Shown piece by piece: positions 1 through 64,000 of a stretch of DNA of 64,000 bases. The translations under genes and the position numbers were made by a program. The stretch spans positions 609 through 64,608 of the forward strand of contig JBNKPX010000004.1 in the NCBI GenBank assembly GCA_050295575.1. Direction: 5' to 3'. The first letter of the stretch is position 1. Every line of letters starts with the position of its first letter. This DNA is from Gammaproteobacteria bacterium (lineage in GTDB: Bacteria > Pseudomonadota > Gammaproteobacteria > GCA-001735895). Below the pieces are notes generated by a model. It ran no database searches, had not been told where the DNA came from, and worked only from the letters and a program-made list of their open reading frames with translations.

Positions 1-1916
1 CTTGGGTCATAACGCAGGTTCTTTATTGTGCTGCTCGGGATACGGGTGCGCCCCCTGAACGATGTGGTTTCTGACGAAGAAGTACTCGATATTCTAACAC
101 CCACGCTGGTGTAGTCCTTGTCCATAAAAAATCCACGAATGGTATAGTCGCCAGAGATATAGATGTTATCAGTGGCATCTATCGCAGCAATGGCTGGTGT
201 CGTAGCGGTTGCAGCCGAAGCTTTAGTGGCCTCAATAGAGGATAGTGACAGGCTCACATAGATCTGACTAACGTCATCTATGAGGTAGGTTGAACCAGCG
301 AAAAAGTTAGTGCTTTTGCTGGTTCGATCTTCAGCCAGCTGGTAGATCTGGGCATTACTGAGACCTGTTTTGGATATTAATTCATCTAATGTTTCTACAC
401 CCTGAGCCTGTATAGCGTTGGTGGTAGTTAGCAGCGGTGAATTCCTGTGATCAAGCGTCAGGTTGAAGGATAATTTGTCAGTGTGACGATAGTTGGTAAT
501 GGCGGTGATATTGTTTAGATCATTATAGAACAGATCATAGTCAACGATTCCGTAGATAAAACCTCTCTTTGTACGGTACTGAAACTCAGTACCTATGGCC
601 TGTCTATCAGTGAGCCCGGCACTGTTCTGTTGAACCAGATAGTAATCCATATTGAATTCTTTGGAAAATTTAAGGCTTATGTCACCACCAAAAAATACAC
701 GATTAGTATCGATTGAGTCATAGGATGACTGAACCGGAAAACCGGTGAACAGGCTATATCCAAGATCAGGATTTGAAATGTCTTTGTAGACAAACCCATC
801 AAAACGACCCAATACTCCTTTTGCGGTACGACTTTGACGTCCACCGATGATCTGGTATTCACCCACATTATTGATGTAATTCACCATGGCTCGACTGATT
901 CTGGCCTGGTTATCACTGTCCAGAAAATCACTGACGATACCGCCATCGAACCTTAGAACCAGAGAGTCTGTATCCGTTTTTCTACGGGCGAACAGGTTGA
1001 TATCACTGACCAGAGCATTATTGACTTCTTCAGTACTTAGCGTATCTATAGCAAGGATATCATTTCGATAGTATTGAGAAGCAGAGCCCGACAGGTACCA
1101 GTCATCGGCGATGCCTTTGATTTTATCCTCGCTCATGCGTTTCCTGGGTTCGGCGCGCATGGTCTTAAGGCCTTGAAGACGGTTTTCGATTTTCGGAGCT
1201 CTTTCACTATCCGGGTAGAGCGCTAGAAATTTACTGTATACGGCGATAGCCTGAGGGATTTTCTGCTGTCTTTCCCGTGCAATACCGGAGTATTCCAGCG
1301 CCTGCTGTTGCTGTTCCAGATTGCCTATTTCAGCTACCTTTCCCGCTATCGCGAGCACTCGGCGGTAATTTCCATCGAGAAATTTCTGCTTGGCATCCTG
1401 CAGTAATTTCTCTGCAAGCTTTTCTTTTTTTGTGGCTGGTGGTCGTTTGAGATCAGGTTTAGTAGCACGTACTGCAGGAATGGGTGCCTTGACTGTTGCT
1501 GCAGGTTGCACAGCTCGTGGTTTTGTTTGTAATAGTTGTGACGTCAGAATGGATATTTCGGTTTTGCTACGGAAGTTTATCCAGGCACTAGGATAAGATT
1601 GTTTCAGCTTTTGCAGCTGATTATTGGCATCCTTTTGCGTGGGGTAGTTTCCCATTACGAGACGGTAGTAGGTTTTAGTATTCACCTCGACCATGTTTAG
1701 ATAAACCAGCTCATTGCTATCACGGGCCATGCCTTTAAGATCGTTTTTGGGTATTTTTCTGCCTGATGATGAAAGGTTTATGGAGTAGCTGTGGATAGTA
1801 CTTATCTGTGCTGGCTTAGAATAAATTGTATCCACGCCTAGATATTCGCTCTTTGCCGCGAATAACAGGTTTGGGATCAATACCAGCAAATATAGGTAAT
1901 TCTTTAAATAAGGCAT
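1..1916 (-). CDS. Outer-membrane protein: signal peptide + SPOR-like domain + TPR-like segment + beta-barrel region (C-terminus lies outside the window)
   Basis: Absent from the supplied track because it has no stop codon in the window. The minus-strand frame is open from the ATG at 1916-1914 to position 1 (638 codons). The N-terminus MPYLKNYLYLLVLIPNLLFAA looks like a signal peptide. YSINLSSS...YYRLVMGNYPTQKDANNQLQKLKQSYPSAWI resembles a SPOR fold. LLQDAKQKFLDGNYRRVL...AVYSKFLALYPDSERAP is TPR-like. The remainder shows alternating aromatic/polar strand patterns typical of OM barrels. Confidence 0.6.
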   Translation of the reverse strand, partial: MPYLKNYLYLLVLIPNLLFAAKSEYLGVDTIYSKPAQISTIHSYSINLSSSGRKIPKNDLKGMARDSNELVYLNMVEVNTKTYYRLVMGNYPTQKDANNQLQKLKQSYPSAWINFRSKTEISILTSQLLQTKPRAVQPAATVKAPIPAVRATKPDLKRPPATKKEKLAEKLLQDAKQKFLDGNYRRVLAIAGKVAEIGNLEQQQQALEYSGIARERQQKIPQAIAVYSKFLALYPDSERAPKIENRLQGLKTMRAEPRKRMSEDKIKGIADDWYLSGSASQYYRNDILAIDTLSTEEVNNALVSDINLFARRKTDTDSLVLRFDGGIVSDFLDSDNQARISRAMVNYINNVGEYQIIGGRQSRTAKGVLGRFDGFVYKDISNPDLGYSLFTGFPVQSSYDSIDTNRVFFGGDISLKFSKEFNMDYYLVQQNSAGLTDRQAIGTEFQYRTKRGFIYGIVDYDLFYNDLNNITAITNYRHTDKLSFNLTLDHRNSPLLTTTNAIQAQGVETLDELISKTGLSNAQIYQLAEDRTSKSTNFFAGSTYLIDDVSQIYVSLSLSSIEATKASAATATTPAIAAIDATDNIYISGDYTIRGFFMDKDYTSVGVRISSTSSSETTSFRGRTRIPSSTIKNLRYDP

Positions 1917-1943
1917 ACAAAAAATTCAATATTATTATAACAA

Positions 1944-1972
1944 CTCTGCAACTTACGCGTTAAGTTGCAGAG
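1944..1972 (-). other. Intercistronic perfect hairpin (12-bp stem, CGCG loop) between the 14-heme cytochrome gene and the OM protein gene
   Basis: ctctgcaactta-cgcg-taagttgcagag is a perfect palindrome. It is followed on the minus strand by only a weakly T-rich tract, so it could be a partial terminator or an mRNA-stability element. Confidence 0.4.
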
Positions 1973-1987
1973 ACTATCCAGTCTGGT

Positions 1988-3166
1988 TTATCGATCCCAA
2001 TCAGAGTCTGTAACCCTATGGTGAGAACTATCCTGGTGGCAGGAGCCACTACAATCAGCATTTTCTGCCACAGTCTCGTAGCCACCACTACCATTCTCAT
2101 GTTCTCTCTGGTCATAATCTCCATCATGACAGGCCGCACATTGTGGTGCATAAGCTGTATTCCATGATGGTATTTCATTGTTGCTGCCGTGGCAGTCGAT
2201 GCAGGCTGCATTATCATGCCGTCCCCCAGTTGGAACATTTGAGCTACTATGCACATATGGTTTTGCAGTCCAGTTAACCGTGGTATGACAGACGTCACAG
2301 GCTTCAGTAGTAACGAAATGACCTGTTGACTGTCCTGTTGCCGACACACCATTGTGGCAACTTTCACAGGGTTCTCCTCCCACATCCGCATGACTCCATG
2401 TGCTGTTAGACCAACTGACAGTGGTGTGGCAATTCTCACACTCCAGGATGGTTAGCATATGGGTTGAGTGTTTTCCTTGTGCCAGAATACCATTATGACA
2501 GCTGGAACAATTTCCAATGACGGAGATATGATCAACTTTATACACAGGGTCAAAAGTAATGGTTGTGTGGCAATCTTCGCAGCTGTCGGTAGAAAGAATA
2601 TGATTGGTATTTTTAGGGGTTGCTATCACACCATTGTGGCAGAGCTGACAGTTACCGGTAATCCCTTCGTGATCAAACACGGCATCATGCCAGGAATTTG
2701 TACGATGACAGTTATCGCAGACATCACTACTTTCGATGTGTCCCGGGTGTTTACCGACCGCGACTATGCCATTATGGCAGCTTTGACATTCCCCAGTGAC
2801 GGCAAAGTGGTCAACCCTGGCGACGTTTTCCCAGTTGCCGGTCTGGTGACAAAACTCACAGTCATTGGTGGTTCTCATGTGTTTGGCTGAAGGTGCGCTG
2901 GCCTGGATACGCCCCGAGTTAGAATGGCAACCACTACACTGGGTAGGGGTCCCTCTAAAAACGCCCTGGATATGGCAGGAATCGCATTTTTCTCTGGCAT
3001 GTACGATATCTAACGGGAAGTTAGTTTCATCGTGATCAAATTTCGCAGCATTAGCGGTATTGAACATACCTGTAGACAAAAACAACGAAAGCAGTATAAA
3101 GGATAAAAGATTTAGCCAGTTTTTGCGCAAACCAGTGATATTTGTTTTAGCTATATTCATTATCAT
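1988..3166 (-). CDS. Multiheme cytochrome c (13 CxxCH + 1 CxxxCH), doubled-CXXCH repeat type, secreted
   Basis: I counted 13 CxxCH motifs plus a C-terminal CSGSCH. The module C.SCHNG..A.GK..H......C..CH.T..W recurs. The N-terminus has a hydrophobic signal sequence ending in ANA-AK. Confidence 0.9.
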   Translation of the reverse strand: MIMNIAKTNITGLRKNWLNLLSFILLSLFLSTGMFNTANAAKFDHDETNFPLDIVHAREKCDSCHIQGVFRGTPTQCSGCHSNSGRIQASAPSAKHMRTTNDCEFCHQTGNWENVARVDHFAVTGECQSCHNGIVAVGKHPGHIESSDVCDNCHRTNSWHDAVFDHEGITGNCQLCHNGVIATPKNTNHILSTDSCEDCHTTITFDPVYKVDHISVIGNCSSCHNGILAQGKHSTHMLTILECENCHTTVSWSNSTWSHADVGGEPCESCHNGVSATGQSTGHFVTTEACDVCHTTVNWTAKPYVHSSSNVPTGGRHDNAACIDCHGSNNEIPSWNTAYAPQCAACHDGDYDQREHENGSGGYETVAENADCSGSCHQDSSHHRVTDSDWDR

Positions 3167-3184
3167 TAAATACTCCAGTGAGGC

Positions 3185-4768
3185 TTAACTTCCAAATCTT
3201 CGGCTATTTATGTCGATTTCCTGGAAGTCATCGATGGAATGGCAGTCATCACAGTAAGGGCCAAAGTTTCCTTCGTGTATATCGTCCCGGTTGTGGCAGT
3301 CGATACAACGGCTTTTCATTTTTCTGTCTTTTTCCAGTGGCTTGAAATGGCAGGCGTGGCAATGCAGCCCTTCATGTGCACCTCTAATCTTGAAGTCGGT
3401 TTCGTCATGATCAAATTCCCAGATCAGCCAGTCGTTGGGGTTATGGCACAGTTTGCAATCATCACCGAAAGCTTTTTCATGTACATCGTCTTCACGATGG
3501 CAATTTATACACTCAGACTTGGCATCCTTAAATTCGGATGTCAAATGACAGGATTCACAACCAACGACGGCATGCTGGCCAATCAGGGGGAAATTAGTCA
3601 GTTCGTGATCGAAGCGAACGTCTTCCATCCACCATGATTTGTCATTATGACAGTTATTACATTTCTTACCCTGTTGTTCCTTATGAGCATCTTGATGTTT
3701 ATGACAGCTGTAACAGGCTTTGTCGGTTTTTTTACCTTTCTGATCGGACTGATGACAGGATTGGCAGCTGGCTTTTTTATGTGCACCCTTTAATGGGAAA
3801 TCCGTCTTTTTATTATGATCAAAGCTGGAGTCTAGCCAACTGGTTTCGTTATGACATTGATCGCATTTTTTCTTATTTTTACCTTTATGCACATCATCCA
3901 GTCGATGGCAGCTATAACAGTTTCGAGTTGTTTTTTTACCCTTAGGCTTTTTCTTTTTACTGTCGGCTACGGTATGGCAGGTATGACAGGTGGTCGCTTT
4001 ATGCTTACCCTTCAATTTGAAGTCCGTATCCTGGTCATGGTCAAATTTTGTCTTATCCCACTTTTTCTCTGTGTGGCAACTCTGACATTTTTTACCGAAT
4101 CGATTTTGGTGCACATCCTTGATGGCGTGGCATGAGACACATTTTTTAGGGGTGTCTTTGTACTGGTTTTCAACGTGGCATAGGTCGCAGGCTACTTTTT
4201 TATGTGCATGTTTTAACTTGAAGTCTGTCTTGTCATGGTCAAACTGCTCACTACTCCAGCCTTTGGGGTTGTGACAGCTGTCACATTTTTTTCCAAGATT
4301 GGTTTCATGGGCATCATCCTCTTCATGACAGGAAAAGCACTTATGTGGAGCCTCTCTATATTTTTTTTCTTCTTTATGACAGCTTGAGCACTCTGCCTGT
4401 GTATGCTTGCCTTCAAGCGGGTAATCGGTCGATTTATGATTAAAACGGTCCTTATCCAGCCATATGATGCTGGCATCTCTACCCTTATGTTCGGTATGAC
4501 AGACCCTGCACTCAACGCCAATGACCTGTTTATTTAAGCCATGAAAACCATGCTTTGAGTTTACATCGTCTGCTACCTCTTCATGGCAATCCAGGCAAAG
4601 TTGTCGCTGAGTCGTTTCCTGTAATCGGACATGACAACTTTCACATTTTAATTCATATTCTGCATGCCCTTCTATGACCTTGCCGGGCATGAATAGCTTT
4701 TCAAAGTCCATAGCCTGCGCCATTTGTGGTAGCAGGGTTATAAAAAACAACGTGAGTAATAACTTCAT
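3185..4768 (-). CDS. 21-heme cytochrome c built from seven triheme (cytochrome c7-like) modules, secreted, very Lys-rich
   Basis: I counted 21 CxxCH motifs. The unit FDH..TDF.L.G.H...C..CH...C..CH...D.H....G..C..CH recurs seven times. Signal peptide is MKLLLTLFFITLLPQMAQA. The start lies 3 nt after the stop of the upstream membrane-protein gene. Confidence 0.9.
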   Translation of the reverse strand: MKLLLTLFFITLLPQMAQAMDFEKLFMPGKVIEGHAEYELKCESCHVRLQETTQRQLCLDCHEEVADDVNSKHGFHGLNKQVIGVECRVCHTEHKGRDASIIWLDKDRFNHKSTDYPLEGKHTQAECSSCHKEEKKYREAPHKCFSCHEEDDAHETNLGKKCDSCHNPKGWSSEQFDHDKTDFKLKHAHKKVACDLCHVENQYKDTPKKCVSCHAIKDVHQNRFGKKCQSCHTEKKWDKTKFDHDQDTDFKLKGKHKATTCHTCHTVADSKKKKPKGKKTTRNCYSCHRLDDVHKGKNKKKCDQCHNETSWLDSSFDHNKKTDFPLKGAHKKASCQSCHQSDQKGKKTDKACYSCHKHQDAHKEQQGKKCNNCHNDKSWWMEDVRFDHELTNFPLIGQHAVVGCESCHLTSEFKDAKSECINCHREDDVHEKAFGDDCKLCHNPNDWLIWEFDHDETDFKIRGAHEGLHCHACHFKPLEKDRKMKSRCIDCHNRDDIHEGNFGPYCDDCHSIDDFQEIDINSRRFGS

Positions 4769-4771
4769 AGA

Positions 4772-5563
4772 CTAATAAAAATGAACGACTACAACGTGGG
4801 TTATACCAGATAGTACCAGCATGATGAAAAGTGGAAAATGCAGAATGTGCCAATAAGAGAATAGTATCTCATTAATACCCAGAGTGCAGATTGAGCGCAG
4901 CCCCCAGGCTCGATCCAGAAAGTTTCTGCGATCATCAGAAGGCTTATATTCGTTCAGTATCCTGGCTTTTAACTTTTTCAGCTTCCGGCGGTTTGAAATG
5001 TAAAACCAGAGAGATCGGTTTATCCCCGTATGCTGGACCACAAGATCGTCTTCAATTTTTTTCAACTCGGCAGAGAGTTCAGGGGTTTGCTGAGTAATAA
5101 CCTCGAATTCATGGGTTTCATTGTCAAAACTACGGTACAGGTCTTTAAAGCGAATTTTTCCACCATATAATCCATAGTGTATTCTACGATACAGGTAGCG
5201 GCCAATGAGCCCACTAGATGCAACAATAAGCATGCAGGTAAAGGCGACTGTGCCGTTTAGAGAACCCAGTCGGTAGCCAGAATGATAGATGATCAGTACG
5301 GGACCAAGGATGCCCAGAATCATGTGAAAACGAAACCAGAACTTTATAGAGCCAAGAAAGGTCCAGTTAGATTTCTGCTTTCGCAACGGGTAAACAAGCA
5401 GCAGCAGCATCATAGACCCGCCGATAATACCGAGCCAGTAACCAATGCCAGTTTCAGCCACAAAGTAATGATGGTCGGAGATTGTCCAGCCAAAATAGAT
5501 AACGGCTACTACACTGATGTACCAGAGTAGTGCAAGAGTATTAAGTGCGAATCGTATAACCAT
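4772..5563 (-). CDS. Integral membrane protein, candidate di-heme cytochrome b (ferric-reductase-like / cytochrome-b-like helix pair)
   Basis: About 5 hydrophobic helices. His80/His94 (FHMILGILGPVLIIYH) and His242/His256 (HFPLFIMLVLSGITH) are each spaced 14 residues apart on two helices, which is the classic bis-His two-heme spacing. A ~95-aa charged loop separates helices 4 and 5. Confidence 0.55.
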   Translation of the reverse strand: MVIRFALNTLALLWYISVVAVIYFGWTISDHHYFVAETGIGYWLGIIGGSMMLLLLVYPLRKQKSNWTFLGSIKFWFRFHMILGILGPVLIIYHSGYRLGSLNGTVAFTCMLIVASSGLIGRYLYRRIHYGLYGGKIRFKDLYRSFDNETHEFEVITQQTPELSAELKKIEDDLVVQHTGINRSLWFYISNRRKLKKLKARILNEYKPSDDRRNFLDRAWGLRSICTLGINEILFSYWHILHFPLFIMLVLSGITHVVVVHFY

Positions 5564-5707
5564 GAATTCAATAAATAATGTTAATATAGGTTTAGCTTTT
5601 TTAATATATCAGATATGTGACTTTTATTGGGAATATATTACCATTTTTATGATAAAGTTCGCTTAAACAAACCTCTAACTTTACCACGGATTAACCCCTG
5701 ATTTCTC

Positions 5708-7009
5708 ATGGACACTATCTATTATTTTGTCCCTTTTATTCTATTCTTTCTTGGATATGTCTGGAGGGCGCATCGTCGTCAGCGACTGAACGAATTTGTT
5801 CGTCAGGAAGCTATTGAAACTGGCCTGGCTGAGCCTGCATCCTTACATCCCATTATTGATCGAAATAAATGCATAGGCTGTAAGTCCTGCGTTTATGTTT
5901 GCCCGCAGCAGCTTGGACATAACGTATTAGGCATCTTTCATGGCAAGGCTGAGTTACTTGAGCCTGCTAACTGCATAGGCCATGGTGCCTGTAAGAAGGT
6001 TTGCCCTGAAAATGCAATTACTCTTGTTTTTGGTACAGAGAAACGAGGTGTTGATATTCCCCTGGTCGATGATGACTTCGAAACCAATGTCAAAGGTATC
6101 TACATTGCGGGTGAATTGGGTGGTATGGGGCTGATCCGTAACGCTATCGAGCAGGGTAAGTCGGCGATGAAGTCAATTATTTCGTCCTTGCCAAAAAGTA
6201 GCAGTCATCAATATCAGGTGATCATAGTTGGAGCCGGCCCCGCAGGGCTTGCTTCTACGCTGGCTGCACAGGAGGCGAATCTAAAATACCTTGCTCTGGA
6301 TCAGGATTCTCTCGGCGGTACTGTTTTTCAGTACCCCAGAGGTAAAATTGTTATGACCCAGCCGGTCGACTTACCTATGGTTGGTAAGATGCATTTCAAG
6401 GAAACAACCAAGGAGGAGTTACTGGAATTCTGGCAAGGTGTTGAGCAAAAGACGGGTATTAAGGTTAGTTACCATGAGATTGTAGCTGGTGTAGAGACTT
6501 TGAATGGAGGGTTTAAGGTTAAGACTAACAAAGGTGAATATGAAACAGATACTGTGCTTCTCGCCATAGGTAGACGAGGTACTCCGCGTAAACTCGGTAT
6601 TCCTGGCGAGGAATTACCCAAGGTTGTGTATCGCCTGATTGACCCAGCACAGTATGCAAATCAAAAGGTTATGATAGTCGGGGGAGGTGATTCTGCCCTG
6701 GAAGCCGCATTAGCCATCGCTGATGAAGAAGGTAGTGAGGTTTCAATCTCCTACCGTAGTAATAGCTTTTCGCGTGCTAAAGCCAAAAATCGTGAACGGA
6801 TAGACAGCTATGCCAGTGAAGGAAAGATTACACTTTATCTCAGTTCAACCCCTAAGGAAGTCACTGAGCACAGTATTATTCTGAAATCAAATGATCAGGA
6901 TATAGAAGTTCCAAATGATGCTGTGATTATTAATGCAGGCGGCATCTTGCCAACGGGGTTTCTGAAACAGATTGGTATAGAAGTAGAGACCAAATTTGGA
7001 ACAGTTTAA
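5708..7009 (+). CDS. Membrane-anchored ferredoxin-domain / FAD-NAD(P)-binding pyridine nucleotide-disulfide-type oxidoreductase
   Basis: N-terminal TM helix followed by RAHRRQR. Fe-S motifs CIGCKSCVYVCP and CIGHGACKKVCP. Dinucleotide folds VIIVGAGPAGL and VMIVGGGDSALEAA. Transcribed divergently from the cytochrome operon. Confidence 0.8.
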   Translation: MDTIYYFVPFILFFLGYVWRAHRRQRLNEFVRQEAIETGLAEPASLHPIIDRNKCIGCKSCVYVCPQQLGHNVLGIFHGKAELLEPANCIGHGACKKVCPENAITLVFGTEKRGVDIPLVDDDFETNVKGIYIAGELGGMGLIRNAIEQGKSAMKSIISSLPKSSSHQYQVIIVGAGPAGLASTLAAQEANLKYLALDQDSLGGTVFQYPRGKIVMTQPVDLPMVGKMHFKETTKEELLEFWQGVEQKTGIKVSYHEIVAGVETLNGGFKVKTNKGEYETDTVLLAIGRRGTPRKLGIPGEELPKVVYRLIDPAQYANQKVMIVGGGDSALEAALAIADEEGSEVSISYRSNSFSRAKAKNRERIDSYASEGKITLYLSSTPKEVTEHSIILKSNDQDIEVPNDAVIINAGGILPTGFLKQIGIEVETKFGTV

Positions 7010-8985
7010 TGATTGACTTAAAGATATTAATAATTGCTTTTAGCCTGATTTTTATAATTACCCCGCCGTTACAGGCAGATAGTAAGCAGCAACTACAGGA
7101 TATTAGCCGATCGATACGTATCAGAGATTACAGCAAGGCTGTCAAGCAGCTGCAACCCCTGATCAGATCTGGTGATTCTGAAGCTCAATTCTTACTGGCA
7201 GGCCTGTACCGCTCAGGTAAAGGGGTGAAAAAGGATCTGGATAAAGCGATACAGCTGTATGAAAAATCCTCTAATAATGGGCATGCAGATGCTCAATATA
7301 CCCTGGCTTCCTTACTGGAAAAAAAGGGGGATATGACTCAGGCGTTATTCTGGTATCAGCAGGCTTCAGAGCAGGGGCATAGAAAAGCCCGGAAAAAACT
7401 GAAATCTGCCCAGAAGACTAGTGGATCATTTTGCAATAAAGATATTAATGCGGATGCCATATTTAGCTCGATTGTTCATAATGACATCAAGTTCATTCAA
7501 TCCTGTGTTGAGAATGGCTATAACTTTAATATTCAGGATAAGTCTTCTCGTTCACCACTTATAGCTGCTTTGCTAGCAGAGCATAAAGAGATTGCTGATC
7601 TATTGTTACCGGTTACACAAAACCTGAAACATGGTGACCAAAATAAGAATCAGGCTATTCATGTTGCCGCTTCAAACGGCTTTGCAGATATTGTTAAAAA
7701 GTTGCTCGATAAGAAAGTGGATATCAATGCACAGGATAACCTGGGCAATACACCGCTGTTAATTGCCGTGCGTCATGATGATGCGAAGCTAGCCCGCCTA
7801 CTTTTACAGAATAAAGCCAGTTACAGTTTACAAAATAAAAGAAAGGTTTCTGCCATAGAGTTGGCGCAAACCAGAGCTGATTCAGGCGTGTTAAAGGCTT
7901 TTTCCAGCCAGGGAATTAAGGTTGGTAAAAATGAGGATCAATATAACGATGTCAGTATTAAGGATTTTGAGAAATCTATAAAACAGTCGTCATCATTATA
8001 TAAAGGCTGGCCTATTTTAAGTATTGCCAGCCTGCTGGGTGAGAATGATATAGCCCGGCAATTGCTTAAACAGGGCGCTAAGGTTAATGCGGTGGATAGT
8101 TCTGGCTACGCTGCCCTGCATAGAGCGAGCGCTAAAGATCAGGTTAAAACAGTAGACCTGTTGCTTGCCTCCGGTGCGCTAATCAATAGTCAGAATAACA
8201 AAGATGAAACGCCTCTGTTTTTAGCTGCTGAAGCGGGTAGTTATAAAACGGTTAAGCGCTTACTTGAAAAAGGAGCTGATCCAACAATATTATCAGCGAA
8301 TAAAACGAGTGCTTTAGCTGTTGCCATAGCTAATCAGCGTAAGGATGTCGCCTTGTTGCTGGCTGAAAAAGAGCTGGATAATGATTCTATACACCTGGCA
8401 CTTTTCCTGGCTATCCAAAAAGATATGGAAGAGGTAGCTGTCAAGCTGGTAAAGCGTGATGCATTAATCAATGATGTGGATGGTAATAAACGTAGTGTTC
8501 TCTGGTTCAGTGCTGACAAGGGACTGGAAAAGATTACTGCCGCCTTATTATTAAATAAGTCTGTAGATATTGATCAGAAAGATGTAAAGGGTTACAGCCC
8601 TCTGGCCCGGTCAATTTTAAGGGGGCATAGTGTAGTTTCTAAATTATTAATTGGGGTTGGGGCGGATGTTAATACTCGAACGGCGGAAAAAAACACCCTG
8701 TTGATGCAATCGGTTCTATCAGGCAAAAAGGAAATGACAAAATTGCTTATCGATAAAAAAATCAATATAGATGCTAAAAATAACTCTGGTGAAACGGCCC
8801 TGATGTTAGCGGCGGGGGCAGGTAATAATGATCTGGTAGAAATACTGATTGAGGCGGGTGCTGATATACAGACAAGAAATCAGGATGACCTCAGTGCCTA
8901 TGAAATTGCATTAAATGCTGGAAAAAAAGATACCGCTGAGTTAATTCGTAATAAAAGCGGCAGGCTTTTTAAGCTGTTTAATTAG
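7009..8985 (+). CDS. Secreted Sel1-repeat + multi-ankyrin-repeat protein
   Basis: Signal peptide ending PPLQA-DS. Sel1-like AQFLLAGLYRSGKGVKKDLDKAIQLYEKSS and AQYTLASLL. Many ankyrin units (GNTPLLIAVRHDDAKLARLLL, ETPLFLAAEAGSYKTVKRLLEKGAD and others). The start overlaps the upstream stop (TAATG). Confidence 0.85.
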   Translation: MIDLKILIIAFSLIFIITPPLQADSKQQLQDISRSIRIRDYSKAVKQLQPLIRSGDSEAQFLLAGLYRSGKGVKKDLDKAIQLYEKSSNNGHADAQYTLASLLEKKGDMTQALFWYQQASEQGHRKARKKLKSAQKTSGSFCNKDINADAIFSSIVHNDIKFIQSCVENGYNFNIQDKSSRSPLIAALLAEHKEIADLLLPVTQNLKHGDQNKNQAIHVAASNGFADIVKKLLDKKVDINAQDNLGNTPLLIAVRHDDAKLARLLLQNKASYSLQNKRKVSAIELAQTRADSGVLKAFSSQGIKVGKNEDQYNDVSIKDFEKSIKQSSSLYKGWPILSIASLLGENDIARQLLKQGAKVNAVDSSGYAALHRASAKDQVKTVDLLLASGALINSQNNKDETPLFLAAEAGSYKTVKRLLEKGADPTILSANKTSALAVAIANQRKDVALLLAEKELDNDSIHLALFLAIQKDMEEVAVKLVKRDALINDVDGNKRSVLWFSADKGLEKITAALLLNKSVDIDQKDVKGYSPLARSILRGHSVVSKLLIGVGADVNTRTAEKNTLLMQSVLSGKKEMTKLLIDKKINIDAKNNSGETALMLAAGAGNNDLVEILIEAGADIQTRNQDDLSAYEIALNAGKKDTAELIRNKSGRLFKLFN

Positions 8986-9043
8986 AGCGCTTTTTGATCA
9001 AAAAAATCATGTCTTTCTATCTGCCAGATAATAAGCTTTAACA

Positions 9044-9514
9044 GTGGGTAATAGTCGACGCCAGCAATTGATCAGAGCGCTTAAGTTTTCAGTGCTGCTG
9101 GCATCGATATTTATTGCTTTTGTATTTATTGATTTTTCTTTTAATCAGCCGAAATTAGATAAGGAATATCGTTTTGAGGTTCCTGATTTAATCGATAATC
9201 AACCAGTAATACTGAATCAGGGATCTATGATTATTGTTGTCGCTCATTATAATAGCGATATAAGTGATCAGTTCTCTGCAAAACCTGCAAGCGCATCGCG
9301 CATCGATTCAGCAGGGTATTTTGTGGCACTGGCTTATGGGACAGATTTAGGTTGCCCTGTTCAGCTGGCCGAGGATCATTTTAAAGAAAGCTGTAGCCAG
9401 GCTATGTATGATTTACTCGGACAATCATTAGATCAGAATTCTTTTAAGAATCTTGAAATACCTCATTACCGTTGGAATAAAAACTTTTCTGCTTTAACCA
9501 TTTATCAGGAGTAA
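9044..9514 (+). CDS. Membrane-anchored Rieske-fold-like protein lacking the 2Fe-2S ligands (hypothetical)
   Basis: GTG start. N-terminal SRRQQL plus a hydrophobic helix resembles a Rieske Tat-type anchor. GTDLGCPV and ESCSQAMYDLLG align by eye with CTHLGC and CPCHGS.YD, but the Cys/His cluster ligands are replaced. Confidence 0.45.
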   Translation: MGNSRRQQLIRALKFSVLLASIFIAFVFIDFSFNQPKLDKEYRFEVPDLIDNQPVILNQGSMIIVVAHYNSDISDQFSAKPASASRIDSAGYFVALAYGTDLGCPVQLAEDHFKESCSQAMYDLLGQSLDQNSFKNLEIPHYRWNKNFSALTIYQE

Positions 9515-9516
9515 CT

Positions 9517-9999
9517 ATGCCTTCATTTGATACCGTATCTGAAATTGATCATCACGAATTAAAGAATGCCATCGATCAGGCGAATCGTGAGATCGGAACA
9601 CGTTATGACTTTAAGGGTGCTAATGCAAAAATTGAGCTGAATGAAAAGGAAATCATGTTTCATGCTGAATCACGCTTCCAGTTGCAACAGATGTTTCCCG
9701 TGCTGTTATCTAAAATGGGCAAACGAGGACTTGATATTGAATGCCTGAAAACGGGAGATGTTGTTGAGGCGGCAAAATCTGCGCGTCAACCGATCTCAAT
9801 ACAGGAAGGTATAGATAAAGAGACAGCTAAAAAAATCGTCAAGCTGATTAAAGAATCCAAATTGAAAGTACAGGCTTCCATTCAGGGAGAGCAGGTGCGC
9901 ATTACCGGTAAAAGTCGAGATGATTTACAGCAGGCTATGAAGTTCATGAAGGACGGTAATCTGGGTATTCCACTTCAATTTACAAATTTTCGCGATTAA
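9517..9999 (+). CDS. yajQ: YajQ-family (UPF0234) nucleotide-binding protein
   Basis: MPSFDTVSEIDHHELKNAIDQANREIGTRYDFKG is the characteristic YajQ N-terminus. At 160 aa the length fits. Confidence 0.9.
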   Translation: MPSFDTVSEIDHHELKNAIDQANREIGTRYDFKGANAKIELNEKEIMFHAESRFQLQQMFPVLLSKMGKRGLDIECLKTGDVVEAAKSARQPISIQEGIDKETAKKIVKLIKESKLKVQASIQGEQVRITGKSRDDLQQAMKFMKDGNLGIPLQFTNFRD

Positions 10000-10004
10000 G
10001 GAAC

Positions 10005-10028
10005 CTCTGATTAATTCAGAGCTTTCTT
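10005..10028 (+). terminator. Putative rho-independent terminator after yajQ
   Basis: The ctctga/tcagag stem is followed by ctttctt. Confidence 0.4.
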
Positions 10029-10038
10029 AATTCACTCG

Positions 10039-10764
10039 CTACGACCCAAGGTATACATCGAAGCGGATGGTTTTTTCCCGATAACTGATATCCGGCTTCA
10101 GGTCGTCAAGAAAAGGCGCATGCAGGGGGCGTTTAACCACCACTCGCTGAGCGCCTTTTTTGAGAGCCAACTGGAAGGTTTGCTCAATCGACTGATTTTC
10201 TGTAATGCGCTGTAAAAGCTGTAAATCTTTACCGGGTCTGGCGCTGGATTTATGTGCCGGGAACATTGGGTCGAGGTAAAAGCAATCGACCTCATCAATA
10301 GTCTCCTGTTTCAGATAGGTATAGCTGTCTGCCAGTTTTAATGACATTTGCTGGAATATCGGCTGATTACTTTCCTCCTGGGCAGATTTAAGCAGATAGT
10401 TGAGACAATGGTATACCAGTGGGTTATGTTCCAGCATCTGGATATGTCGACCCTGATGAGCGAGCAGATAGCTATCCTTACCCCATCCAGCAGTCAGATC
10501 AGTAATACTTCTAATCGTATTTTTTTTATTGCTGCAGGCCTTAAGCAGCCCCTGTTTTTTTTGCTGTGCTCGTTTTTGTAACCTGGTGTCGAGAAATGAA
10601 TGGGTGAAACAGGCGTTTTGATTGTTTAACTCACTACATAAGGTAATAGCGCAATCGTCAACCTGAATCCGGTATTCCTGATCCAGGGCTATCGACTTCA
10701 GGTTTTCTACCAGTTCCCTTGCGTAGGTTTTGTAATAATGAGCCTGATTAGAAATCTTTATCAT
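10039..10764 (-). CDS. rsmJ: 16S rRNA (guanine1516-N2)-methyltransferase RsmJ
   Basis: DLTAGWGKDSYLLA, YLDPMFP, RVVVKRP and RFDVY match remembered RsmJ (YhiQ) signatures. I chose the ATG at 10764, which lies 10 nt after the slyX stop, over the longer track ORF. Confidence 0.85.
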   Translation of the reverse strand: MIKISNQAHYYKTYARELVENLKSIALDQEYRIQVDDCAITLCSELNNQNACFTHSFLDTRLQKRAQQKKQGLLKACSNKKNTIRSITDLTAGWGKDSYLLAHQGRHIQMLEHNPLVYHCLNYLLKSAQEESNQPIFQQMSLKLADSYTYLKQETIDEVDCFYLDPMFPAHKSSARPGKDLQLLQRITENQSIEQTFQLALKKGAQRVVVKRPLHAPFLDDLKPDISYREKTIRFDVYLGS

Positions 10765-10774
10765 GGTATCAGGG

Positions 10775-10996
10775 TTAATAATGCGGAGGTCTTTCGTCGG
10801 TAGGGGCTTCGTTCTCTGGTACCATTTTCTTAACTTCTGTAAGTTGTAGCTTAAGCAATTCAATCTGCTGCTGTAGCAGGCTAATATCTTTATCCTGTCG
10901 AGTAATCACCGTATTGAGTGCTTCAATGGTATATTCCTGTTCAGAAAACATGATCTCTAGCTTACTAATGCGGGTGTTGTGATCGGTTGTGGTCAT
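10775..10996 (-). CDS. slyX: SlyX family protein
   Basis: Short coiled-coil protein: ISKLEIMFSEQEYTIEALNTVITRQDKDISLLQQQIELLKLQL. I preferred the internal ATG at 10996. Confidence 0.8.
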   Translation of the reverse strand: MTTTDHNTRISKLEIMFSEQEYTIEALNTVITRQDKDISLLQQQIELLKLQLTEVKKMVPENEAPTDERPPHY

Positions 10997-11097
10997 AAAG
11001 GGGTCTATCTGAAATAATGATTGATGCGGAGCATAACATCCGTAGCTCTGAAAAAATTTTAATTTTAACAAAGAAGGTTTGGTTTCGTCTTATAGTG

Positions 11098-11412
11098 ATG
11101 CAGGAATTACTGTATATTTTTATTCTGCTTGGCGTGCTCTGGTTGTGGCGAGACAGCAGTAATGCGCGTGAAAAGGCAACCTCTGCAGCACGAGCTGCCT
11201 GCAAGCAGATCAATGCACAGTTTCTGGACGAAACTGTCATGATGGTAAAGCTTCGTTTATGTCGCAGGAATACAGGAACTATGGCATTATGCAGATTGTA
11301 TAACTTTGATTTCACGCTGGATGGGTCACAACGTAGGTCTGGTGTTATACGAATGAAGGCGCAGATCATTGAAGAGCTATTGCTCGATATAGATCAGGCT
11401 ACCGCATTATAA
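11098..11412 (+). CDS. DUF3301-like small membrane protein
   Basis: MQELLYIFILLGVLWLWRDSSNAREKA is a TM helix followed by a basic region. I chose the ATG at 11098. Confidence 0.55.
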   Translation: MQELLYIFILLGVLWLWRDSSNAREKATSAARAACKQINAQFLDETVMMVKLRLCRRNTGTMALCRLYNFDFTLDGSQRRSGVIRMKAQIIEELLLDIDQATAL

Positions 11413-11437
11413 TAGATACAACAGTTTGAGGGTTACA

Positions 11438-11941
11438 ATGTCAGAATCTCAGATTCATACAATTAAAGAAGTTGCGCAGAAGCTTTCGAAAGAAAACGAC
11501 CGTAGAGTGCGAGTAACACATACCATTAATGAGTTACTCACCGAGCGTCAACAGGTACTTACCTGTTACTGTGAGCTTGCTGCCCTGGAAGCTTCCGGCT
11601 CCCCGCTGCAGTCCATACTGACTAAATTGAAAAGATTCAACCAGATGCTGGTCGATTATGCCGCTCTGGGGCATTTTGAGATATATCAACGGATTATGGA
11701 TGGCAAGGAACGTCGTGGTTCAATAAAAGCTATTGCTAACGAAACTTATCCGACCATAGTCAGGACAACCGATAATTTTGTTGAATTTAATGACAAGTAT
11801 GACGGCGCCGATGACGCAGACAGCATTATCCCTTTGCAGGATGATTTATCCCTGATCGGTGAAGCAATGGCTTCACGTATTGAGAAAGAAGATAAGTTGC
11901 TCAGAGAAATGGGTAACCAGATTCTATTTCGCAATAACTAG
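11438..11941 (+). CDS. rsd: Rsd/AlgQ family anti-sigma-70 regulator
   Basis: LVDYAALGHFEIYQRI and EDKLL resemble E. coli Rsd (LVDYLSAGHFSIYERI). Confidence 0.8.
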   Translation: MSESQIHTIKEVAQKLSKENDRRVRVTHTINELLTERQQVLTCYCELAALEASGSPLQSILTKLKRFNQMLVDYAALGHFEIYQRIMDGKERRGSIKAIANETYPTIVRTTDNFVEFNDKYDGADDADSIIPLQDDLSLIGEAMASRIEKEDKLLREMGNQILFRNN

Positions 11942-11973
11942 CCCAATGTAGCCCTTTATAAAGAGGTAAGGGC

Positions 11974-12348
11974 TTAGTGTTTAATTGCTGCTATCATCCA
12001 GCAGCACCAGCCAGTAAGAAAGGCTAGCCCTCCAAAGGGCGTTACGATCCCCAGCCAGCTCTGCCCAGAAAGAACCAGGGCATACAGACTGCCACAAAAT
12101 AAAATAATCCCGAGAATGAGACTGCCAGCGGCAGTCTTTATCCATCTGGTTATAGGTTTTTGTTCTGTCCATAATCCCAGTCCGATCAATCCAAGTGCGT
12201 GATAGACCTGATATTGCGCTGCGGTTTTCCAGGTCTGTAATAGATGTTCTGATATTTTGCTCTCTAAGCCATGTGCACCGAAAGCACCAAGAGCCACGGC
12301 ACAAAGCATGAAAAACGAGCCAGAGATGAGGAATAGGCGGGAGTTCAT
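11974..12348 (-). CDS. DUF423 (YgdD-like) membrane protein
   Basis: Four-TM 124-aa protein with the GAFGAHGL motif. Confidence 0.75.
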   Translation of the reverse strand: MNSRLFLISGSFFMLCAVALGAFGAHGLESKISEHLLQTWKTAAQYQVYHALGLIGLGLWTEQKPITRWIKTAAGSLILGIILFCGSLYALVLSGQSWLGIVTPFGGLAFLTGWCCWMIAAIKH

Positions 12349-13337
12349 AGGTATATTGATTGTATATGGCCTGCCTGATCTAGTGTTTCATCAAGGTAAG
12401 CACGCATGTTAGCAAAAGTACCATCGACTAGCCTTTGACGGGCTTCTACAGCACCCCAGGCATTATGCGGAGTGATGATAAGATTAGGCAGCTGGGCCTG
12501 GATGATGGGGTTAGCCGGGGAGGGCGGCTCCTGTTCTATGCTATCCATAGCAGCTCCAGCAATCTGGCCATTTTTTAATGCGTCGATCAAGTCGATTTCA
12601 TTCACTATTCCACCACGTGCAGTATTGATCAAGATGGCAGAGTCTTTCATCCATTCTAATTGTTGCGCAGAAATCAGGTTCCTGCTCAGCTCAGTCAAAG
12701 GGCAATGCAAGCTGACAATGTCAGATTGCATTAATAGCTTTTTTAATGGAAGCCGGTTTGATGGATGCGGTTGAGAAGAGGCCAGGCTTTGGGCAATGAG
12801 TACCTTCATATCAAAGGCCATGGCAATCTTTTCAACGGCTTTGGCAATGTGCCCATAGCCTACCAGCCCGATAGTCTTGCCCTTCAATTCCCTGATAGGG
12901 TGGTTCAACAGGCAGAATTGGTCCTGCGACTGCCATTTCCCCTGTCTGATGTCTGCCTGATAGTCTAGAAATCGGGTGTATAAAGCCAGGATTAGCATTA
13001 ATACATGCTGGCTGACTGCAGCAGCTGAGTAATCTTTTACATTACAGACCTTGATACCCAGTCTATTAGCGACGCCAATATCAATATTATTGGTGCCGGT
13101 CGCGATTACGCAGATCAACTTCAGTTTGGATAGCTGGCTTAGAATGTCCTCATCCAGCCTGACCTTGTTCACAATAACAATTTCAGCATTCCTTGTACGT
13201 TCAACGATCTGATCCCGGGGACATTGGTCATAAGCCTTATATAAGGTTAAGTCCTCAATGGCTGAAAAATCCAGATCATCCAGATCGATACTTAATCGAT
13301 CCAGAAAAACGCAGTTGGCACGATGTGTCTCAGTCAT
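12345..13337 (-). CDS. D-isomer-specific 2-hydroxyacid dehydrogenase (glycerate dehydrogenase-like)
   Basis: NAD fold GKTIGLVGYGHIAKAV, plus the catalytic-region motifs NTARGGIVNE and TPHNAW. Confidence 0.85.
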   Translation of the reverse strand: MTETHRANCVFLDRLSIDLDDLDFSAIEDLTLYKAYDQCPRDQIVERTRNAEIVIVNKVRLDEDILSQLSKLKLICVIATGTNNIDIGVANRLGIKVCNVKDYSAAAVSQHVLMLILALYTRFLDYQADIRQGKWQSQDQFCLLNHPIRELKGKTIGLVGYGHIAKAVEKIAMAFDMKVLIAQSLASSQPHPSNRLPLKKLLMQSDIVSLHCPLTELSRNLISAQQLEWMKDSAILINTARGGIVNEIDLIDALKNGQIAGAAMDSIEQEPPSPANPIIQAQLPNLIITPHNAWGAVEARQRLVDGTFANMRAYLDETLDQAGHIQSIYL

Positions 13338-13349
13338 GCGAAGCCTGGA

Positions 13350-14153
13350 CTACTTCGGGTTAAATTCGACCGTAGACTTTTCATGCAGTGCTTTCAGCAT
13401 AGAACGGATACTTTCAGCAGCCAGGGCATTGCTCAGCTGATCTTTCACTGTTTCAAAAGCGGGAGCTTCGATTTTCCGAGTTTCTTTCAACAGGATGACA
13501 TGCCATCCAAACTGGGTCTGGACAGGATCGGCAGAATAACTGCCAGGCTTTAACTTGCTGGCCGCTTCGAAAAAAGGTGCGACCATATCACCAGACTTGA
13601 ACCAGCCAAGAGCTCCACCGTTTTTACCACTAGGGCCGGTAGATTTTTCTTTTGCCAGCGCTTCAAAATCGCCGCCTTTATCCAGTTGTTTGATCAAGTC
13701 TCTGGCTTCTTCCTCGGTTTTTAGCAGAATATGATTCGCGTTATATTCTAGCCCCTGCTCACCTGACTCATACTCCTGCTTATAACGTTTTTGCAACTGA
13801 TCATCGGTTATCTCAAGCTTATTCAGGTAATTGTTCAGGTAATGAGATGCGATCAGGCCCTGGGTGTTGCGTTTAATTTCCAGAGTCAGGACCTCATCCT
13901 TCATTAGTCCTTCATTCTTCGCTGCCTGTGTCAGTAACTCAACATTGACCATTTCCATCAAGGCCTGTTGTGGTGTGACCTGCTTCTGCTGGCGCTCGAT
14001 AAAGTGCTTCACCTCCTGCATGGTGATATCGACACCATTCACACGGGCCATTACCGGGTTTTCAGCTTGGGTATCTGTTGCGGCGAAGCTTGCGCCGTAA
14101 TAGCAGATGGACAGGATAGTTAAACAATGCAGAATTCGTTTCATAGGAGTCAC
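13350..14153 (-). CDS. Periplasmic parvulin-type peptidyl-prolyl isomerase
   Basis: Signal peptide, followed by the PpiC motifs ANHILL...GGALGWF...FGWHVILL. Confidence 0.85.
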   Translation of the reverse strand: MTPMKRILHCLTILSICYYGASFAATDTQAENPVMARVNGVDITMQEVKHFIERQQKQVTPQQALMEMVNVELLTQAAKNEGLMKDEVLTLEIKRNTQGLIASHYLNNYLNKLEITDDQLQKRYKQEYESGEQGLEYNANHILLKTEEEARDLIKQLDKGGDFEALAKEKSTGPSGKNGGALGWFKSGDMVAPFFEAASKLKPGSYSADPVQTQFGWHVILLKETRKIEAPAFETVKDQLSNALAAESIRSMLKALHEKSTVEFNPK

Positions 14154-14203
14154 TTATAGTTCACTTAATTATGGGGGTTAATAGATGAGGTATTTAAATA
14201 GGT

Positions 14204-14503
14204 TCAGGGTAAGACCTTTATATAAGGTCTCACCTCAACTGATTGATACACAGAAGCTTTGATATAAGGATCATCGTTTGCCCATGCCTGGGCCTGCTCC
14301 AATGAATCAAATTCAGCAATAATGATGCTACCGCTAAAACCCGCCTCACCCGGGTCAGCGCTGTCTATAGCGGGATTCGGTCCGGCCAGGATCAGGCGGC
14401 CTTCTGCCTTCAGTGCCTGAAGGCGGGCGACGTGCTCAGGGCGAGCGGCCATTCTGATCTGCAGGCTATTGGGTACATCGATGCCAACAATACTGTATAA
14501 CAT
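14204..14503 (-). CDS. yciI: YciI family protein
   Basis: 99 aa. RPEHVARLQALKAEGRLILAGP is a typical YciI-like pattern, and the gene lies next to yciB. Confidence 0.8.
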   Translation of the reverse strand: MLYSIVGIDVPNSLQIRMAARPEHVARLQALKAEGRLILAGPNPAIDSADPGEAGFSGSIIIAEFDSLEQAQAWANDDPYIKASVYQSVEVRPYIKVLP

Positions 14504-14507
14504 GGTG

Positions 14508-15155
14508 TCAGGTATCCTCTTTCTCTGTGGTTTTGTTTATGGCTTCACTGGGAATAAACCGAGCCAGGTAAAATGCCTGCCCGATAACAAATAACAGGGT
14601 TAAGCCCATTAATCCGAATAATTTGAAATCTACCCAGATCTCTTCGCTGAAATTGAAGGCGACAATCAGATTGGCAATGCCCGAAAAGATAAAGAAGGTT
14701 ACCCAGGCCAGATTAAGGCGTTTCCACACCGAGCTATCATCGATCTCCAGAGCATGGCTCATCATGCGCTGTACCAGAGGCTTCTCTCCGATAAACTGAC
14801 TGCCCAGAAAAACGATAGCAAATAGCCAGTTAATGGCAGTAGGTTTCCACTTAATAAATACGGGGTCTTTTAAAAGGAGTGTTGCACCACCAAATACCAC
14901 CAGTAAAACCAGGGTGATGATATGCATCTTTTCGACACGCTTGCTAATCAATGCAGTGAAAGCAACCTGCAGGGCTGTTGCGATTATTGCGGTGAGTGTG
15001 GCGAGATAGATGGCATGCTTAGCCTCCCCGGGCTGAATCTGCATGAAAGGGAACATTGCATTTACCGACAGGATTAATTCATCGGGCAAATCCAGGAAAA
15101 ATTTATAGATAATAAAAAACAGTAGAATAGGGAAAAAATCGAAAAGTTGTTTCAT
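14508..15155 (-). CDS. yciB: Intracellular septation protein A (YciB)
   Basis: MKQLFDFFPILLFFIIYKF is the canonical YciB N-terminus. Polytopic membrane protein. I chose the ATG at 15155. Confidence 0.85.
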   Translation of the reverse strand: MKQLFDFFPILLFFIIYKFFLDLPDELILSVNAMFPFMQIQPGEAKHAIYLATLTAIIATALQVAFTALISKRVEKMHIITLVLLVVFGGATLLLKDPVFIKWKPTAINWLFAIVFLGSQFIGEKPLVQRMMSHALEIDDSSVWKRLNLAWVTFFIFSGIANLIVAFNFSEEIWVDFKLFGLMGLTLLFVIGQAFYLARFIPSEAINKTTEKEDT

Positions 15156-15497
15156 GCAAGTCAGGCTGTCAATAAGGAGGGCGAAGCATATCACAAAATT
15201 TATCGATGATAGATTACAGAGTGTTGCATGATTATCACTTCAAATATTTCTACCGCTTTTTTGCATAAAAATTACCATGAGGGTGGGTTATTGAAGTATG
15301 TGGGTAGTTTTTTTTATCAATATAAAATGAATAAGGTGTTGTATAAATGCATACGGCTTTAGCCGTTATAATCGAATTTCTTCCCAATTCATGGAGATTG
15401 GTTGCAAAATAACAACGAAAAAAAGGGTAAACTTGCGCTGGAACGAAATAAAATGGAGCCAGGTCACAAAAAATGTTGTTTTTTTGTATCTTAGGTG

Positions 15498-15525
15498 TTG
15501 CAAAAAACAAATCATTGTGTATCAT
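15498..15525 (+). promoter_or_regulatory. Candidate sigma70 promoter for the porin gene
   Basis: TTGCAA, a 16-nt spacer, then TATCAT. A TTGGTA-TTCG-TACCAA hairpin follows in the 5' UTR at 15538-15553. Confidence 0.3.
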
Positions 15526-15604
15526 CCTGCCTGTCGATTGGTATTCGTACCAACACGAAAGTAAATTAATTTATTTTTTAAAACATAATTATTGAGGGTA
15601 TCTC

Positions 15605-16483
15605 ATGAAAAAATTAGTAATCGCTTCTGCAGTAGCCGCAGCTTTAGCTTCAGGTTCTGTATTCGCAGAAAACACTGTTTACGGTAAAGTTGGTCTGTCT
15701 ATCGATCTGGCAACTAAAACTACTGGTGATGTGAAATCTAAAAGTGTTTCTAACGTGTCTTCACGTTTTGGTTTCAAAGGTAAAGAAGATCTGGGCAACG
15801 GTATGTCTTCTTTCTACCGTTATGAAGCTGGTACTAGTGATGAGCAAGGTGATGCAACTGGCACTCGTCTGTTATACGCTGGTCTGGAAGGCGATTTCGG
15901 TCAAGTAGGTGTTGGTAGTCAGTGGACTCCTACCTATACTCTGGTACGTAGCGCTCATGATCCTTTCAACTCTATTGGTGGTAACCTTGCTGGTGGTAAC
16001 TTCGCTGCTGGATTCCGTACATCTGATGCTATCTGGTACCTGAATTCTTTCGGTGACGTAACTTTTGCTGCAGCTTTAGTAGCTGATGAAGCTAGTGATA
16101 AAATCAATGATGCTACTGACGTTGCTGTTTCTGTACCAGTTGGTCCAGTTACTATCGGTGTTGCATTTCAACAAACCGATGCAGAGCGCACTTATTCTGA
16201 TGGTAACACCGGTGATTCACAGTCTGCTGTAAATATTGGCTATAAGGCTGATGACTTATCTGTAAATCTTGGTGTTTTCATGACTGATATGGAAGACGAC
16301 TGGACAGTTGTTACTGCTTCTTACATGGGCTTCACAGCTCAGTTCGAAGACAATGGTACTGACAACCAGACTAGCCTGGGTTACACTCATAAAATGGGTA
16401 AGCAAACTTCAGTATTTGTTGAAACCACTGCTGGTGACATCGCTTCAGATGAAACCAATGTTGGTATCGTAGTAACATTCTAA
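15605..16483 (+). CDS. Outer-membrane porin (Gram-negative porin family)
   Basis: Signal peptide ending VFA-EN. YGKVGLS start, acidic and Gly-rich strands, and a C-terminal ...VGIVVTF ending in Phe. Confidence 0.75.
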   Translation: MKKLVIASAVAAALASGSVFAENTVYGKVGLSIDLATKTTGDVKSKSVSNVSSRFGFKGKEDLGNGMSSFYRYEAGTSDEQGDATGTRLLYAGLEGDFGQVGVGSQWTPTYTLVRSAHDPFNSIGGNLAGGNFAAGFRTSDAIWYLNSFGDVTFAAALVADEASDKINDATDVAVSVPVGPVTIGVAFQQTDAERTYSDGNTGDSQSAVNIGYKADDLSVNLGVFMTDMEDDWTVVTASYMGFTAQFEDNGTDNQTSLGYTHKMGKQTSVFVETTAGDIASDETNVGIVVTF

Positions 16484-16512
16484 TCGGAAATATCACGATA
16501 TTTTTGTTACAG

Positions 16513-16539
16513 AAAGGGTGCCTTCGGGCACCCTTTTTT
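16513..16539 (+). terminator. Rho-independent terminator after the porin gene
   Basis: GGGTGCC-TTCG-GGCACCC stem-loop followed by TTTTTT. Confidence 0.85.
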
Positions 16540-16565
16540 GTGCTTCACTCTTTGATTTATAGACC

Positions 16566-17189
16566 ATGGCTCAATTCTTCGAAATACATCCTGATAATCC
16601 CCAAAAACGCTTAATCCAGCAGGCGGTGCGTATTATCGACGACGGTGGTCTGATTGTGTATCCTACAGATTCAAGCTATGCATTGGGCTGTCATATCGGC
16701 GATAAATCAGCCATGGAGCGGATGCAGCGCCTGCGCAAGCTGGATAATAAGCACCATTTCACGTTGGTATGCAGTGACCTGTCCGAGATCGGTACCTATG
16801 CCAAGGTTGATAATTCTTCCTATCGATTGATGAAAACCCTGGCCCCTGGTCCTTATACCTTTTTACTCAAGGCAACCTCTGAGGTGCCGCGTCGCCTGAT
16901 GAACCCAAAACGCAAGACTATTGGTGTGAGAGTACCTGATAACAATATTACCCGAGCAATCCTTGAGGAGCTTGGCCAGCCCATCATGAGCAGTACCCTG
17001 ATTCTTCCGGGTAAAAGCGTAGCGATGGATGATGCAGAAGCGATACGAGAGCAGTTTCAACACGAGATCGATCTGGTTATCGATGGCGGTGCCTGCGGTA
17101 TCGAGCCAACTACGGTGATCAACCTGATCGATGGCAATCCCGAGGTTTTAAGGTATGGCAAGGGCGATGCCGAATTCCTGGATTATTAG
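16566..17189 (+). CDS. yciO: YciO / Sua5-YrdC family protein (threonylcarbamoyl-AMP synthase-like)
   Basis: Motifs PTDSSYALGC, FTLVCSDLSE and IGVRVPD. 207 aa. Confidence 0.85.
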   Translation: MAQFFEIHPDNPQKRLIQQAVRIIDDGGLIVYPTDSSYALGCHIGDKSAMERMQRLRKLDNKHHFTLVCSDLSEIGTYAKVDNSSYRLMKTLAPGPYTFLLKATSEVPRRLMNPKRKTIGVRVPDNNITRAILEELGQPIMSSTLILPGKSVAMDDAEAIREQFQHEIDLVIDGGACGIEPTTVINLIDGNPEVLRYGKGDAEFLDY

Positions 17190-17206
17190 TTTTCCGTAAA
17201 GAAATT

Positions 17207-17287
17207 TTAACCACGAAGCACACGAAGGGCACGAAGAGTGTAAAGGTATTCTTTTTTCTTCATGATCTTCGTGTGCTTCGTGGTTAA
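17207..17287. repeat. Long inverted repeat made of 9-bp iterated cacgaag units
   Basis: ttaaccacgaagcacacgaag (17207-17227) is perfectly complementary to cttcgtgtgcttcgtggttaa (17267-17287). The cacgaag unit occurs 3 times at a 9-bp period in each arm. The loop contains a T-run. Confidence 0.8.
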
Positions 17288-17354
17288 TAATTATTTAAAC
17301 CATTCTCCTGTAGTTGAGAGTCGATCTTTCCCCTCGACATGCTTATAATGCCGG

Positions 17355-18599
17355 TTGTTTATTACCTTCAGGAAAATCTTTTTGAACACCTTAGTTAGTC
17401 AGAATCAACGCGTGCTTTCGGGTATGCGTCCTACCGGTTTATTACACCTTGGTCATTATCATGGTGTGCTCAAAAACTGGATTGAATTACAGCATAGCTA
17501 TGAATGCTTCTTTTTTGTTGCCGACTGGCATGCTTTAACTACGCATTACGAGAATCCTTCTAATATTGCACAAAGCAGTATCGATCTGGTTATCGACTGG
17601 CTGGCTGCTGGAGTAAACCCCGGAAGTGCGACAATTTTTATCCAGTCTCGGGTGCCTGAACACGCTGAATTGCATACCTTGTTGTCCATGATTACCCCGC
17701 TGGGCTGGCTGGAACGTGTACCCAGCTATAAAGATCAGCAGGATAGATTGAAGGATCGTGACCTGAGTACCTATGGTTTCCTTGGTTATCCATTATTGCA
17801 AAGTGCGGATATCCTGATGTACAAGGCTGGACATGTTCCCGTTGGTGAGGATCAGGTCGCGCATGTTGAATTAACCCGTGAAGTGGCGCGTCGCTTTAAT
17901 CATCTTTATGGTAAGGACGTTGATTTCGAAGAAAAGGCGCTTACCGCTATCAAAAAGATGGGTAAGAAGAATGCCAAAATCTACAACGATTTACTCAAGC
18001 GCTATCAGGAGCAGGGCGATGCATCTGCGTTGCCGGTAGGTCAGGCATTGCTGGATTCACAACAAAATATCAGTATTGGTGACCGTGAACGTCTATTGGG
18101 CTACCTGGAAGGTGGTGGTCGAATTATCCTGCCTGAGCCACAGTCCTTATTAACCAGGGCATCTAAAATGCCAGGGCTGGATGGACAGAAAATGTCCAAG
18201 TCCTATAACAATACCATTGCACTACGTGAGCCGCCTGAACAGATTGAAAAGAAGGTTAAAACCATGCCTACCGATCCAGCGCGTATACGTCGTACCGATG
18301 CGGGTAACCCTGAAAAATGTCCTGTCTGGGAGTTGCATCAGGTTTATTCTTCTGAAGATTTAAAGACATCAATTATTGAAGGTTGTACTACGGCAAATAT
18401 TGGTTGTATCGACTGTAAGCAGCATATCATCGATAGCATCAAGGCCGAGTTAATGCCTATCCAGCGGCGTGCGCAGGACTATCAGGAAGATATCGCCAGT
18501 GTAGAAAATATTATCAACGAGGGTTGTGAAGCTGCTCGTGATGTGGCGCGTGATACGATGGAAGAGGTTCGTAAATCAATGGGATTGACATTACGCTAA
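17355..18599 (+). CDS. trpS: Tryptophan--tRNA ligase
   Basis: RVLSGMRPTGLLHLGHYHG (HIGH region) and KMSKS. The start is uncertain: the track uses the TTG at 17355, and an alternative TTG lies at 17382. Confidence 0.9.
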   Translation: MFITFRKIFLNTLVSQNQRVLSGMRPTGLLHLGHYHGVLKNWIELQHSYECFFFVADWHALTTHYENPSNIAQSSIDLVIDWLAAGVNPGSATIFIQSRVPEHAELHTLLSMITPLGWLERVPSYKDQQDRLKDRDLSTYGFLGYPLLQSADILMYKAGHVPVGEDQVAHVELTREVARRFNHLYGKDVDFEEKALTAIKKMGKKNAKIYNDLLKRYQEQGDASALPVGQALLDSQQNISIGDRERLLGYLEGGGRIILPEPQSLLTRASKMPGLDGQKMSKSYNNTIALREPPEQIEKKVKTMPTDPARIRRTDAGNPEKCPVWELHQVYSSEDLKTSIIEGCTTANIGCIDCKQHIIDSIKAELMPIQRRAQDYQEDIASVENIINEGCEAARDVARDTMEEVRKSMGLTLR

Positions 18600-18633
18600 C
18601 CAGCGTAATCATCAAAACAGCCAGCAGGAAAAT

Positions 18634-19440
18634 ATGAGCGATTTATTTCAGGAAAATCAGTCCAATCAATCCGAGATGCCCTTCGCTCTGATTCAGGGTG
18701 AGCCATTGACGATGATCCCGCAGGATCTGTACATTCCACCAGATGCGCTGCAGATTTTTCTGGAAGCTTTTGAAGGCCCGCTGGACTTGCTGTTATATCT
18801 GATCAAGCGACAGAATATCGATATCCTGAATATTCCAATTGCTGATATTACCAAACAGTATATGCAGTATATTGATTTAATGGAAAATCTTGAGCTTGAG
18901 CTGGCTGCTGAGTATCTGGTGATGGCTTCCATGCTGGCTGAGATAAAATCACGTATGCTATTGCCTCGGCCTCCCAGTGACGATGACGAAGATGATCCGC
19001 GTGCCGAATTGATCCGTCGTTTACAGGAGTACGAACAGTTTAAAAAAGCGGCAGAAGATCTGGATGCCTTACCGCGTGAAGAGCGTGATATCTTTATGCC
19101 ACAACCAGAAAAGCCCGAGATGAGCAGTGAGATTCCCTTGCCAGATGTATCTATCAAGGATTTGCTGGCTGCATTTCGAGATGTGGTCAACCGTGCTGAG
19201 CAGTTTGCCAGTCATCATATTGAACGCGAGCCTTTATCCGTACGTGAGCGTATGACGATAGTTTTAGGCCGTTTAAGATCGAGTGGATATACTGAGTTCA
19301 AGGATTTTTTTGATGTAGAAGAAGGGCGCATGGGTGTCGTGGTTAGTTTTCTGGCAATTTTAGAACTGGTTAAGGAATCAATGATCGACCTGGTTCAGAA
19401 TGAACCCTATGCCCCTATCTATGTTAGAGCTAGAGCCTGA
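18634..19440 (+). CDS. scpA: Segregation and condensation protein A
   Basis: FEGPLDLLLYLIKRQNIDILNIPIADIT is the ScpA signature. Confidence 0.9.
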   Translation: MSDLFQENQSNQSEMPFALIQGEPLTMIPQDLYIPPDALQIFLEAFEGPLDLLLYLIKRQNIDILNIPIADITKQYMQYIDLMENLELELAAEYLVMASMLAEIKSRMLLPRPPSDDDEDDPRAELIRRLQEYEQFKKAAEDLDALPREERDIFMPQPEKPEMSSEIPLPDVSIKDLLAAFRDVVNRAEQFASHHIEREPLSVRERMTIVLGRLRSSGYTEFKDFFDVEEGRMGVVVSFLAILELVKESMIDLVQNEPYAPIYVRARA

Positions 19441-19471
19441 TAAATAACACATTGAAAAATCAAACATAAGC

Positions 19472-20326
19472 ATGACCCCTGAAAAATTAAAACCCATCAT
19501 AGAAGCGATACTGGGTGCCGCTGATCATCCTTTAACTGTTGAACAATTGTTTAATCTGTTTCATGGTGATATTGAGCAACCGGGCAAGGATGAAATCCGG
19601 CAGGTTTTACATGAACTGGTGGATGAATATCAGACACGAGGTCTGCAGATTAAACAGGTTGCCAGTGGTTTTCGCTTTCAGGCTAACTCGGATTACTCTG
19701 TGTGGATTTCTCGTCTATGGGAGCAGAAGCCGCCACGTTATTCCCGAGCTTTGCTAGAGACACTGGCCCTGATCGCTTACCGTCAGCCGATTACTCGTGG
19801 CGAGATTGAATCCATTCGCGGGGTGAGTGTGAGCTCGAATATCATAAAAACCCTGCAGGAGCGTGAATGGGTAAAAACGCTAGGACATAAAGACGTACCA
19901 GGTAAGCCCAGCCTGTATGGAACTACCAATACCTTCCTGGATTACTTCAACCTTAAATCTTTAAATGAGTTGCCCACGCTTTCAGAGCTAAAGGATCTGG
20001 ATAGTTTTCATCCTGAGCTGGCCTTTAATGAAGATAATGAGGCTTCAAGTGAACCGGGTGAAGAAGTTGAAACCGAAGCTGAAACCCTGATCGAAACAGA
20101 AGCCGAAACAGAAGCTGAAACAGAAGCTGAAACAGAAGCTGAAACAGAAGCTGAAACAGAAGCTGAAACAGAAGCTGAAACAGAGACCGAAACAGAAGCC
20201 GAAACAGAAGCCGAAACAGAAGCCGAAGCAGGGGCTGAGACAGAAGCCGAGATAAACCCGCTAGTGGATGGTGAAGATAAAAATGAAAATGATGCTATCC
20301 TGAAAGATGACCAGACAGCGCTATGA
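19472..20326 (+). CDS. scpB: Segregation and condensation protein B with a C-terminal acidic (ETEA)n tail
   Basis: IIEAILGAADHPLTVEQL and AYRQPITRGEIESIRGV are ScpB winged-helix motifs. The C-terminus is a run of ETEA repeats. Confidence 0.9.
   Translation: MTPEKLKPIIEAILGAADHPLTVEQLFNLFHGDIEQPGKDEIRQVLHELVDEYQTRGLQIKQVASGFRFQANSDYSVWISRLWEQKPPRYSRALLETLALIAYRQPITRGEIESIRGVSVSSNIIKTLQEREWVKTLGHKDVPGKPSLYGTTNTFLDYFNLKSLNELPTLSELKDLDSFHPELAFNEDNEASSEPGEEVETEAETLIETEAETEAETEAETEAETEAETEAETEAETETETEAETEAETEAEAGAETEAEINPLVDGEDKNENDAILKDDQTAL
20069..20251 (+). repeat. In-frame 12-bp tandem repeat (gaaacagaagcy, about 15 copies) encoding ETEA
   Basis: Read directly from the sequence: near-identical 12-mers with synonymous c/t and a/c variation. 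Confidence 0.9.
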
Positions 20327-21306
20327 TCAAACTCTCACACCTTGTGCGCCTGTTTTTACTGCTTTCCATTACAGCCTTTACCGGCTGTAGTGATAAGGGC
20401 AAGGAGTTAAAACACTGGTTGCACGAAGATACCGGATCATACGGAGCTGTTATCAGTGATGACAGTCGTTATCTGTTAACCGGCTCCATAGGCGGTTATG
20501 GACGCGTATGGGATGTGGATCAGGGCAAGGTGCTGTACAGCGTGCAGCATCAAGACAATGATGAAGGCGGTATTATCGCTGCTGATTTCTCAGCGGATAG
20601 TCAATACCTGGTCACTATCGAACAACAATCCATAGCGCGCTGGCGTGTATCTAACGGAAAACTGATGGGGTACTGGTCGTGGCCAGATCTGCGAGATGTC
20701 GCGATATCGGCTAATGGCCGTTATGCTCTGATCGCTATGAAAGCCAATCAGGCGATCTACTTTGATATGCAACAGGGTAAGATGGTGTATGTATTCCCAC
20801 ACCATGAAAAGGTTAACTCGGTTGCTCTTTCTCGCGATGGACGTTTTGCTTTGACAGGTTCCGACGACTGGCATGCTAGTCTGTGGGACCTCAAAACGGG
20901 TAAGCATATCTGGGCCAGGAATATGCAATACAAGATTGCTCATGTCGAATTATCCGATGACGGTAACATGGCTTTTGCGAATGCTTTTGTGGGGCAGGCA
21001 AGAATCTATGCGACGAATAAAGAAGGGGCACTGCTCAGTGAGCTGGATATTAAATCGCGTGGCATGACGGTTGTATCTGCAGATTTTTCTGATGATGGTA
21101 GTCTGCTCGCGACGGGCAGGGCATCTAAAGGTATTGATATCTGGAATATTAAAACCGGCAAGCTCCTGAAAACCTGGTTACCCGAGGTTAAGCACCTGGT
21201 GCAGCCAGACTCCGCCACTATTCTTGACTTGAAGATCAGTGCCGATAATACACAATTACTATCAGAATCGTCCGCCGGAATCGGTCAGCTCTGGTCTTTA
21301 AAATAA
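20323..21306 (+). CDS. WD40-like beta-propeller lipoprotein
   Basis: Lipobox LSITAFTGC. WD-like units GRVWDVDQGK, ASLWDLKTGK and IDIWNIKTGK. The start overlaps the scpB stop (ATGA). Confidence 0.8.
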   Translation: MIKLSHLVRLFLLLSITAFTGCSDKGKELKHWLHEDTGSYGAVISDDSRYLLTGSIGGYGRVWDVDQGKVLYSVQHQDNDEGGIIAADFSADSQYLVTIEQQSIARWRVSNGKLMGYWSWPDLRDVAISANGRYALIAMKANQAIYFDMQQGKMVYVFPHHEKVNSVALSRDGRFALTGSDDWHASLWDLKTGKHIWARNMQYKIAHVELSDDGNMAFANAFVGQARIYATNKEGALLSELDIKSRGMTVVSADFSDDGSLLATGRASKGIDIWNIKTGKLLKTWLPEVKHLVQPDSATILDLKISADNTQLLSESSAGIGQLWSLK

Positions 21307-21319
21307 TCTCTGGTAAAGC

Positions 21320-22105
21320 ATGCAACGTATTCAAAAATTACTCGCCCATAATGGTGTTGGCTCTCGCCGTGAAATTGATCGATTTCTGCAGGAAGGCCGT
21401 ATCAAGGTAAATGGTAAGCTGGCAAAGCCTGGCGATCAGATCAGTGGTGGAGAGAAGATTACTCTGGATGACAAGCCGGTACGACTATCCCGGCATGAAA
21501 TCAAGCCAAAGATATTGATGTACCATAAACCCATCGGATTAGTGTGCACACGCTCGGATCCGGAAGGACGGCCAGATGTTTACAGCGATCTGCCCAGACT
21601 ACAGCAGGGGAGGTGGATTGGAATTGGTCGTCTGGATATCAATACCTCGGGATTGCTGTTGTTTACAAACCATGGTGAGCTGGCTAATCGCCTTATGCAT
21701 CCTTCATTTGAGCTGGAGCGTGAGTATGCGGCACGCGTACGCGGTCAGGTGACGGAAGATGCGCTTAAACTGCTCACCACTGGAATAGAATTGGACGATG
21801 GCCCTGCTAAATTTGATTCTGTCACTGATGGTGGTGGTGAGGGTACCAACCACTGGTATCACGTGGTGCTGCGTGAAGGACGTAACCGAGAGGTAAGACG
21901 CCTGTGGGAAGCGGTGGGTGTAGAGGTTAGTCGTCTGGTTCGAGTGCGCTACCATGAGTTTACCCTGCCCAAGTGGTTAAAACCTGGAAAAAGCCGCTTT
22001 CTTGAGGATACGACGGTTAAGAGACTGTTTGATTCTCTGCAGATAGATTACGATCATAAGGTTACTCAACACGACCTGAAACGTCGCCATGGTCGCAGGA
22101 AATAA
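21320..22105 (+). CDS. rluB: 23S rRNA pseudouridine synthase RluB
   Basis: S4 domain RIQKLLAHNGVGSRREID, catalytic GRLDINTSGLLLFTN, and a basic C-terminal tail. Confidence 0.85.
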   Translation: MQRIQKLLAHNGVGSRREIDRFLQEGRIKVNGKLAKPGDQISGGEKITLDDKPVRLSRHEIKPKILMYHKPIGLVCTRSDPEGRPDVYSDLPRLQQGRWIGIGRLDINTSGLLLFTNHGELANRLMHPSFELEREYAARVRGQVTEDALKLLTTGIELDDGPAKFDSVTDGGGEGTNHWYHVVLREGRNREVRRLWEAVGVEVSRLVRVRYHEFTLPKWLKPGKSRFLEDTTVKRLFDSLQIDYDHKVTQHDLKRRHGRRK

Positions 22106-22751
22106 TTCTTTTCAACAGGTTTATCTCAGACTTCATGAGCATTACGGGCATCAGCACTGGTGGCCTGCTGAGGATGAGTTTGAAATCATAATCGGTGCCA
22201 TCCTTACGCAAAACACCAACTGGAGCAATGTAGAAAAAGCGATCGATAATCTGAAGCAGCAGGGCTGTTGCAGTGCACATGCTCTGCTTGAACTGGAGCT
22301 GGAGCAACTCGCCCAGTTAATCCGTAGCTCTGGATATTTCAACCAGAAAGCTCGGCGTTTGAAAACTATTGCTGGCTGGTATCTGGAGCAGGGCGGCCTA
22401 AGCGGCTTAAGACAACTTGATCAGAGTGAATTAAGACGGCAATTACTCAGCCTGAATGGCGTGGGCGATGAAACTGCGGATGATATCTGCCTGTATGCCT
22501 TCAATCATCCTCTGTTTGTGATCGATGCCTATACCCGCAGACTATTCTCGCGCCTTTCTCTATTAAACTCCGAACATAGCTATAGCAGCTTGCAGCAGTT
22601 GTTCCACCAGCATTTACCGGCAGATGCGGCTTGCTATCAACAGTACCATGCGCTGATTGTCGAGCATGCGAAACAGCATTGTCGCAAGAAGCCGGTATGC
22701 GCTCTGTGCCCACTACAGGTATCATGCGAGTATGGTCAGTCGCTACACTAA
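22089..22751 (+). CDS. Endonuclease III-domain (HhH-GPD) protein with a C-terminal 4Fe-4S loop
   Basis: ILTQNTNW, the HhH-type LNGVGDETADDI, and the Cys cluster CRKKPVCALCPLQVSC. Confidence 0.8.
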   Translation: MVAGNNSFQQVYLRLHEHYGHQHWWPAEDEFEIIIGAILTQNTNWSNVEKAIDNLKQQGCCSAHALLELELEQLAQLIRSSGYFNQKARRLKTIAGWYLEQGGLSGLRQLDQSELRRQLLSLNGVGDETADDICLYAFNHPLFVIDAYTRRLFSRLSLLNSEHSYSSLQQLFHQHLPADAACYQQYHALIVEHAKQHCRKKPVCALCPLQVSCEYGQSLH

Positions 22752-23232
22752 AAAAACATCCACTCAAACGAGGAAAAAAGGCAAAAGTAGCCCGTTACAG
22801 GTATCCAGACTGTTTGGGAAGATTCTGCCTGATGGCTTCCAGGCCAAAACTGCCTTAATCAATCAATACCAGCATTTTTTCAATTCGCTAGATTCTGATG
22901 CGGTGTTTCAAATGGTAAGGGTGGTGAGTGTGGAAGCTAATATACTGACTGTTTCACTACCTTCAGCAGGGCTGGTGAATTATCTGCGCCTGCATACCCA
23001 GCAGATAAGTAGAGAAATTGAGCATCAATTTGGACAGTTGATGGCGTTGAAAATTATCTCTAGTCCAACAGGGGCTCAGAATGAAATGCCACGTCCTCGC
23101 TTAAAACCTGCGCCACATTTTTCTGCAGAGGTTAGCGATAAAATCAAGATATCAGCCAAAGGCATAGAGGATGATGAGCTAAAACAATCGTTGCTAAGAC
23201 TGGCCGATGCAATAAAGAAAAAGGATGGTTAA
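22732..23232 (+). CDS. DUF721 / DciA-like protein
   Basis: VVSVEANILTVSLPSAGLVNYLRLHTQQISREI resembles the DUF721 core. I chose the ATG at 22732. Recognition is from memory only. Confidence 0.45.
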   Translation: MVSRYTKKTSTQTRKKGKSSPLQVSRLFGKILPDGFQAKTALINQYQHFFNSLDSDAVFQMVRVVSVEANILTVSLPSAGLVNYLRLHTQQISREIEHQFGQLMALKIISSPTGAQNEMPRPRLKPAPHFSAEVSDKIKISAKGIEDDELKQSLLRLADAIKKKDG

Positions 23233-24317
23233 GTGTTTTTGCCGAGATAGGTGGTACGACGATCATTGTATATATCAGAATACAGATTGTTCTGAATGAT
23301 CTTGATCGCAGCCATGGCAGGGATGGCAAGGATGACCCCGATGGTACCAAACAGATTTCCAAAAATAATAATACCTACGATTGCGAGTACCGGGTGTAAA
23401 TCCACCGCATTGGCGATCACGGAGGGGATGACTACAACGTTATCCACTACCTGCGCCACAATTACTACGGCTATCGCCATATAAATCATTGCTGGGTCGA
23501 ATGGGGTTACTGCAGCGGCCACTATGGTGGCAAGAAACATTGAGATTAATGGGCCTATATAGGGAATCAGATTGAGTAGCCCCGTCAATGTGCCTAGTAA
23601 TACCGGCATATCCAGTCCGACAATAAAATAACCTGTCGTTGCTACCGCTGCCATGATGAAGGATTGAATCATGACTCCACGGGTATACAGGATGAGCTGA
23701 TGAGTTACTCGGTGGTAGATCAGCCAGCCCAGCTCAAAACTTGAATTAGGCAGCCAGTTGAGGGCTTTATTGCGTACCTGTTTAAAGTCCTTGAGGATGA
23801 AGTAGGTTAATAAAGGTACCAGAATGAGGCTAAGGGTAATGGCAAAAACCTGTTCTGATATTTTGAGCAGTAAATCATTACCCAATGATGATGACTGAGC
23901 AAGGATAGATACCACTATATCTGAAACATTAAATTCTATGCCTGTGATATCAGCGAATTTCTGACTGTACACATTTAACAGGCCTTCAAGGTGATTGAAG
24001 ATACCCGGCATTTTATTCTTCAGGAAGGCTGCCTGCTCCAGTAATTGGGGCAGAGCAAAACTAATGGCTAAAATACTGGCTGTTAGCATGAGGATCAGCA
24101 TGAAAATAATGGCGACTGAATGATTAATATTTTTGCGCACCAGATAATTGGTGAATGGCTTCAACAGTGCGTAGAGGGTAAAGGAAATAATGATAGGCAG
24201 TAATACGGATGAAAGTAGATAAAAGGCTGCTAGAACAATTCCTCCAATAACCGATAAAACTTTGAAGCTATCCAGATACGCCGAGCTGGCCTGATTGGTT
24301 TCAAGGTGATGTCCCAT
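23229..24317 (-). CDS. AI-2E family (PerM/YhhT-like) transporter
   Basis: Polytopic 362-aa protein with LLNLIPYIGPLIS and GVILAIPAMA, motifs typical of AI-2E permeases. Confidence 0.85.
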   Translation of the reverse strand: MGHHLETNQASSAYLDSFKVLSVIGGIVLAAFYLLSSVLLPIIISFTLYALLKPFTNYLVRKNINHSVAIIFMLILMLTASILAISFALPQLLEQAAFLKNKMPGIFNHLEGLLNVYSQKFADITGIEFNVSDIVVSILAQSSSLGNDLLLKISEQVFAITLSLILVPLLTYFILKDFKQVRNKALNWLPNSSFELGWLIYHRVTHQLILYTRGVMIQSFIMAAVATTGYFIVGLDMPVLLGTLTGLLNLIPYIGPLISMFLATIVAAAVTPFDPAMIYMAIAVVIVAQVVDNVVVIPSVIANAVDLHPVLAIVGIIIFGNLFGTIGVILAIPAMAAIKIIQNNLYSDIYNDRRTTYLGKNT

Positions 24318-24318
24318 G

Positions 24319-24810
24319 TTAGCGCCCAGCTTTATCGGCTAATAGCAGGTTAGCCTGATGTAGGCGCTGTGCCAGGGTAGAAGCAAGGTTTCTTAGAAAG
24401 ACCAACCCCAGATAATGCTCTACTTCAATCCATTCCTCGAGGTCCTGTTTCAAAAAAAATACCAGTCGGCAGTTTTTGGAGCAGACGGCATCGGCGGTCC
24501 GTTTGTCATTTTCAGCCAGTGCAATTTCACCAAAAAAGTCTCCCTGGTCGAGTACCGAAATTGGGGTGTCCAGTGCCATAATTTTTACCTGGCCTTCAAG
24601 AACCAGAACGACGCCAGCGCCCTGGTCACCTTCACGGAATACGATTTCATCCCGCTGATAGTTGCGGATATGCATGTTTTCGCTTAATGCGATAATGTGG
24701 CGCAGCGGGATATCCTTAAATAGCGGGGTATTGCTCCAGTAGTCTGCAATGGTGTTGATCTCGCTATCCTTTTGTTTGAACAGATTTGACCAGAAGAAAT
24801 TGTTCATCAA
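24319..24810 (-). CDS. Cyclic-nucleotide-binding domain protein
   Basis: The cNMP-binding beta-roll motifs GDQGAGVVLVLEGQV and GDFFGEIAL...RTADAV. Confidence 0.85.
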   Translation of the reverse strand: MMNNFFWSNLFKQKDSEINTIADYWSNTPLFKDIPLRHIIALSENMHIRNYQRDEIVFREGDQGAGVVLVLEGQVKIMALDTPISVLDQGDFFGEIALAENDKRTADAVCSKNCRLVFFLKQDLEEWIEVEHYLGLVFLRNLASTLAQRLHQANLLLADKAGR

Positions 24811-24890
24811 TATTTGCCGATTCTAAATAGCTAGCAGCATAGCAAAGCGTAAAACGGATTAACAATAAAGAAAGGGAAACAGGAGAATAA

Positions 24891-24927
24891 TTTTAAAGCT
24901 CACGAGTCAGTGTTAGTGACTCGTGAG
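24891..24927 (-). terminator. Hairpin downstream of tRNA-Asn
   Basis: 11-bp stem ctcacgagtca / tgactcgtgag, with a moderately T-rich tail on the minus strand. Confidence 0.5.
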
Positions 24928-24935
24928 TTTAGAGA

Positions 24936-25011
24936 TGGCTCCCCGGCCCGGGCTCGAACCAGGGACCCAATGATTAACAGTCATTTGCTCTACCAACTGA
25001 GCTACCGGGGA
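24936..25011 (-). tRNA. tRNA-Asn (GTT)
   Basis: Hand-folded cloverleaf: acceptor TCCCCGG/CCGGGGA, anticodon loop CTGTTAA, T arm CCTGG-TTCGAGC-CCGGG, encoded CCA. Confidence 0.95.
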
Positions 25012-25058
25012 ATTGCGGAGCGTATGGTAATGGAAAAGAAACCAATCAGCAATAGTAT

Positions 25059-26252
25059 TTAAATGTTTTTTTCAAAAACTTTTCCAATCCTTTGCAATGC
25101 CCTTTCAAGGTTCTGCATTGAGGTTGCAAAAGATAGTCTCATATAGCCTGGAGCGCCAAATGCTGAGCCCGGCACCACGGCAATACCTGCCGTGTCCAGT
25201 AGATGATTCGCTACAGCTACATCGTCCGCCAAATCAGGACGGCTATCGATAAATGATTGAATATTAGCAAAGCTGTAAAAGGTGCCATCAGAAGGTATAC
25301 ATTGAATATGAGCAATGGAGTTTAGCGTCTGCACCACATAATCATGACGCTGTTTGAAAGCAGCAAGCATATCCACAATGCAGTGTTGATCACCATTTAA
25401 AGCAGCTACGGCAGCGGCCTGGGAGATAGAGGCTGGATTTGAGGTGCTTTGCGACTGAATTTTTTTCATCGCCCGGATGATATCAACGGGTCCTGCTGCA
25501 TACCCTATACGCCATCCTGTCATAGAGTAGGCTTTGGATACGCCATTGAGTACCATGCAGCGATCATATAAGTCCGCATTTGCATTTAGAATATTGCTGA
25601 AGCCTTCATTATTCCAGATGATATGCTCGTACATATCGTCGCTAGCTATCAGGATTTCGGGGTGCTGGATTAATACGTCGGCAATGTCCTTTAATTCTTT
25701 GCGGGAATAGGCGATACCGGTGGGGTTGGAGGGGCTGTTAATAACCACTATACGGGTTTTAGGGGTGATAGCGGCCTGCAGTTTTTCGGCGCTCATTTTA
25801 AAACTTTCTGCTAACGTGGTTTCAACCACCACGGGTACTGCATCAGCCAGAAGTACCATGTCAGGATAAGAAACCCAGTAAGGGGCAGGGATGATGACTT
25901 CATCACCTTTATTCAGGTGTGCCTGACAAAGGTTGTAAAAGCTTTGCTTGCCGCCACTGGAAACCAGTATTTGCTCGGCTGTATAGTCGAGAACGTTGTC
26001 TCGTTTAAATTTATTAATAATCGCCTGTTTCAGTTCTGCTGTTCCATCAACGGCGGTATACTTGGTCTGGCCGTTATTAATGGCATCTATAGCTGCCTGT
26101 TTAATATGCTGCGGGGTATCGAAGTCGGGTTCGCCTGCGCCCAGCCCGATGACGTCACGTCCCTGAGCTCGAAGTTGACTGGCCAGGTTGGTCACTGCCA
26201 GGGTTGGGGAAGGTTTGATAGCATTGACACGGTCAGATAGTCGGTATTTCAA
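25059..26252 (-). CDS. PLP-dependent class I aminotransferase (aspartate/aromatic type)
   Basis: SKAYSMTGWRIGY (PLP lysine region), NPSNPTG, and 397 aa. Confidence 0.9.
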   Translation of the reverse strand: MKYRLSDRVNAIKPSPTLAVTNLASQLRAQGRDVIGLGAGEPDFDTPQHIKQAAIDAINNGQTKYTAVDGTAELKQAIINKFKRDNVLDYTAEQILVSSGGKQSFYNLCQAHLNKGDEVIIPAPYWVSYPDMVLLADAVPVVVETTLAESFKMSAEKLQAAITPKTRIVVINSPSNPTGIAYSRKELKDIADVLIQHPEILIASDDMYEHIIWNNEGFSNILNANADLYDRCMVLNGVSKAYSMTGWRIGYAAGPVDIIRAMKKIQSQSTSNPASISQAAAVAALNGDQHCIVDMLAAFKQRHDYVVQTLNSIAHIQCIPSDGTFYSFANIQSFIDSRPDLADDVAVANHLLDTAGIAVVPGSAFGAPGYMRLSFATSMQNLERALQRIGKVFEKNI

Positions 26253-26390
26253 ATCGAGAGCCCTTACTTTAATTAATCACGAAAGGCTTTAGCATACAGC
26301 CTGATTCAGGACTGATAAAGTGTTACCGTGAGCCTGGAAAGTTAAATTGTAATTGTGTTCGAATAAAATGAATGTGGAAGTTATTTCAGT

Positions 26391-28397
26391 ATGTCAAAAC
26401 CGTTCCAACTGGTAACCAATTATCAGCCCGCGGGTGACCAGCCTCAGGCCATCGCCGGTCTGATTGAGGGGATTAATGATGGCTTGATGCATCAGACCCT
26501 GCTGGGTGTTACCGGCTCGGGTAAAACCTTTACCATGGCTAATGTGATTGCTGGTTTACAACGCCCGGCTATTATCATGGCACATAATAAAACACTTGCT
26601 GCCCAGCTCTATGGCGAGATGAAAGAGTTTTTCCCTAATAACTCGGTGCAATACTTTGTCTCCTATTACGACTATTACCAGCCAGAAGCTTATGTGGCGG
26701 CTTCGGATACCTTCATAGAAAAGGATGCATCTATAAATGAGCATATCGAGCAGATGCGTCTGTCAGCAACCAAGTCTCTGTTTGAACGTAAAGATACGGT
26801 TATTGTGGCGTCTGTGTCTGCTATCTATGGTTTAGGTGACCCTGAATCCTATCTTAAGATGTTGCTGCATGTAGTGCAGGGCGACCAGATCGATCAGCGT
26901 AGAATACTGCGCCGACTGGCTGAGCTGCAGTACACCCGTAACGATATCGAGCTCAAACGGGGTACTTACCGAGTGCGCGGAGATGTTATCGAAATTCACC
27001 CGGCTGATAGTGAGCGCGAAGCGGTGCGTATAGAGCTCTTTGATAATGAGGTCGAACAACTCAGCATGTTTGATCCCCTAACCGGGGAGATACTGGAGCG
27101 GGTTAAGCGTATTACTGTCTATCCGAAAACGCACTACGTGACCCCACGCGAAACCATTGTGGCGGCGCTGGAAGATATTAAGGTTGAATTACAGCAGCGT
27201 CTGGCGCAGCTGACCGAATTGAACAAACTAGTTGAAGCGCAACGTCTGGAGCAGCGTGTCAATTACGATATTGAGATGATGCTGGAGCTGGGTTATTGCA
27301 GTGGTATAGAAAACTACTCACGCTATCTATCGGGCAGGCAACCTGGTGAACCACCACCGACATTATTTGATTACCTGCCTAAAGACTGTCTGTTATTTAT
27401 CGATGAAAGCCATGTCAGTGTGCCGCAGATTGGTGGCATGTATAAAGGTGATCGTTCGCGTAAGGAAACGCTGGTTGAGTATGGGTTTCGGCTTCCATCT
27501 GCGCTGGATAATCGTCCCCTGCGTTTTGAGGAATTTGAGCGGCTTTCTCCGCAGACGATATTTGTTTCTGCCACGCCCGGAAAATATGAAGATGAGAATG
27601 CTGCTGCTGTGATCGAGCAGGTGGTGCGCCCGACCGGACTGGTTGATCCCGTTATTGAGATTAAACCGGCCACCTCTCAGGTTGATGATCTGCTTTCAGA
27701 AATCAATGCCCGGGTTAATTTATCTGAGCGGGTGCTGGTTACTACGCTAACCAAGCGTATGGCTGAGGATTTGACCGACTATCTGATGGAGCATGGGATT
27801 AAGGTTCGTTATCTGCATTCGGATATAGATACGGTAGAGCGCATGGAAATCATTCGTGATTTACGTCTGGGTGAATTCGACGTACTGGTTGGCATCAATC
27901 TGCTGCGTGAAGGGCTGGACATGCCCGAGGTTTCACTGGTGGCCATACTGGACGCTGATAAGGAAGGTTTTTTGAGATCAGACCGAGCCTTGATACAGAC
28001 TATAGGTAGAGCAGCAAGAAACCTTAGCGGTAAAGCGATACTTTATGCAGACCGAATAACGGGTTCCATGCAGCGAGCAATCGATGAAACTCAAAGACGT
28101 CGAGACAAGCAGTTAGCCTTTAATAAGGAACATAATATTACACCTGTAGGCATCAGTAAGCAGATAACCGATGTGATGGATATGGGGCAGGGACGGGCTA
28201 CGCAGGGACTTCGTAAAATTGCTGAAGCTGAAGGCCTGTATCACCATAAAATGTCACCGGCAGAGTTGAAAAAGCGTCTGTCCGATATGGAAAAGAAGAT
28301 GTATGAACATGCTAACAACCTGGAGTTTGAACAGGCTGCACAGCTTAGGGATGAGATGGAAACACTGAAAAATAAATATTATATAGCTGAGGCTTAA
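26391..28397 (+). CDS. uvrB: Excinuclease ABC subunit B
   Basis: GVTGSGKTF Walker [11 protein letters not shown], and the C-terminal UVR motif [11 protein letters not shown]. Confidence 0.97.
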
Positions 28398-28674
28398 GTC
28401 TCTATGTTGACAGTTTAGTACCGATTTAATGGCTGCTAAAGTTGCTCTATATCAATTCTTTACCCTATAACCCCTCAGCGAATAAAAAAGTTTCCATATT
28501 TCACATACTTATAAGAAGGGTAAAGATAGATTAAATAAAATAAATGGATTAGTATTCCTGTGGTTAAATTAAGAAATCTCTGCATATTTTGATATGAATT
28601 GATTACATGTATGGATTTATGCAAAGGTTTTTTGAGGAAACCGATAATCAAAAATTAAAAAATAATCAATTTAG

Positions 28675-29955
<1,281 letters not shown>

Positions 29956-29974
29956 CACCCTACGATAGTAATTT

Positions 29975-30000
29975 AAAACCCCATTCGTGGGGTTTTTTTT
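29975..30000 (+). terminator. Rho-independent terminator after sqr
   Basis: AAAACCCCA-TTCG-TGGGGTTTT stem-loop ending in a T8 run. Confidence 0.85.
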
Positions 30001-30072
30001 ACTCGAGATATTTAAGTTGTCATTTGAAGCAGTTTGCTTCATTATTTGTAAAAGCTTTTGCTGTGATAAGGC

Positions 30073-30101
30073 TTGACAACAGGCGATTTTTAACTTTCAA
30101 T
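30073..30101 (+). promoter_or_regulatory. Candidate sigma70 promoter for the small PEP-CTERM gene
   Basis: TTGACA, a 17-nt spacer, then TTCAAT, about 65 nt upstream of the ATG at 30167. Confidence 0.35.
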
Positions 30102-30166
30102 GTTCTGGTTGCTATCCAGGTGCCTTCTGGATTGGATTTATCAATACAATATAACGGATTAACATT

Positions 30167-30379
30167 ATGAATAGATTATATACATCACTGTGCATTTTCC
30201 TTATCGGGCTCCAGAATTCGGCCTTTGCTTCTTCAGATTTACCTGGTGGCTCCTGTGGGATGCCAGGTGCCCCAGCGTGCCCCCCATCAACTCCGGTTCC
30301 AGAACCATCTATGCTTTGGCTCATGATTGCCGGTATTGCCAGTCTTGGTGTGGTGCGTTATTTAAAAAGCAGAAGGTGA
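30167..30379 (+). CDS. Very small (70 aa) PEP-CTERM sorting-signal protein
   Basis: Signal peptide ending AFA-SS and a short Pro/Cys-rich core. The C-terminal VPEPSMLWLMIAGIASLGVVRYLKSRR has the PEP motif, a TM helix and a basic tail. Confidence 0.7.
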   Translation: MNRLYTSLCIFLIGLQNSAFASSDLPGGSCGMPGAPACPPSTPVPEPSMLWLMIAGIASLGVVRYLKSRR

Positions 30380-30406
30380 CTGGTTGTTTTGTGTATTAGT
30401 CAGGTG

Positions 30407-30514
30407 CCCTTATACGAAAAATATCCTGAAGATAGTGGGTATAGATAAGCTGTATGATTAATACCTGCTGCAGGTAATTTAAAAAAGCCCCTTTTACGGG
30501 GCTTTTTTTATTTT
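30407..30514 (+). pseudogene. Decayed duplicate of the sqr 3' end plus its terminator
   Basis: cccttatacgaaaaatatcctgaagatagtgggtatagataagctgtatgattaa...aagcccc-ttttac-ggggcttttttt aligns with 29899-30000. It differs by point changes and a 2-nt deletion that breaks the reading frame. Confidence 0.75.
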
Positions 30515-30578
30515 CGATTTCATGCACTTGGTGATTGATTATTTACTTGTCTGATGTAGAATACCCGACCTGATTTAC

Positions 30579-30655
30579 AGGCGCGTAGCTCAGTTGGTTA
30601 GAGCACCACCTTGACATGGTGGGGGTCGGTGGTTCGAATCCACTCGCGCCTACCA
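30579..30655 (+). tRNA. tRNA-Val (GAC)
   Basis: Hand-folded: acceptor AGGCGCG/CGCGCCT, D arm GCTC-AGTTGGTTA-GAGC, anticodon loop TTGACAT, T arm GGTGG-TTCGAAT-CCACT, encoded ACCA. Confidence 0.95.
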
Positions 30656-30656
30656 A

Positions 30657-30787
30657 ATTATATTTTTGGTAGGAAGAGTTGGTGAGAACTTGTTCGACAA
30701 ATTTGCCGGGAGCAGATTTGATCGCACGCAGTGCGCCCCGAAGGGGTGAGGGCATGGAGCCCGAAATAATCCACTCGCGCCTACCAA
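30657..30787 (+). other. Structured element flanked by a 20-bp repeat of the tRNA-Val 3' end (candidate ncRNA or miniature integrative element)
   Basis: aatccactcgcgcctaccaa occurs at 30637-30656 and again at 30768-30787. Four consecutive hairpins lie between them (30698-30720, 30723-30735, 36-46, 50-62 of the 307xx block). They are homologous to the element at tRNA-Pro. Confidence 0.5.
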
Positions 30788-30880
30788 TATATTTGGTAGT
30801 ACTTCCCCGATTTTAATTTAATTGTTTTTTTTGATTAACACGTGGCCTTTGGTAGGGGTCACCACTGAAACAGGATCAAT

Positions 30881-32794
30881 ATGCCTCAAGTTACACTTCC
30901 CGATGGTTCTATACGCTCATTCGATCAAGCGGTATCAATAATTGATATAGCTAGCGATATTGGCCCCGGCCTGGCTAAAGCCACATTGGCTGGAAAGGTT
31001 AATGGTCAACTGGTCGATGCTTCTTTCATTGTTAATGATGATGCTGAGATTTCAATTATTACCAGCCGTGATGAAGAAGCGCTGGAATTAATGCGGCATG
31101 ATGCAGCTCATGTCATGGCTCAGGCCGTTCAGGAGTTATTCCCAGGAACCCAGGTTACTATTGGGCCAGCGATTGAGGATGGCTTCTATTACGATTTTTA
31201 TCGTGATGAGGCGTTTACGCCAGATGATTTAATCCTGATCGAACAGCGTATGCATGAGATCGTCAAACGAGACCTCCCTATTGTGCGAGAAGTCATAGAT
31301 CGGGGTCAGGCGGTTACTACCTTTGCTGAGCTGGGCGAAGACTACAAGGTCGAGATTATTAAAGACATTATCCCGGAAGGCGAAGAGGTATCTATCTATC
31401 GTCAGGGTGACTGGTTTGATGTTTGCCGAGGGCCTCATTTACCCTCTACTGGTAAACTAGGGCAGGGCTTTAAATTGATGAAGCTTGCGGGTGCTTACTG
31501 GCGGGGTGATTCAAACAATGTAATGCTGCAACGTATCTACGGAACAGCCTGGAGCGATAAAAAACAGTTAAAGGCTTACCTGCATCGTCTGGAAGAGGCT
31601 GAAAAGCGTGATCATAGGCGTATAGGTAAGAAGCTTGACCTGTTTCATATACAGGAAGAAGCGCCGGGCGAGGTTTTCTGGCATGAAAAAGGCTGGTCTA
31701 TCTATCAGGCTGTTCAGCAATATATGCGTAAGAAACAGTTGCAGTACGGTTATAAAGAGATCAATACACCCCAGCTAGTGGATTTTTCTTTGTGGGAAAA
31801 ATCAGGCCATGCAGCGAAGTTCAGTGCAGACATGTTTACCCTGGAGTCTGAAGAGAGACAGTTTGCTATCAAACCTATGAATTGTCCCTGCCATATTCAG
31901 GTTTTTAATCAGGGCTTGAAAAGCTACCGAGATTTACCTTTAAGACTTGCTGAATTCGGTTCCTGCCATCGCAATGAAATGTCTGGAGCATTACATGGGC
32001 TGATGCGTGTAAGGGCGTTTGTTCAGGATGATGCACATATCTTCTGTACTGAGGAGCAGATTCAATCCGAAGTAGCTGATTTCATTGACTTCCTGCACGT
32101 GGTTTATAAGGACTTTGGTTTCAATGAAGTGATCTATAGATTGTCCACCCGCCCTGAAAACCGCGTAGGTAGTGACGAAGTCTGGGATAAAGCAGAAAAA
32201 GCTCTGGCCGAAGCAATGGATGCCAAGCAACTGGATTGGGACGAGTTACCTGGAGAAGGTGCTTTTTATGGGCCTAAAATTGAATTTACCCTGAAAGATT
32301 GTATAGGACGCGAGTGGCAATGTGGTACGATTCAGGTCGACTTTTCTATGCCGGGTCGTCTGAATGCACAATATGTGGATGAAGATGGTTCGCGCCAAAC
32401 TCCTGTTATGCTGCATCGCGCTATTTTGGGGTCGTTTGAGCGCTTTATTGGAATTCTGATCGAGCAACATGAAGGTAAAATGCCGCTGTGGTTGTCACCG
32501 GTACAGGCTGTGTTGATGAATATCACCGATAAACAGGCTCCTTATGTGCAAGATGTTGAAAAAAGTCTTAAAAATCAGGGTTTCAGAGTGATTTCTGACT
32601 TGAGAAACGAGAAGATCGGTTTTAAAATTCGCGAGCATACAATGCAGCGCGTTCCTTACCTCCTTGTGGTTGGTGACAGGGAGATGGAGCAGGGTGAGGT
32701 TGCTGTGCGTAGTTTGTCTGGTGAAGATCTGGGAAGCATGAAAATAGATGCTTTTATATCCAGGGTTCAGACCCAGATGCAAAACTACGAATAG
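30881..32794 (+). CDS. thrS: Threonine--tRNA ligase
   Basis: N-terminal TGS domain ([10 protein letters not shown]), the editing-domain motif [11 protein letters not shown], and the class II core. Confidence 0.97.
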
Positions 32795-32813
32795 CTTTTC
32801 AGTTTTATGAACA

Positions 32814-33350
32814 ATTGCGAGGAATAATCCAATCGCTGATGATAAACAAAGTCGTTTAAATGACGAGATTACAGTTCCTGAAGTTAGATTAATCGACCAG
32901 GATGGTGAACAGAAAGGTATTGTTACAATACAGGAAGCCTTACAGGCAGCGGCTGATGCCGAGCTAGATCTGGTAGAAATTGTACCTAATAGTAAGCCTC
33001 CAGTATGTCGCCTGATGGATTTTGGAAAGTTCAGGTTTCAGCAAAAGAAAAAATTGCATGACCAGCGCAAAAAACAGCGCCAGATACAGATAAAGGAAAT
33101 TAAATTCCGTCCTGGTACTGAGCTGGGTGACTATCAGGTTAAGTTGAGAAAATTGACCGAATTCATAGAGGCAGGAGATCGAGCCAAGGTGACAGTACGT
33201 TTCCGAGGACGAGAAATGGCTCATATGGAGTTGGGAAGAAAATTACTCAAGCGTATCGAAGAAGATATGAATGAGGTAGCGACAGTGGATCAATATCCGC
33301 AGTCGGAAGGTCGCCAGATGACGATGTTACTGGTACCTAAAAAGAAATAA
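32814..33350 (+). CDS. infC: Translation initiation factor IF-3 (non-AUG start)
   Basis: The frame is open from 32811 after a [40 protein letters not shown]...[13 protein letters not shown] matches IF-3 well upstream of the track's ATG at 33015. Candidate starts are the ATT at 32814 or the ATC at 32832, which follows GAGGA. Confidence 0.88.
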
Positions 33351-33467
33351 TCAGCATTACTGCTTTTGCAGTAATCGGTTATACAGTCGAAAGGCTGGAA
33401 GTTTACCCGAACACGCAGACTCCGGCGTGCAGGGTTTTTATTAATATTTATCGAACGGGAGTTTGAA

Positions 33468-33665
33468 ATGCCTAAAATCAAATCGAGTCGAGGCGCTGCC
33501 AAGCGCTTCAAACGTAATGCGGCAGGTAACTATAAACGTGGCCAGTCTCATTTACGTCATATCCTCACCAAAAAGAGCAGTAAGCGTAAACGCCATCTGG
33601 GCGATATGCTTGAAGTTAATGCTAATGATGTACGTCAGGTACGTCGTCTTTTACCCTATTCATAG
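33468..33665 (+). CDS. rpmI: 50S ribosomal protein L35
   Basis: [15 protein letters not shown] is the canonical L35 sequence. Confidence 0.95.
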
Positions 33666-33676
33666 GAAGGTGAGAA

Positions 33677-34042
33677 ATGCCTAGAGTTAAACGCGGTGTA
33701 ACCGCACACGCACGTCATAAAAAAATACTGGATAAAGCTAAAGGTTATCGTGGTGCACGCAGTAAGGTGTTCCGGGTAGCCAAACAGGCCGTCACAAAAG
33801 CAGGTCAATATGCATACCGTGACCGTAAGCAGAGAAAACGTCAGTTTCGTGCCTTATGGATTGCACGTATTAATGCTGCTGCACGTGAAAATGGTATGTC
33901 TTATAGCGTATTCATGAATGGTCTGAAAAAAGCTGCAATTGAAGTTGATCGCAAGGTTCTTGCTGACATCGCAGTTTTTGATAAGCCAGCCTTTACAGTC
34001 CTGGTTGAAAAAGCCAAGGCTGGTCTACAAGCTACAGCTTAA
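33677..34042 (+). CDS. rplT: 50S ribosomal protein L20
   Basis: [18 protein letters not shown] is the canonical L20 sequence. Confidence 0.97.
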
Positions 34043-35116
<1,074 letters not shown>

Positions 35117-35131
35117 TATCCGGTTGTTAAC

Positions 35132-37501
35132 ATGAAAATAAGTGAAAATTGGCTGAGAGAATGGGCTAATCCCGAATTGACCAGTGCACAACTGGTTGCT
35201 CAATTGACTATGGCCGGTCTGGAAGTGGATTCAGTGGAGGCAGCATCTCCAGCCCTTGATAAAGTGGTTGTTGCTGAAGTCCTAAGCTGTACTCAACATC
35301 CTGATGCAGATCGTTTAAACCTTTGTACAGTGAATGACGGTACAGGGGAACCTGTGCAGGTTGTATGCGGTGCGAAAAATGTTAAGCAGGGATTGAAGGT
35401 AGTATTTGCACAGGTGGGTGCTGAACTACCGGGTTTTAAGATCAAGAAAGCTAAACTCCGTGGTGTCGAATCCAATGGCATGATTTGTTCTGAATCTGAA
35501 TTGAAGATGGCTGAATCATCTGACGGAATTCTGGTGCTGCCTGAGGATGCGCCTGTCGGCACTCCTATAGTCAATTACCTGGAGCTTGATGATACACTGA
35601 TCGAAATCGATCTTACGCCTAATCGAGGTGATTGTTTAAGTATTGCTGGTATTGCCAGGGAAGTAGTGGCAAATAATGGTGTACCGATTACGCCTCCAGA
35701 AGAGCATAAGTTAGCCGATACTATTCAGGATGCTTTCTCAGTCGAACTGATCAATGCTGAAGCCTGTCCTCATTATGCTGGGCGAATAATCCGTGGCGTA
35801 AAAGCTGATGCCGAATCACCTTTATGGATGAAAGAAAAACTCAGACGCTGTGGATTACGTTCTATCAGTCCGGTGGTTGATGTTACCAATTACGTGATGA
35901 TGGAGCTTGGTCAGCCGATGCATGGCTTTGACCTTAATAAGCTCAGTGGCGGTATTCGAGTGCGAAATGCTCATTCAGGCGAAAAAATTGAATTACTTGA
36001 TGGCACAGAGGTTGAGTGTCGAGATGATACTCTGGTCATAGCAGACCATGAAAAAGCCCTTGCCCTGGCTGGGATCATGGGTGGCCAGGACTCATCTGTT
36101 CAAGATGATACTACTGATGTTTTGCTTGAAGCAGCCTTTTTTACTCCCCGGCATATTGCAGGGAAGGCTCGTAGCTATGGCTTACATACTGATTCATCAC
36201 ACCGTTTTGAGCGTGGAGTCGATCCTGAACTACAGGTGAGAGCAATCCATCGTGCGAGTGAACTGTTAATCGATATCGTTGGTGGAGAGGCTGGACCTGT
36301 TTTCGAACAAACAGTAACTGAACATTTACCAGTAACACCTGAGATTTTATTACGGCATGCACGCATTGAACGTCTACTGGGCATAAAGGTTAGTCATCAA
36401 CAGGTTGAGAAAATACTCAAAGATCTGGATATTGAGTCTATTCAGCAGGCTGATGACTGGCTCGTAAAAGCGCCAAGCTATCGCTTTGATATTAATATCG
36501 AAGCTGACCTGATAGAGGAAATAGGTCGCATAATCGGTTATGACAACATACCTGGCACTCAGGAAGCTGTGCACGCGAGAATGAGTTCTTTCTCTGAATC
36601 CAGAGTCGGTGTTGATCGGATGCGCAATTTACTGGTTGATCGAGGCTATTACGAAGCAATTACCTATTCATTTGTTTCTCCGGAAATTCAGGAAATCCTG
36701 CATCCAGGACAGAAAACGCTTTCACTCAGTAACCCAATCTCTTCAGATATGTCTGAAATGCGTACTCAACTGTTACCGGGCCTTATTCAGGTGGCCAGAC
36801 ATAATCTTAACAGGCAGCAATCACGCATTAGGCTGTTTGAGACAGGTTTGTGCTTTATACCAGAGGGTGATGAGCTGATTCAAAAGTCTCATATCTCTGC
36901 TGTCATATCTGGTAGTAGTCAGGCTGAATGCTGGACAGGCGAAAATAAATCGGTCGATTTTTATGATATTAAAGGTGATTTGCAGTCTCTGATGCAAATG
37001 GCCAATGCACAGGATTTTGAGTTTAGGAAAACTCAAAATCCAATCATGCATCCTGGGCAGGCGGCGGATATCTATTTTCAGGATGAGCTGGTTGGATTTG
37101 TAGGAGCCTTGCATCCGACTGTATTGAAAGCTCTTGATATCGATCAAAAACTATTTGTGTTTGAAATTGAATTAGACGTCCTGCAGTCTCGTCATATCAC
37201 TGAGTTCCAGGGGTTATCTAAATTCCCTTCTATCAGGCGTGATTTAGCGTTAATGGTAGCTGAAGATGTGCCCGTTCAGGCGATGATCGATAGCGTAAAT
37301 TCTCTAAAGTCCAAAATAATTCAGGACGTTTTTGTATTTGATGTCTATACTGGTAAAGAACTTATAAATTTTCGAAAAAGTGTCGCTTTAGGCTTGATTT
37401 TACAGGACTTTTCCCGCACTCTAACGGATCAGGAAGTCGAGAAAACGGTATCGGATGTTCTGCAGATACTAGAAAAACAACAAAATGCTGTCTTGAGGTA
37501 A
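35132..37501 (+). CDS. pheT: Phenylalanine--tRNA ligase beta subunit
   Basis: MKISENWLREW, a tRNA-binding domain, the B3/4 and B5 domains, and 789 aa. Confidence 0.97.
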   Translation: MKISENWLREWANPELTSAQLVAQLTMAGLEVDSVEAASPALDKVVVAEVLSCTQHPDADRLNLCTVNDGTGEPVQVVCGAKNVKQGLKVVFAQVGAELPGFKIKKAKLRGVESNGMICSESELKMAESSDGILVLPEDAPVGTPIVNYLELDDTLIEIDLTPNRGDCLSIAGIAREVVANNGVPITPPEEHKLADTIQDAFSVELINAEACPHYAGRIIRGVKADAESPLWMKEKLRRCGLRSISPVVDVTNYVMMELGQPMHGFDLNKLSGGIRVRNAHSGEKIELLDGTEVECRDDTLVIADHEKALALAGIMGGQDSSVQDDTTDVLLEAAFFTPRHIAGKARSYGLHTDSSHRFERGVDPELQVRAIHRASELLIDIVGGEAGPVFEQTVTEHLPVTPEILLRHARIERLLGIKVSHQQVEKILKDLDIESIQQADDWLVKAPSYRFDINIEADLIEEIGRIIGYDNIPGTQEAVHARMSSFSESRVGVDRMRNLLVDRGYYEAITYSFVSPEIQEILHPGQKTLSLSNPISSDMSEMRTQLLPGLIQVARHNLNRQQSRIRLFETGLCFIPEGDELIQKSHISAVISGSSQAECWTGENKSVDFYDIKGDLQSLMQMANAQDFEFRKTQNPIMHPGQAADIYFQDELVGFVGALHPTVLKALDIDQKLFVFEIELDVLQSRHITEFQGLSKFPSIRRDLALMVAEDVPVQAMIDSVNSLKSKIIQDVFVFDVYTGKELINFRKSVALGLILQDFSRTLTDQEVEKTVSDVLQILEKQQNAVLR

Positions 37502-37508
37502 ATAATTA

Positions 37509-37805
37509 ATGTCTTTGACCAAAGCTGATATGGCCGAAATGCTGTTTGATGAGCTTGGTCTCAATAAACGCGAAGCCAAAGAGATCGTAGAGCATTTTTT
37601 CGAAGAAGTTAAAGTGGCACTGGAGACCGGGCATCAGGTCAAGCTTTCAGGGTTTGGAAATTTTTTAACTCGATCAAAAGCTGAACGACCAGGACGTAAC
37701 CCAAAAACAGGGGAAGAGATTCCAATCTCAGCCCGTAAAGTCGTCACTTTTAGACCTGGACAAAAGTTAAAAATTAGAGTTGAGGCATATGCTGGAAGCG
37801 AGTAA
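37509..37805 (+). CDS. ihfA: Integration host factor alpha subunit
   Basis: LTKADMAE...GFGNF...[12 protein letters not shown]. Confidence 0.95.
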
Positions 37806-38145
37806 CAATAACGAATTACCAGTTATCCCTGGTAAACGTTACTTCACCATTGGTGAGGTCGCTGAATTATGTGATGTGAAGCCACATGTTCTTCGTTATT
37901 GGGAGCAGGAGTTTCCACAGCTGAAGCCTGTAAAACGTCGCGGTAATCGACGTTATTATCAACGCCATGATGTTTTGCTGATTCGTCAGATACGTTCTTT
38001 ATTGTACGATGAAGGATTTACTATAGGCGGAGCAAGACAAAGACTTGAAGGTGTTGATGCAAAAGAAGATAATAACCAGAGTCAGCAAATCATCAAGCAA
38101 ACTCTGATTGAACTGGAAGAATTACTCCACATTCTAAAGCGGTAG
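37789..38145 (+). CDS. MerR-family transcriptional regulator
   Basis: The HTH motif [25 protein letters not shown]. The ATG at 37789 overlaps the ihfA 3' end. Confidence 0.8.
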
Positions 38146-38170
38146 TTCGATCAATTCACAATTATTTATT

Positions 38171-38247
<77 letters not shown>

Positions 38248-38250
38248 TTT

Positions 38251-38417
38251 TTAAACTCTCGTTATTGTAGAAGTCTCGTTGTAGATCGAAGCATAGGCGA
38301 GAGGTTTTGAACCGATAGAGGTTCATAAAATCGCCGGGAGCGATTTTAAACAGCCACAGGCTGGCCCGAAGGGCGGAGGGCAGGAGCCCGCAGTAAATCC
38401 TCTCGCCCCGACCATTT
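38251..38417 (+). other. Structured element flanked by a 23-bp repeat of the tRNA-Pro 3' end (homologue of the tRNA-Val element)
   Basis: aaatcctctcgccccgaccattt occurs at 38228-38250 and at 38395-38417. Hairpins lie at 38309-38324, 38327-38347, 38351-38363, 38364-38374 and 38378-38389. Confidence 0.5.
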
Positions 38418-38676
38418 AAAACCGGCTTAGAAGAAGGAACTTCTAAACTGCTGGTCTGCATTAAGAATGGTTATAGATGTTATTCTGCTTTTTATTTAAC
38501 ATAATTCTTATTAGCATTACCTGCCTAAGCATATTGATAATCAATCATGATAAGACTTTTAGGTTTTAGTCCGGGCTTCAAGGGCATTTATAGGGTTAAA
38601 AACGAGGGTTAAGGGTGCTTCCTGAAATCATCTACAACAAATACCAGTCCTTTATTAGCCATTCAATAGAATAACT

Positions 38677-39741
38677 ATGACGAAATCCATACATATTATT
38701 GGCAGCCGTTCGCTGGGCGGAGCCGAAAGTTTTTATATGCGCCTGATCAAGGCGTTACAACAATCAGGTGATCAAAGCATCGCGATTAATCGTCCACATA
38801 GCCTGGTTGCGCAAGAGCTTCCAGACAGTGTGCCTCAATATCATTGCAAGATGAGAAGCCAGTGGGATTTTTTATCACGTATGGCTATCAGTAAGGTCAT
38901 TAAGCAGGAGAAGCCAGATATCGTACAAACCTATATGACTCGGGCAACGATACTTACCCATGTCCCATCGGGTAAAGGTCCTGTACATATCGCCAGGTTG
39001 GGCGGCTATTACAATATCAACAGGTTTCAGCACGCTCATGCCTGGGTTGGTAATACTAAAGGGATTTGTGATTATCTCATTGAGTACGGATTACCTTCGA
39101 ATAAGGTTTTTTATATCGGTAATTTTGTTGGTGAAGTAAAGTCACCAGAGCAGAGTAAAATCAGCTCGCTTCGGCAACAATATGGCATTGATGCTGATGC
39201 ATTGGTGATTTTTGCATTGGGGAGATTGGTATATAAAAAAGGATTTGATACGCTGATTCATGCTTTTGACCAATTACCCAGAGAGATTAATACTCGTCCA
39301 TTACATCTAATCATTGCTGGTGATGGGCCGATGTCTGATGATTTACTCTCAAAAACTCAAGAATTAACAAGTAGAGATCGAATTCACTGGGCTGGGTGGC
39401 AGACTGATGCGAGTCATTATTTTCATACGGCAGATTTGTTTGTCTGTCCGTCTCGTGAAGAGCCGCTAGGGAATGTTATTCTCGAAGGTTGGGCTTATGG
39501 TAAGGCTGTGGTCTCAACTAGCAGTATGGGTGGACAGGAGTTAATTACCGATAATCAGGATGGTTTATTAGTCCCCATTGATCATTCGGCTGAGATGGCA
39601 ACAGCAATAAAAAGGGTGCTAGAGGATGATTCGTTTCGAGAGTCTATAGCTCAGCAAGGAACTGCTAGAGTAAATACTGAATTTACTCAGCAAGTCATCG
39701 TGTCACAATATCAGGATTTATATCAACAGTTACTGGGGTAA
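38677..39741 (+). CDS. Glycosyltransferase (GT4 / GT-B fold)
   Basis: The E-x7-E region EPLGNVILEGWAYGKAVVSTSSMGGQELI, and 354 aa. Confidence 0.85.
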   Translation: MTKSIHIIGSRSLGGAESFYMRLIKALQQSGDQSIAINRPHSLVAQELPDSVPQYHCKMRSQWDFLSRMAISKVIKQEKPDIVQTYMTRATILTHVPSGKGPVHIARLGGYYNINRFQHAHAWVGNTKGICDYLIEYGLPSNKVFYIGNFVGEVKSPEQSKISSLRQQYGIDADALVIFALGRLVYKKGFDTLIHAFDQLPREINTRPLHLIIAGDGPMSDDLLSKTQELTSRDRIHWAGWQTDASHYFHTADLFVCPSREEPLGNVILEGWAYGKAVVSTSSMGGQELITDNQDGLLVPIDHSAEMATAIKRVLEDDSFRESIAQQGTARVNTEFTQQVIVSQYQDLYQQLLG

Positions 39742-39919
39742 TTCACTCATTTTTCAGAAGCTATTTGACTAGAGGATAATCTTCTAAAGATTTAACTGTT
39801 TCGGGTAAGCGTTGGGTGGGTGCTAGCGCCAAGTTGAAAAATATTAAACTTGATTAATTAACATATGTTAATTATTATTCGGGAGCTTAATCTACTTAAG
39901 TTGATGGATTTGTTTATTG

Positions 39920-39947
39920 CCGTAGTGCTTGCACTACGGTTTTTTTT
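39920..39947 (+). terminator. Rho-independent terminator (plus-strand orientation)
   Basis: ccgtagtgc-tt-gcactacgg followed by T8. Confidence 0.65.
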
Positions 39948-40230
39948 ATCCATAAAGCATAAAAGTTAGTACAATTGCTGCTATCAAGCCCAGAATTATG
40001 ATGATCCAGTCCGAAGAAGAGTAGGACTTGTTGGTGGATAGCTCTCCAGTATCCTGATGGATTTGCATAAAATTTCTTAGTTCCTCATGCGTCACACTTC
40101 CCTGTAAAGCAATTTTTTTTAATACCTGAGACCTGACCTCTAGATATTGAGCCCGGGTTAATAAGCCATTGCTGTAACTTTTGACAAGTAGACGTAAGGG
40201 GCTGGTTGTGTTGTCAAGCTGCTCATGCAT
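39946..40230 (-). CDS. Small C-terminally anchored membrane protein, last gene of the phosphatase-kinase operon
   Basis: The start lies 1 nt after the kinase stop. C-terminal TM helix WIIIILGLIAAIVLTFMLYG. The N-terminal motif SYSNGLLTRAQYLEV recurs in the kinase N-terminus. Confidence 0.6.
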   Translation of the reverse strand: MHEQLDNTTSPLRLLVKSYSNGLLTRAQYLEVRSQVLKKIALQGSVTHEELRNFMQIHQDTGELSTNKSYSSSDWIIIILGLIAAIVLTFMLYG

Positions 40231-40231
40231 G

Positions 40232-42253
40232 TCAGTTGCTGTTCTGTGCGTTAATTTGCTTGTTCAGACTCTGCAGGCGTGGATGGTCAGGGAAGAATCT
40301 AAGGCCTGTTTGTATGTACTCGGTTGCCTTGACAAAATCACTTTTTGCCAGACTTCTTTCGGCTTCTGACAGGTATAGCTCCGCAAGCTTCGGGTCTTTC
40401 AGTAGATAATGTTTGGGGTCAACGCGTTTCAGCAGAGGAAGCACCGTGGTCAAGTCTTCACCAGTTTCAGATTTGGTTAATAGTTTATTCTTTACATAAA
40501 GGTTATACAGGGCAATCAGGCTGCTCATCAGGCGGTCTTTCTGTTCCTTGATATTATCCTCGGTAGTCGATAGAGCAACAGAGTCGGGATAATGATGTTT
40601 CGCCTGGTTAAGCAGGCTGATTGCCTGAGGATAATCATACAGGCCTTCCTTGGGTCTAAATACAGTTTTAATTCTGTCCTGATAGAAGGTAATGATCTCA
40701 CGTCTGAGGCCAACAGATAAAATTTGTTGGTGCTCTGGACTCATTTGCTCCAGGCCCCAGATGGTTTCTATCATTAAGGCTTTATCACCATTTTTGATGC
40801 GTTCAATCTTTTCGTATATAGACTGTTCCTCACGAAATGTCATCAGTGGTTCATATCCTGCACCTGCACCAATGATTGAAAGAAAGAGCGCTCCTAGTAT
40901 GATTTGTTTACTGTGAGATTTTCTTAGGCGTATGCCCTCCTGAAATTTTTCTACGGAAGGGATCCTGTCTTCTCTGTTCACTGATAGTGCTTTAACCAGA
41001 GTACGCTGCTGGCGACGATCCAGACCTTTTATAGGTTTTGGCTTTATACCAAGCTCCTTGATCTTGGGAGAAGCGACTTTATTATAAGGGTGCTTCCCTC
41101 CTGCAAGTAACTGATAGGCAACACAGGCCAGACCATAGATATCATCTCTCGGGTCGGGGCTCATACCTGCAAACATTTCAGGTGTAGCATAGGCTGGGGT
41201 AACCGCACTTAGTTTGCCGGGGTCAAACATGGTTTGTTCTTTTTCTTCTCCGGCAATAGTGCCTGCACGTGCGATACCAAAATCTAGTAATTTGACACTG
41301 CCATCGTTAAGCAAAAAGCAGTTGCCCGGCTTGAAATCTGAATGGATCAGATTTTTCTCGTGTGCATAAGCCAGTCCCAGACAAAGTTGGTCAATAATGT
41401 GTAGTGCCTGTTCTATTTTCAGGGGTTTCTTTGTGAGATCCTTAATCAGTCGATTTAACGGTTTACCCTGCAGATATTCCATCGTCATAAAGACGGTATC
41501 ACCATCACGGTCAAAATCGTAAACCGTAGCAATATTGGGGTGTGCAAGACGTTGCGCCTTACTGGCTTCTCGTTGCAGGGCTATAAATGAACCAGAATAC
41601 TTTTTAAATGCATCGGTTAGTACCTTTATTGCGACATAGGGATCCTTGTCTTTGGCTTCTACTTTGAGTAGATCCTTAGCCTTGAATACGACGCCCATAC
41701 CTCCCTGGCCAAGTCTTTCGAGTAAAACGAAACGGTTTTTTAAAGTGACCCCGGGCCCCAGATTTTCATGTTTAACAGGAGTCTGAGGGTAAGTGGGAGA
41801 GGTATTCGTTGGCTGACTAGCTGATATGTCTGGGTCGATACTGAAATCGCCAGTGATATCCAGGGTTTCTGGAGGTGTAGCCCGACTTACAGGCATTGCG
41901 GTATCGGTCCGAATTATTACGGTTTGGTCGGCACTAGCGTCACCTGCTACATAGGAATCTGGTAAATCAGTTAGATGTAGTGTTTTATCTTCATTAAAGT
42001 AGGATAAATCGGTAGATGCCTGACTGTTGGATAAGGTAGCCTGTATACTTAGCTGAGATACGGTTTCTGAGAGAAATTTGAATTGTTCATCATTAATCCT
42101 ATTCTGAGTGTAAAGCTGCTTAAGATAGGTAAGAGTTTGCGGGCTACTACTATGAGAAGCATGGAAAATGGAAGTTAGACCTTCTTCCATGTCTTTTCGA
42201 CTTAATGTACCTGTCAGGAAGTCATTAATGATTGATTCACAAATTTCAGACAT
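40232..42253 (-). CDS. Hanks-type Ser/Thr protein kinase with a TM helix and a periplasmic TPR-like domain
   Basis: LGQGGMGVVFKA...VAIKVL, HSDFKPGN, DFGIA, TM helix IILGALFLSIIGAGAG, and a helical-repeat C-terminus. Confidence 0.9.
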   Translation of the reverse strand: MSEICESIINDFLTGTLSRKDMEEGLTSIFHASHSSSPQTLTYLKQLYTQNRINDEQFKFLSETVSQLSIQATLSNSQASTDLSYFNEDKTLHLTDLPDSYVAGDASADQTVIIRTDTAMPVSRATPPETLDITGDFSIDPDISASQPTNTSPTYPQTPVKHENLGPGVTLKNRFVLLERLGQGGMGVVFKAKDLLKVEAKDKDPYVAIKVLTDAFKKYSGSFIALQREASKAQRLAHPNIATVYDFDRDGDTVFMTMEYLQGKPLNRLIKDLTKKPLKIEQALHIIDQLCLGLAYAHEKNLIHSDFKPGNCFLLNDGSVKLLDFGIARAGTIAGEEKEQTMFDPGKLSAVTPAYATPEMFAGMSPDPRDDIYGLACVAYQLLAGGKHPYNKVASPKIKELGIKPKPIKGLDRRQQRTLVKALSVNREDRIPSVEKFQEGIRLRKSHSKQIILGALFLSIIGAGAGYEPLMTFREEQSIYEKIERIKNGDKALMIETIWGLEQMSPEHQQILSVGLRREIITFYQDRIKTVFRPKEGLYDYPQAISLLNQAKHHYPDSVALSTTEDNIKEQKDRLMSSLIALYNLYVKNKLLTKSETGEDLTTVLPLLKRVDPKHYLLKDPKLAELYLSEAERSLAKSDFVKATEYIQTGLRFFPDHPRLQSLNKQINAQNSN

Positions 42254-43076
42254 CTTTTTCTTCGATCTTCGCTTTTACCAGCACTACCGTGCAATTATCA
42301 CTGCCGCCCATCTCCAGAGCTGCATCTATCAACTGTTGATTGGTTTGTTCAAGAGTTGATTCTACATTATCCAGAATCTGTATAATTTTCTCATCGCTTA
42401 AGTCTTTATAAAGGCCATCTGAACAGAGTAAAAATAGATCGTTATTGTGAATTTCATAATAATCCATGTCGACGATAAGCTCAGCTTCGATTCCTACAGC
42501 ATTTAACACGACATTTGCTGCGGGGTGAGATTCAGCCTGCGAAGCATCAATCTTACCCATCCTGACCAGTTCTTCAACAAAACTATGGTCTTCTGTTAAA
42601 CGTTGAAGTTTTTTTTCACGGTATCGGTAGACTCTACTGTCACCTGCCCACAGTACGAATGCAAGGTTTTTCCAGTTGAACATGCAGGCAACAGTGCTAC
42701 CAATGGTGGACTGTTTACCGATCTTGAGTGCTTTTTGCTGAATAAGCTCATTACTGTGTATTAGATTTTCTTCAAGTAGCAGGATTGAAGCATCTAGCGT
42801 GGGTTGCTTAATAAATTTATTCGCTTGTTGGGTAATAGTAGAACTGGCGAAGTCACCCGAGTCATGGCCGCCCATACCATCGGCAACCATCCAGAGACTT
42901 TGTTCAGGAAGGCAGCTAAAGCTATCCTCATTACGAGTCCTGACCAGTCCGGTATGAGTGAGGCCAGAATACGAAAAGCTAAAACTGGCTCGATCCGGAG
43001 ATTTATGGTTATACAGTGACAAATTATGCCTAAATATTATTAAGTTATCCTGCCTAAATAATATCATGCCTGACAA
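42246..43076 (-). CDS. PP2C-family Ser/Thr phosphatase
   Basis: RTRNEDSF, MVADGMGGHDSGDFAS and GGSDNCTVVLV. Overlaps the kinase start by 8 nt. Confidence 0.9.
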   Translation of the reverse strand: MSGMILFRQDNLIIFRHNLSLYNHKSPDRASFSFSYSGLTHTGLVRTRNEDSFSCLPEQSLWMVADGMGGHDSGDFASSTITQQANKFIKQPTLDASILLLEENLIHSNELIQQKALKIGKQSTIGSTVACMFNWKNLAFVLWAGDSRVYRYREKKLQRLTEDHSFVEELVRMGKIDASQAESHPAANVVLNAVGIEAELIVDMDYYEIHNNDLFLLCSDGLYKDLSDEKIIQILDNVESTLEQTNQQLIDAALEMGGSDNCTVVLVKAKIEEKDV

Positions 43077-43173
43077 GAAAACGAGTTAAAAAAATGGAGA
43101 ACCAGGTTTTCTGTAGAAAGAATACTAATCCTTACTATACTCATCCAAACAATCAATAAATTCTGGAGGTTAC

Positions 43174-43872
43174 ATGAAGATTGCAGCAACTATTGCCGGG
43201 CTGGGATTATTAGCAACGACATCTGTACAGGCGTATGATTTTGGTGTAGGTGTAAAAGCGGGTACTGTCGGTTACGGAGCCGATATTAGTGTCGCGTTGA
43301 CTCAAACCATTAATGCTCGATTAAGTTTGACTAGTATTAATATTGATGACCTAAACGAATCTATTACGATTGGTGACAGTGTCAATGAAGGAACTGTTGA
43401 TACGACGATGAAATTAGATTTTGGTGCTAACGCATTGTTATTTGACTGGTATGTCTTCGATGGAACCTTTCATGTAACGGGCGGTATGATGAAAAATAAT
43501 GGGAAGGTAAGCTTCTCAGGTATTTTACAGGATTCAGTGACGATCAATGGACAAGATTTCGATGCTTCTGATATCGATGGTGCTATTAGTGGCAGTGTCA
43601 GTTTAGGTGACTCTTATCAACCCTATCTGGGGATTGGATGGGGACGAAAGGCTAGTAATGATCCAGGTCTATCACTCTCAGTCGAAGTAGGAGTTGCATT
43701 ACTTGACCCTAAAGCAAACCTTTCCGCCACTGTAAATAGCACAGGTACTAATACTTTGAGTCAATCTGAATTGGATGCAAGAATTAATGATGCTGAGAAA
43801 GATATAAATTCAGAATTATCCGTTTTTGAAGCCTGGCCAGTACTGTCCATCGGCTTAAATTACGCATTCTGA
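43174..43872 (+). CDS. Small outer-membrane beta-barrel protein
   Basis: Signal peptide ending VQA-YD, Gly and aromatic strands, and a C-terminal LSIGLNYAF. Confidence 0.7.
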   Translation: MKIAATIAGLGLLATTSVQAYDFGVGVKAGTVGYGADISVALTQTINARLSLTSINIDDLNESITIGDSVNEGTVDTTMKLDFGANALLFDWYVFDGTFHVTGGMMKNNGKVSFSGILQDSVTINGQDFDASDIDGAISGSVSLGDSYQPYLGIGWGRKASNDPGLSLSVEVGVALLDPKANLSATVNSTGTNTLSQSELDARINDAEKDINSELSVFEAWPVLSIGLNYAF

Positions 43873-43895
43873 TTCATATAAAAAAATGCTAATAT

Positions 43896-43925
43896 AGCGG
43901 CTGTTTTAATCAGCCGCTTTTTTTT
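43896..43925 (+). terminator. Rho-independent terminator
   Basis: agcggctg-ttttaat-cagccgct followed by T8. Confidence 0.8.
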
Positions 43926-43936
43926 GAGTTTAAGAT

Positions 43937-44215
43937 ATGTCTAGATTGGTAATGTGTAGTGTTTTAAAGCGTGAAGCCCCAGCGCTGGATCGGGTTCCTT
44001 ATCCTGGTGATTTAGGACAGAGAATCTTTAATTCTGTTTCTGCAGAAGGCTGGCAGCAATGGATAACACAGCAAACCATGATCATCAATGAAAATGGACT
44101 GTCGACCATGGATCCAACCAGTCTTCAATTACTGGAAAAGCACATGATCAGTTTTCTGTTTGGGGAAGGTGAGCTGGCAAATCAACCTTTCAAGCCACCT
44201 GCAGCTAAAAAGTAG
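43937..44215 (+). CDS. yggX: Fe(2+)-trafficking / oxidative-damage protection protein YggX
   Basis: MSRLVMCSVLKREAP...YPGDLGQRIFN...W..W...QTMIINE parallels E. coli YggX. Confidence 0.9.
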   Translation: MSRLVMCSVLKREAPALDRVPYPGDLGQRIFNSVSAEGWQQWITQQTMIINENGLSTMDPTSLQLLEKHMISFLFGEGELANQPFKPPAAKK

Positions 44216-44229
44216 TTAACACACCCTGT

Positions 44230-45489
44230 TTATCTGACGCTCAGATCCCATTTCTCGCTGGTGATGAAGTTAAGTGCTTGATGGGATTGTTTGAGTGCGT
44301 TAAAAGTAGCGTCAAAATCAGGTGCCTGAGCAAAGATGAAACCCAGGTAACTAGATCCTCTGGGTAGAGGAATCAATTCGTAACCCGGCTGGATATGAAT
44401 TTCGACACTACTGATATATTTGATCTGTTGCGCTTTGGTCAGGCCTTCAACTCGCTTTAATACCCCTTTATTCTGTATTGGTATCATCAGGACACCGGCG
44501 TAAAGCTGTGTACGCTCGATCTCTACAAGCGGTTCGCAAGCTAATTTTATTATGATTTCTTCAAGCTTTACGCCTAGTACATACTCGATGGTTTGTGCGC
44601 ATTGCCCACCGATCGTCCTGGAAGCCATTTCTATTAAATAAGGCCCCGTCTCAGTAATTCTTACCTCAGCATGAATCGGCCCGTGAATTAGTCCATAGGC
44701 ATCACAACAGTTTTCAATTTCTCCGATAATCTGTTGTTGTGTGTGATCGGGCAGAATACTGGGCGTTATGTAGTAACTCTCTTCAAAGTAGGGGCCATTC
44801 AAGGGCTCCGGTTTGTCAAACATTGCCAGTGGGATGATTCGACCCTCTTTTACAAAACCGTCAAAAGCAATTTCTTTCCCAGCAAGAAATGACTCAACCA
44901 TAAAATGGGTTTTCTCGAACTCAGTTCCATTTTCATGCAGTAAAATCTGTCTAATGGTTTCGGCGGCCTGGGTAAATTCAATGACGCTATCGGCCCTGAT
45001 CACACCGCGACTTCCCGACAGCATTAATGGTTTAAGGACAACCGGGTAGGTCTGGTTTTGTGCAACTGTTTCTACATTTGAAAATGGGTAAACCTGAAAC
45101 TCAGGTACATTACAGCCGTGTTGTTTGAGACATTCTCTAGCCAGATCCTTACGGTAGGTAAGTAGGGATGACTGAGGGTCATTGTGGGGCAGCTTGAGGG
45201 CATGTGCAATGCGACTGGCAATGGTGGCAACAGAGTCATCGGTAGCTATTACCGTTTTAATATCGAGCGTTTTGGCCGCGTTCAGGACAGTTTGAATCGC
45301 TGTTTCGGGCTGTGAAAAATCTACAGTAATTCCGCTTGCGATGTGAGAGATTAAAGAATGTTTACTGTTGGAAACGACCAGCAGTTGATAATTTAACTGT
45401 TGTACTGCATTGATATAGCTAGCTACACGGTAACTTAATGCAGGTGCAATTAATAAAACAAACCCTGAGTGTGAGTCAGGGCCTGTCAT
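44230..45489 (-). CDS. ATP-grasp domain protein (carboxylate-amine ligase-like)
   Basis: YPVVLKPLMLSGSRGV, the FMVESFLAGKEIAFDG pattern, and IEMASRTIGG. 419 aa. Confidence 0.7.
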   Translation of the reverse strand: MTGPDSHSGFVLLIAPALSYRVASYINAVQQLNYQLLVVSNSKHSLISHIASGITVDFSQPETAIQTVLNAAKTLDIKTVIATDDSVATIASRIAHALKLPHNDPQSSLLTYRKDLARECLKQHGCNVPEFQVYPFSNVETVAQNQTYPVVLKPLMLSGSRGVIRADSVIEFTQAAETIRQILLHENGTEFEKTHFMVESFLAGKEIAFDGFVKEGRIIPLAMFDKPEPLNGPYFEESYYITPSILPDHTQQQIIGEIENCCDAYGLIHGPIHAEVRITETGPYLIEMASRTIGGQCAQTIEYVLGVKLEEIIIKLACEPLVEIERTQLYAGVLMIPIQNKGVLKRVEGLTKAQQIKYISSVEIHIQPGYELIPLPRGSSYLGFIFAQAPDFDATFNALKQSHQALNFITSEKWDLSVR

Positions 45490-45528
45490 AGAAGAGTTTA
45501 TTGGTGAAAACCTGGGCGGTATTCGTAA

Positions 45529-45966
45529 TCAGGCGCAACCGCCGCCAGCAGCGCCACAGGAACCACAGGTACCTGAGCCTCCAGTTTCGGCGAATACATT
45601 ATTGAATACAAAACGCTCGCGTCCCACTTCTTCGATATAGTCGATTTGAGCACCACGCAGATAGTTAAGTGCGACTACATCAACCATTACCTTGAAGCCA
45701 TCAAATTCCTGAACGGTATCAAATTCGCTAATCTCATCAGTAAAGGTCATACCATAAGACATGCCGCCACAACCGCCGCCACCGACGTATATACGGATGC
45801 CTGCGACATCATCTTCAGATTGACCCACAATTTCAGCCAGTTTGGATTGAGCTGATGCCGTCACTTCAAGATCGCTAGCGGTCAATTGAGAACTGAATAT
45901 ATCCGAACTAGAGGCTTCGGATGCATTGCTTGCTGCTGGTGGGGTATAGATTCCAACTTCTGACAT
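45529..45966 (-). CDS. IscA/HesB/ErpA-family iron-sulfur cluster insertion protein with an atypical Cys/Gly-rich C-terminus
   Basis: IRIYVGGGGCGGMSYGMTF matches the ErpA-like core. The C-terminus GGSGTCGSCGAAGGGCA replaces the usual CGCG.SF. There is an N-terminal Ser-rich extension. Confidence 0.8.
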   Translation of the reverse strand: MSEVGIYTPPAASNASEASSSDIFSSQLTASDLEVTASAQSKLAEIVGQSEDDVAGIRIYVGGGGCGGMSYGMTFTDEISEFDTVQEFDGFKVMVDVVALNYLRGAQIDYIEEVGRERFVFNNVFAETGGSGTCGSCGAAGGGCA

Positions 45967-46236
45967 AATAATTTACCTAACTCTATGTGTTTGAACGGAT
46001 ATTAGCATCTTTACAGGGGTATATTGTATCGGAAATTTGTATCAATATTCCCTGAAAACTGTAGTGGTAGTATATGTTGGGTTGAAATTAGTCATTTCAA
46101 GCATTGTCTATGGACAGCGCTATAGTGCAATGGCCTGATCTGTTTTACAATACGGCGCATTCTCATTCGCGGCCACAGCTACTTTTAACAGTATTGATGT
46201 GGCCACCTGCTTACCAGAATTAATTGATACGATAAT

Positions 46237-46740
46237 ATGAAATGCCCTTTTTGCGGCACACCGGATACCCGTGTAGTCGACTCGCGCCTGGCGCATGAAT
46301 CCAACCAGGTTCGAAGACGACGCGAATGTGTTTCCTGTGAAGCGCGCTTTACCACCTATGAATCACCCATGTTGAATATGCCTATGGTGATCAAGAATGA
46401 TGGCAGCCGCGATACCTTTGATGAGCAAAGAGTGCGTAATGGTATGCTGCGCGCGCTGGAAAAACGTCCGGTTTCAGCAGAACAGATTGAAGATGCGATG
46501 AGCCATATTAAACGACAGCTTGCCGCTCTTGATGCCCGAGAAATCGCTTCGCGCAAGATTGGTGAGTTGGTTATGCATGAATTACAGGCACTGGATCATG
46601 TCGCTTATATCCGATTTGCTTCGGTATATTTAAGCTTCGAGGACATTACTGCATTTGAAGAAGTGATACAAAGACTGGCTGCTGAGCCCACACCGGAGAT
46701 GCAAAAACGCCAGGTTCCGTTAATCGACGATAGCGATTAA
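46237..46740 (+). CDS. nrdR: Transcriptional repressor NrdR
   Basis: MKCPFCGTPDTRVVDSR zinc ribbon and an ATP-cone domain. Confidence 0.95.
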   Translation: MKCPFCGTPDTRVVDSRLAHESNQVRRRRECVSCEARFTTYESPMLNMPMVIKNDGSRDTFDEQRVRNGMLRALEKRPVSAEQIEDAMSHIKRQLAALDAREIASRKIGELVMHELQALDHVAYIRFASVYLSFEDITAFEEVIQRLAAEPTPEMQKRQVPLIDDSD

Positions 46741-46746
46741 TAATTC

Positions 46747-47862
46747 ATGATTCAAAAATACCCACATGAATACTGGATGGCCAAAGCGATTCAGCAAGCT
46801 GAAAAAGGGCGTTATTCAACGCATCCTAACCCGCGAGTTGGCTGTGTAATCGTTAAAGATGATTGCTTAGTCGCCAGTGGTTTTCATGAATACGCCGGTG
46901 GTCCGCATGCGGAGATTAATGCGCTGTCACAGCTAAAAGGGCAGGCGCAGGGTTGTACCGTGTATGTGACTCTGGAGCCCTGTTCGCATAGTGGAAAAAC
47001 CCCGCCCTGCGCCGAAGCGCTAATCAAAGCACAGCCTGATATGGTTGTGTTAGCTATGCAGGATCCTAATCCCTTAGTGGCTGGAGATGGCATAAAGCGA
47101 TTACAACAGGCCTGGATTGAGGTCATAACCGGGGTGATGCAGCAACAGGCTATGCAGCTTAATCGAGGTTTTATCAAACGCATGCTGCACCAGCGACCCT
47201 GGCTACGAGTTAAGATGGCTTCTAGTCTGGACGGCAGAACAGCCCTGTCCAATGGGGTCAGTCAGTGGATTACGGGAGCTGAGGCCCGTAACGATGTACA
47301 ACTGCTGCGCGCTCAAAGTTCGGCAATTTTATCTACAGCTGAGACAGTCATTGCAGATGATGCCTCGCTGAATGTCCGTCTGGATAAACATTTGCTCAAT
47401 CAGGATATTGATGTTCGACAACCCATCCGCATTATTCTCGATAGCAGCTTGAGTTTAAGCGGTAAAGAGAGCCTGTTTTCGATCCAGTCACCCATCTGGG
47501 TAATTACCACCGAGCGCGATCAGTCTGAGCGTTTTGCTAAATTTCCTCATGTACAGGTATTTGAGACTATTGAGGATGATCAGGGCAGGATCAATTTACC
47601 GGTATTGATGGGGTTACTGGCTCAGCAGGAAATTAACGAGATCCATACGGAATGTGGGGCTGCACTGGCGGGTGCATTGTTTAAGCAGGGACTGGTCGAT
47701 GAATTGATTTTATATATGGCTCCCAGTCTACTGGGGAATAGCGCCCGGGGACTGTTTGATCTGGATGAAATCAGTATCATGTCGGACAAATTGAAATTAC
47801 ACATTCAGGATGTACGCCAGATTGGCGATGACATCAAACTAACTGCAATTCCGGAGAGCTAA
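46747..47862 (+). CDS. ribD: Bifunctional riboflavin biosynthesis deaminase/reductase RibD
   Basis: HAEINAL and PCSHSGKTPPC deaminase zinc site, followed by a reductase domain. Confidence 0.95.
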   Translation: MIQKYPHEYWMAKAIQQAEKGRYSTHPNPRVGCVIVKDDCLVASGFHEYAGGPHAEINALSQLKGQAQGCTVYVTLEPCSHSGKTPPCAEALIKAQPDMVVLAMQDPNPLVAGDGIKRLQQAWIEVITGVMQQQAMQLNRGFIKRMLHQRPWLRVKMASSLDGRTALSNGVSQWITGAEARNDVQLLRAQSSAILSTAETVIADDASLNVRLDKHLLNQDIDVRQPIRIILDSSLSLSGKESLFSIQSPIWVITTERDQSERFAKFPHVQVFETIEDDQGRINLPVLMGLLAQQEINEIHTECGAALAGALFKQGLVDELILYMAPSLLGNSARGLFDLDEISIMSDKLKLHIQDVRQIGDDIKLTAIPES

Positions 47863-48440
47863 TGTCTACCATAGTCGTGGCACAGAAAAACAATACTGTC
47901 TGTATCGCAGCAGATAGCTTAACCAGCTTTGGTGATACCAAGCAATCCGCGGAATTTGTTGCTGACTCCAGCAAGATTATCCAGTTTGGTGATTTTTATC
48001 TGGGCGTTGTGGGTAGTGCAGCGCATCAACTGGTGCTCAAATCCTTACTGTTGCATCATGCCGACAAGATTGATTTCAGCAGTCAGATGGCGATATTTGA
48101 AAGTCTTAAAAATATCCATCCGGTGCTCAAGGAGGAATATTTTCTAAATAGCAAGGATGAGGATGAAGATGCTTATGAAACCTCACGCATAGATGCTCTA
48201 CTGATCAACCCTCAGGGCATGTTTGGTATCTACTCTCTACGTGAAGTAGATCAATACACTAAATTCTGGGCGGTGGGATCGGGCGCAGAATATGCACTGG
48301 GTGCGATGCATGCGATCTATGAACACAGCGATACGGCTGAACAGGTAGCCAAGGCAGGTGTGATGGCGGGGGCAACATTCGATAATGCCTCGGCTTTACC
48401 GATGCAGAGCATTTCACTTAATTTAAAAAGTAAATCTTAA
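47862..48440 (+). CDS. Proteasome/HslV-like Ntn-hydrolase family protein (hypothetical)
   Basis: MSTIVVAQKNNTVCIAAD parallels the HslV N-terminus TTIVSVRRNG..IAGD. A Lys sits near position 38 (SSKIIQFGD) and a GSG motif occurs later (WAVGSGAEYALGAM). The start overlaps the ribD stop. Confidence 0.5.
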   Translation: MSTIVVAQKNNTVCIAADSLTSFGDTKQSAEFVADSSKIIQFGDFYLGVVGSAAHQLVLKSLLLHHADKIDFSSQMAIFESLKNIHPVLKEEYFLNSKDEDEDAYETSRIDALLINPQGMFGIYSLREVDQYTKFWAVGSGAEYALGAMHAIYEHSDTAEQVAKAGVMAGATFDNASALPMQSISLNLKSKS

Positions 48441-48451
48441 GCGAGTCCAAT

Positions 48452-49108
48452 ATGTTTACAGGAATTATTCAGGCCATTGGTAGCATACAGGCGATACAAC
48501 AGAAAGGCGGGGATGTGCGCTTGACATTAGACGCTAATGGATTGCTGCTCAACGATTCAGATCTGGGTGACAGTATTGCTGTTAATGGTGTCTGCCTTAC
48601 TGCCGTCGAATATACCGACAATGGCTTTTGCGCAGACGTATCACGCGAGACCCTGAATCTAACCAGCCTTGGCTTTCTTAAGCAGGGCAGTCGTGTCAAT
48701 CTGGAAAAGGCACTTACTCTGAACACGGCTCTGGGTGGCCACATCGTCAGTGGGCATGTGGATGGGCTGGGTACTCTGGTCAGTGAACGCAATGATGGCC
48801 GATCAATCCGCTATGAATTTACTGTACCGCAGAACCTTGCGCACTATATTGCCGAAAAAGGTTCGATAACCATCGATGGAACCAGTCTGACCGTTAACCA
48901 TGTCGATAATAATCGCTTCGGGGTTAATATCGTGCCCCACACTCGTGATAACACTGTATTTCAATTTTATGAAATCAATACGCAGGTCAACATAGAAGTT
49001 GATATAATCGCACGTTACCTGGAACGCCTGCTTACCGGTCAATCATCGGAGCAGAGCGATAATCAATTGCTGGCCAAGCTGGCAGAGTCTGGATTTATTA
49101 AGTCCTGA
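48452..49108 (+). CDS. ribE: Riboflavin synthase
   Basis: MFTGIIQAIG and an internal duplication with GHIVSGHVDG. Confidence 0.93.
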   Translation: MFTGIIQAIGSIQAIQQKGGDVRLTLDANGLLLNDSDLGDSIAVNGVCLTAVEYTDNGFCADVSRETLNLTSLGFLKQGSRVNLEKALTLNTALGGHIVSGHVDGLGTLVSERNDGRSIRYEFTVPQNLAHYIAEKGSITIDGTSLTVNHVDNNRFGVNIVPHTRDNTVFQFYEINTQVNIEVDIIARYLERLLTGQSSEQSDNQLLAKLAESGFIKS

Positions 49109-49133
49109 GTGAACAACAGAGAAATAGATAAGA

Positions 49134-50234
49134 ATGGCTTTAAGTTCAACAGAAGAAATTATTGAAGATATCAAGGCTGGCAAGATGGTCATCATTATTG
49201 ATGATGAGGGCCAGGAAAGTGAGGGTGACCTGCTGATGGCGGCTGAGGCAGTAAAGCCTGATGATATCAATTTCATGGCGCGTTATGCTCGTGGTCTGAT
49301 ATGTTTAACCCTGTCTCAGCAACGCTGCCAGCAATTACGCCTGCCATTGATGGTTAGTGATAATACTCAGGCCACAGAAACTCATTTTACGGTTTCTGTA
49401 GAAGCAGCAGAAGGCGTCACTACAGGAATATCCGCAGCGGATCGTGCGGTCACTGTACGCGCAGCTGTGAAAGCCGATGCATCTCCTGCTGATCTGGTTC
49501 AGCCGGGGCATGTATTCCCTGTTATGGCACGCAGCGGTGGGGTACTTGCTCGTGCGGGTCATACCGAAGCGGGTTGTGACCTGGCAGGTCTGGCCGGATT
49601 TGAACCAGCATCGGTTATCGTAAAAATTCTGGATGAAGATGGCAGCATGGCCAAATGCCCTGATCTGTTAAAGTTTGCCAAACAGCATGGTCTGAAAATT
49701 GGGACCATAGAGGATCTGATCCGTTATCGCATAGAAAATGAAAAAACGCTGGAACGTATCGTTGAAACTCACTTTCCCACCGATTTTGGTGATTTTAGAT
49801 TAGTGGCTTATGAAGATGCCATTGATCAGGAATTGCATCTGGCTCTGGTTAAGGGCGAGGTTAAGCCTGATGACATCACCCCGGTACGGGTTCATGTACA
49901 GAATACACTGTATGATTCCCTGTATGGAACCGTTGGCCGTGGCTGGCCTCTGGGCAATGTGATGCAAAAGATCAATGAATTAGGCCATGGCGTCATCGTT
50001 TTTTTACGGCAGTCAGAAACCCCTCGACAGATGGTTCAACATATAGAAGCCGTTATTCGTGAAGAGCAGGGCAGGCAGGATGAAGCTAGCGGTGATGATT
50101 TGCGTACCTACGGTATTGGTGCTCAAATTCTGGCTGATCTGGGCGTACATAAGATGAGCCTGTTATCTGCACCGAAAAAATTTCATGCATTGGCCGGGTT
50201 TGGACTCGAAGTTGTAGAGTATATTTCCGACTAA
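49134..50234 (+). CDS. ribB: 3,4-dihydroxy-2-butanone-4-phosphate synthase fused to a GTP-cyclohydrolase-II-like domain lacking the zinc Cys motif
   Basis: The DHBP synthase motifs DDEGQESEGDL and GHTEAG are present. In the C-terminal domain, the region aligning to RibA SECLTGD...CDCG reads VQNTLYDSLYGTVGRG and contains no Cys. Confidence 0.9.
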   Translation: MALSSTEEIIEDIKAGKMVIIIDDEGQESEGDLLMAAEAVKPDDINFMARYARGLICLTLSQQRCQQLRLPLMVSDNTQATETHFTVSVEAAEGVTTGISAADRAVTVRAAVKADASPADLVQPGHVFPVMARSGGVLARAGHTEAGCDLAGLAGFEPASVIVKILDEDGSMAKCPDLLKFAKQHGLKIGTIEDLIRYRIENEKTLERIVETHFPTDFGDFRLVAYEDAIDQELHLALVKGEVKPDDITPVRVHVQNTLYDSLYGTVGRGWPLGNVMQKINELGHGVIVFLRQSETPRQMVQHIEAVIREEQGRQDEASGDDLRTYGIGAQILADLGVHKMSLLSAPKKFHALAGFGLEVVEYISD

Positions 50235-50272
50235 ATGTATAAAATCTGAATTATTTAAAAAGAGATACAAAC

Positions 50273-50749
50273 ATGACTCAAATTAGAACCATAAACGGTG
50301 ATATCAGTGTTAGTAACGCTAAAATTGCCATCGTTGTCGGCCGCTTCAATGGCTTTATCGTAGACAGTTTACTGACTGGTGCACTGGATACACTGAATCG
50401 CTCTGGTGTTACTCCTTCTGACATTACTGTCAGTCATGTACCCGGTGCATTTGAAATGCCTTTGGTGATTCAAAAGTATGCCGAAAGTGGACAATTTGAT
50501 GCCATCATCGGTTTAGGTGCGGTAATTCGTGGATCGACACCGCATTTTGATTTTGTTGCGGGTGAGAATGCCAAGGCCCTGGCGAGTCTTGCACTTAAAT
50601 TTAATCTACCGGTTATCAATGGTGTCCTAACCACTGATACTATCGAACAGGCTATAGAACGCGCAGGTACCAAGGCTGGTAATAAGGGTGCAGAAGCAGC
50701 AATGGCGGCTATGGAAATGATCAGTCTACTTAGCAAAATCGGCGCATAA
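50273..50749 (+). CDS. ribH: 6,7-dimethyl-8-ribityllumazine synthase
   Basis: [15 protein letters not shown] and [14 protein letters not shown]. Confidence 0.95.
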
Positions 50750-50754
50750 AGCTT

Positions 50755-51228
50755 ATGTCAAAATCAAACACGCCCGAACAACAAGAGCGGGCGCGTGCCA
50801 TAAAAAAGCGCAAGCATGCACGAGATAAGGTGCTGCAGGCGTTATATCAGTGGCAGGTATCTGGCGAAGACCTGGACTGGATTCGTGATATGTATTTGCA
50901 GGAACAGGGGGTTTCATCGGGTGATGAAGCTTATTTTCTAGAACTGCTGTACAAGATCCCTTCTGCTGTGGTTGAACTGGATGCGCTTTATAGCGAATAC
51001 ATTACTCAATTCAAGGATCATGTTGATCCAATTGAAGCCAATATCCTGCGTATTGCTACCTACGAATTCCAGCAGCATCTGGAAATTCCCTATAAGGTAG
51101 TGATTAATGAAGCCGTTAATCTGGCTAAAACCTATGGCGCGGATGACAGCCACAAGTTTATCAATGGTGTGCTTGATCCGCTGGCTCAGCAAATGCGCTC
51201 GTTGGAAACTCAGGCTGACAGATCCTGA
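50755..51228 (+). CDS. nusB: Transcription antitermination factor NusB
   Basis: [12 protein letters not shown] and [12 protein letters not shown]. Confidence 0.95.
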
Positions 51229-51240
51229 CAGGAATAAGCG

Positions 51241-52203
51241 ATGGCGGAGGGTGAATTTTCACTGATACAGCGGTATTTTGCCCATTCGTCTGCGCGTTCC
51301 ATCAATGACTCCGTATTACTGGGTATAGGCGATGATGCTGCTGTTATGCAGATCCCTGACAATCGCCTGCTGGTCCAGACCATGGATACATTGATCGCTG
51401 GCAGGCATTTCCCCGCATCAACCTCTGCCCGCGATATTGCTTACAAGAGCCTGGCGGTAAATGTTAGTGATCTTGCTGCGATGGCAGCGACACCCTGGTG
51501 TTATCTATTATCGTTGACCCTGCCAGAGATTAATCATGATTTTCTACGTGAGTTCTCTAGCTCCTTATTTGATGCTTCTGCAGAATTTGGAATCCAGCTT
51601 ATCGGTGGTGATACCTGTAAAGGTCCGCTCTCTATATCTATCCAGGCCAGTGGTCACGTAGCTACAGAGGGCTATGTGACTCGTAAGGGGGCCAGGGTAG
51701 GTGACAGGGTGCTGTTAAGTGGGAATATTGGCTCTGCTGCCTTAGGGCTATCCTCTCTGCTCGATCGATGCGAGCTGGATTCGGATACTCAGGATGAATG
51801 TTTACAGGCGTTAAACAGGCCTGTGCCCCGTGTCGATTTGATTCCTTTACTTGGACGTTATGCGACTTCGGCTATCGATATATCTGATGGTCTTGCCAGT
51901 GATCTGGGGCATATTCTCGAGCAAAGCGAGGTTGGTGCTCTAATACAGCAGAATGCTTTACCCGTTTTGCAGTGGATACGAAACCACAATGAGTATCAAT
52001 ATGCGCTTGGAGGAGGTGATGATTATCAGATTGTCTTCACGGTTTCACCGTCGCACTATGATGAGTTTATCGATGAGGTGAGAAAACAAAACCTGGATAT
52101 CACAGAAATCGGAGAGATTACTGGGCAGGGCTACTGGTTGCAAACCCCATTTGAGCAGATCAATTTAAAGCAATATCAGGGGTTCAATCACTTTGTCGAA
52201 TAA
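51241..52203 (+). CDS. thiL: Thiamine-monophosphate kinase
   Basis: EFSLIQRYF and GIGDDAAV, with an AIR-synthase-like fold. Confidence 0.9.
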   Translation: MAEGEFSLIQRYFAHSSARSINDSVLLGIGDDAAVMQIPDNRLLVQTMDTLIAGRHFPASTSARDIAYKSLAVNVSDLAAMAATPWCYLLSLTLPEINHDFLREFSSSLFDASAEFGIQLIGGDTCKGPLSISIQASGHVATEGYVTRKGARVGDRVLLSGNIGSAALGLSSLLDRCELDSDTQDECLQALNRPVPRVDLIPLLGRYATSAIDISDGLASDLGHILEQSEVGALIQQNALPVLQWIRNHNEYQYALGGGDDYQIVFTVSPSHYDEFIDEVRKQNLDITEIGEITGQGYWLQTPFEQINLKQYQGFNHFVE

Positions 52204-52672
52204 AAAAATACCGATAAGTTATCTTAAAAACCCTTTGCATTTTCTATCTCTGGGATTTGGCAGTGGTCTTGCGCCTTTTGCCCCCGGGACTTTTGGTACA
52301 CTGGCCGCTATTCCGCTCTACTGGTGCGCGAGTCAGCTCTCGCTGACTGCATTTCTTGTCACCATCGTGCTGGGTTTTGCAGTGGGAGTCTATCTATGTG
52401 GGTATACCTCAAAAGCACTCGGTGTACACGATCATTCGGGCATAGTGTGGGACGAGATAGTCGGCTATTTCATCACCATGATTGCTGTGCCCTTAGACTG
52501 GCGCTGGATGCTTGCGGGCTTTGTACTATTCAGGGTTTTCGATATCGCCAAACCCTGGCCTATACGTTGGGTGGACAAACAGCTGCAGGGTGGTTTTGGC
52601 ATTATGTTTGATGATGTTTTGGCGGGCATTTTTGCGCTGATTGCACTACACTTTTTAATCTACCTCATTTAA
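52193..52672 (+). CDS. pgpA: Phosphatidylglycerophosphatase A
   Basis: GFGSGLAPFAPGTFGT, VWDEIVG and FDIAKPWP. Confidence 0.9.
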   Translation: MSNKKIPISYLKNPLHFLSLGFGSGLAPFAPGTFGTLAAIPLYWCASQLSLTAFLVTIVLGFAVGVYLCGYTSKALGVHDHSGIVWDEIVGYFITMIAVPLDWRWMLAGFVLFRVFDIAKPWPIRWVDKQLQGGFGIMFDDVLAGIFALIALHFLIYLI

Positions 52673-52677
52673 CTATC

Positions 52678-53325
52678 ATGATGAAAACTTTGATCTGGAT
52701 GTCACTGTTTATTTACCTGCTGTTATATCCTGCAATGGCTCAGCAGGATTCAGTGAAAGTGATTGCCCTGTTTAATAATAAAGCCCTGCTGATGGTCAAT
52801 GGGGAACAAAAGATTGTACGAAAGGGAGAGAGTTTTAATGGAATTAAGCTTATTTCTTCTTCCTCAAGGGGGGCTTTGGTTGGCTTTTCAGATGGGCAGC
52901 AAAAGTTGCTGAATATCAACCAGTCTATTAGTCATGGATTTGCTGTACCCGATAAAAGTAAGGTCACTGTTTATGCTAATCATTCTGGTATGTTCATGAT
53001 TCAGGGGCGGATCAATGGGCATAAAACTCAATTTTTGCTGGACACGGGTGCTACCTCGGTGGCTATTAGTCAAACCGAGGCGGATAGACTTGGCCTGCCT
53101 TATGAATCTTCACAGCGTAAATATGTCAGTACTGCCAGTGAGGTGGTCCCGGTATGGAATATAATGCTCGATCACGTTACAGTGGGTGATATTCGTGTAG
53201 CTAATGTAGATGCTGTTGTGTTCGAAGGATCACAACCACGTACCCCTTTACTGGGAATGTCTTTTCTGCAGCATTTGAAGTTGAAAAGAAATGGTTCAGT
53301 GATGACGCTGGAACAAAAATACTGA
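52678..53325 (+). CDS. Membrane-anchored retropepsin-like (clan AA) aspartic protease
   Basis: N-terminal hydrophobic helix and the catalytic FLLDTGATSVAIS motif. Confidence 0.75.
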   Translation: MMKTLIWMSLFIYLLLYPAMAQQDSVKVIALFNNKALLMVNGEQKIVRKGESFNGIKLISSSSRGALVGFSDGQQKLLNINQSISHGFAVPDKSKVTVYANHSGMFMIQGRINGHKTQFLLDTGATSVAISQTEADRLGLPYESSQRKYVSTASEVVPVWNIMLDHVTVGDIRVANVDAVVFEGSQPRTPLLGMSFLQHLKLKRNGSVMTLEQKY

Positions 53326-53411
53326 ATAAATTAATTACACCCTCCGGCTTCTATCCCGTTACGGTTTTGATAGAATAGCGCGCTTTTCCTATTTAGCCCT
53401 GAGTATTCAAC

Positions 53412-54812
53412 ATGATAAGAACACGTTTTGCCCCCAGCCCTACCGGTTACCTTCATATTGGCGGTGCCAGAACTGCGTTATTCTGCTGGTTATTCAGTAA
53501 GAAAATGGGCGGTAAGTTAATCCTTAGAATTGAAGACACAGACCTGGAACGCTCTACTGAAGCTTCGGTTCAGGCCATATTACAGGCGATGGACTGGCTT
53601 GATATGGATTATGACGAGGGACCTTTTTATCAGACTGATCGTTTTGATCGCTATGCTGAAGTCATTCAGCAACTGCTTGATGATGGACATGCCTACTATT
53701 GTTCCTGCTCAAAGCAGCGCCTGGAAGATTTACGTGCTGAACAAATGGCGAACAAGCAAAAACCCCGCTACGATGGCTGCTGCCGTGATAAGGGCCTGGC
53801 TGCCGCCGAAAACCATGTCATCCGGTTTAAAAACCCGCAATCAGGCAGTGTGGTGATTAAGGACCTGGTAAAAGGGGACATCGAAGTGAGTAATCAGGAG
53901 CTGGACGATCTGGTTATTGCGCGTTCAGATGGTTCACCAACCTATAATCTAACCGTGGTAGTAGACGATCTTGATATGCAGGTCAGCCATGTTATTCGTG
54001 GAGATGATCATGTTAATAATACCCCGAGACAGATCAATATCTTCAAGGCTCTAGGCGCAGAGTTACCTCAATTTGCACATGTACCCATGATACTCGGTAG
54101 TGATGGTAAAAGGTTATCCAAGCGACACGGTGCGGTAAGTGTTATGCAGTATTATGAAGATGGTTATCTTCCCGAAGCACTGCTTAATTATCTGGTTCGT
54201 TTAGGATGGTCTCATGGAGATCAAGAGGTGTTTACTCGTGAAGAGATGATTGATAACTTCTCTCTTGAGGGTATTAATCGAGCAGCAGGCACGTTTAATC
54301 CCGAAAAACTGCAATGGATGAATCAACAGTACCTCAAATCAAGTGACCTTCAGTATATTGTTACCCTGGTGTTAGATAAGCTGAAAAGGTTGGGCGTCGA
54401 GGTTGATCCGGCTCAGGATATTTCATCAATCGTAGATTTGTATCGCGAACGATGTAAAACTCTGAATGAGTTGGCGGAAGGAATTTTATACTTCTTTCAG
54501 GACTTTACAGAGTATGATGCTAAGGCAGCAAAAAAGAATCTGAAACAGGCAGCACTGGAACCTTTGAATTTATTACTGCAACAGCTTGCTGAGTTGGCTG
54601 AATGGAGCGCGCCAGCAATACACCAGATTGTGGCTAATGTAACCGAGCAATTGGGTGTTAATATGGGCAAGGTGGGGCAACCATTAAGAGTTGCAGTTAC
54701 CGGTGGGTCGTTTTCTCCACCGATTGATCAAACTGTGGAATTCATAGGTCAGAGAAATACTCTTAACAGAATTCAGCAGGCGATTGATTTTATTCAGCAA
54801 AATAATCACTAG
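53412..54812 (+). CDS. gltX: Glutamate--tRNA ligase
   Basis: [19 protein letters not shown] (HIGH region) and KLSKR. Confidence 0.97.
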
Positions 54813-54889
54813 TTTACGTTAAATTTATTTACAAAAAATGCTATAACAGCTTAACGTAAAAATAAATATCGGGTACAGGAATCAGCCGA

Positions 54890-55795
54890 ATGACGGGAAA
54901 GCCACTTCAATGTATTGTCATGTTTGCGGATGTCGCTGGAAGCACTGCAATCTATGAGAATCTAGGCGATGTTGAAGCTAGAGATAGAATCTCAAAGGCG
55001 CTGAATACACTGATCTCTATTTGCAAGCGCCATAAGGGGGTGCTGGTAAAAACGATAGGCGATGAAATCCTTGTCTATTTCCATGATGTAGACCTTTCTA
55101 TCCTGGCAGCATCCGCTATCCAGGAAACCATGGAGGATGGCCGTTCTCCTGAAACTGTAGGCATATCCATTCGTATTGGTATGCACTATGGTTCAGTTAT
55201 CTATGAGGGTAACGATATATTTGGTGATACCGTTAATGTAGCTGCTCGTGTCGTTGCAATGACTAAAGCGCGACAAATTCTCTTTACCAGTGAGTTGGCT
55301 AACCGGATCAGTTCATCCGAATTAAGCTATAAAACTCGACAATATGACCGTATTCGAGTTAAAGGCAAGGAAGAATCACTTGATGTTTACCTTTATTCCT
55401 GGGAGGAAGAGTCTGATATCACCAATATGGCAACTGCCAGCAGTTTTACTAACCCCTCCAAATTTGATCAGGCAGATGGTTTAACACTGACTTATGGTGA
55501 TACAGTTATCAAGCTGGATTTTAAAAGTTCTGGTATTAATATTGGTCGCGGCAAGGATTGCGATTTAATTGTGAGTGGAGATTTGATTTCTCGATTTCAT
55601 GCCAGGATTGAGGTGAGAAGGGGCAAGTTTGTGCTTATTGACCAGAGCACGAATGGTACTTATCTGCGAACTAGAGATGGACAAAACTTCTTTTTGCGAC
55701 AGGAAGATCTGGCCCTGTTTGGAAATGGGATGATCAGCCTTGGTAAAAATATTGATAAAGGCCCAGAAAATCTAATTGCCTATAGCTGTGATTAG
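54890..55795 (+). CDS. Class III adenylate/guanylate cyclase fused to a C-terminal FHA domain
   Basis: VMFADVAGST, GDEILVYF and GDTVNVAARV form the cyclase core. IGRGKDCDLIVSGDLISRFHARIE...STNGTYL is the FHA signature. Confidence 0.85.
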   Translation: MTGKPLQCIVMFADVAGSTAIYENLGDVEARDRISKALNTLISICKRHKGVLVKTIGDEILVYFHDVDLSILAASAIQETMEDGRSPETVGISIRIGMHYGSVIYEGNDIFGDTVNVAARVVAMTKARQILFTSELANRISSSELSYKTRQYDRIRVKGKEESLDVYLYSWEEESDITNMATASSFTNPSKFDQADGLTLTYGDTVIKLDFKSSGINIGRGKDCDLIVSGDLISRFHARIEVRRGKFVLIDQSTNGTYLRTRDGQNFFLRQEDLALFGNGMISLGKNIDKGPENLIAYSCD

Positions 55796-55800
55796 GTTTT

Positions 55801-57099
55801 TTAATTTTTAGCTATAGGTGGTTTCTCTGCATCCAGAAAGCTATCCGCAAGTGCCCTGTACAAAGGCCTGGGACAGATCAATGACGAGACACCCGACCCT
55901 AGAAAAGCGGTTACCATCAAGGGGAAGATCATATTCTGGTTAGAGGTCATCTCCAGTACGATTACCATGGCGGTGATCGGAGCCTGAATCACCCCGGAGA
56001 AATAGGCAACCATACCCACTAGTACCATAAAAGATTGAGGCGCAAGTGGTATGAAGTGAGCCAGGTTTTGTCCAATACCGGCTCCTGTCGCCAGAGATGG
56101 GGCAAAGATACCTCCAGGAATACCCGTAAAATAAGAGCCTAGAGTGGCTAGAAACTTGTAAACAGGGAATAGCTGGTCTACCTGTCCCTCGCCGGAAACA
56201 ATTTGATAGGCAGCACTGTAACCGGTACCAAAGCTGGTATGCCCTGAAAGATGTCCTATGTATGCTATAAACAGACCCAGCATGCAGGTGATTCTCATAG
56301 GGTAACGTCGCAGCCAGGGCTGGATGAGTCTATTCCCCGTAATCAGGGTTTGACTGAATACTCCCCCTAGAAAGCCACCAAGCACTCCGCAGATTAGCAT
56401 GCTGGCAATGAGTGAAATATCCATGCTAAAAACCACCTGACTCACCCCGAAGTATCTATAGTTACCCACCAGGGCAATGGCTGTCATGCCAGCAAAAATG
56501 ACAGCCGTAAGTATAATTCCATTGGTTTTCTGCACCATCGACTTACTGATTTCTTCCAGCGCGAAAACTATTCCAGCAAGCGGTGTATTAAAAGCGGCTG
56601 CTATACCGGCGGCCCCACCGGCAGCTATCATGCCGTGTTGATAATAGTGGGCAGGGAATTTAGCAAACCTTCCTAATGAATACATGATAGATGCACCAAT
56701 ATGGACGGTTGGACCTTCACGGCCGATAGATGCTCCTGAGAATAATCCCATTGTAGTAAGCAGCAGTTTACCAATGGCGATGCGAAACGATAATACAGAT
56801 TGTTTATTCTGTAGATCCAGAGCGGCTATGGTCTGGGGTATGCCGCTTCCATTGGCTCCGGGAAAATATTTGCGCATGAGCCAGGAGATCAGCATAAGAC
56901 CTGCCGGGGTTAGAATAAAAGGTAGCAGTGGATAGTCATCAAGTAAGCGCGTAAAACTATGATCAGCAAGGTCAGCCATTTTTGCAAATATTACAGCCAC
57001 AATGCCAACGATCAAGGCTCCAACCCAGAATACAAGACGTAGGCGCCAGGCTTTGAATGAGAATAGTCTACGTCGTGATCGTCGGATATGTTTGCGCAT
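55801..57099 (-). CDS. ClC-family chloride channel / H+-Cl- antiporter
   Basis: The selectivity-filter motifs GSGIP, GREGP and GIFAP are all present. Confidence 0.9.
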   Translation of the reverse strand: MRKHIRRSRRRLFSFKAWRLRLVFWVGALIVGIVAVIFAKMADLADHSFTRLLDDYPLLPFILTPAGLMLISWLMRKYFPGANGSGIPQTIAALDLQNKQSVLSFRIAIGKLLLTTMGLFSGASIGREGPTVHIGASIMYSLGRFAKFPAHYYQHGMIAAGGAAGIAAAFNTPLAGIVFALEEISKSMVQKTNGIILTAVIFAGMTAIALVGNYRYFGVSQVVFSMDISLIASMLICGVLGGFLGGVFSQTLITGNRLIQPWLRRYPMRITCMLGLFIAYIGHLSGHTSFGTGYSAAYQIVSGEGQVDQLFPVYKFLATLGSYFTGIPGGIFAPSLATGAGIGQNLAHFIPLAPQSFMVLVGMVAYFSGVIQAPITAMVIVLEMTSNQNMIFPLMVTAFLGSGVSSLICPRPLYRALADSFLDAEKPPIAKN

Positions 57100-57199
57100 A
57101 GTTAGTTAGTTAGGTTTGTTACTACTTGGTTATCGATATAATAAATTGCCTAAATTCAGGAAGTTGCCTGTATGAATAATAATCAATCTATGCACCCCG

Positions 57200-57510
57200 T
57201 CATCATGAGTATATTGAGCTGGGGTGTTATCCTGATTTTAGCAATCTGTACCAGAGCCTCGGTTTCAGGTTGTTATCATGCCATCAATGCGTAAAGCGAT
57301 AAAATTTATTAAAAACCATCATATTAATCTTATCGTCGCAGAGCTTAATTTTCAGTCTGATTTGAGGGACCGAAGTTCTCAGCTTGAGACAATGATGGCA
57401 AGTATCGCATAAGTATCTGATGTTAAGGTGACTGTATAATTTTAGTTTTCTCGAAACCCAGGCTTATCCAGTGGATGAGCAATGTCTGAGGCTGGTGCTG
57501 GAAAATCTAA
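57200..57510 (+). pseudogene. Possible decayed response-regulator receiver domain
   Basis: Fragments in three frames resemble successive REC segments: VILILA...SGCYH, then AIKFIKNHHINLIVAELNF, then FLETQAYPVDEQCLRLVLENL. Stops and frameshifts interrupt them. The pattern match is weak. Confidence 0.25.
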
Positions 57511-57514
57511 AAAA

Positions 57515-57865
57515 CTAAACATTACCCATCGTAAACTTTGTACCGGGTGGTCTATGCGCCCTTATTTTTTGACCTCTTAGCGCCAGAATCCTGTGTTGGT
57601 CGAGCAAAAGCTGATACAGGAACATTAGCTCCTCCTGGGCTTCAACTGGAAACCCCTCACGTCTTTTGCCGCCCTCAACAAGAATGAGCTCTTCCAGATA
57701 CTTTTGACCCTCGCTATATCGCCATAGGCTGCTGATTGTTTTAATCACTCTTGGGAATGATTCAAGTGCAGCGGGTTTTCCCGCTCTCATGCGCTTTAAT
57801 TGCTCACTTTTTTTGAACAACTGCTGAGCAATCTCAGGACTAATCACTCTGTTATTGATGGCCAT
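57515..57865 (-). CDS. Hypothetical protein (116 aa), no recognised family
   Basis: An intact ORF with plausible amino-acid composition. I recognised no motif. Confidence 0.45.
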   Translation of the reverse strand: MAINNRVISPEIAQQLFKKSEQLKRMRAGKPAALESFPRVIKTISSLWRYSEGQKYLEELILVEGGKRREGFPVEAQEELMFLYQLLLDQHRILALRGQKIRAHRPPGTKFTMGNV

Positions 57866-58069
57866 ACCGGTTAGGCGCTCGTATTGGTTAATAGCTTAAT
57901 GTTAGGAGGTGAATCATATATTACCACGCTTAATTATAAAGAGAATACGCATGCAAATATGAAAATAAAAAGCTGCTAAAAACGCAATATTCTCAGTTTA
58001 ATCTGCCAAGAATCATAGCATTGTACATTGTTTATAGTAAATTACTTGATAAATGCCAGCTAACTTATT

Positions 58070-58243
58070 GAATTAACATGGGCTTGGTGTCTGGATGAAG
58101 CTTCTATAATGGGATTGAAATTCCACTATCAGGTACATGTTGATGTACGTAGCTAACGCAAGCGATCCAATAATTAGCATAGCAGCTAAAAATATTAGAG
58201 TGCTATCAAGCCAGTTGCTAAGATTTTCAGAAATTATATTCAT
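58070..58243 (-). CDS. Candidate small membrane protein (57 aa, below the track cutoff)
   Basis: GGAGGA lies 5 nt upstream of the ATG at 58243. Encodes MNIISENLSNWLDSTLIFLAAMLIIGSLALATYINMYLIVEF..., with one clear TM helix. Confidence 0.35.
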
Positions 58244-58314
58244 AATAATCCTCCAGCCAGAATGCTCTGTTTAACTATCTGATAGCCCAAATTACAGGAA
58301 GAAACGACTTTATA

Positions 58315-59406
58315 ATGAAACCATCCAGTAAGTATGAAGAGTTTTTGCGGCAATCTGGTTTTCATCAGGATATTGCTCAACAACATGCCATATTTTTACT
58401 GGATAGTTTACAGGAGCAGCTACAACCTGTTGAGCAGAGCATTATTCAAAGAATTACCAGCGCTTTATCCAGCAGAAAAGGGAGCAACCCAGAAATTAAG
58501 GGACTTTACTTCTGGGGAGGGGTAGGTAGAGGTAAAACCTTTTTGATGGACATATTCTTTGAAACCCTGCCGGTTAAGCAGAAAAAAAGAGTCCATTTCC
58601 ATAAGTTCATGAAACAGATCCATGATGAATTGACACTTGCGAAACAAGGCCTGGATCCTCTAAGGAAGATAGCCTCTAAAGTTACTGATAATTGTAAGGT
58701 GTTGTGTCTGGATGAGTTTGTAGTGACTGATATCGGCGATGCTATGTTGATTGGTCGTTTACTATCCTTTTTATTTGAACAGGGCACCATTCTAGTTACT
58801 ACCTCTAATACACCGCCTGATGATCTGTACAAAGAGGGCTTGCAGCGAGCGAATTTCCTTCCAGCAATCGATTTAATAAAAAAACACTGTGATATCTGCA
58901 ACCTGGATGGCGGCAAGGATTATCGCATGCTGGGGTTGAAAGATACCGATTTATATCACTTCCCGCACGATGAAGATGCTTTATCCAGTATAAAGAAATT
59001 CATCCAGCTGCACCTTGTATCAGGTGAGTATCATCAAACCATAGAAATCAATAATAGACCGCTGCGCTATGAATACTGTGGTGAGGATACCATCTGGTTT
59101 AGCTTTGACGAACTGTGTAAAACTGCCCGTAGTCAGCTGGATTTTCTGGAAATCGCTCAACTTTTTGGAACGGTAATAGTGACGGGGATTGAACAGATGG
59201 GGAATGGTTCGAATGATTCTGCACGGCGATTTATTTCCCTGGTCGATGTTTTATACGACCATAGAGTTAAATTGATCTGTACCGCAGAGGTTTCTCATCA
59301 TGAGCTCTACACAGATGGCTTTCTATCTTTTGAATTTCAGCGCACAGTGAGCCGATTGCAGGAAATGCAAAGTCATAATTATATGCACGAGTCTCATATA
59401 ATTTAA
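58315..59406 (+). CDS. zapE: ZapE / AFG1-like ATPase
   Basis: GLYFWGGVGRGKTFLMD Walker A and LCLDEF Walker B. 363 aa. Confidence 0.85.
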   Translation: MKPSSKYEEFLRQSGFHQDIAQQHAIFLLDSLQEQLQPVEQSIIQRITSALSSRKGSNPEIKGLYFWGGVGRGKTFLMDIFFETLPVKQKKRVHFHKFMKQIHDELTLAKQGLDPLRKIASKVTDNCKVLCLDEFVVTDIGDAMLIGRLLSFLFEQGTILVTTSNTPPDDLYKEGLQRANFLPAIDLIKKHCDICNLDGGKDYRMLGLKDTDLYHFPHDEDALSSIKKFIQLHLVSGEYHQTIEINNRPLRYEYCGEDTIWFSFDELCKTARSQLDFLEIAQLFGTVIVTGIEQMGNGSNDSARRFISLVDVLYDHRVKLICTAEVSHHELYTDGFLSFEFQRTVSRLQEMQSHNYMHESHII

Positions 59407-60362
59407 TTTCTGTTCACCAGCTCTATCTCAGCAATCAGGGCGGCATGGTCCGAAAATCTGTAATCTATACTGGTGAACTTAAGGTTTTTTAGTTTGTGAT
59501 TTTTGCTATTACCGATGAGTAAATAATCGAGCTGTTGTTTGTGCTTTTTATAGATAAAGGAATAGCGTTGTTTTGCTGGAATGGATCGAGTCAGGTCGAT
59601 CAAATCCCTTTCTATAAGGTCTGTGCTTTTATATCCAGGCCGGACCTGATCAGGTTTACCTCGGATGATACCGGTTACATCTACAAACTTGTCTGACAAG
59701 GGCAGGGCGTTAAAGTCACCTACTATGACTAATCTGTGCTGAGGGTGAGAAAGCTGAAATTGATTGACCCATTTTGCAAGAGTTTCCGCCTGTTGTTTTC
59801 TTTTTGTTGCAACACGTTTACCCTGTTTTTTACTCCTAAGCTTGCGCATAGATCGTAGATGTACGTTAATTATCGTCACGCACTCAGCGATACAGACTTC
59901 AATGAGTAGTGGCGGTCTTGAAAAAAGGTAGCTATCAGAACTGCCAGAATGAAGGTTTTTAAATAGCTGCCTTTGTTGAGTAATTCGGTAACGTGTATTA
60001 ACTAGAAAACCGACATCAATTCCTGACATGTCATTACCTTCCATTAAAACAGCTTGATAATCTGAACCCTTCTTCTTAAGAGCCTCAGCTACATCCTTGA
60101 GTATATTCAGGTTTTCAACCTCCTGGAGGGCAATAATATCCGCCCTTTCAAAGCTGGTTGATATCTTCTCCGACAGCTTTTTAATACGTTTTAGATAGGT
60201 TTTGTGTGTTACAACTTTTTCGTGATTCCCGTCATCTTTGTCGTCGAAAAAGCGATTCATATTCTGAGATGCCAGAGTTAGTGCCTGTCCCGCATATAGT
60301 GGCACGCAGGCAAAGGTAGTGAGTAGCAGTAATATCTGAAAAGTGGTGACAATCTTAATCAT
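59403..60362 (-). CDS. Secreted endonuclease/exonuclease/phosphatase (EEP) family protein
   Basis: Signal peptide, LQEVEN, VIVGDFNA, and the C-terminal SDHAAL. Confidence 0.85.
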   Translation of the reverse strand: MIKIVTTFQILLLLTTFACVPLYAGQALTLASQNMNRFFDDKDDGNHEKVVTHKTYLKRIKKLSEKISTSFERADIIALQEVENLNILKDVAEALKKKGSDYQAVLMEGNDMSGIDVGFLVNTRYRITQQRQLFKNLHSGSSDSYLFSRPPLLIEVCIAECVTIINVHLRSMRKLRSKKQGKRVATKRKQQAETLAKWVNQFQLSHPQHRLVIVGDFNALPLSDKFVDVTGIIRGKPDQVRPGYKSTDLIERDLIDLTRSIPAKQRYSFIYKKHKQQLDYLLIGNSKNHKLKNLKFTSIDYRFSDHAALIAEIELVNRN

Positions 60363-60423
60363 TGATAGAATAAGTATCAGCTAATATACTAATGTGAATT
60401 CGGGTCATTATCAGGGGAATAAG

Positions 60424-61140
60424 ATGTTCAAGCTCATACAACAAAAAGGGTCATCCAGCGCCGGGCTACTCACAGCAACGGCTATTTTTATCGGCTTGCT
60501 GGTATATGCCAATCAGTTTGCATTTAATAATAGCGAAAACAGTTTCTTATCTTTATTAATTGATAAGACCTTCAATACTCATAAGAGCAGCGACAACGTT
60601 GCTGATCCATCCGTTGAAGTCCTATCCAGTGTGGATACTGATACAATTCAACCTTCTACACAAGGGATCTTTGAAACCCCAACACTGGCGCCGGAAGACA
60701 AAAAAGTGGATGTGAATTCTACGAGATCTGCAGAGCTAGAAAAACTGACTCCAGAGACTTCGACTGACATTGAGTTAGCGGCTAATCCGGCTTTGTCTCA
60801 GCCAGGCATAATGTCGGTAAATTATGTATCAGGGCATTGGTATGGTAAGCAGAGTTATGATGACCAGGCTGCTTTGGCCGCATATCATAATGCCTGGTTT
60901 AATACTGGCCAGCAATACTATTCAACGACCAGAGCCAATGGCCGAGGTAACGGTCGTGGGAAAATGAATGGAGATGGTGAATTTAACTTTTCAATGAAAT
61001 TTAAAGCCCGTGGTCGAATGGATGCGGACAGCGATTTTGATAGCAATCTGGTCGCTGATGGTAATGTCTATCAACAGAACCTATACAATGTGAATGCCTT
61101 CTACAACCCAGCTTATAGATATAACTACTACAGCTATTAG
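60424..61140 (+). CDS. Secreted or anchored low-complexity protein with a Gly/Asn/Tyr-rich C-terminus
   Basis: The ATG at 60424 follows AGGGGA. N-terminal hydrophobic helix. The C-terminus reads RANGRGNGRGKMNGDGEFNFSMKFKARGRMD...FYNPAYRYNYYSY. Confidence 0.6.
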   Translation: MFKLIQQKGSSSAGLLTATAIFIGLLVYANQFAFNNSENSFLSLLIDKTFNTHKSSDNVADPSVEVLSSVDTDTIQPSTQGIFETPTLAPEDKKVDVNSTRSAELEKLTPETSTDIELAANPALSQPGIMSVNYVSGHWYGKQSYDDQAALAAYHNAWFNTGQQYYSTTRANGRGNGRGKMNGDGEFNFSMKFKARGRMDADSDFDSNLVADGNVYQQNLYNVNAFYNPAYRYNYYSY

Positions 61141-61156
61141 GGCCTGTTAACAGGTC

Positions 61157-61957
61157 CTAAATAATATCGGTTAAATAGTCCTGCCATTGTTGATGTAAAA
61201 ACTCATCACTGGCGGCTATAACCTGTCTTGGTGTGAGAGAATGATTGAAGACAGGCTCTCCAGGCATTGAGCAACTTATACCTCCGGCAGATTCAAGCAG
61301 CAGGCAGCCAGCAGCATAATCCCAGAGCTTTTCTCCTCCATGCAGTAATAACTGTAACCTGCCTGCCGCTAGCCAGGCCCATTCTAGAGCACAGGTTCCT
61401 ATGTTGCGTTGTGACTTGAAGGGGATAGACCCAACAATATGCTGACTCACTGCTGGATCTAGTCTTTTGAAGTCTATACTAGCCAGACAGTCTTTCAGGT
61501 TTTTTGGCTGGGCTGGTTTTATCGCAGGGATGCCATTGATGCATAATGGTTCATCTTTAAGCGCGCTAAAGCACTCCTTCCTGACCGGGTCATAGATAAC
61601 CCCCAGGACTACTTCTCCATCTTCCACAAGTGCCAGTGAAACTGCAAATAGTGGTACGCCGTGATAAAAATTATTGGTGCCATCTACCGGATCCAGGCAC
61701 CAGAAAGCCTCGCCACCCTCAATGATTGTCTGCTGCTGAGAGTGAGTCATTTCTTCACCAAGCATAAGTATGTCAGGTATTAGTTTTAAAAGATCAGATG
61801 TAATACCACGTTGCATTCGGGTATCGATCTCTGTCACCAGGCTACCATCCAGTTTTATCTCTGCGCTTACCTGTCCAGAATACTGCGTTAATAAAGCGTC
61901 TGCATGTTCACAGACGATTTTTTCTATTGAGGGGAGTAATCTATTTACAGGTTTCAT
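61157..61957 (-). CDS. Inositol monophosphatase family protein
   Basis: WCLDPVDGTNNF and WDYAAG motifs. Confidence 0.85.
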   Translation of the reverse strand: MKPVNRLLPSIEKIVCEHADALLTQYSGQVSAEIKLDGSLVTEIDTRMQRGITSDLLKLIPDILMLGEEMTHSQQQTIIEGGEAFWCLDPVDGTNNFYHGVPLFAVSLALVEDGEVVLGVIYDPVRKECFSALKDEPLCINGIPAIKPAQPKNLKDCLASIDFKRLDPAVSQHIVGSIPFKSQRNIGTCALEWAWLAAGRLQLLLHGGEKLWDYAAGCLLLESAGGISCSMPGEPVFNHSLTPRQVIAASDEFLHQQWQDYLTDII

Positions 61958-62058
61958 AATTTTATTTTGTATTCCAATGGCTAATGCTTCTGATGAGAAG
62001 ATTATGTTGCTATAGTCAAATATCCTAGTTTACAGCTATTGGTCATTAAATATTCAAT

Positions 62059-63426
62059 ATGAACGCTCCAGCGTCCTTTAACAATCCCTTTTTTATTACT
62101 CGCCCAAGCGCAAACCTGATGGAAGACCTGCACCGACAGATCTCGACTGCTGGAGCGATTTGCCTGCTATATGGTGTTGAAGGTGTTGGTAAGACGCGAC
62201 TGATCAGACAGTTTATATCGACAAGGCTTGCGGGCCGTAAAGTCAAGTTTTGCAGACTCGACACAGATGGTTTTTTTCTGGATGATGATTCTCAATTACA
62301 TGCCTTTGATAGTCTGATGCAGACCCTACTTGACTCACCTTCAAGTAATACTATTTGGGTCATTGACCAGCTTGAGTTAGCCTCTTGCACGTTTATACAG
62401 CAACTGCTTCAATTCTGGTCACTACATGCGACTAAGCTAAATTGTGCTTTAATTCTTGGCTGTAGACCCAGGTATCTCGGTACTGTCTATAAGATATCAC
62501 AACAGCTTAAACTCAAGATCCCCAGTGTTGAGCTGAAACCTTTATCTAAAAGTGAAAGCCTGCAATATCTTTCAGCCCAGCTATGTCCAGATACAGATTC
62601 AGTTGCCTTATTATCCAGAGAATTAAGCAAAGAGTTCAAGGTAGCCTGTGGGGTTCCTGGGCTGTTAGACCAGATTATCCAGCAACATGCTGGTTTAATT
62701 GAATGTAGGCCGAAAACTTTGCATAACAGGAAGGTAAAGATCCTTTTATTATTAGCTGCTTCGATACTGATATTTAGTCCAGGTATATATTTAAATACGA
62801 GTAAATTTGATTTTATTGAGAAGCAAGCGACACTGCTAACAGATGCAGTAAAGGGGGATGAACCCCAGAGGCAGGAAATTAAGCAAACGGAAAAATCTGT
62901 AATTTCTGGCCTCGTTGAGTCTGTGATATTTGAACGGGAAGCGTTAATAACGGTAGATAAGGAAGCTGAGCTAGTCGTCTCTGCTGAAGATACAGGCCGC
63001 CCACTACAGGAGGAGGCCGAAGCAGTAGATCGGGTAGCTATAGAAAACAAAAAAATTGAACAAATACCAAGGCCACAGAATGTTTTAATGGAGCGATTAT
63101 CGGCTACAGATGAGTGGTTAAAGCTATCTCCAGATGAAACGGCAAGTATTCAGATTATGAGCCTGGTGTTAGGGAAGGAGCTACAAAACTCCCTGCTGGT
63201 TTTTTTACGCAGGTTAGCTACTGATGGTATCAATTTGCAGCAAATCTATATTTACGAGATGAATAAAGCTGGCGATCATATTTATGTGGTTTTGTTTGGT
63301 AGCTATGTAGACCGTTCTGAAGCCCGTAAAAAGATCAATGCTTTGCCATCCCCTCTAAAGGCCAATTCACCCATTGTTCGAACTGTCCTGGGCATTAAAA
63401 ATGAAATTGAAGAAGGTGAAAATTAA
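62059..63426 (+). CDS. ExeA-like AAA ATPase - TM helix - C-terminal SPOR domain protein
   Basis: Walker A GVEGVGKTRL, TM helix ILLLLAASILIFSPGIY, and the C-terminal IQIMSL...HIYVVLFGSYVDRSEARKKINALP (SPOR-like). Confidence 0.7.
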   Translation: MNAPASFNNPFFITRPSANLMEDLHRQISTAGAICLLYGVEGVGKTRLIRQFISTRLAGRKVKFCRLDTDGFFLDDDSQLHAFDSLMQTLLDSPSSNTIWVIDQLELASCTFIQQLLQFWSLHATKLNCALILGCRPRYLGTVYKISQQLKLKIPSVELKPLSKSESLQYLSAQLCPDTDSVALLSRELSKEFKVACGVPGLLDQIIQQHAGLIECRPKTLHNRKVKILLLLAASILIFSPGIYLNTSKFDFIEKQATLLTDAVKGDEPQRQEIKQTEKSVISGLVESVIFEREALITVDKEAELVVSAEDTGRPLQEEAEAVDRVAIENKKIEQIPRPQNVLMERLSATDEWLKLSPDETASIQIMSLVLGKELQNSLLVFLRRLATDGINLQQIYIYEMNKAGDHIYVVLFGSYVDRSEARKKINALPSPLKANSPIVRTVLGIKNEIEEGEN

Positions 63427-63586
63427 CTGTCGCCTGAATATATAGAGCAACAAAAAACAGCATAAATAATATTATGAGTCGATTGATTTGAATCAATAAA
63501 CAGGAATTAAGCAGACTAAATAGTTTATTAGTGTTTCATTATATAGCATAATGACCAAACCACTTAACTATAGGAAGGGGACAATA

Positions 63587-64000
63587 ATGTTTAACTATAT
63601 AAAAACTTTAATTGTAGGGCTGATGCTAATATTTTCTTACAGCGCCAATGCTTCTGATTTCTTTGGCGGCAACGATTGTCCACCCTGGGCATATGACTGT
63701 AATGATTGGCCAGAATGGACTCCAATGTACTGGATGGAAGAGATGAGCGACGAATTTGATAATGACAATGATTATTATGGATACGGCGGCCCAGGTCCAT
63801 ACGGCGGTATGCCTTACGGCGGACCTATGCCATACGGTGGCCCAGCTCCATACGGTGCTCCAATGCCTTACGGTGCTCCAATGCCATACGGTGGTCCAGC
63901 TCCATACGGTGCTCCAATGCCATACGGCGGCCCAGCTCCATACGGTGCTCCAATGCCTTATGGTGGCCCCGGACCATACGGTGCTCCTAGACCACCTCAG
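63587..64000 (+). CDS. Secreted protein with PYG(G/A)P(A/M) tandem repeats (3' end outside the window)
   Basis: Absent from the track because it has no stop in the window. AGGAAGGGG lies upstream of the ATG at 63587. Signal peptide MFNYIKTLIVGLMLIFSYSANA. A Trp/Cys-rich segment is followed by GPGPYGGMPYGGPMPYGGPAPYGAPMPYGAPMPYGGPAPYGAPM... Confidence 0.7.
   Translation, partial: MFNYIKTLIVGLMLIFSYSANASDFFGGNDCPPWAYDCNDWPEWTPMYWMEEMSDEFDNDNDYYGYGGPGPYGGMPYGGPMPYGGPAPYGAPMPYGAPMPYGGPAPYGAPMPYGGPAPYGAPMPYGGPGPYGAPRPPQ
63778..64000 (+). repeat. In-frame tandem repeat (18/36-bp period) encoding PYGGPAPYGAPM units
   Basis: Read directly from the sequence: ccagctccatacggtgctccaatgccatacggtggt recurs with synonymous variation. 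Confidence 0.85.

Follow-up and report, generated by a model that had tools for sequence, protein, structure and literature searches.

Two intact tRNA genes, tRNA-Val(GAC) and tRNA-Pro(GGG), are found in the window, by which we mean the whole 64 kb stretch of DNA analysed, from an uncultured non-enterobacterial gammaproteobacterium. After each comes a structured element of 130-170 nt, the last 20-23 nt of which exactly copy the 3' end of that tRNA; the element contains a cassette of four hairpins, H1 to H4. The features are listed below, where R1 is the covariance model built from the window-type cassette family, TLR stands for tRNA-linked repeat, RtT is an Rfam family, and a slash marks a point of insertion.

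30579-30655, + strand: intact tRNA-Val(GAC), T-loop TTCGAAT (ARAGORN; Rfam tRNA, 69.7 bits)
30656-30787, + strand: Val TLR/RtT-like element, whole unit, tRNA trailer through 3'-end copy (RtT match, fold)
30666-30673, + strand: TTGGTAGG, inverted copy of the tRNA-Val 3' end (CCTACCAA), 5' strand of the closing helix P1 (inverted repeats)
30697-30767, + strand: Val cassette (ACAAATTTG...CCCGAAAT), between TTCG and AAT of the pseudo-T-loop (R1, 78.6 bits at 30696-30771)
30698-30720, + strand: Val H1, 9 bp, loop CGGGA, GGA at 30709-30711
30723-30735, + strand: Val H2, cgcac-gca-gtgcg
30736-30746, + strand: Val H3, cccc-GAA-gggg
30750-30762, + strand: Val H4, gggc-atgga-gccc, GGA at 30756-30758
30768-30799, + strand: tRNA-Val positions 58-76 and 1 further nt, repeated (30768-30787), then the trailer hairpin arm ttggtag
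38171-38247, + strand: intact tRNA-Pro(GGG), T-loop TTCAAAT (ARAGORN; Rfam tRNA)
38248-38417, + strand: Pro TLR/RtT-like element, whole unit (RtT match, closed multi-branch fold)
38296-38313, + strand: GGCGAGAGGTTTTGAACC, inverted copy (17/18) of tRNA-Pro 38223-38240 (z=7.5, 0/300 shuffles)
38309-38324, + strand: Pro P2 hairpin, gaacc-gataga-ggttc (fold, direct repeat)
38325-38394, + strand: Pro cassette (ATAAAATCG...CGCAGT), within the pseudo-T-loop TTCA/AAT (R1, 81.8 bits at 38324-38398)
38327-38347, + strand: Pro H1, aaaatcgc-CGGGA-gcgatttt, GGA at 38337-38339
38351-38363, + strand: Pro H2, cagcc-aca-ggctg
38364-38374, + strand: Pro H3, gccc-GAA-gggc, then a junction GGA (38375-38377)
38378-38389, + strand: Pro H4, gggc-AGGA-gccc, GGA at 38383-38385
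38395-38417, + strand: 23 nt identical to the tRNA-Pro 3' end (positions 57/58-76 and 3 trailer nt), 3' strand of P1

At the Val locus, the 20-mer aatccactcgcgcctaccaa occupies 30637-30656 and, after a gap of 111 nt, recurs at 30768-30787, as the original prediction had stated. The duplication is actually longer: similarity runs on beyond the 20-mer as 25 nt at 92% identity, and the arm of the trailer hairpin, ATAT(T)TTTGGTAG, is duplicated too (30660-72 and 30787-99), so that the small ctaccaa/ttggtag hairpins described after each copy are indeed there. At the Pro locus, 23 nt are repeated exactly (38228-38250 and 38395-38417). No third copy of either repeat was found elsewhere in the 64 kb window, nor in shuffles.

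An inverted copy of the tRNA 3' end precedes each pseudo-copy, so that a transcript closes into P1, plus P2 at the Pro locus. The Val arm is weak when taken alone (z=2.7) and runs on in degenerate form up to GAGAAC (30685-30689), and the homologous arms of other TLRs are significant. At the Pro locus, the inverted copy provides the 5' strands of P1 (38296-38304) and of P2, and the 3' strand of P2 is the duplicated 5' strand of the T-stem with half of the T-loop (GAGGTTCA, 38318-38325). Since GAGGTTCA is duplicated as well, the tRNA duplication reaches 5' across the cassette. Each element is thus a pseudo-copy of the T-arm and 3' end of the tRNA, the T-loop of which is broken between G57 and A58 by the four-hairpin cassette, and it is the cassette, sitting at that point of a longer pseudo-copy, that determines the left-hand limit of the downstream tRNA copy. 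When the Val cassette is taken out, gTTCG/AATCCACTCGCGCCTACCA is restored. The insert between the repeats is no unstructured unit, and the downstream "repeat" starts exactly where a separable cassette breaks the pseudo-T-loop. As to how such a direct-inverted-direct layout could arise, it would fit template switching, at the trailer hairpin and at the palindromic TTCGAA, that produced a miniature "tandem inversion duplication". A retroelement-like origin was also considered, as the copy starts at position 58 and the upstream complement resembles a primer-binding site; it was set aside because the duplication passes the CCA into the genomic trailer.

At both loci, the original description of four hairpins in a row holds. 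Throughout the family the cassette measures 71-78 nt, with conserved GGA loops in H1 and H4 and a GAA loop in H3, and H2, H3 and the junctions are conserved over the whole class. The motif CCCGAAGGGNNRAGG is common to the Val and Pro elements and occurs nowhere else in the window (0.06 expected by chance). Minimum free energies were -56.9 kcal/mol for the Pro element, a closed multi-branch fold (z = -5.3 versus shuffles), and -48.4 kcal/mol for the Val element (z = -3.4). A wider search yielded further copies, 112 of them distinct and from other genomes, over which the compensatory changes seen between the Val and Pro stems hold, with double changes in 21 of the 23 pairs. In the cassette alignment, which was itself fitted to the covariance model, 93.6% of cells were paired versus 75.3% in shuffles, and the covariation score was 0.446 versus 0.124 (0/500 shuffles), slid controls giving at most 0.06. 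Guidance by the model was needed to recover all the hairpins: on a plain MAFFT alignment, RNAalifold returned H1 and H3 only, because H2 and H4 were misaligned. The excess of G-U over A-C was modest (49 versus 30). These observations support a folded-strand element under structural selection, as had been proposed from the two loci, and its ending in a mimic of the tRNA acceptor and T-arm was likewise borne out.

A compact and conserved multi-helix fold with invariant unpaired bases is also what a small self-cleaving ribozyme class linked to tRNAs might look like, and the original prediction had raised this option. No Rfam ribozyme family matched beyond chance (Pistol, 15 bits, E = 2.5), and the invariant bases are located in apical loops and short linkers, not in a helical-junction core. 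Moreover, the related RrB transcript (see below) was probed in vitro with Pb2+ and RNase III, and the passages of that report at hand make no mention of site-specific self-cleavage (PMC8144298). We consider a ribozyme hardly credible. Protein coding was rejected too, the only ORFs being spurious antisense ones that overlap the tRNAs.

The long direct repeats had suggested insertion of the tyrosine-integrase type at the tRNA 3' end, the element being then a miniature integrative element or the remnant of a genomic island, and the repeats its attL and attR. Known tRNA-targeting integrative elements, whose tyrosine integrases cross over in the T-loop, are likewise bounded by direct repeats that run from the T-loop to the tRNA 3' end, and here such repeats are exact over 20-23 bp. 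Close relatives of this genome provide the sites to compare. The Val element is missing from the orthologous site in five of them (L122, L124, L126, L129 and L130), where the bare tRNA has a flank orthologous to the one 3' of the Val element, so that clean empty sites do exist. The Pro element is full, truncated, duplicated or absent depending on the relative. A precise empty site with one copy of the repeat is as an integrase would have it, but is equally expected from deletion between the repeats or from allelic replacement. Similarly, gene content downstream of tRNA-Pro varies among relatives, as near an island, but the variable genes are outside the repeats.

Against this reading, no integrase ORF was found in the window region or at the syntenic loci, and neither a whole nor a fragmentary integrase gene lay within or beside the elements of the window and of 119 other loci, and there is no third repeat in the window to bound an island. 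The insert is only 110-145 nt long. The duplication 5' of the cassette and the inverted copy that accompanies the direct one are not products of site-specific recombination. Hosts of the cassette include at least ten tRNA species and the 5S rRNA, each with its own 3' ends, a range beyond the targets of one integrase, and the cassette also enters sequences unrelated to tRNAs at G/AA, namely ERIC repeats, the 5S 3' end and its own H3 loop. Neither was there a protein family recurring near the 112 loci: the sole cross-taxon cluster was PAS-GGDEF-EAL, the remainder being translated repeats. An integrase origin is thus very improbable.

Both elements are very probably TLRs (Rfam RtT, E. coli rttR), rather than the novel class that had been suspected. 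The Rfam check of the two loci gave a full-length RtT alignment (model 1-130) at each, with the same layout of P1, P2, core and 3' end, at scores below the gathering score of 45: 20.9 bits for Val (30662-30785, E=0.1) and 27.6 bits for Pro (38284-38414, E=0.0022). Conversely, R1 detected E. coli K-12 rttR and its sister repeats at 24.1, 22.3 and 17.5 bits, so that matches are full-length and reciprocal. TLRs have been known since 1978 (Egan & Landy 1978; Rudd 1999; Bosl & Kersten 1991, cited in PMC8144298), and their hallmark is a 3' end of 18-19 bp identical to the upstream tRNA or rRNA gene (PMC8144298). Here the identity is 20 bp for Val and 23 bp for Pro, exact in both cases, and the elements lie directly downstream of the tRNA, on the same strand. 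The E. coli RNA (RF00391; rttR, in the tyrT-tyrV operon) likewise follows a tRNA on the same strand and has a 3' end identical with that of the tRNA, including CCA. Also in common are a P1 formed with a complement upstream, a GAGAAC...GTTC hairpin and a multi-hairpin core with CCCGAAGGG. Tandem repetition, which TLRs can show, is seen elsewhere: one unit per tRNA is present in the window, as compared with two at tRNA-Pro in the relative L127 and three in L065, an Enterobacter genome in which RtT copies above the gathering score and a cassette-bearing copy both follow tRNA-Ser. In L088, the 3'-end copy matches that genome's own tRNA-Val variant. The window elements differ from the E. coli TLRs by their sub-threshold scores, their non-enterobacterial source, their Val(GAC) and Pro(GGG) hosts, and an intact cassette with GGA loops and a 9-bp H1, whereas the tRNA-linked TLRs of E. 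coli are degenerate (24 versus 79-82 bits with R1). The anatomy described above also accounts for an oddity of the family: the "18-19 bp tRNA 3' end" is the part distal to a cassette inserted between G57 and A58 of a tRNA pseudo-copy.

R1 also matched the E. coli spacer between terminators T1 and T2 of rrnB, which is the RrB sRNA (70.4 bits, E=3e-18); after the cassette, the 5S 3' end is repeated there. RrA, RrB and RrF, the TLRs between T1 and T2 of E. coli rrnA, rrnB and rrnD (Stenum et al. 2021, PMC8144298), have the same cassette, GACAAATCCGCCGGGAGCGGATTTGAAC...GGGCAGGACGCCC. The likeness of RrB includes GGA in the H1 and H4 loops, a copy of the 3' end of the upstream stable-RNA gene after the cassette, and insertion at G/AA. 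It differs in that the host gene is the 5S rRNA, in that the H3 loop is GGA and not GAA, and in that it sits between two terminators, whereas the window elements follow tRNAs and have no flanking terminators. A third relative is AaHKsRNA22 (RF02902), for which Rfam gives a consensus that is again this cassette: ACAAAACGC-loop-GCGTTTTG-AAC-H2-CCCCAAAGGGG-CGAG-H4-GAGTA. The RF02902 model scored enterobacterial cassette copies at 32-39 bits (best 39.4, gathering score 39.8), and gave no match at E<=10 on the window copies. AaHKsRNA22 was reported as an intergenic sRNA from RNA-seq in Aggregatibacter actinomycetemcomitans, and the searched sections of that report draw no connection with tRNA-linked repeats (PMC5909427). 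The only Rfam families matched were RtT and, for the enterobacterial copies, RF02902. The E. coli cassette copies carry no RefSeq feature.

The 75-base cassette core is widespread in Gammaproteobacteria. It is oriented with the tRNA in all 38 copies located within 300 nt of one, and is far from any tRNA in the other 82 of 120. Relative to neighbour ORFs in tandem gene pairs, 25 copies were sense and 8 antisense, a count that we do not rely on, since ORFs were called crudely and a tandem array contributed more than once. Clean insertions at G/AA were found in ERIC repeats, 5S pseudo-copies, tRNA D-loops and the H3 loop of the cassette itself, which gives nested copies; boxC-like repeats are hosts as well. 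The logo of the flanks is G/.../AA, and the T-loop site is TTCG/AAT. Comparison of empty and filled ERIC alleles shows an insertion of 76-78 nt, with no target duplication and no terminal inverted repeats, and at the E. coli yeiS-preT locus three alleles are found: no ERIC, ERIC, and ERIC with the cassette. Long forms of ERIC, or IRU, reportedly contain an internal insert of about 70 bp. This insert is the same cassette, at GAGCG/AACGC, the host being an ERIC instead of a tRNA pseudo-copy, and no tRNA 3'-end copy being present. In L064 the cassette occupies the T-loop of full-length tRNA-Glu pseudogenes and alternates with tRNA genes in an array, in Microbulbifer it forms tandem arrays alone, and one Thioalkalivibrio assembly has at least 14 matches. 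It was detected in 1274 of 5426 E. coli genomes.

Miniature elements derived from IS200/IS605 (PATEs) and REP sequences with their RAYT insert without target duplication or terminal inverted repeats, at a short strand-specific target, and have end hairpins, nesting and arrays. The cassette could therefore be purely selfish repeat DNA, that is, a non-autonomous element of this kind which inserts as folded single-stranded DNA, 3' of YG in G/AA loops. Its hairpins and GGA loops would then be the recognition sites of a transposase encoded elsewhere, and its RNA an inactive by-product of the tRNA operon. The clean insertion with hairpins near both ends, the variety of contexts and the nesting (T-loop, D-loop, 5S, ERIC, boxC-like repeats, H3 loop), and the arrays and multiple matches just mentioned all agree with this. 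So does the patchy presence of the cassette among E. coli genomes. Alleles that are empty, truncated, decayed or duplicated in close relatives of the window genome point to dispensable repeat DNA, and absence, truncation within H1 or decay in very close relatives argues against any important function. The strand bias also fits insertion on the lagging-strand template: tRNA genes are co-oriented with replication, and strand-specific insertion of single-stranded DNA could thus also give it.

On the other side, no cognate Y1 (HUH) transposase was found beside the cassette copies in retrieved stretches of up to 8 kb, nor any recurrent protein, and a search for an autonomous parent, as cassette halves split by a gene, returned only whole variant cassettes. 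Carriage by phages is not indicated, with 1 match in 2.9 million viral contigs. The interior of the cassette is far more conserved than PATEs or REP/RAYT require: class-wide conservation of H2, H3 and the junctions exceeds the need of end recognition, and the RrB version binds CsrA specifically (PMC8144298). We regard the purely selfish reading as a serious but minority possibility. It is compatible with the one we prefer, a TLR that is transcribed and processed with its tRNA and may bind CsrA; the two differ only on whether the RNA acts. That preferred reading, taken as a whole, is moderately favoured by the evidence.

In the reading that we prefer, the element would have neither promoter nor terminator of its own, and would for this reason be transcribed with the tRNA. 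A promoter-like site is present upstream of tRNA-Val, and no terminator was found between tRNA and element at either locus. Because the element ends in the tRNA's own 3' end and trailer, a discrete RNA of about 130-170 nt should be freed by the enzymes of tRNA 3' maturation, as is the case for the rtT RNA and RrB in E. coli. Discrete RNAs have been reported in E. coli (rtT RNA) and, as RtT, in Thioalkalivibrio and Actinobacillus, and the Aggregatibacter sRNA22 is another expressed relative. Co-transcription and processing are probable.

The same facts could reflect a role confined to the tRNA operon, in which the element would guide RNase E, RNase P or exonucleases, or protect or terminate the transcript, with no partner in trans. 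It is always in the sense orientation within tRNA or rRNA units, alternates with tRNA genes in the L064 array, and has a 3' terminus made of the tRNA 3' end and an AU-rich trailer. In the empty-site relatives, pairing between the native trailer and the tRNA 3' end exists without the element. However, close relatives do without the element at the same tRNAs, the majority of cassettes are far from any tRNA, and the conserved loop sequences are left unexplained by a purely structural role. Such an element acting only in processing, insulation or stabilisation appears unlikely.

The loops provide the best functional lead. GGA was found in the H1 loop of all 112 distinct copies, and in the H4 loop of 104 of them, the H4 motif being outside the search pattern. 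E. coli RrA, RrB and RrF are described as binding CsrA in vitro through the GGA of these two loops, the demonstration being for RrB only: its KD is about 100 nM, and mutation of the loop GGA abolishes binding (PMC8144298). Hfq binding was likewise demonstrated for RrB only, the 19 tRNA-linked TLRs of E. coli were predicted as non-binders of CsrA, and deletion or overexpression of RrA, RrB and RrF gave modest phenotypes only, according to the same source (PMC8144298). The core design shared with these CsrA-binding RNAs suggests that CsrA titration is the most likely activity, and it would presumably be modest and coupled to stable-RNA transcription. By this analogy, CsrA binding by the Val and Pro elements is a tentative prediction, slightly more apt to fail than to hold. 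No csrA gene is present in the window.

At the DNA level, the cassette behaves as a miniature insertion unit, entering G/AA in hairpin loops without target duplication, and near-identical genomes differ by the gain, loss, truncation or tandem duplication of whole TLRs. It is possible, though doubtful, that the core of all TLRs is such a free-standing, mobile and strand-specific cassette of 71-78 nt, and that it serves as a GGA-hairpin module for a global regulator. If so, a single element would underlie four guises, TLR/RtT, RrA/B/F, Aggregatibacter sRNA22 and the long forms of ERIC, and any cassette landing in a transcribed region would deposit a pair of CsrA-type GGA hairpins, in effect a mobile binding module.

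The present work is mostly the re-identification of a known family, in elements that routine annotation would miss because their scores are under the Rfam threshold. TLRs whose core is intact nevertheless extend far beyond the Enterobacterales and follow many tRNA species. The family was described in 2021 as having "no known function". The GGA loops, conserved over so many copies, offer it a concrete and testable one, candidate CsrA binding, and the filled, empty and truncated alleles found in near-identical genomes are ready-made controls.

In the original prediction, each of two tRNA genes was followed by four back-to-back hairpins and a second copy of its own 3' end, the loops being shared between the two loci and the stems different but still pairing. 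Both the repeats and the hairpins are present at these sites:

30579-30655, + strand: tRNA-Val(GAC) (ARAGORN, Rfam)
30656-30787, + strand: Val element, with its four-hairpin cassette (H1-H4) at 30697-30767
38171-38247, + strand: tRNA-Pro(GGG) (ARAGORN, Rfam)
38248-38417, + strand: Pro element, with its cassette at 38325-38394

The tRNA-Val 3' end plus one trailer base (30637-30656) is repeated at 30768-30787 (20 bp), and at the Pro locus the 20 terminal nt of the tRNA, with three bases of its trailer (38228-38250), have an exact second copy at 38395-38417 (23 bp). Neither sequence recurs elsewhere within the window, nor in shuffles. Between the repeat copies, the hairpins of the two loci share loops, with stems that differ yet pair, and a common motif, CCCGAAGGGNNRAGG, of which the window holds these two occurrences only (0.06 expected). 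The predicted folds of both inserts are far more stable than those of shuffled controls, with -56.9 kcal/mol (z = -5.3) for the Pro element, a closed multi-branch structure, and -48.4 kcal/mol (z = -3.4) for the Val element.

In a permissive Rfam scan, a check proposed with the prediction, RtT RNA (RF00391), known from the E. coli tyrT operon as the repeat rttR, aligned full-length (model positions 1-130 of 130) at both loci, with 27.6 bits (E = 0.0022) at Pro and 20.9 bits (E = 0.1) at Val, both below the gathering score of 45. RtT belongs to a wider class named tRNA-linked repeats (TLRs), of which E. coli K-12 has 22 copies, spread over ten loci in tRNA or rRNA operons; over 18-19 bp, the 3' end of each TLR is identical to that of the preceding gene (PMC8144298). 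The same paper describes TLRs as having "no known function", a role in amino-acid starvation claimed early on having later been withdrawn (PMC8144298). With 3' identities of 20 bp (Val) and 23 bp (Pro), as in the TLR definition, the window elements very probably belong to this family. The prediction was right on a real, structured, tRNA-linked element under structural selection. The element does not represent a new class, however, but adds a divergent new member to a family already described.

A scan of 185,579 species genomes with the motif common to the Val and Pro loci matched at least 119 stretches. Among the matches listed, almost all were from Gammaproteobacteria, with Thioalkalivibrio (many from one assembly), many Enterobacteriaceae, Microbulbifer, Idiomarina, Rheinheimera, Lacimicrobium, Frateuria, Steroidobacteraceae, Methylococcales and Thiotrichales; the few GC-rich matches outside Gammaproteobacteria, in non-repeat contexts, look like chance matches. 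The cassette was essentially absent from the viral contigs searched. It was found in 1274 of 5426 complete E. coli genomes (1-3 copies each), and no annotated feature lay under the E. coli copies among the matches listed.

A covariance-model search had been suggested with the prediction; the model used, R1 (76 positions, four helices), was made from 90 unique cassette copies and found further copies in other genomes and, over the window, only the two known ones (81.8 and 78.6 bits). E. coli rttR and its sister repeats were matched at 24.1, 22.3 and 17.5 bits, and the rrnB T1-T2 terminator spacer at 70.4 bits (E = 3e-18; fetched locus L136, 338-415). This spacer, a cassette followed by a copy of the 5S rRNA 3' end, is the RrB sRNA, itself a TLR. 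Enterobacterial cassette copies came nearly to the threshold of RF02902 (Aggregatibacter sRNA22), whose consensus reads plainly as the same four hairpins. The rrnB T1-T2 fragment is carried by many common expression vectors, in which T1 read-through would transcribe a CsrA-binding module.

Over 112 distinct copies aligned with the model, 93.6% of cells were paired versus 75.3% in shuffles, both-sided changes occurred in 21 of 23 pairs, and the covariation score was 0.446 versus 0.124 in shuffles (reached by 0 of 500), dropping to 0.06 or less when 3' partners were slid by 1-3 columns; the alignment, being fitted to the model, favours structure, but the margin is still large. These counts indicate that the cassette structure is under selection, as had been predicted. 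While the stems vary, the H3 loop GAA and the cassette tail GRRUAA are constant. The H1 loop is fixed as NNGGAG, its GGA being present in 112/112 copies, 19 of which deviate from the search pattern, and the H4 loop, outside that pattern, has GGA in 104/112.

In all 26 tRNA-linked copies, the cassette is flanked by (G)GTTCG and AATCC and interrupts a tRNA pseudo-copy in its T-loop, between positions 57 and 58. Without the cassette, the Val locus reads ...gTTCG/AATCCACTCGCGCCTACCA; the duplication at the Pro locus also includes GAGGTTCA. Upstream of the pseudo-copy lies a reverse-complement copy of tRNA positions ~45-72, so that the layout is direct (tRNA), inverted, then direct with cassette. 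This inverted copy is clear at Pro (GGCGAGAGGTTTTGAACC, 17/18 bases, z = 7.5) and in the fetched locus L089 (25 nt, z = 10); at Val, just TTGGTAGG is clean (z = 2.7), the remainder being degenerate. It supplies the 5' strands of the closing helices P1 and P2, which is why P1 varies with tRNA identity (Tyr, Pro, Val, Glu, Ser). Three other cases fit this anatomy. In a Lacimicrobium tRNA array, the cassette occupies the T-loops of two full-length tRNA-Glu pseudogenes. The arrangement is mirrored in an Alteromonadaceae genome, where tRNA-Ser is preceded by seven tandem units of 166 bp that each contain its first 22 nt, with the cassette in the D-loop. The window tRNA-Asn, with T-loop TTCGAGC, lacks GAA and has no element.

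The prediction had read the direct repeats as the mark of a tyrosine-integrase-type insertion. This model is very unlikely: no integrase lies in or near the elements, an inverted copy is present, the duplication continues across the cassette, and one cassette serves many different tRNAs and 5S rRNA. Template switching could instead have given rise to the layout, both at the palindromic T-loop and at the trailer hairpin, which empty-site relatives already have.

Across TLRs of different tRNAs and orders, GA(T/G)GAGAAC stands in the inverted T-loop copy where GATTCGAAC would be expected. This TC-to-GA change recurs in left arms (window 30683-30689; loci L010, L020, L027, L064, L111; E. coli RtT consensus); either the left arms of different tRNAs descend from a common ancestor, or selection acts against a perfect palindrome. 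The Val left arm AGTTGGTGAGA (30677-30687) is identical at 10/11 positions to the tRNA-Val D-loop region AGTTGGTTAGA (30592-30602), a match that may be due to chance or may be left over from a more complete tRNA copy.

Several loci show that the cassette inserts as a separate unit. Three alleles exist at the E. coli yeiS-preT locus, without ERIC, with ERIC, and with ERIC plus a 78-nt cassette inserted at GAGCG/AACGC without target duplication. In an Enterobacter genome, two tRNA-Ser genes are trailed by three canonical RtT repeats and one RtT with a fresh cassette nested in its H3-like loop (CCCG/AAGGG); such nesting also occurs in a genome closely related to that of the window. Flank conservation is limited to G before and AA after; in the fetched loci (stretches of 8 kb or less), neither a recurrent protein neighbour nor a cassette split around a gene was found, and no transposase was identified. 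The cassette's behaviour is that of a miniature, strand-specific insertion element that makes no target duplication, as with IS200/IS605-type and REP-type elements. RtT/TLRs, RrA, RrB and RrF, Aggregatibacter sRNA22 and long ERIC forms may share one mobile four-hairpin cassette with CsrA-type loops, a picture that seems new to the literature, as far as accessible.

Other insertions were noticed. In seven Thioalkalivibrio loci (L003, L021, L059, L062, L063, L066, L106), the H1 5' strand is split, ACAA/ggtgccgaaagggccggggacagatttgcaaatctgtccccggggcg/CCGGGAGC, by another palindromic element, and many Thioalkalivibrio copies lie in a host repeat that resembles boxC (ccctctccc...gggggtgaggg). In L127, a syntenic relative, the second Pro TLR unit (~11000-11100) carries a different three-hairpin insert of ~70 nt, gggtgaaaaccctccctggttttcac...caaaaatgatccggtcatttttg, which splits the pseudo T-loop at GAGGT/TCA; this target region is therefore shared with small cassettes of another kind. 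Rfam Ysr251 (Yersinia antisense sRNA) scored above threshold in Leclercia and Enterobacter, ~0.3-2.3 kb from tRNA-Ser TLR loci (L027 3017-3210, L116 2326-2519, L065 1677-1870), and is probably unrelated to TLRs.

A promoter-like site lies upstream of tRNA-Val. Since no terminator was found between tRNA and element at the Val or Pro locus, and 38/38 cassettes within 300 nt of a tRNA gene share its strand despite the palindromic TTCGAA target core, co-transcription is the reasonable inference. With a 3' terminus and trailer copied from the tRNA, the element would undergo the same 3' maturation steps as the tRNA itself. E. coli rtT RNA and RrB arise in this way, and co-transcription and processing are likely for the window elements. 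The one experimental lead on function comes from E. coli RrB: CsrA is the top protein partner in an RrB pull-down, with a KD near 100 nM, and binding is abolished by mutating three GGA motifs, two of them in hairpin loops (PMC8144298). By sequence position, these two are the H1 and H4 loops, whose GGAs are kept in both window elements. By analogy, the window elements might bind CsrA, which we propose only tentatively. Against a strong role, the same paper reports modest phenotypes of RrA/B/F mutants and predicts degenerate tRNA-linked E. coli TLRs to be non-binders (PMC8144298), and the element is missing from close relatives of the window genome.

Ten syntenic contigs (L121-L130) encode identical IHF-alpha, and among them the empty sites that the prediction had suggested looking for were found at tRNA-Val in five and at tRNA-Pro in two.

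State of the two loci in the window and its syntenic relatives
tRNA-Val, filled: window, L123
tRNA-Val, cleanly empty, same downstream flank: L122, L124, L126, L129, L130
tRNA-Val, decayed: L127
tRNA-Val, other spacers: L121, L125, L128
tRNA-Pro, filled: window, L123, L121
tRNA-Pro, deletion truncating inside H1: L122, L124, L126, L129, L130
tRNA-Pro, tandem duplication and two nested insertions: L127
tRNA-Pro, empty: L125, L128

The element is therefore dispensable, with fast turnover. In a more distant genome (L088), a TLR occupies the same tRNA-Val-thrS position, and its 3' copy follows that genome's own tRNA variant.

The region 3' of tRNA-Pro is a variation hotspot. Genes just past the Pro TLR (window 38418-39741) differ between near-identical genomes: asnB and a glycosyltransferase, an AraC regulator and a sarcosine-oxidase operon, a glycosyltransferase alone, or nothing. 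None of them lies between the TLR repeats, and this region showed no integrase in the window or in L121-L130. At tRNA-Val, L125 and L128 have another hairpin repeat, cacgaaggacacgaagca...tgctccgtgtccttcgtg, directly after the trailer hairpin, in place of the TLR. Upstream of tRNA-Val, the window and L123 have ~600 nt of additional spacer (926 nt versus 288-525 nt in the other syntenic relatives); in the window, the extra DNA (29956-30560) contains an ORF (30167-30379, + strand) of 70 aa with a signal-peptide-like N-terminus and a PEP-CTERM sorting motif (Pfam PF07589, 25.4 bits).
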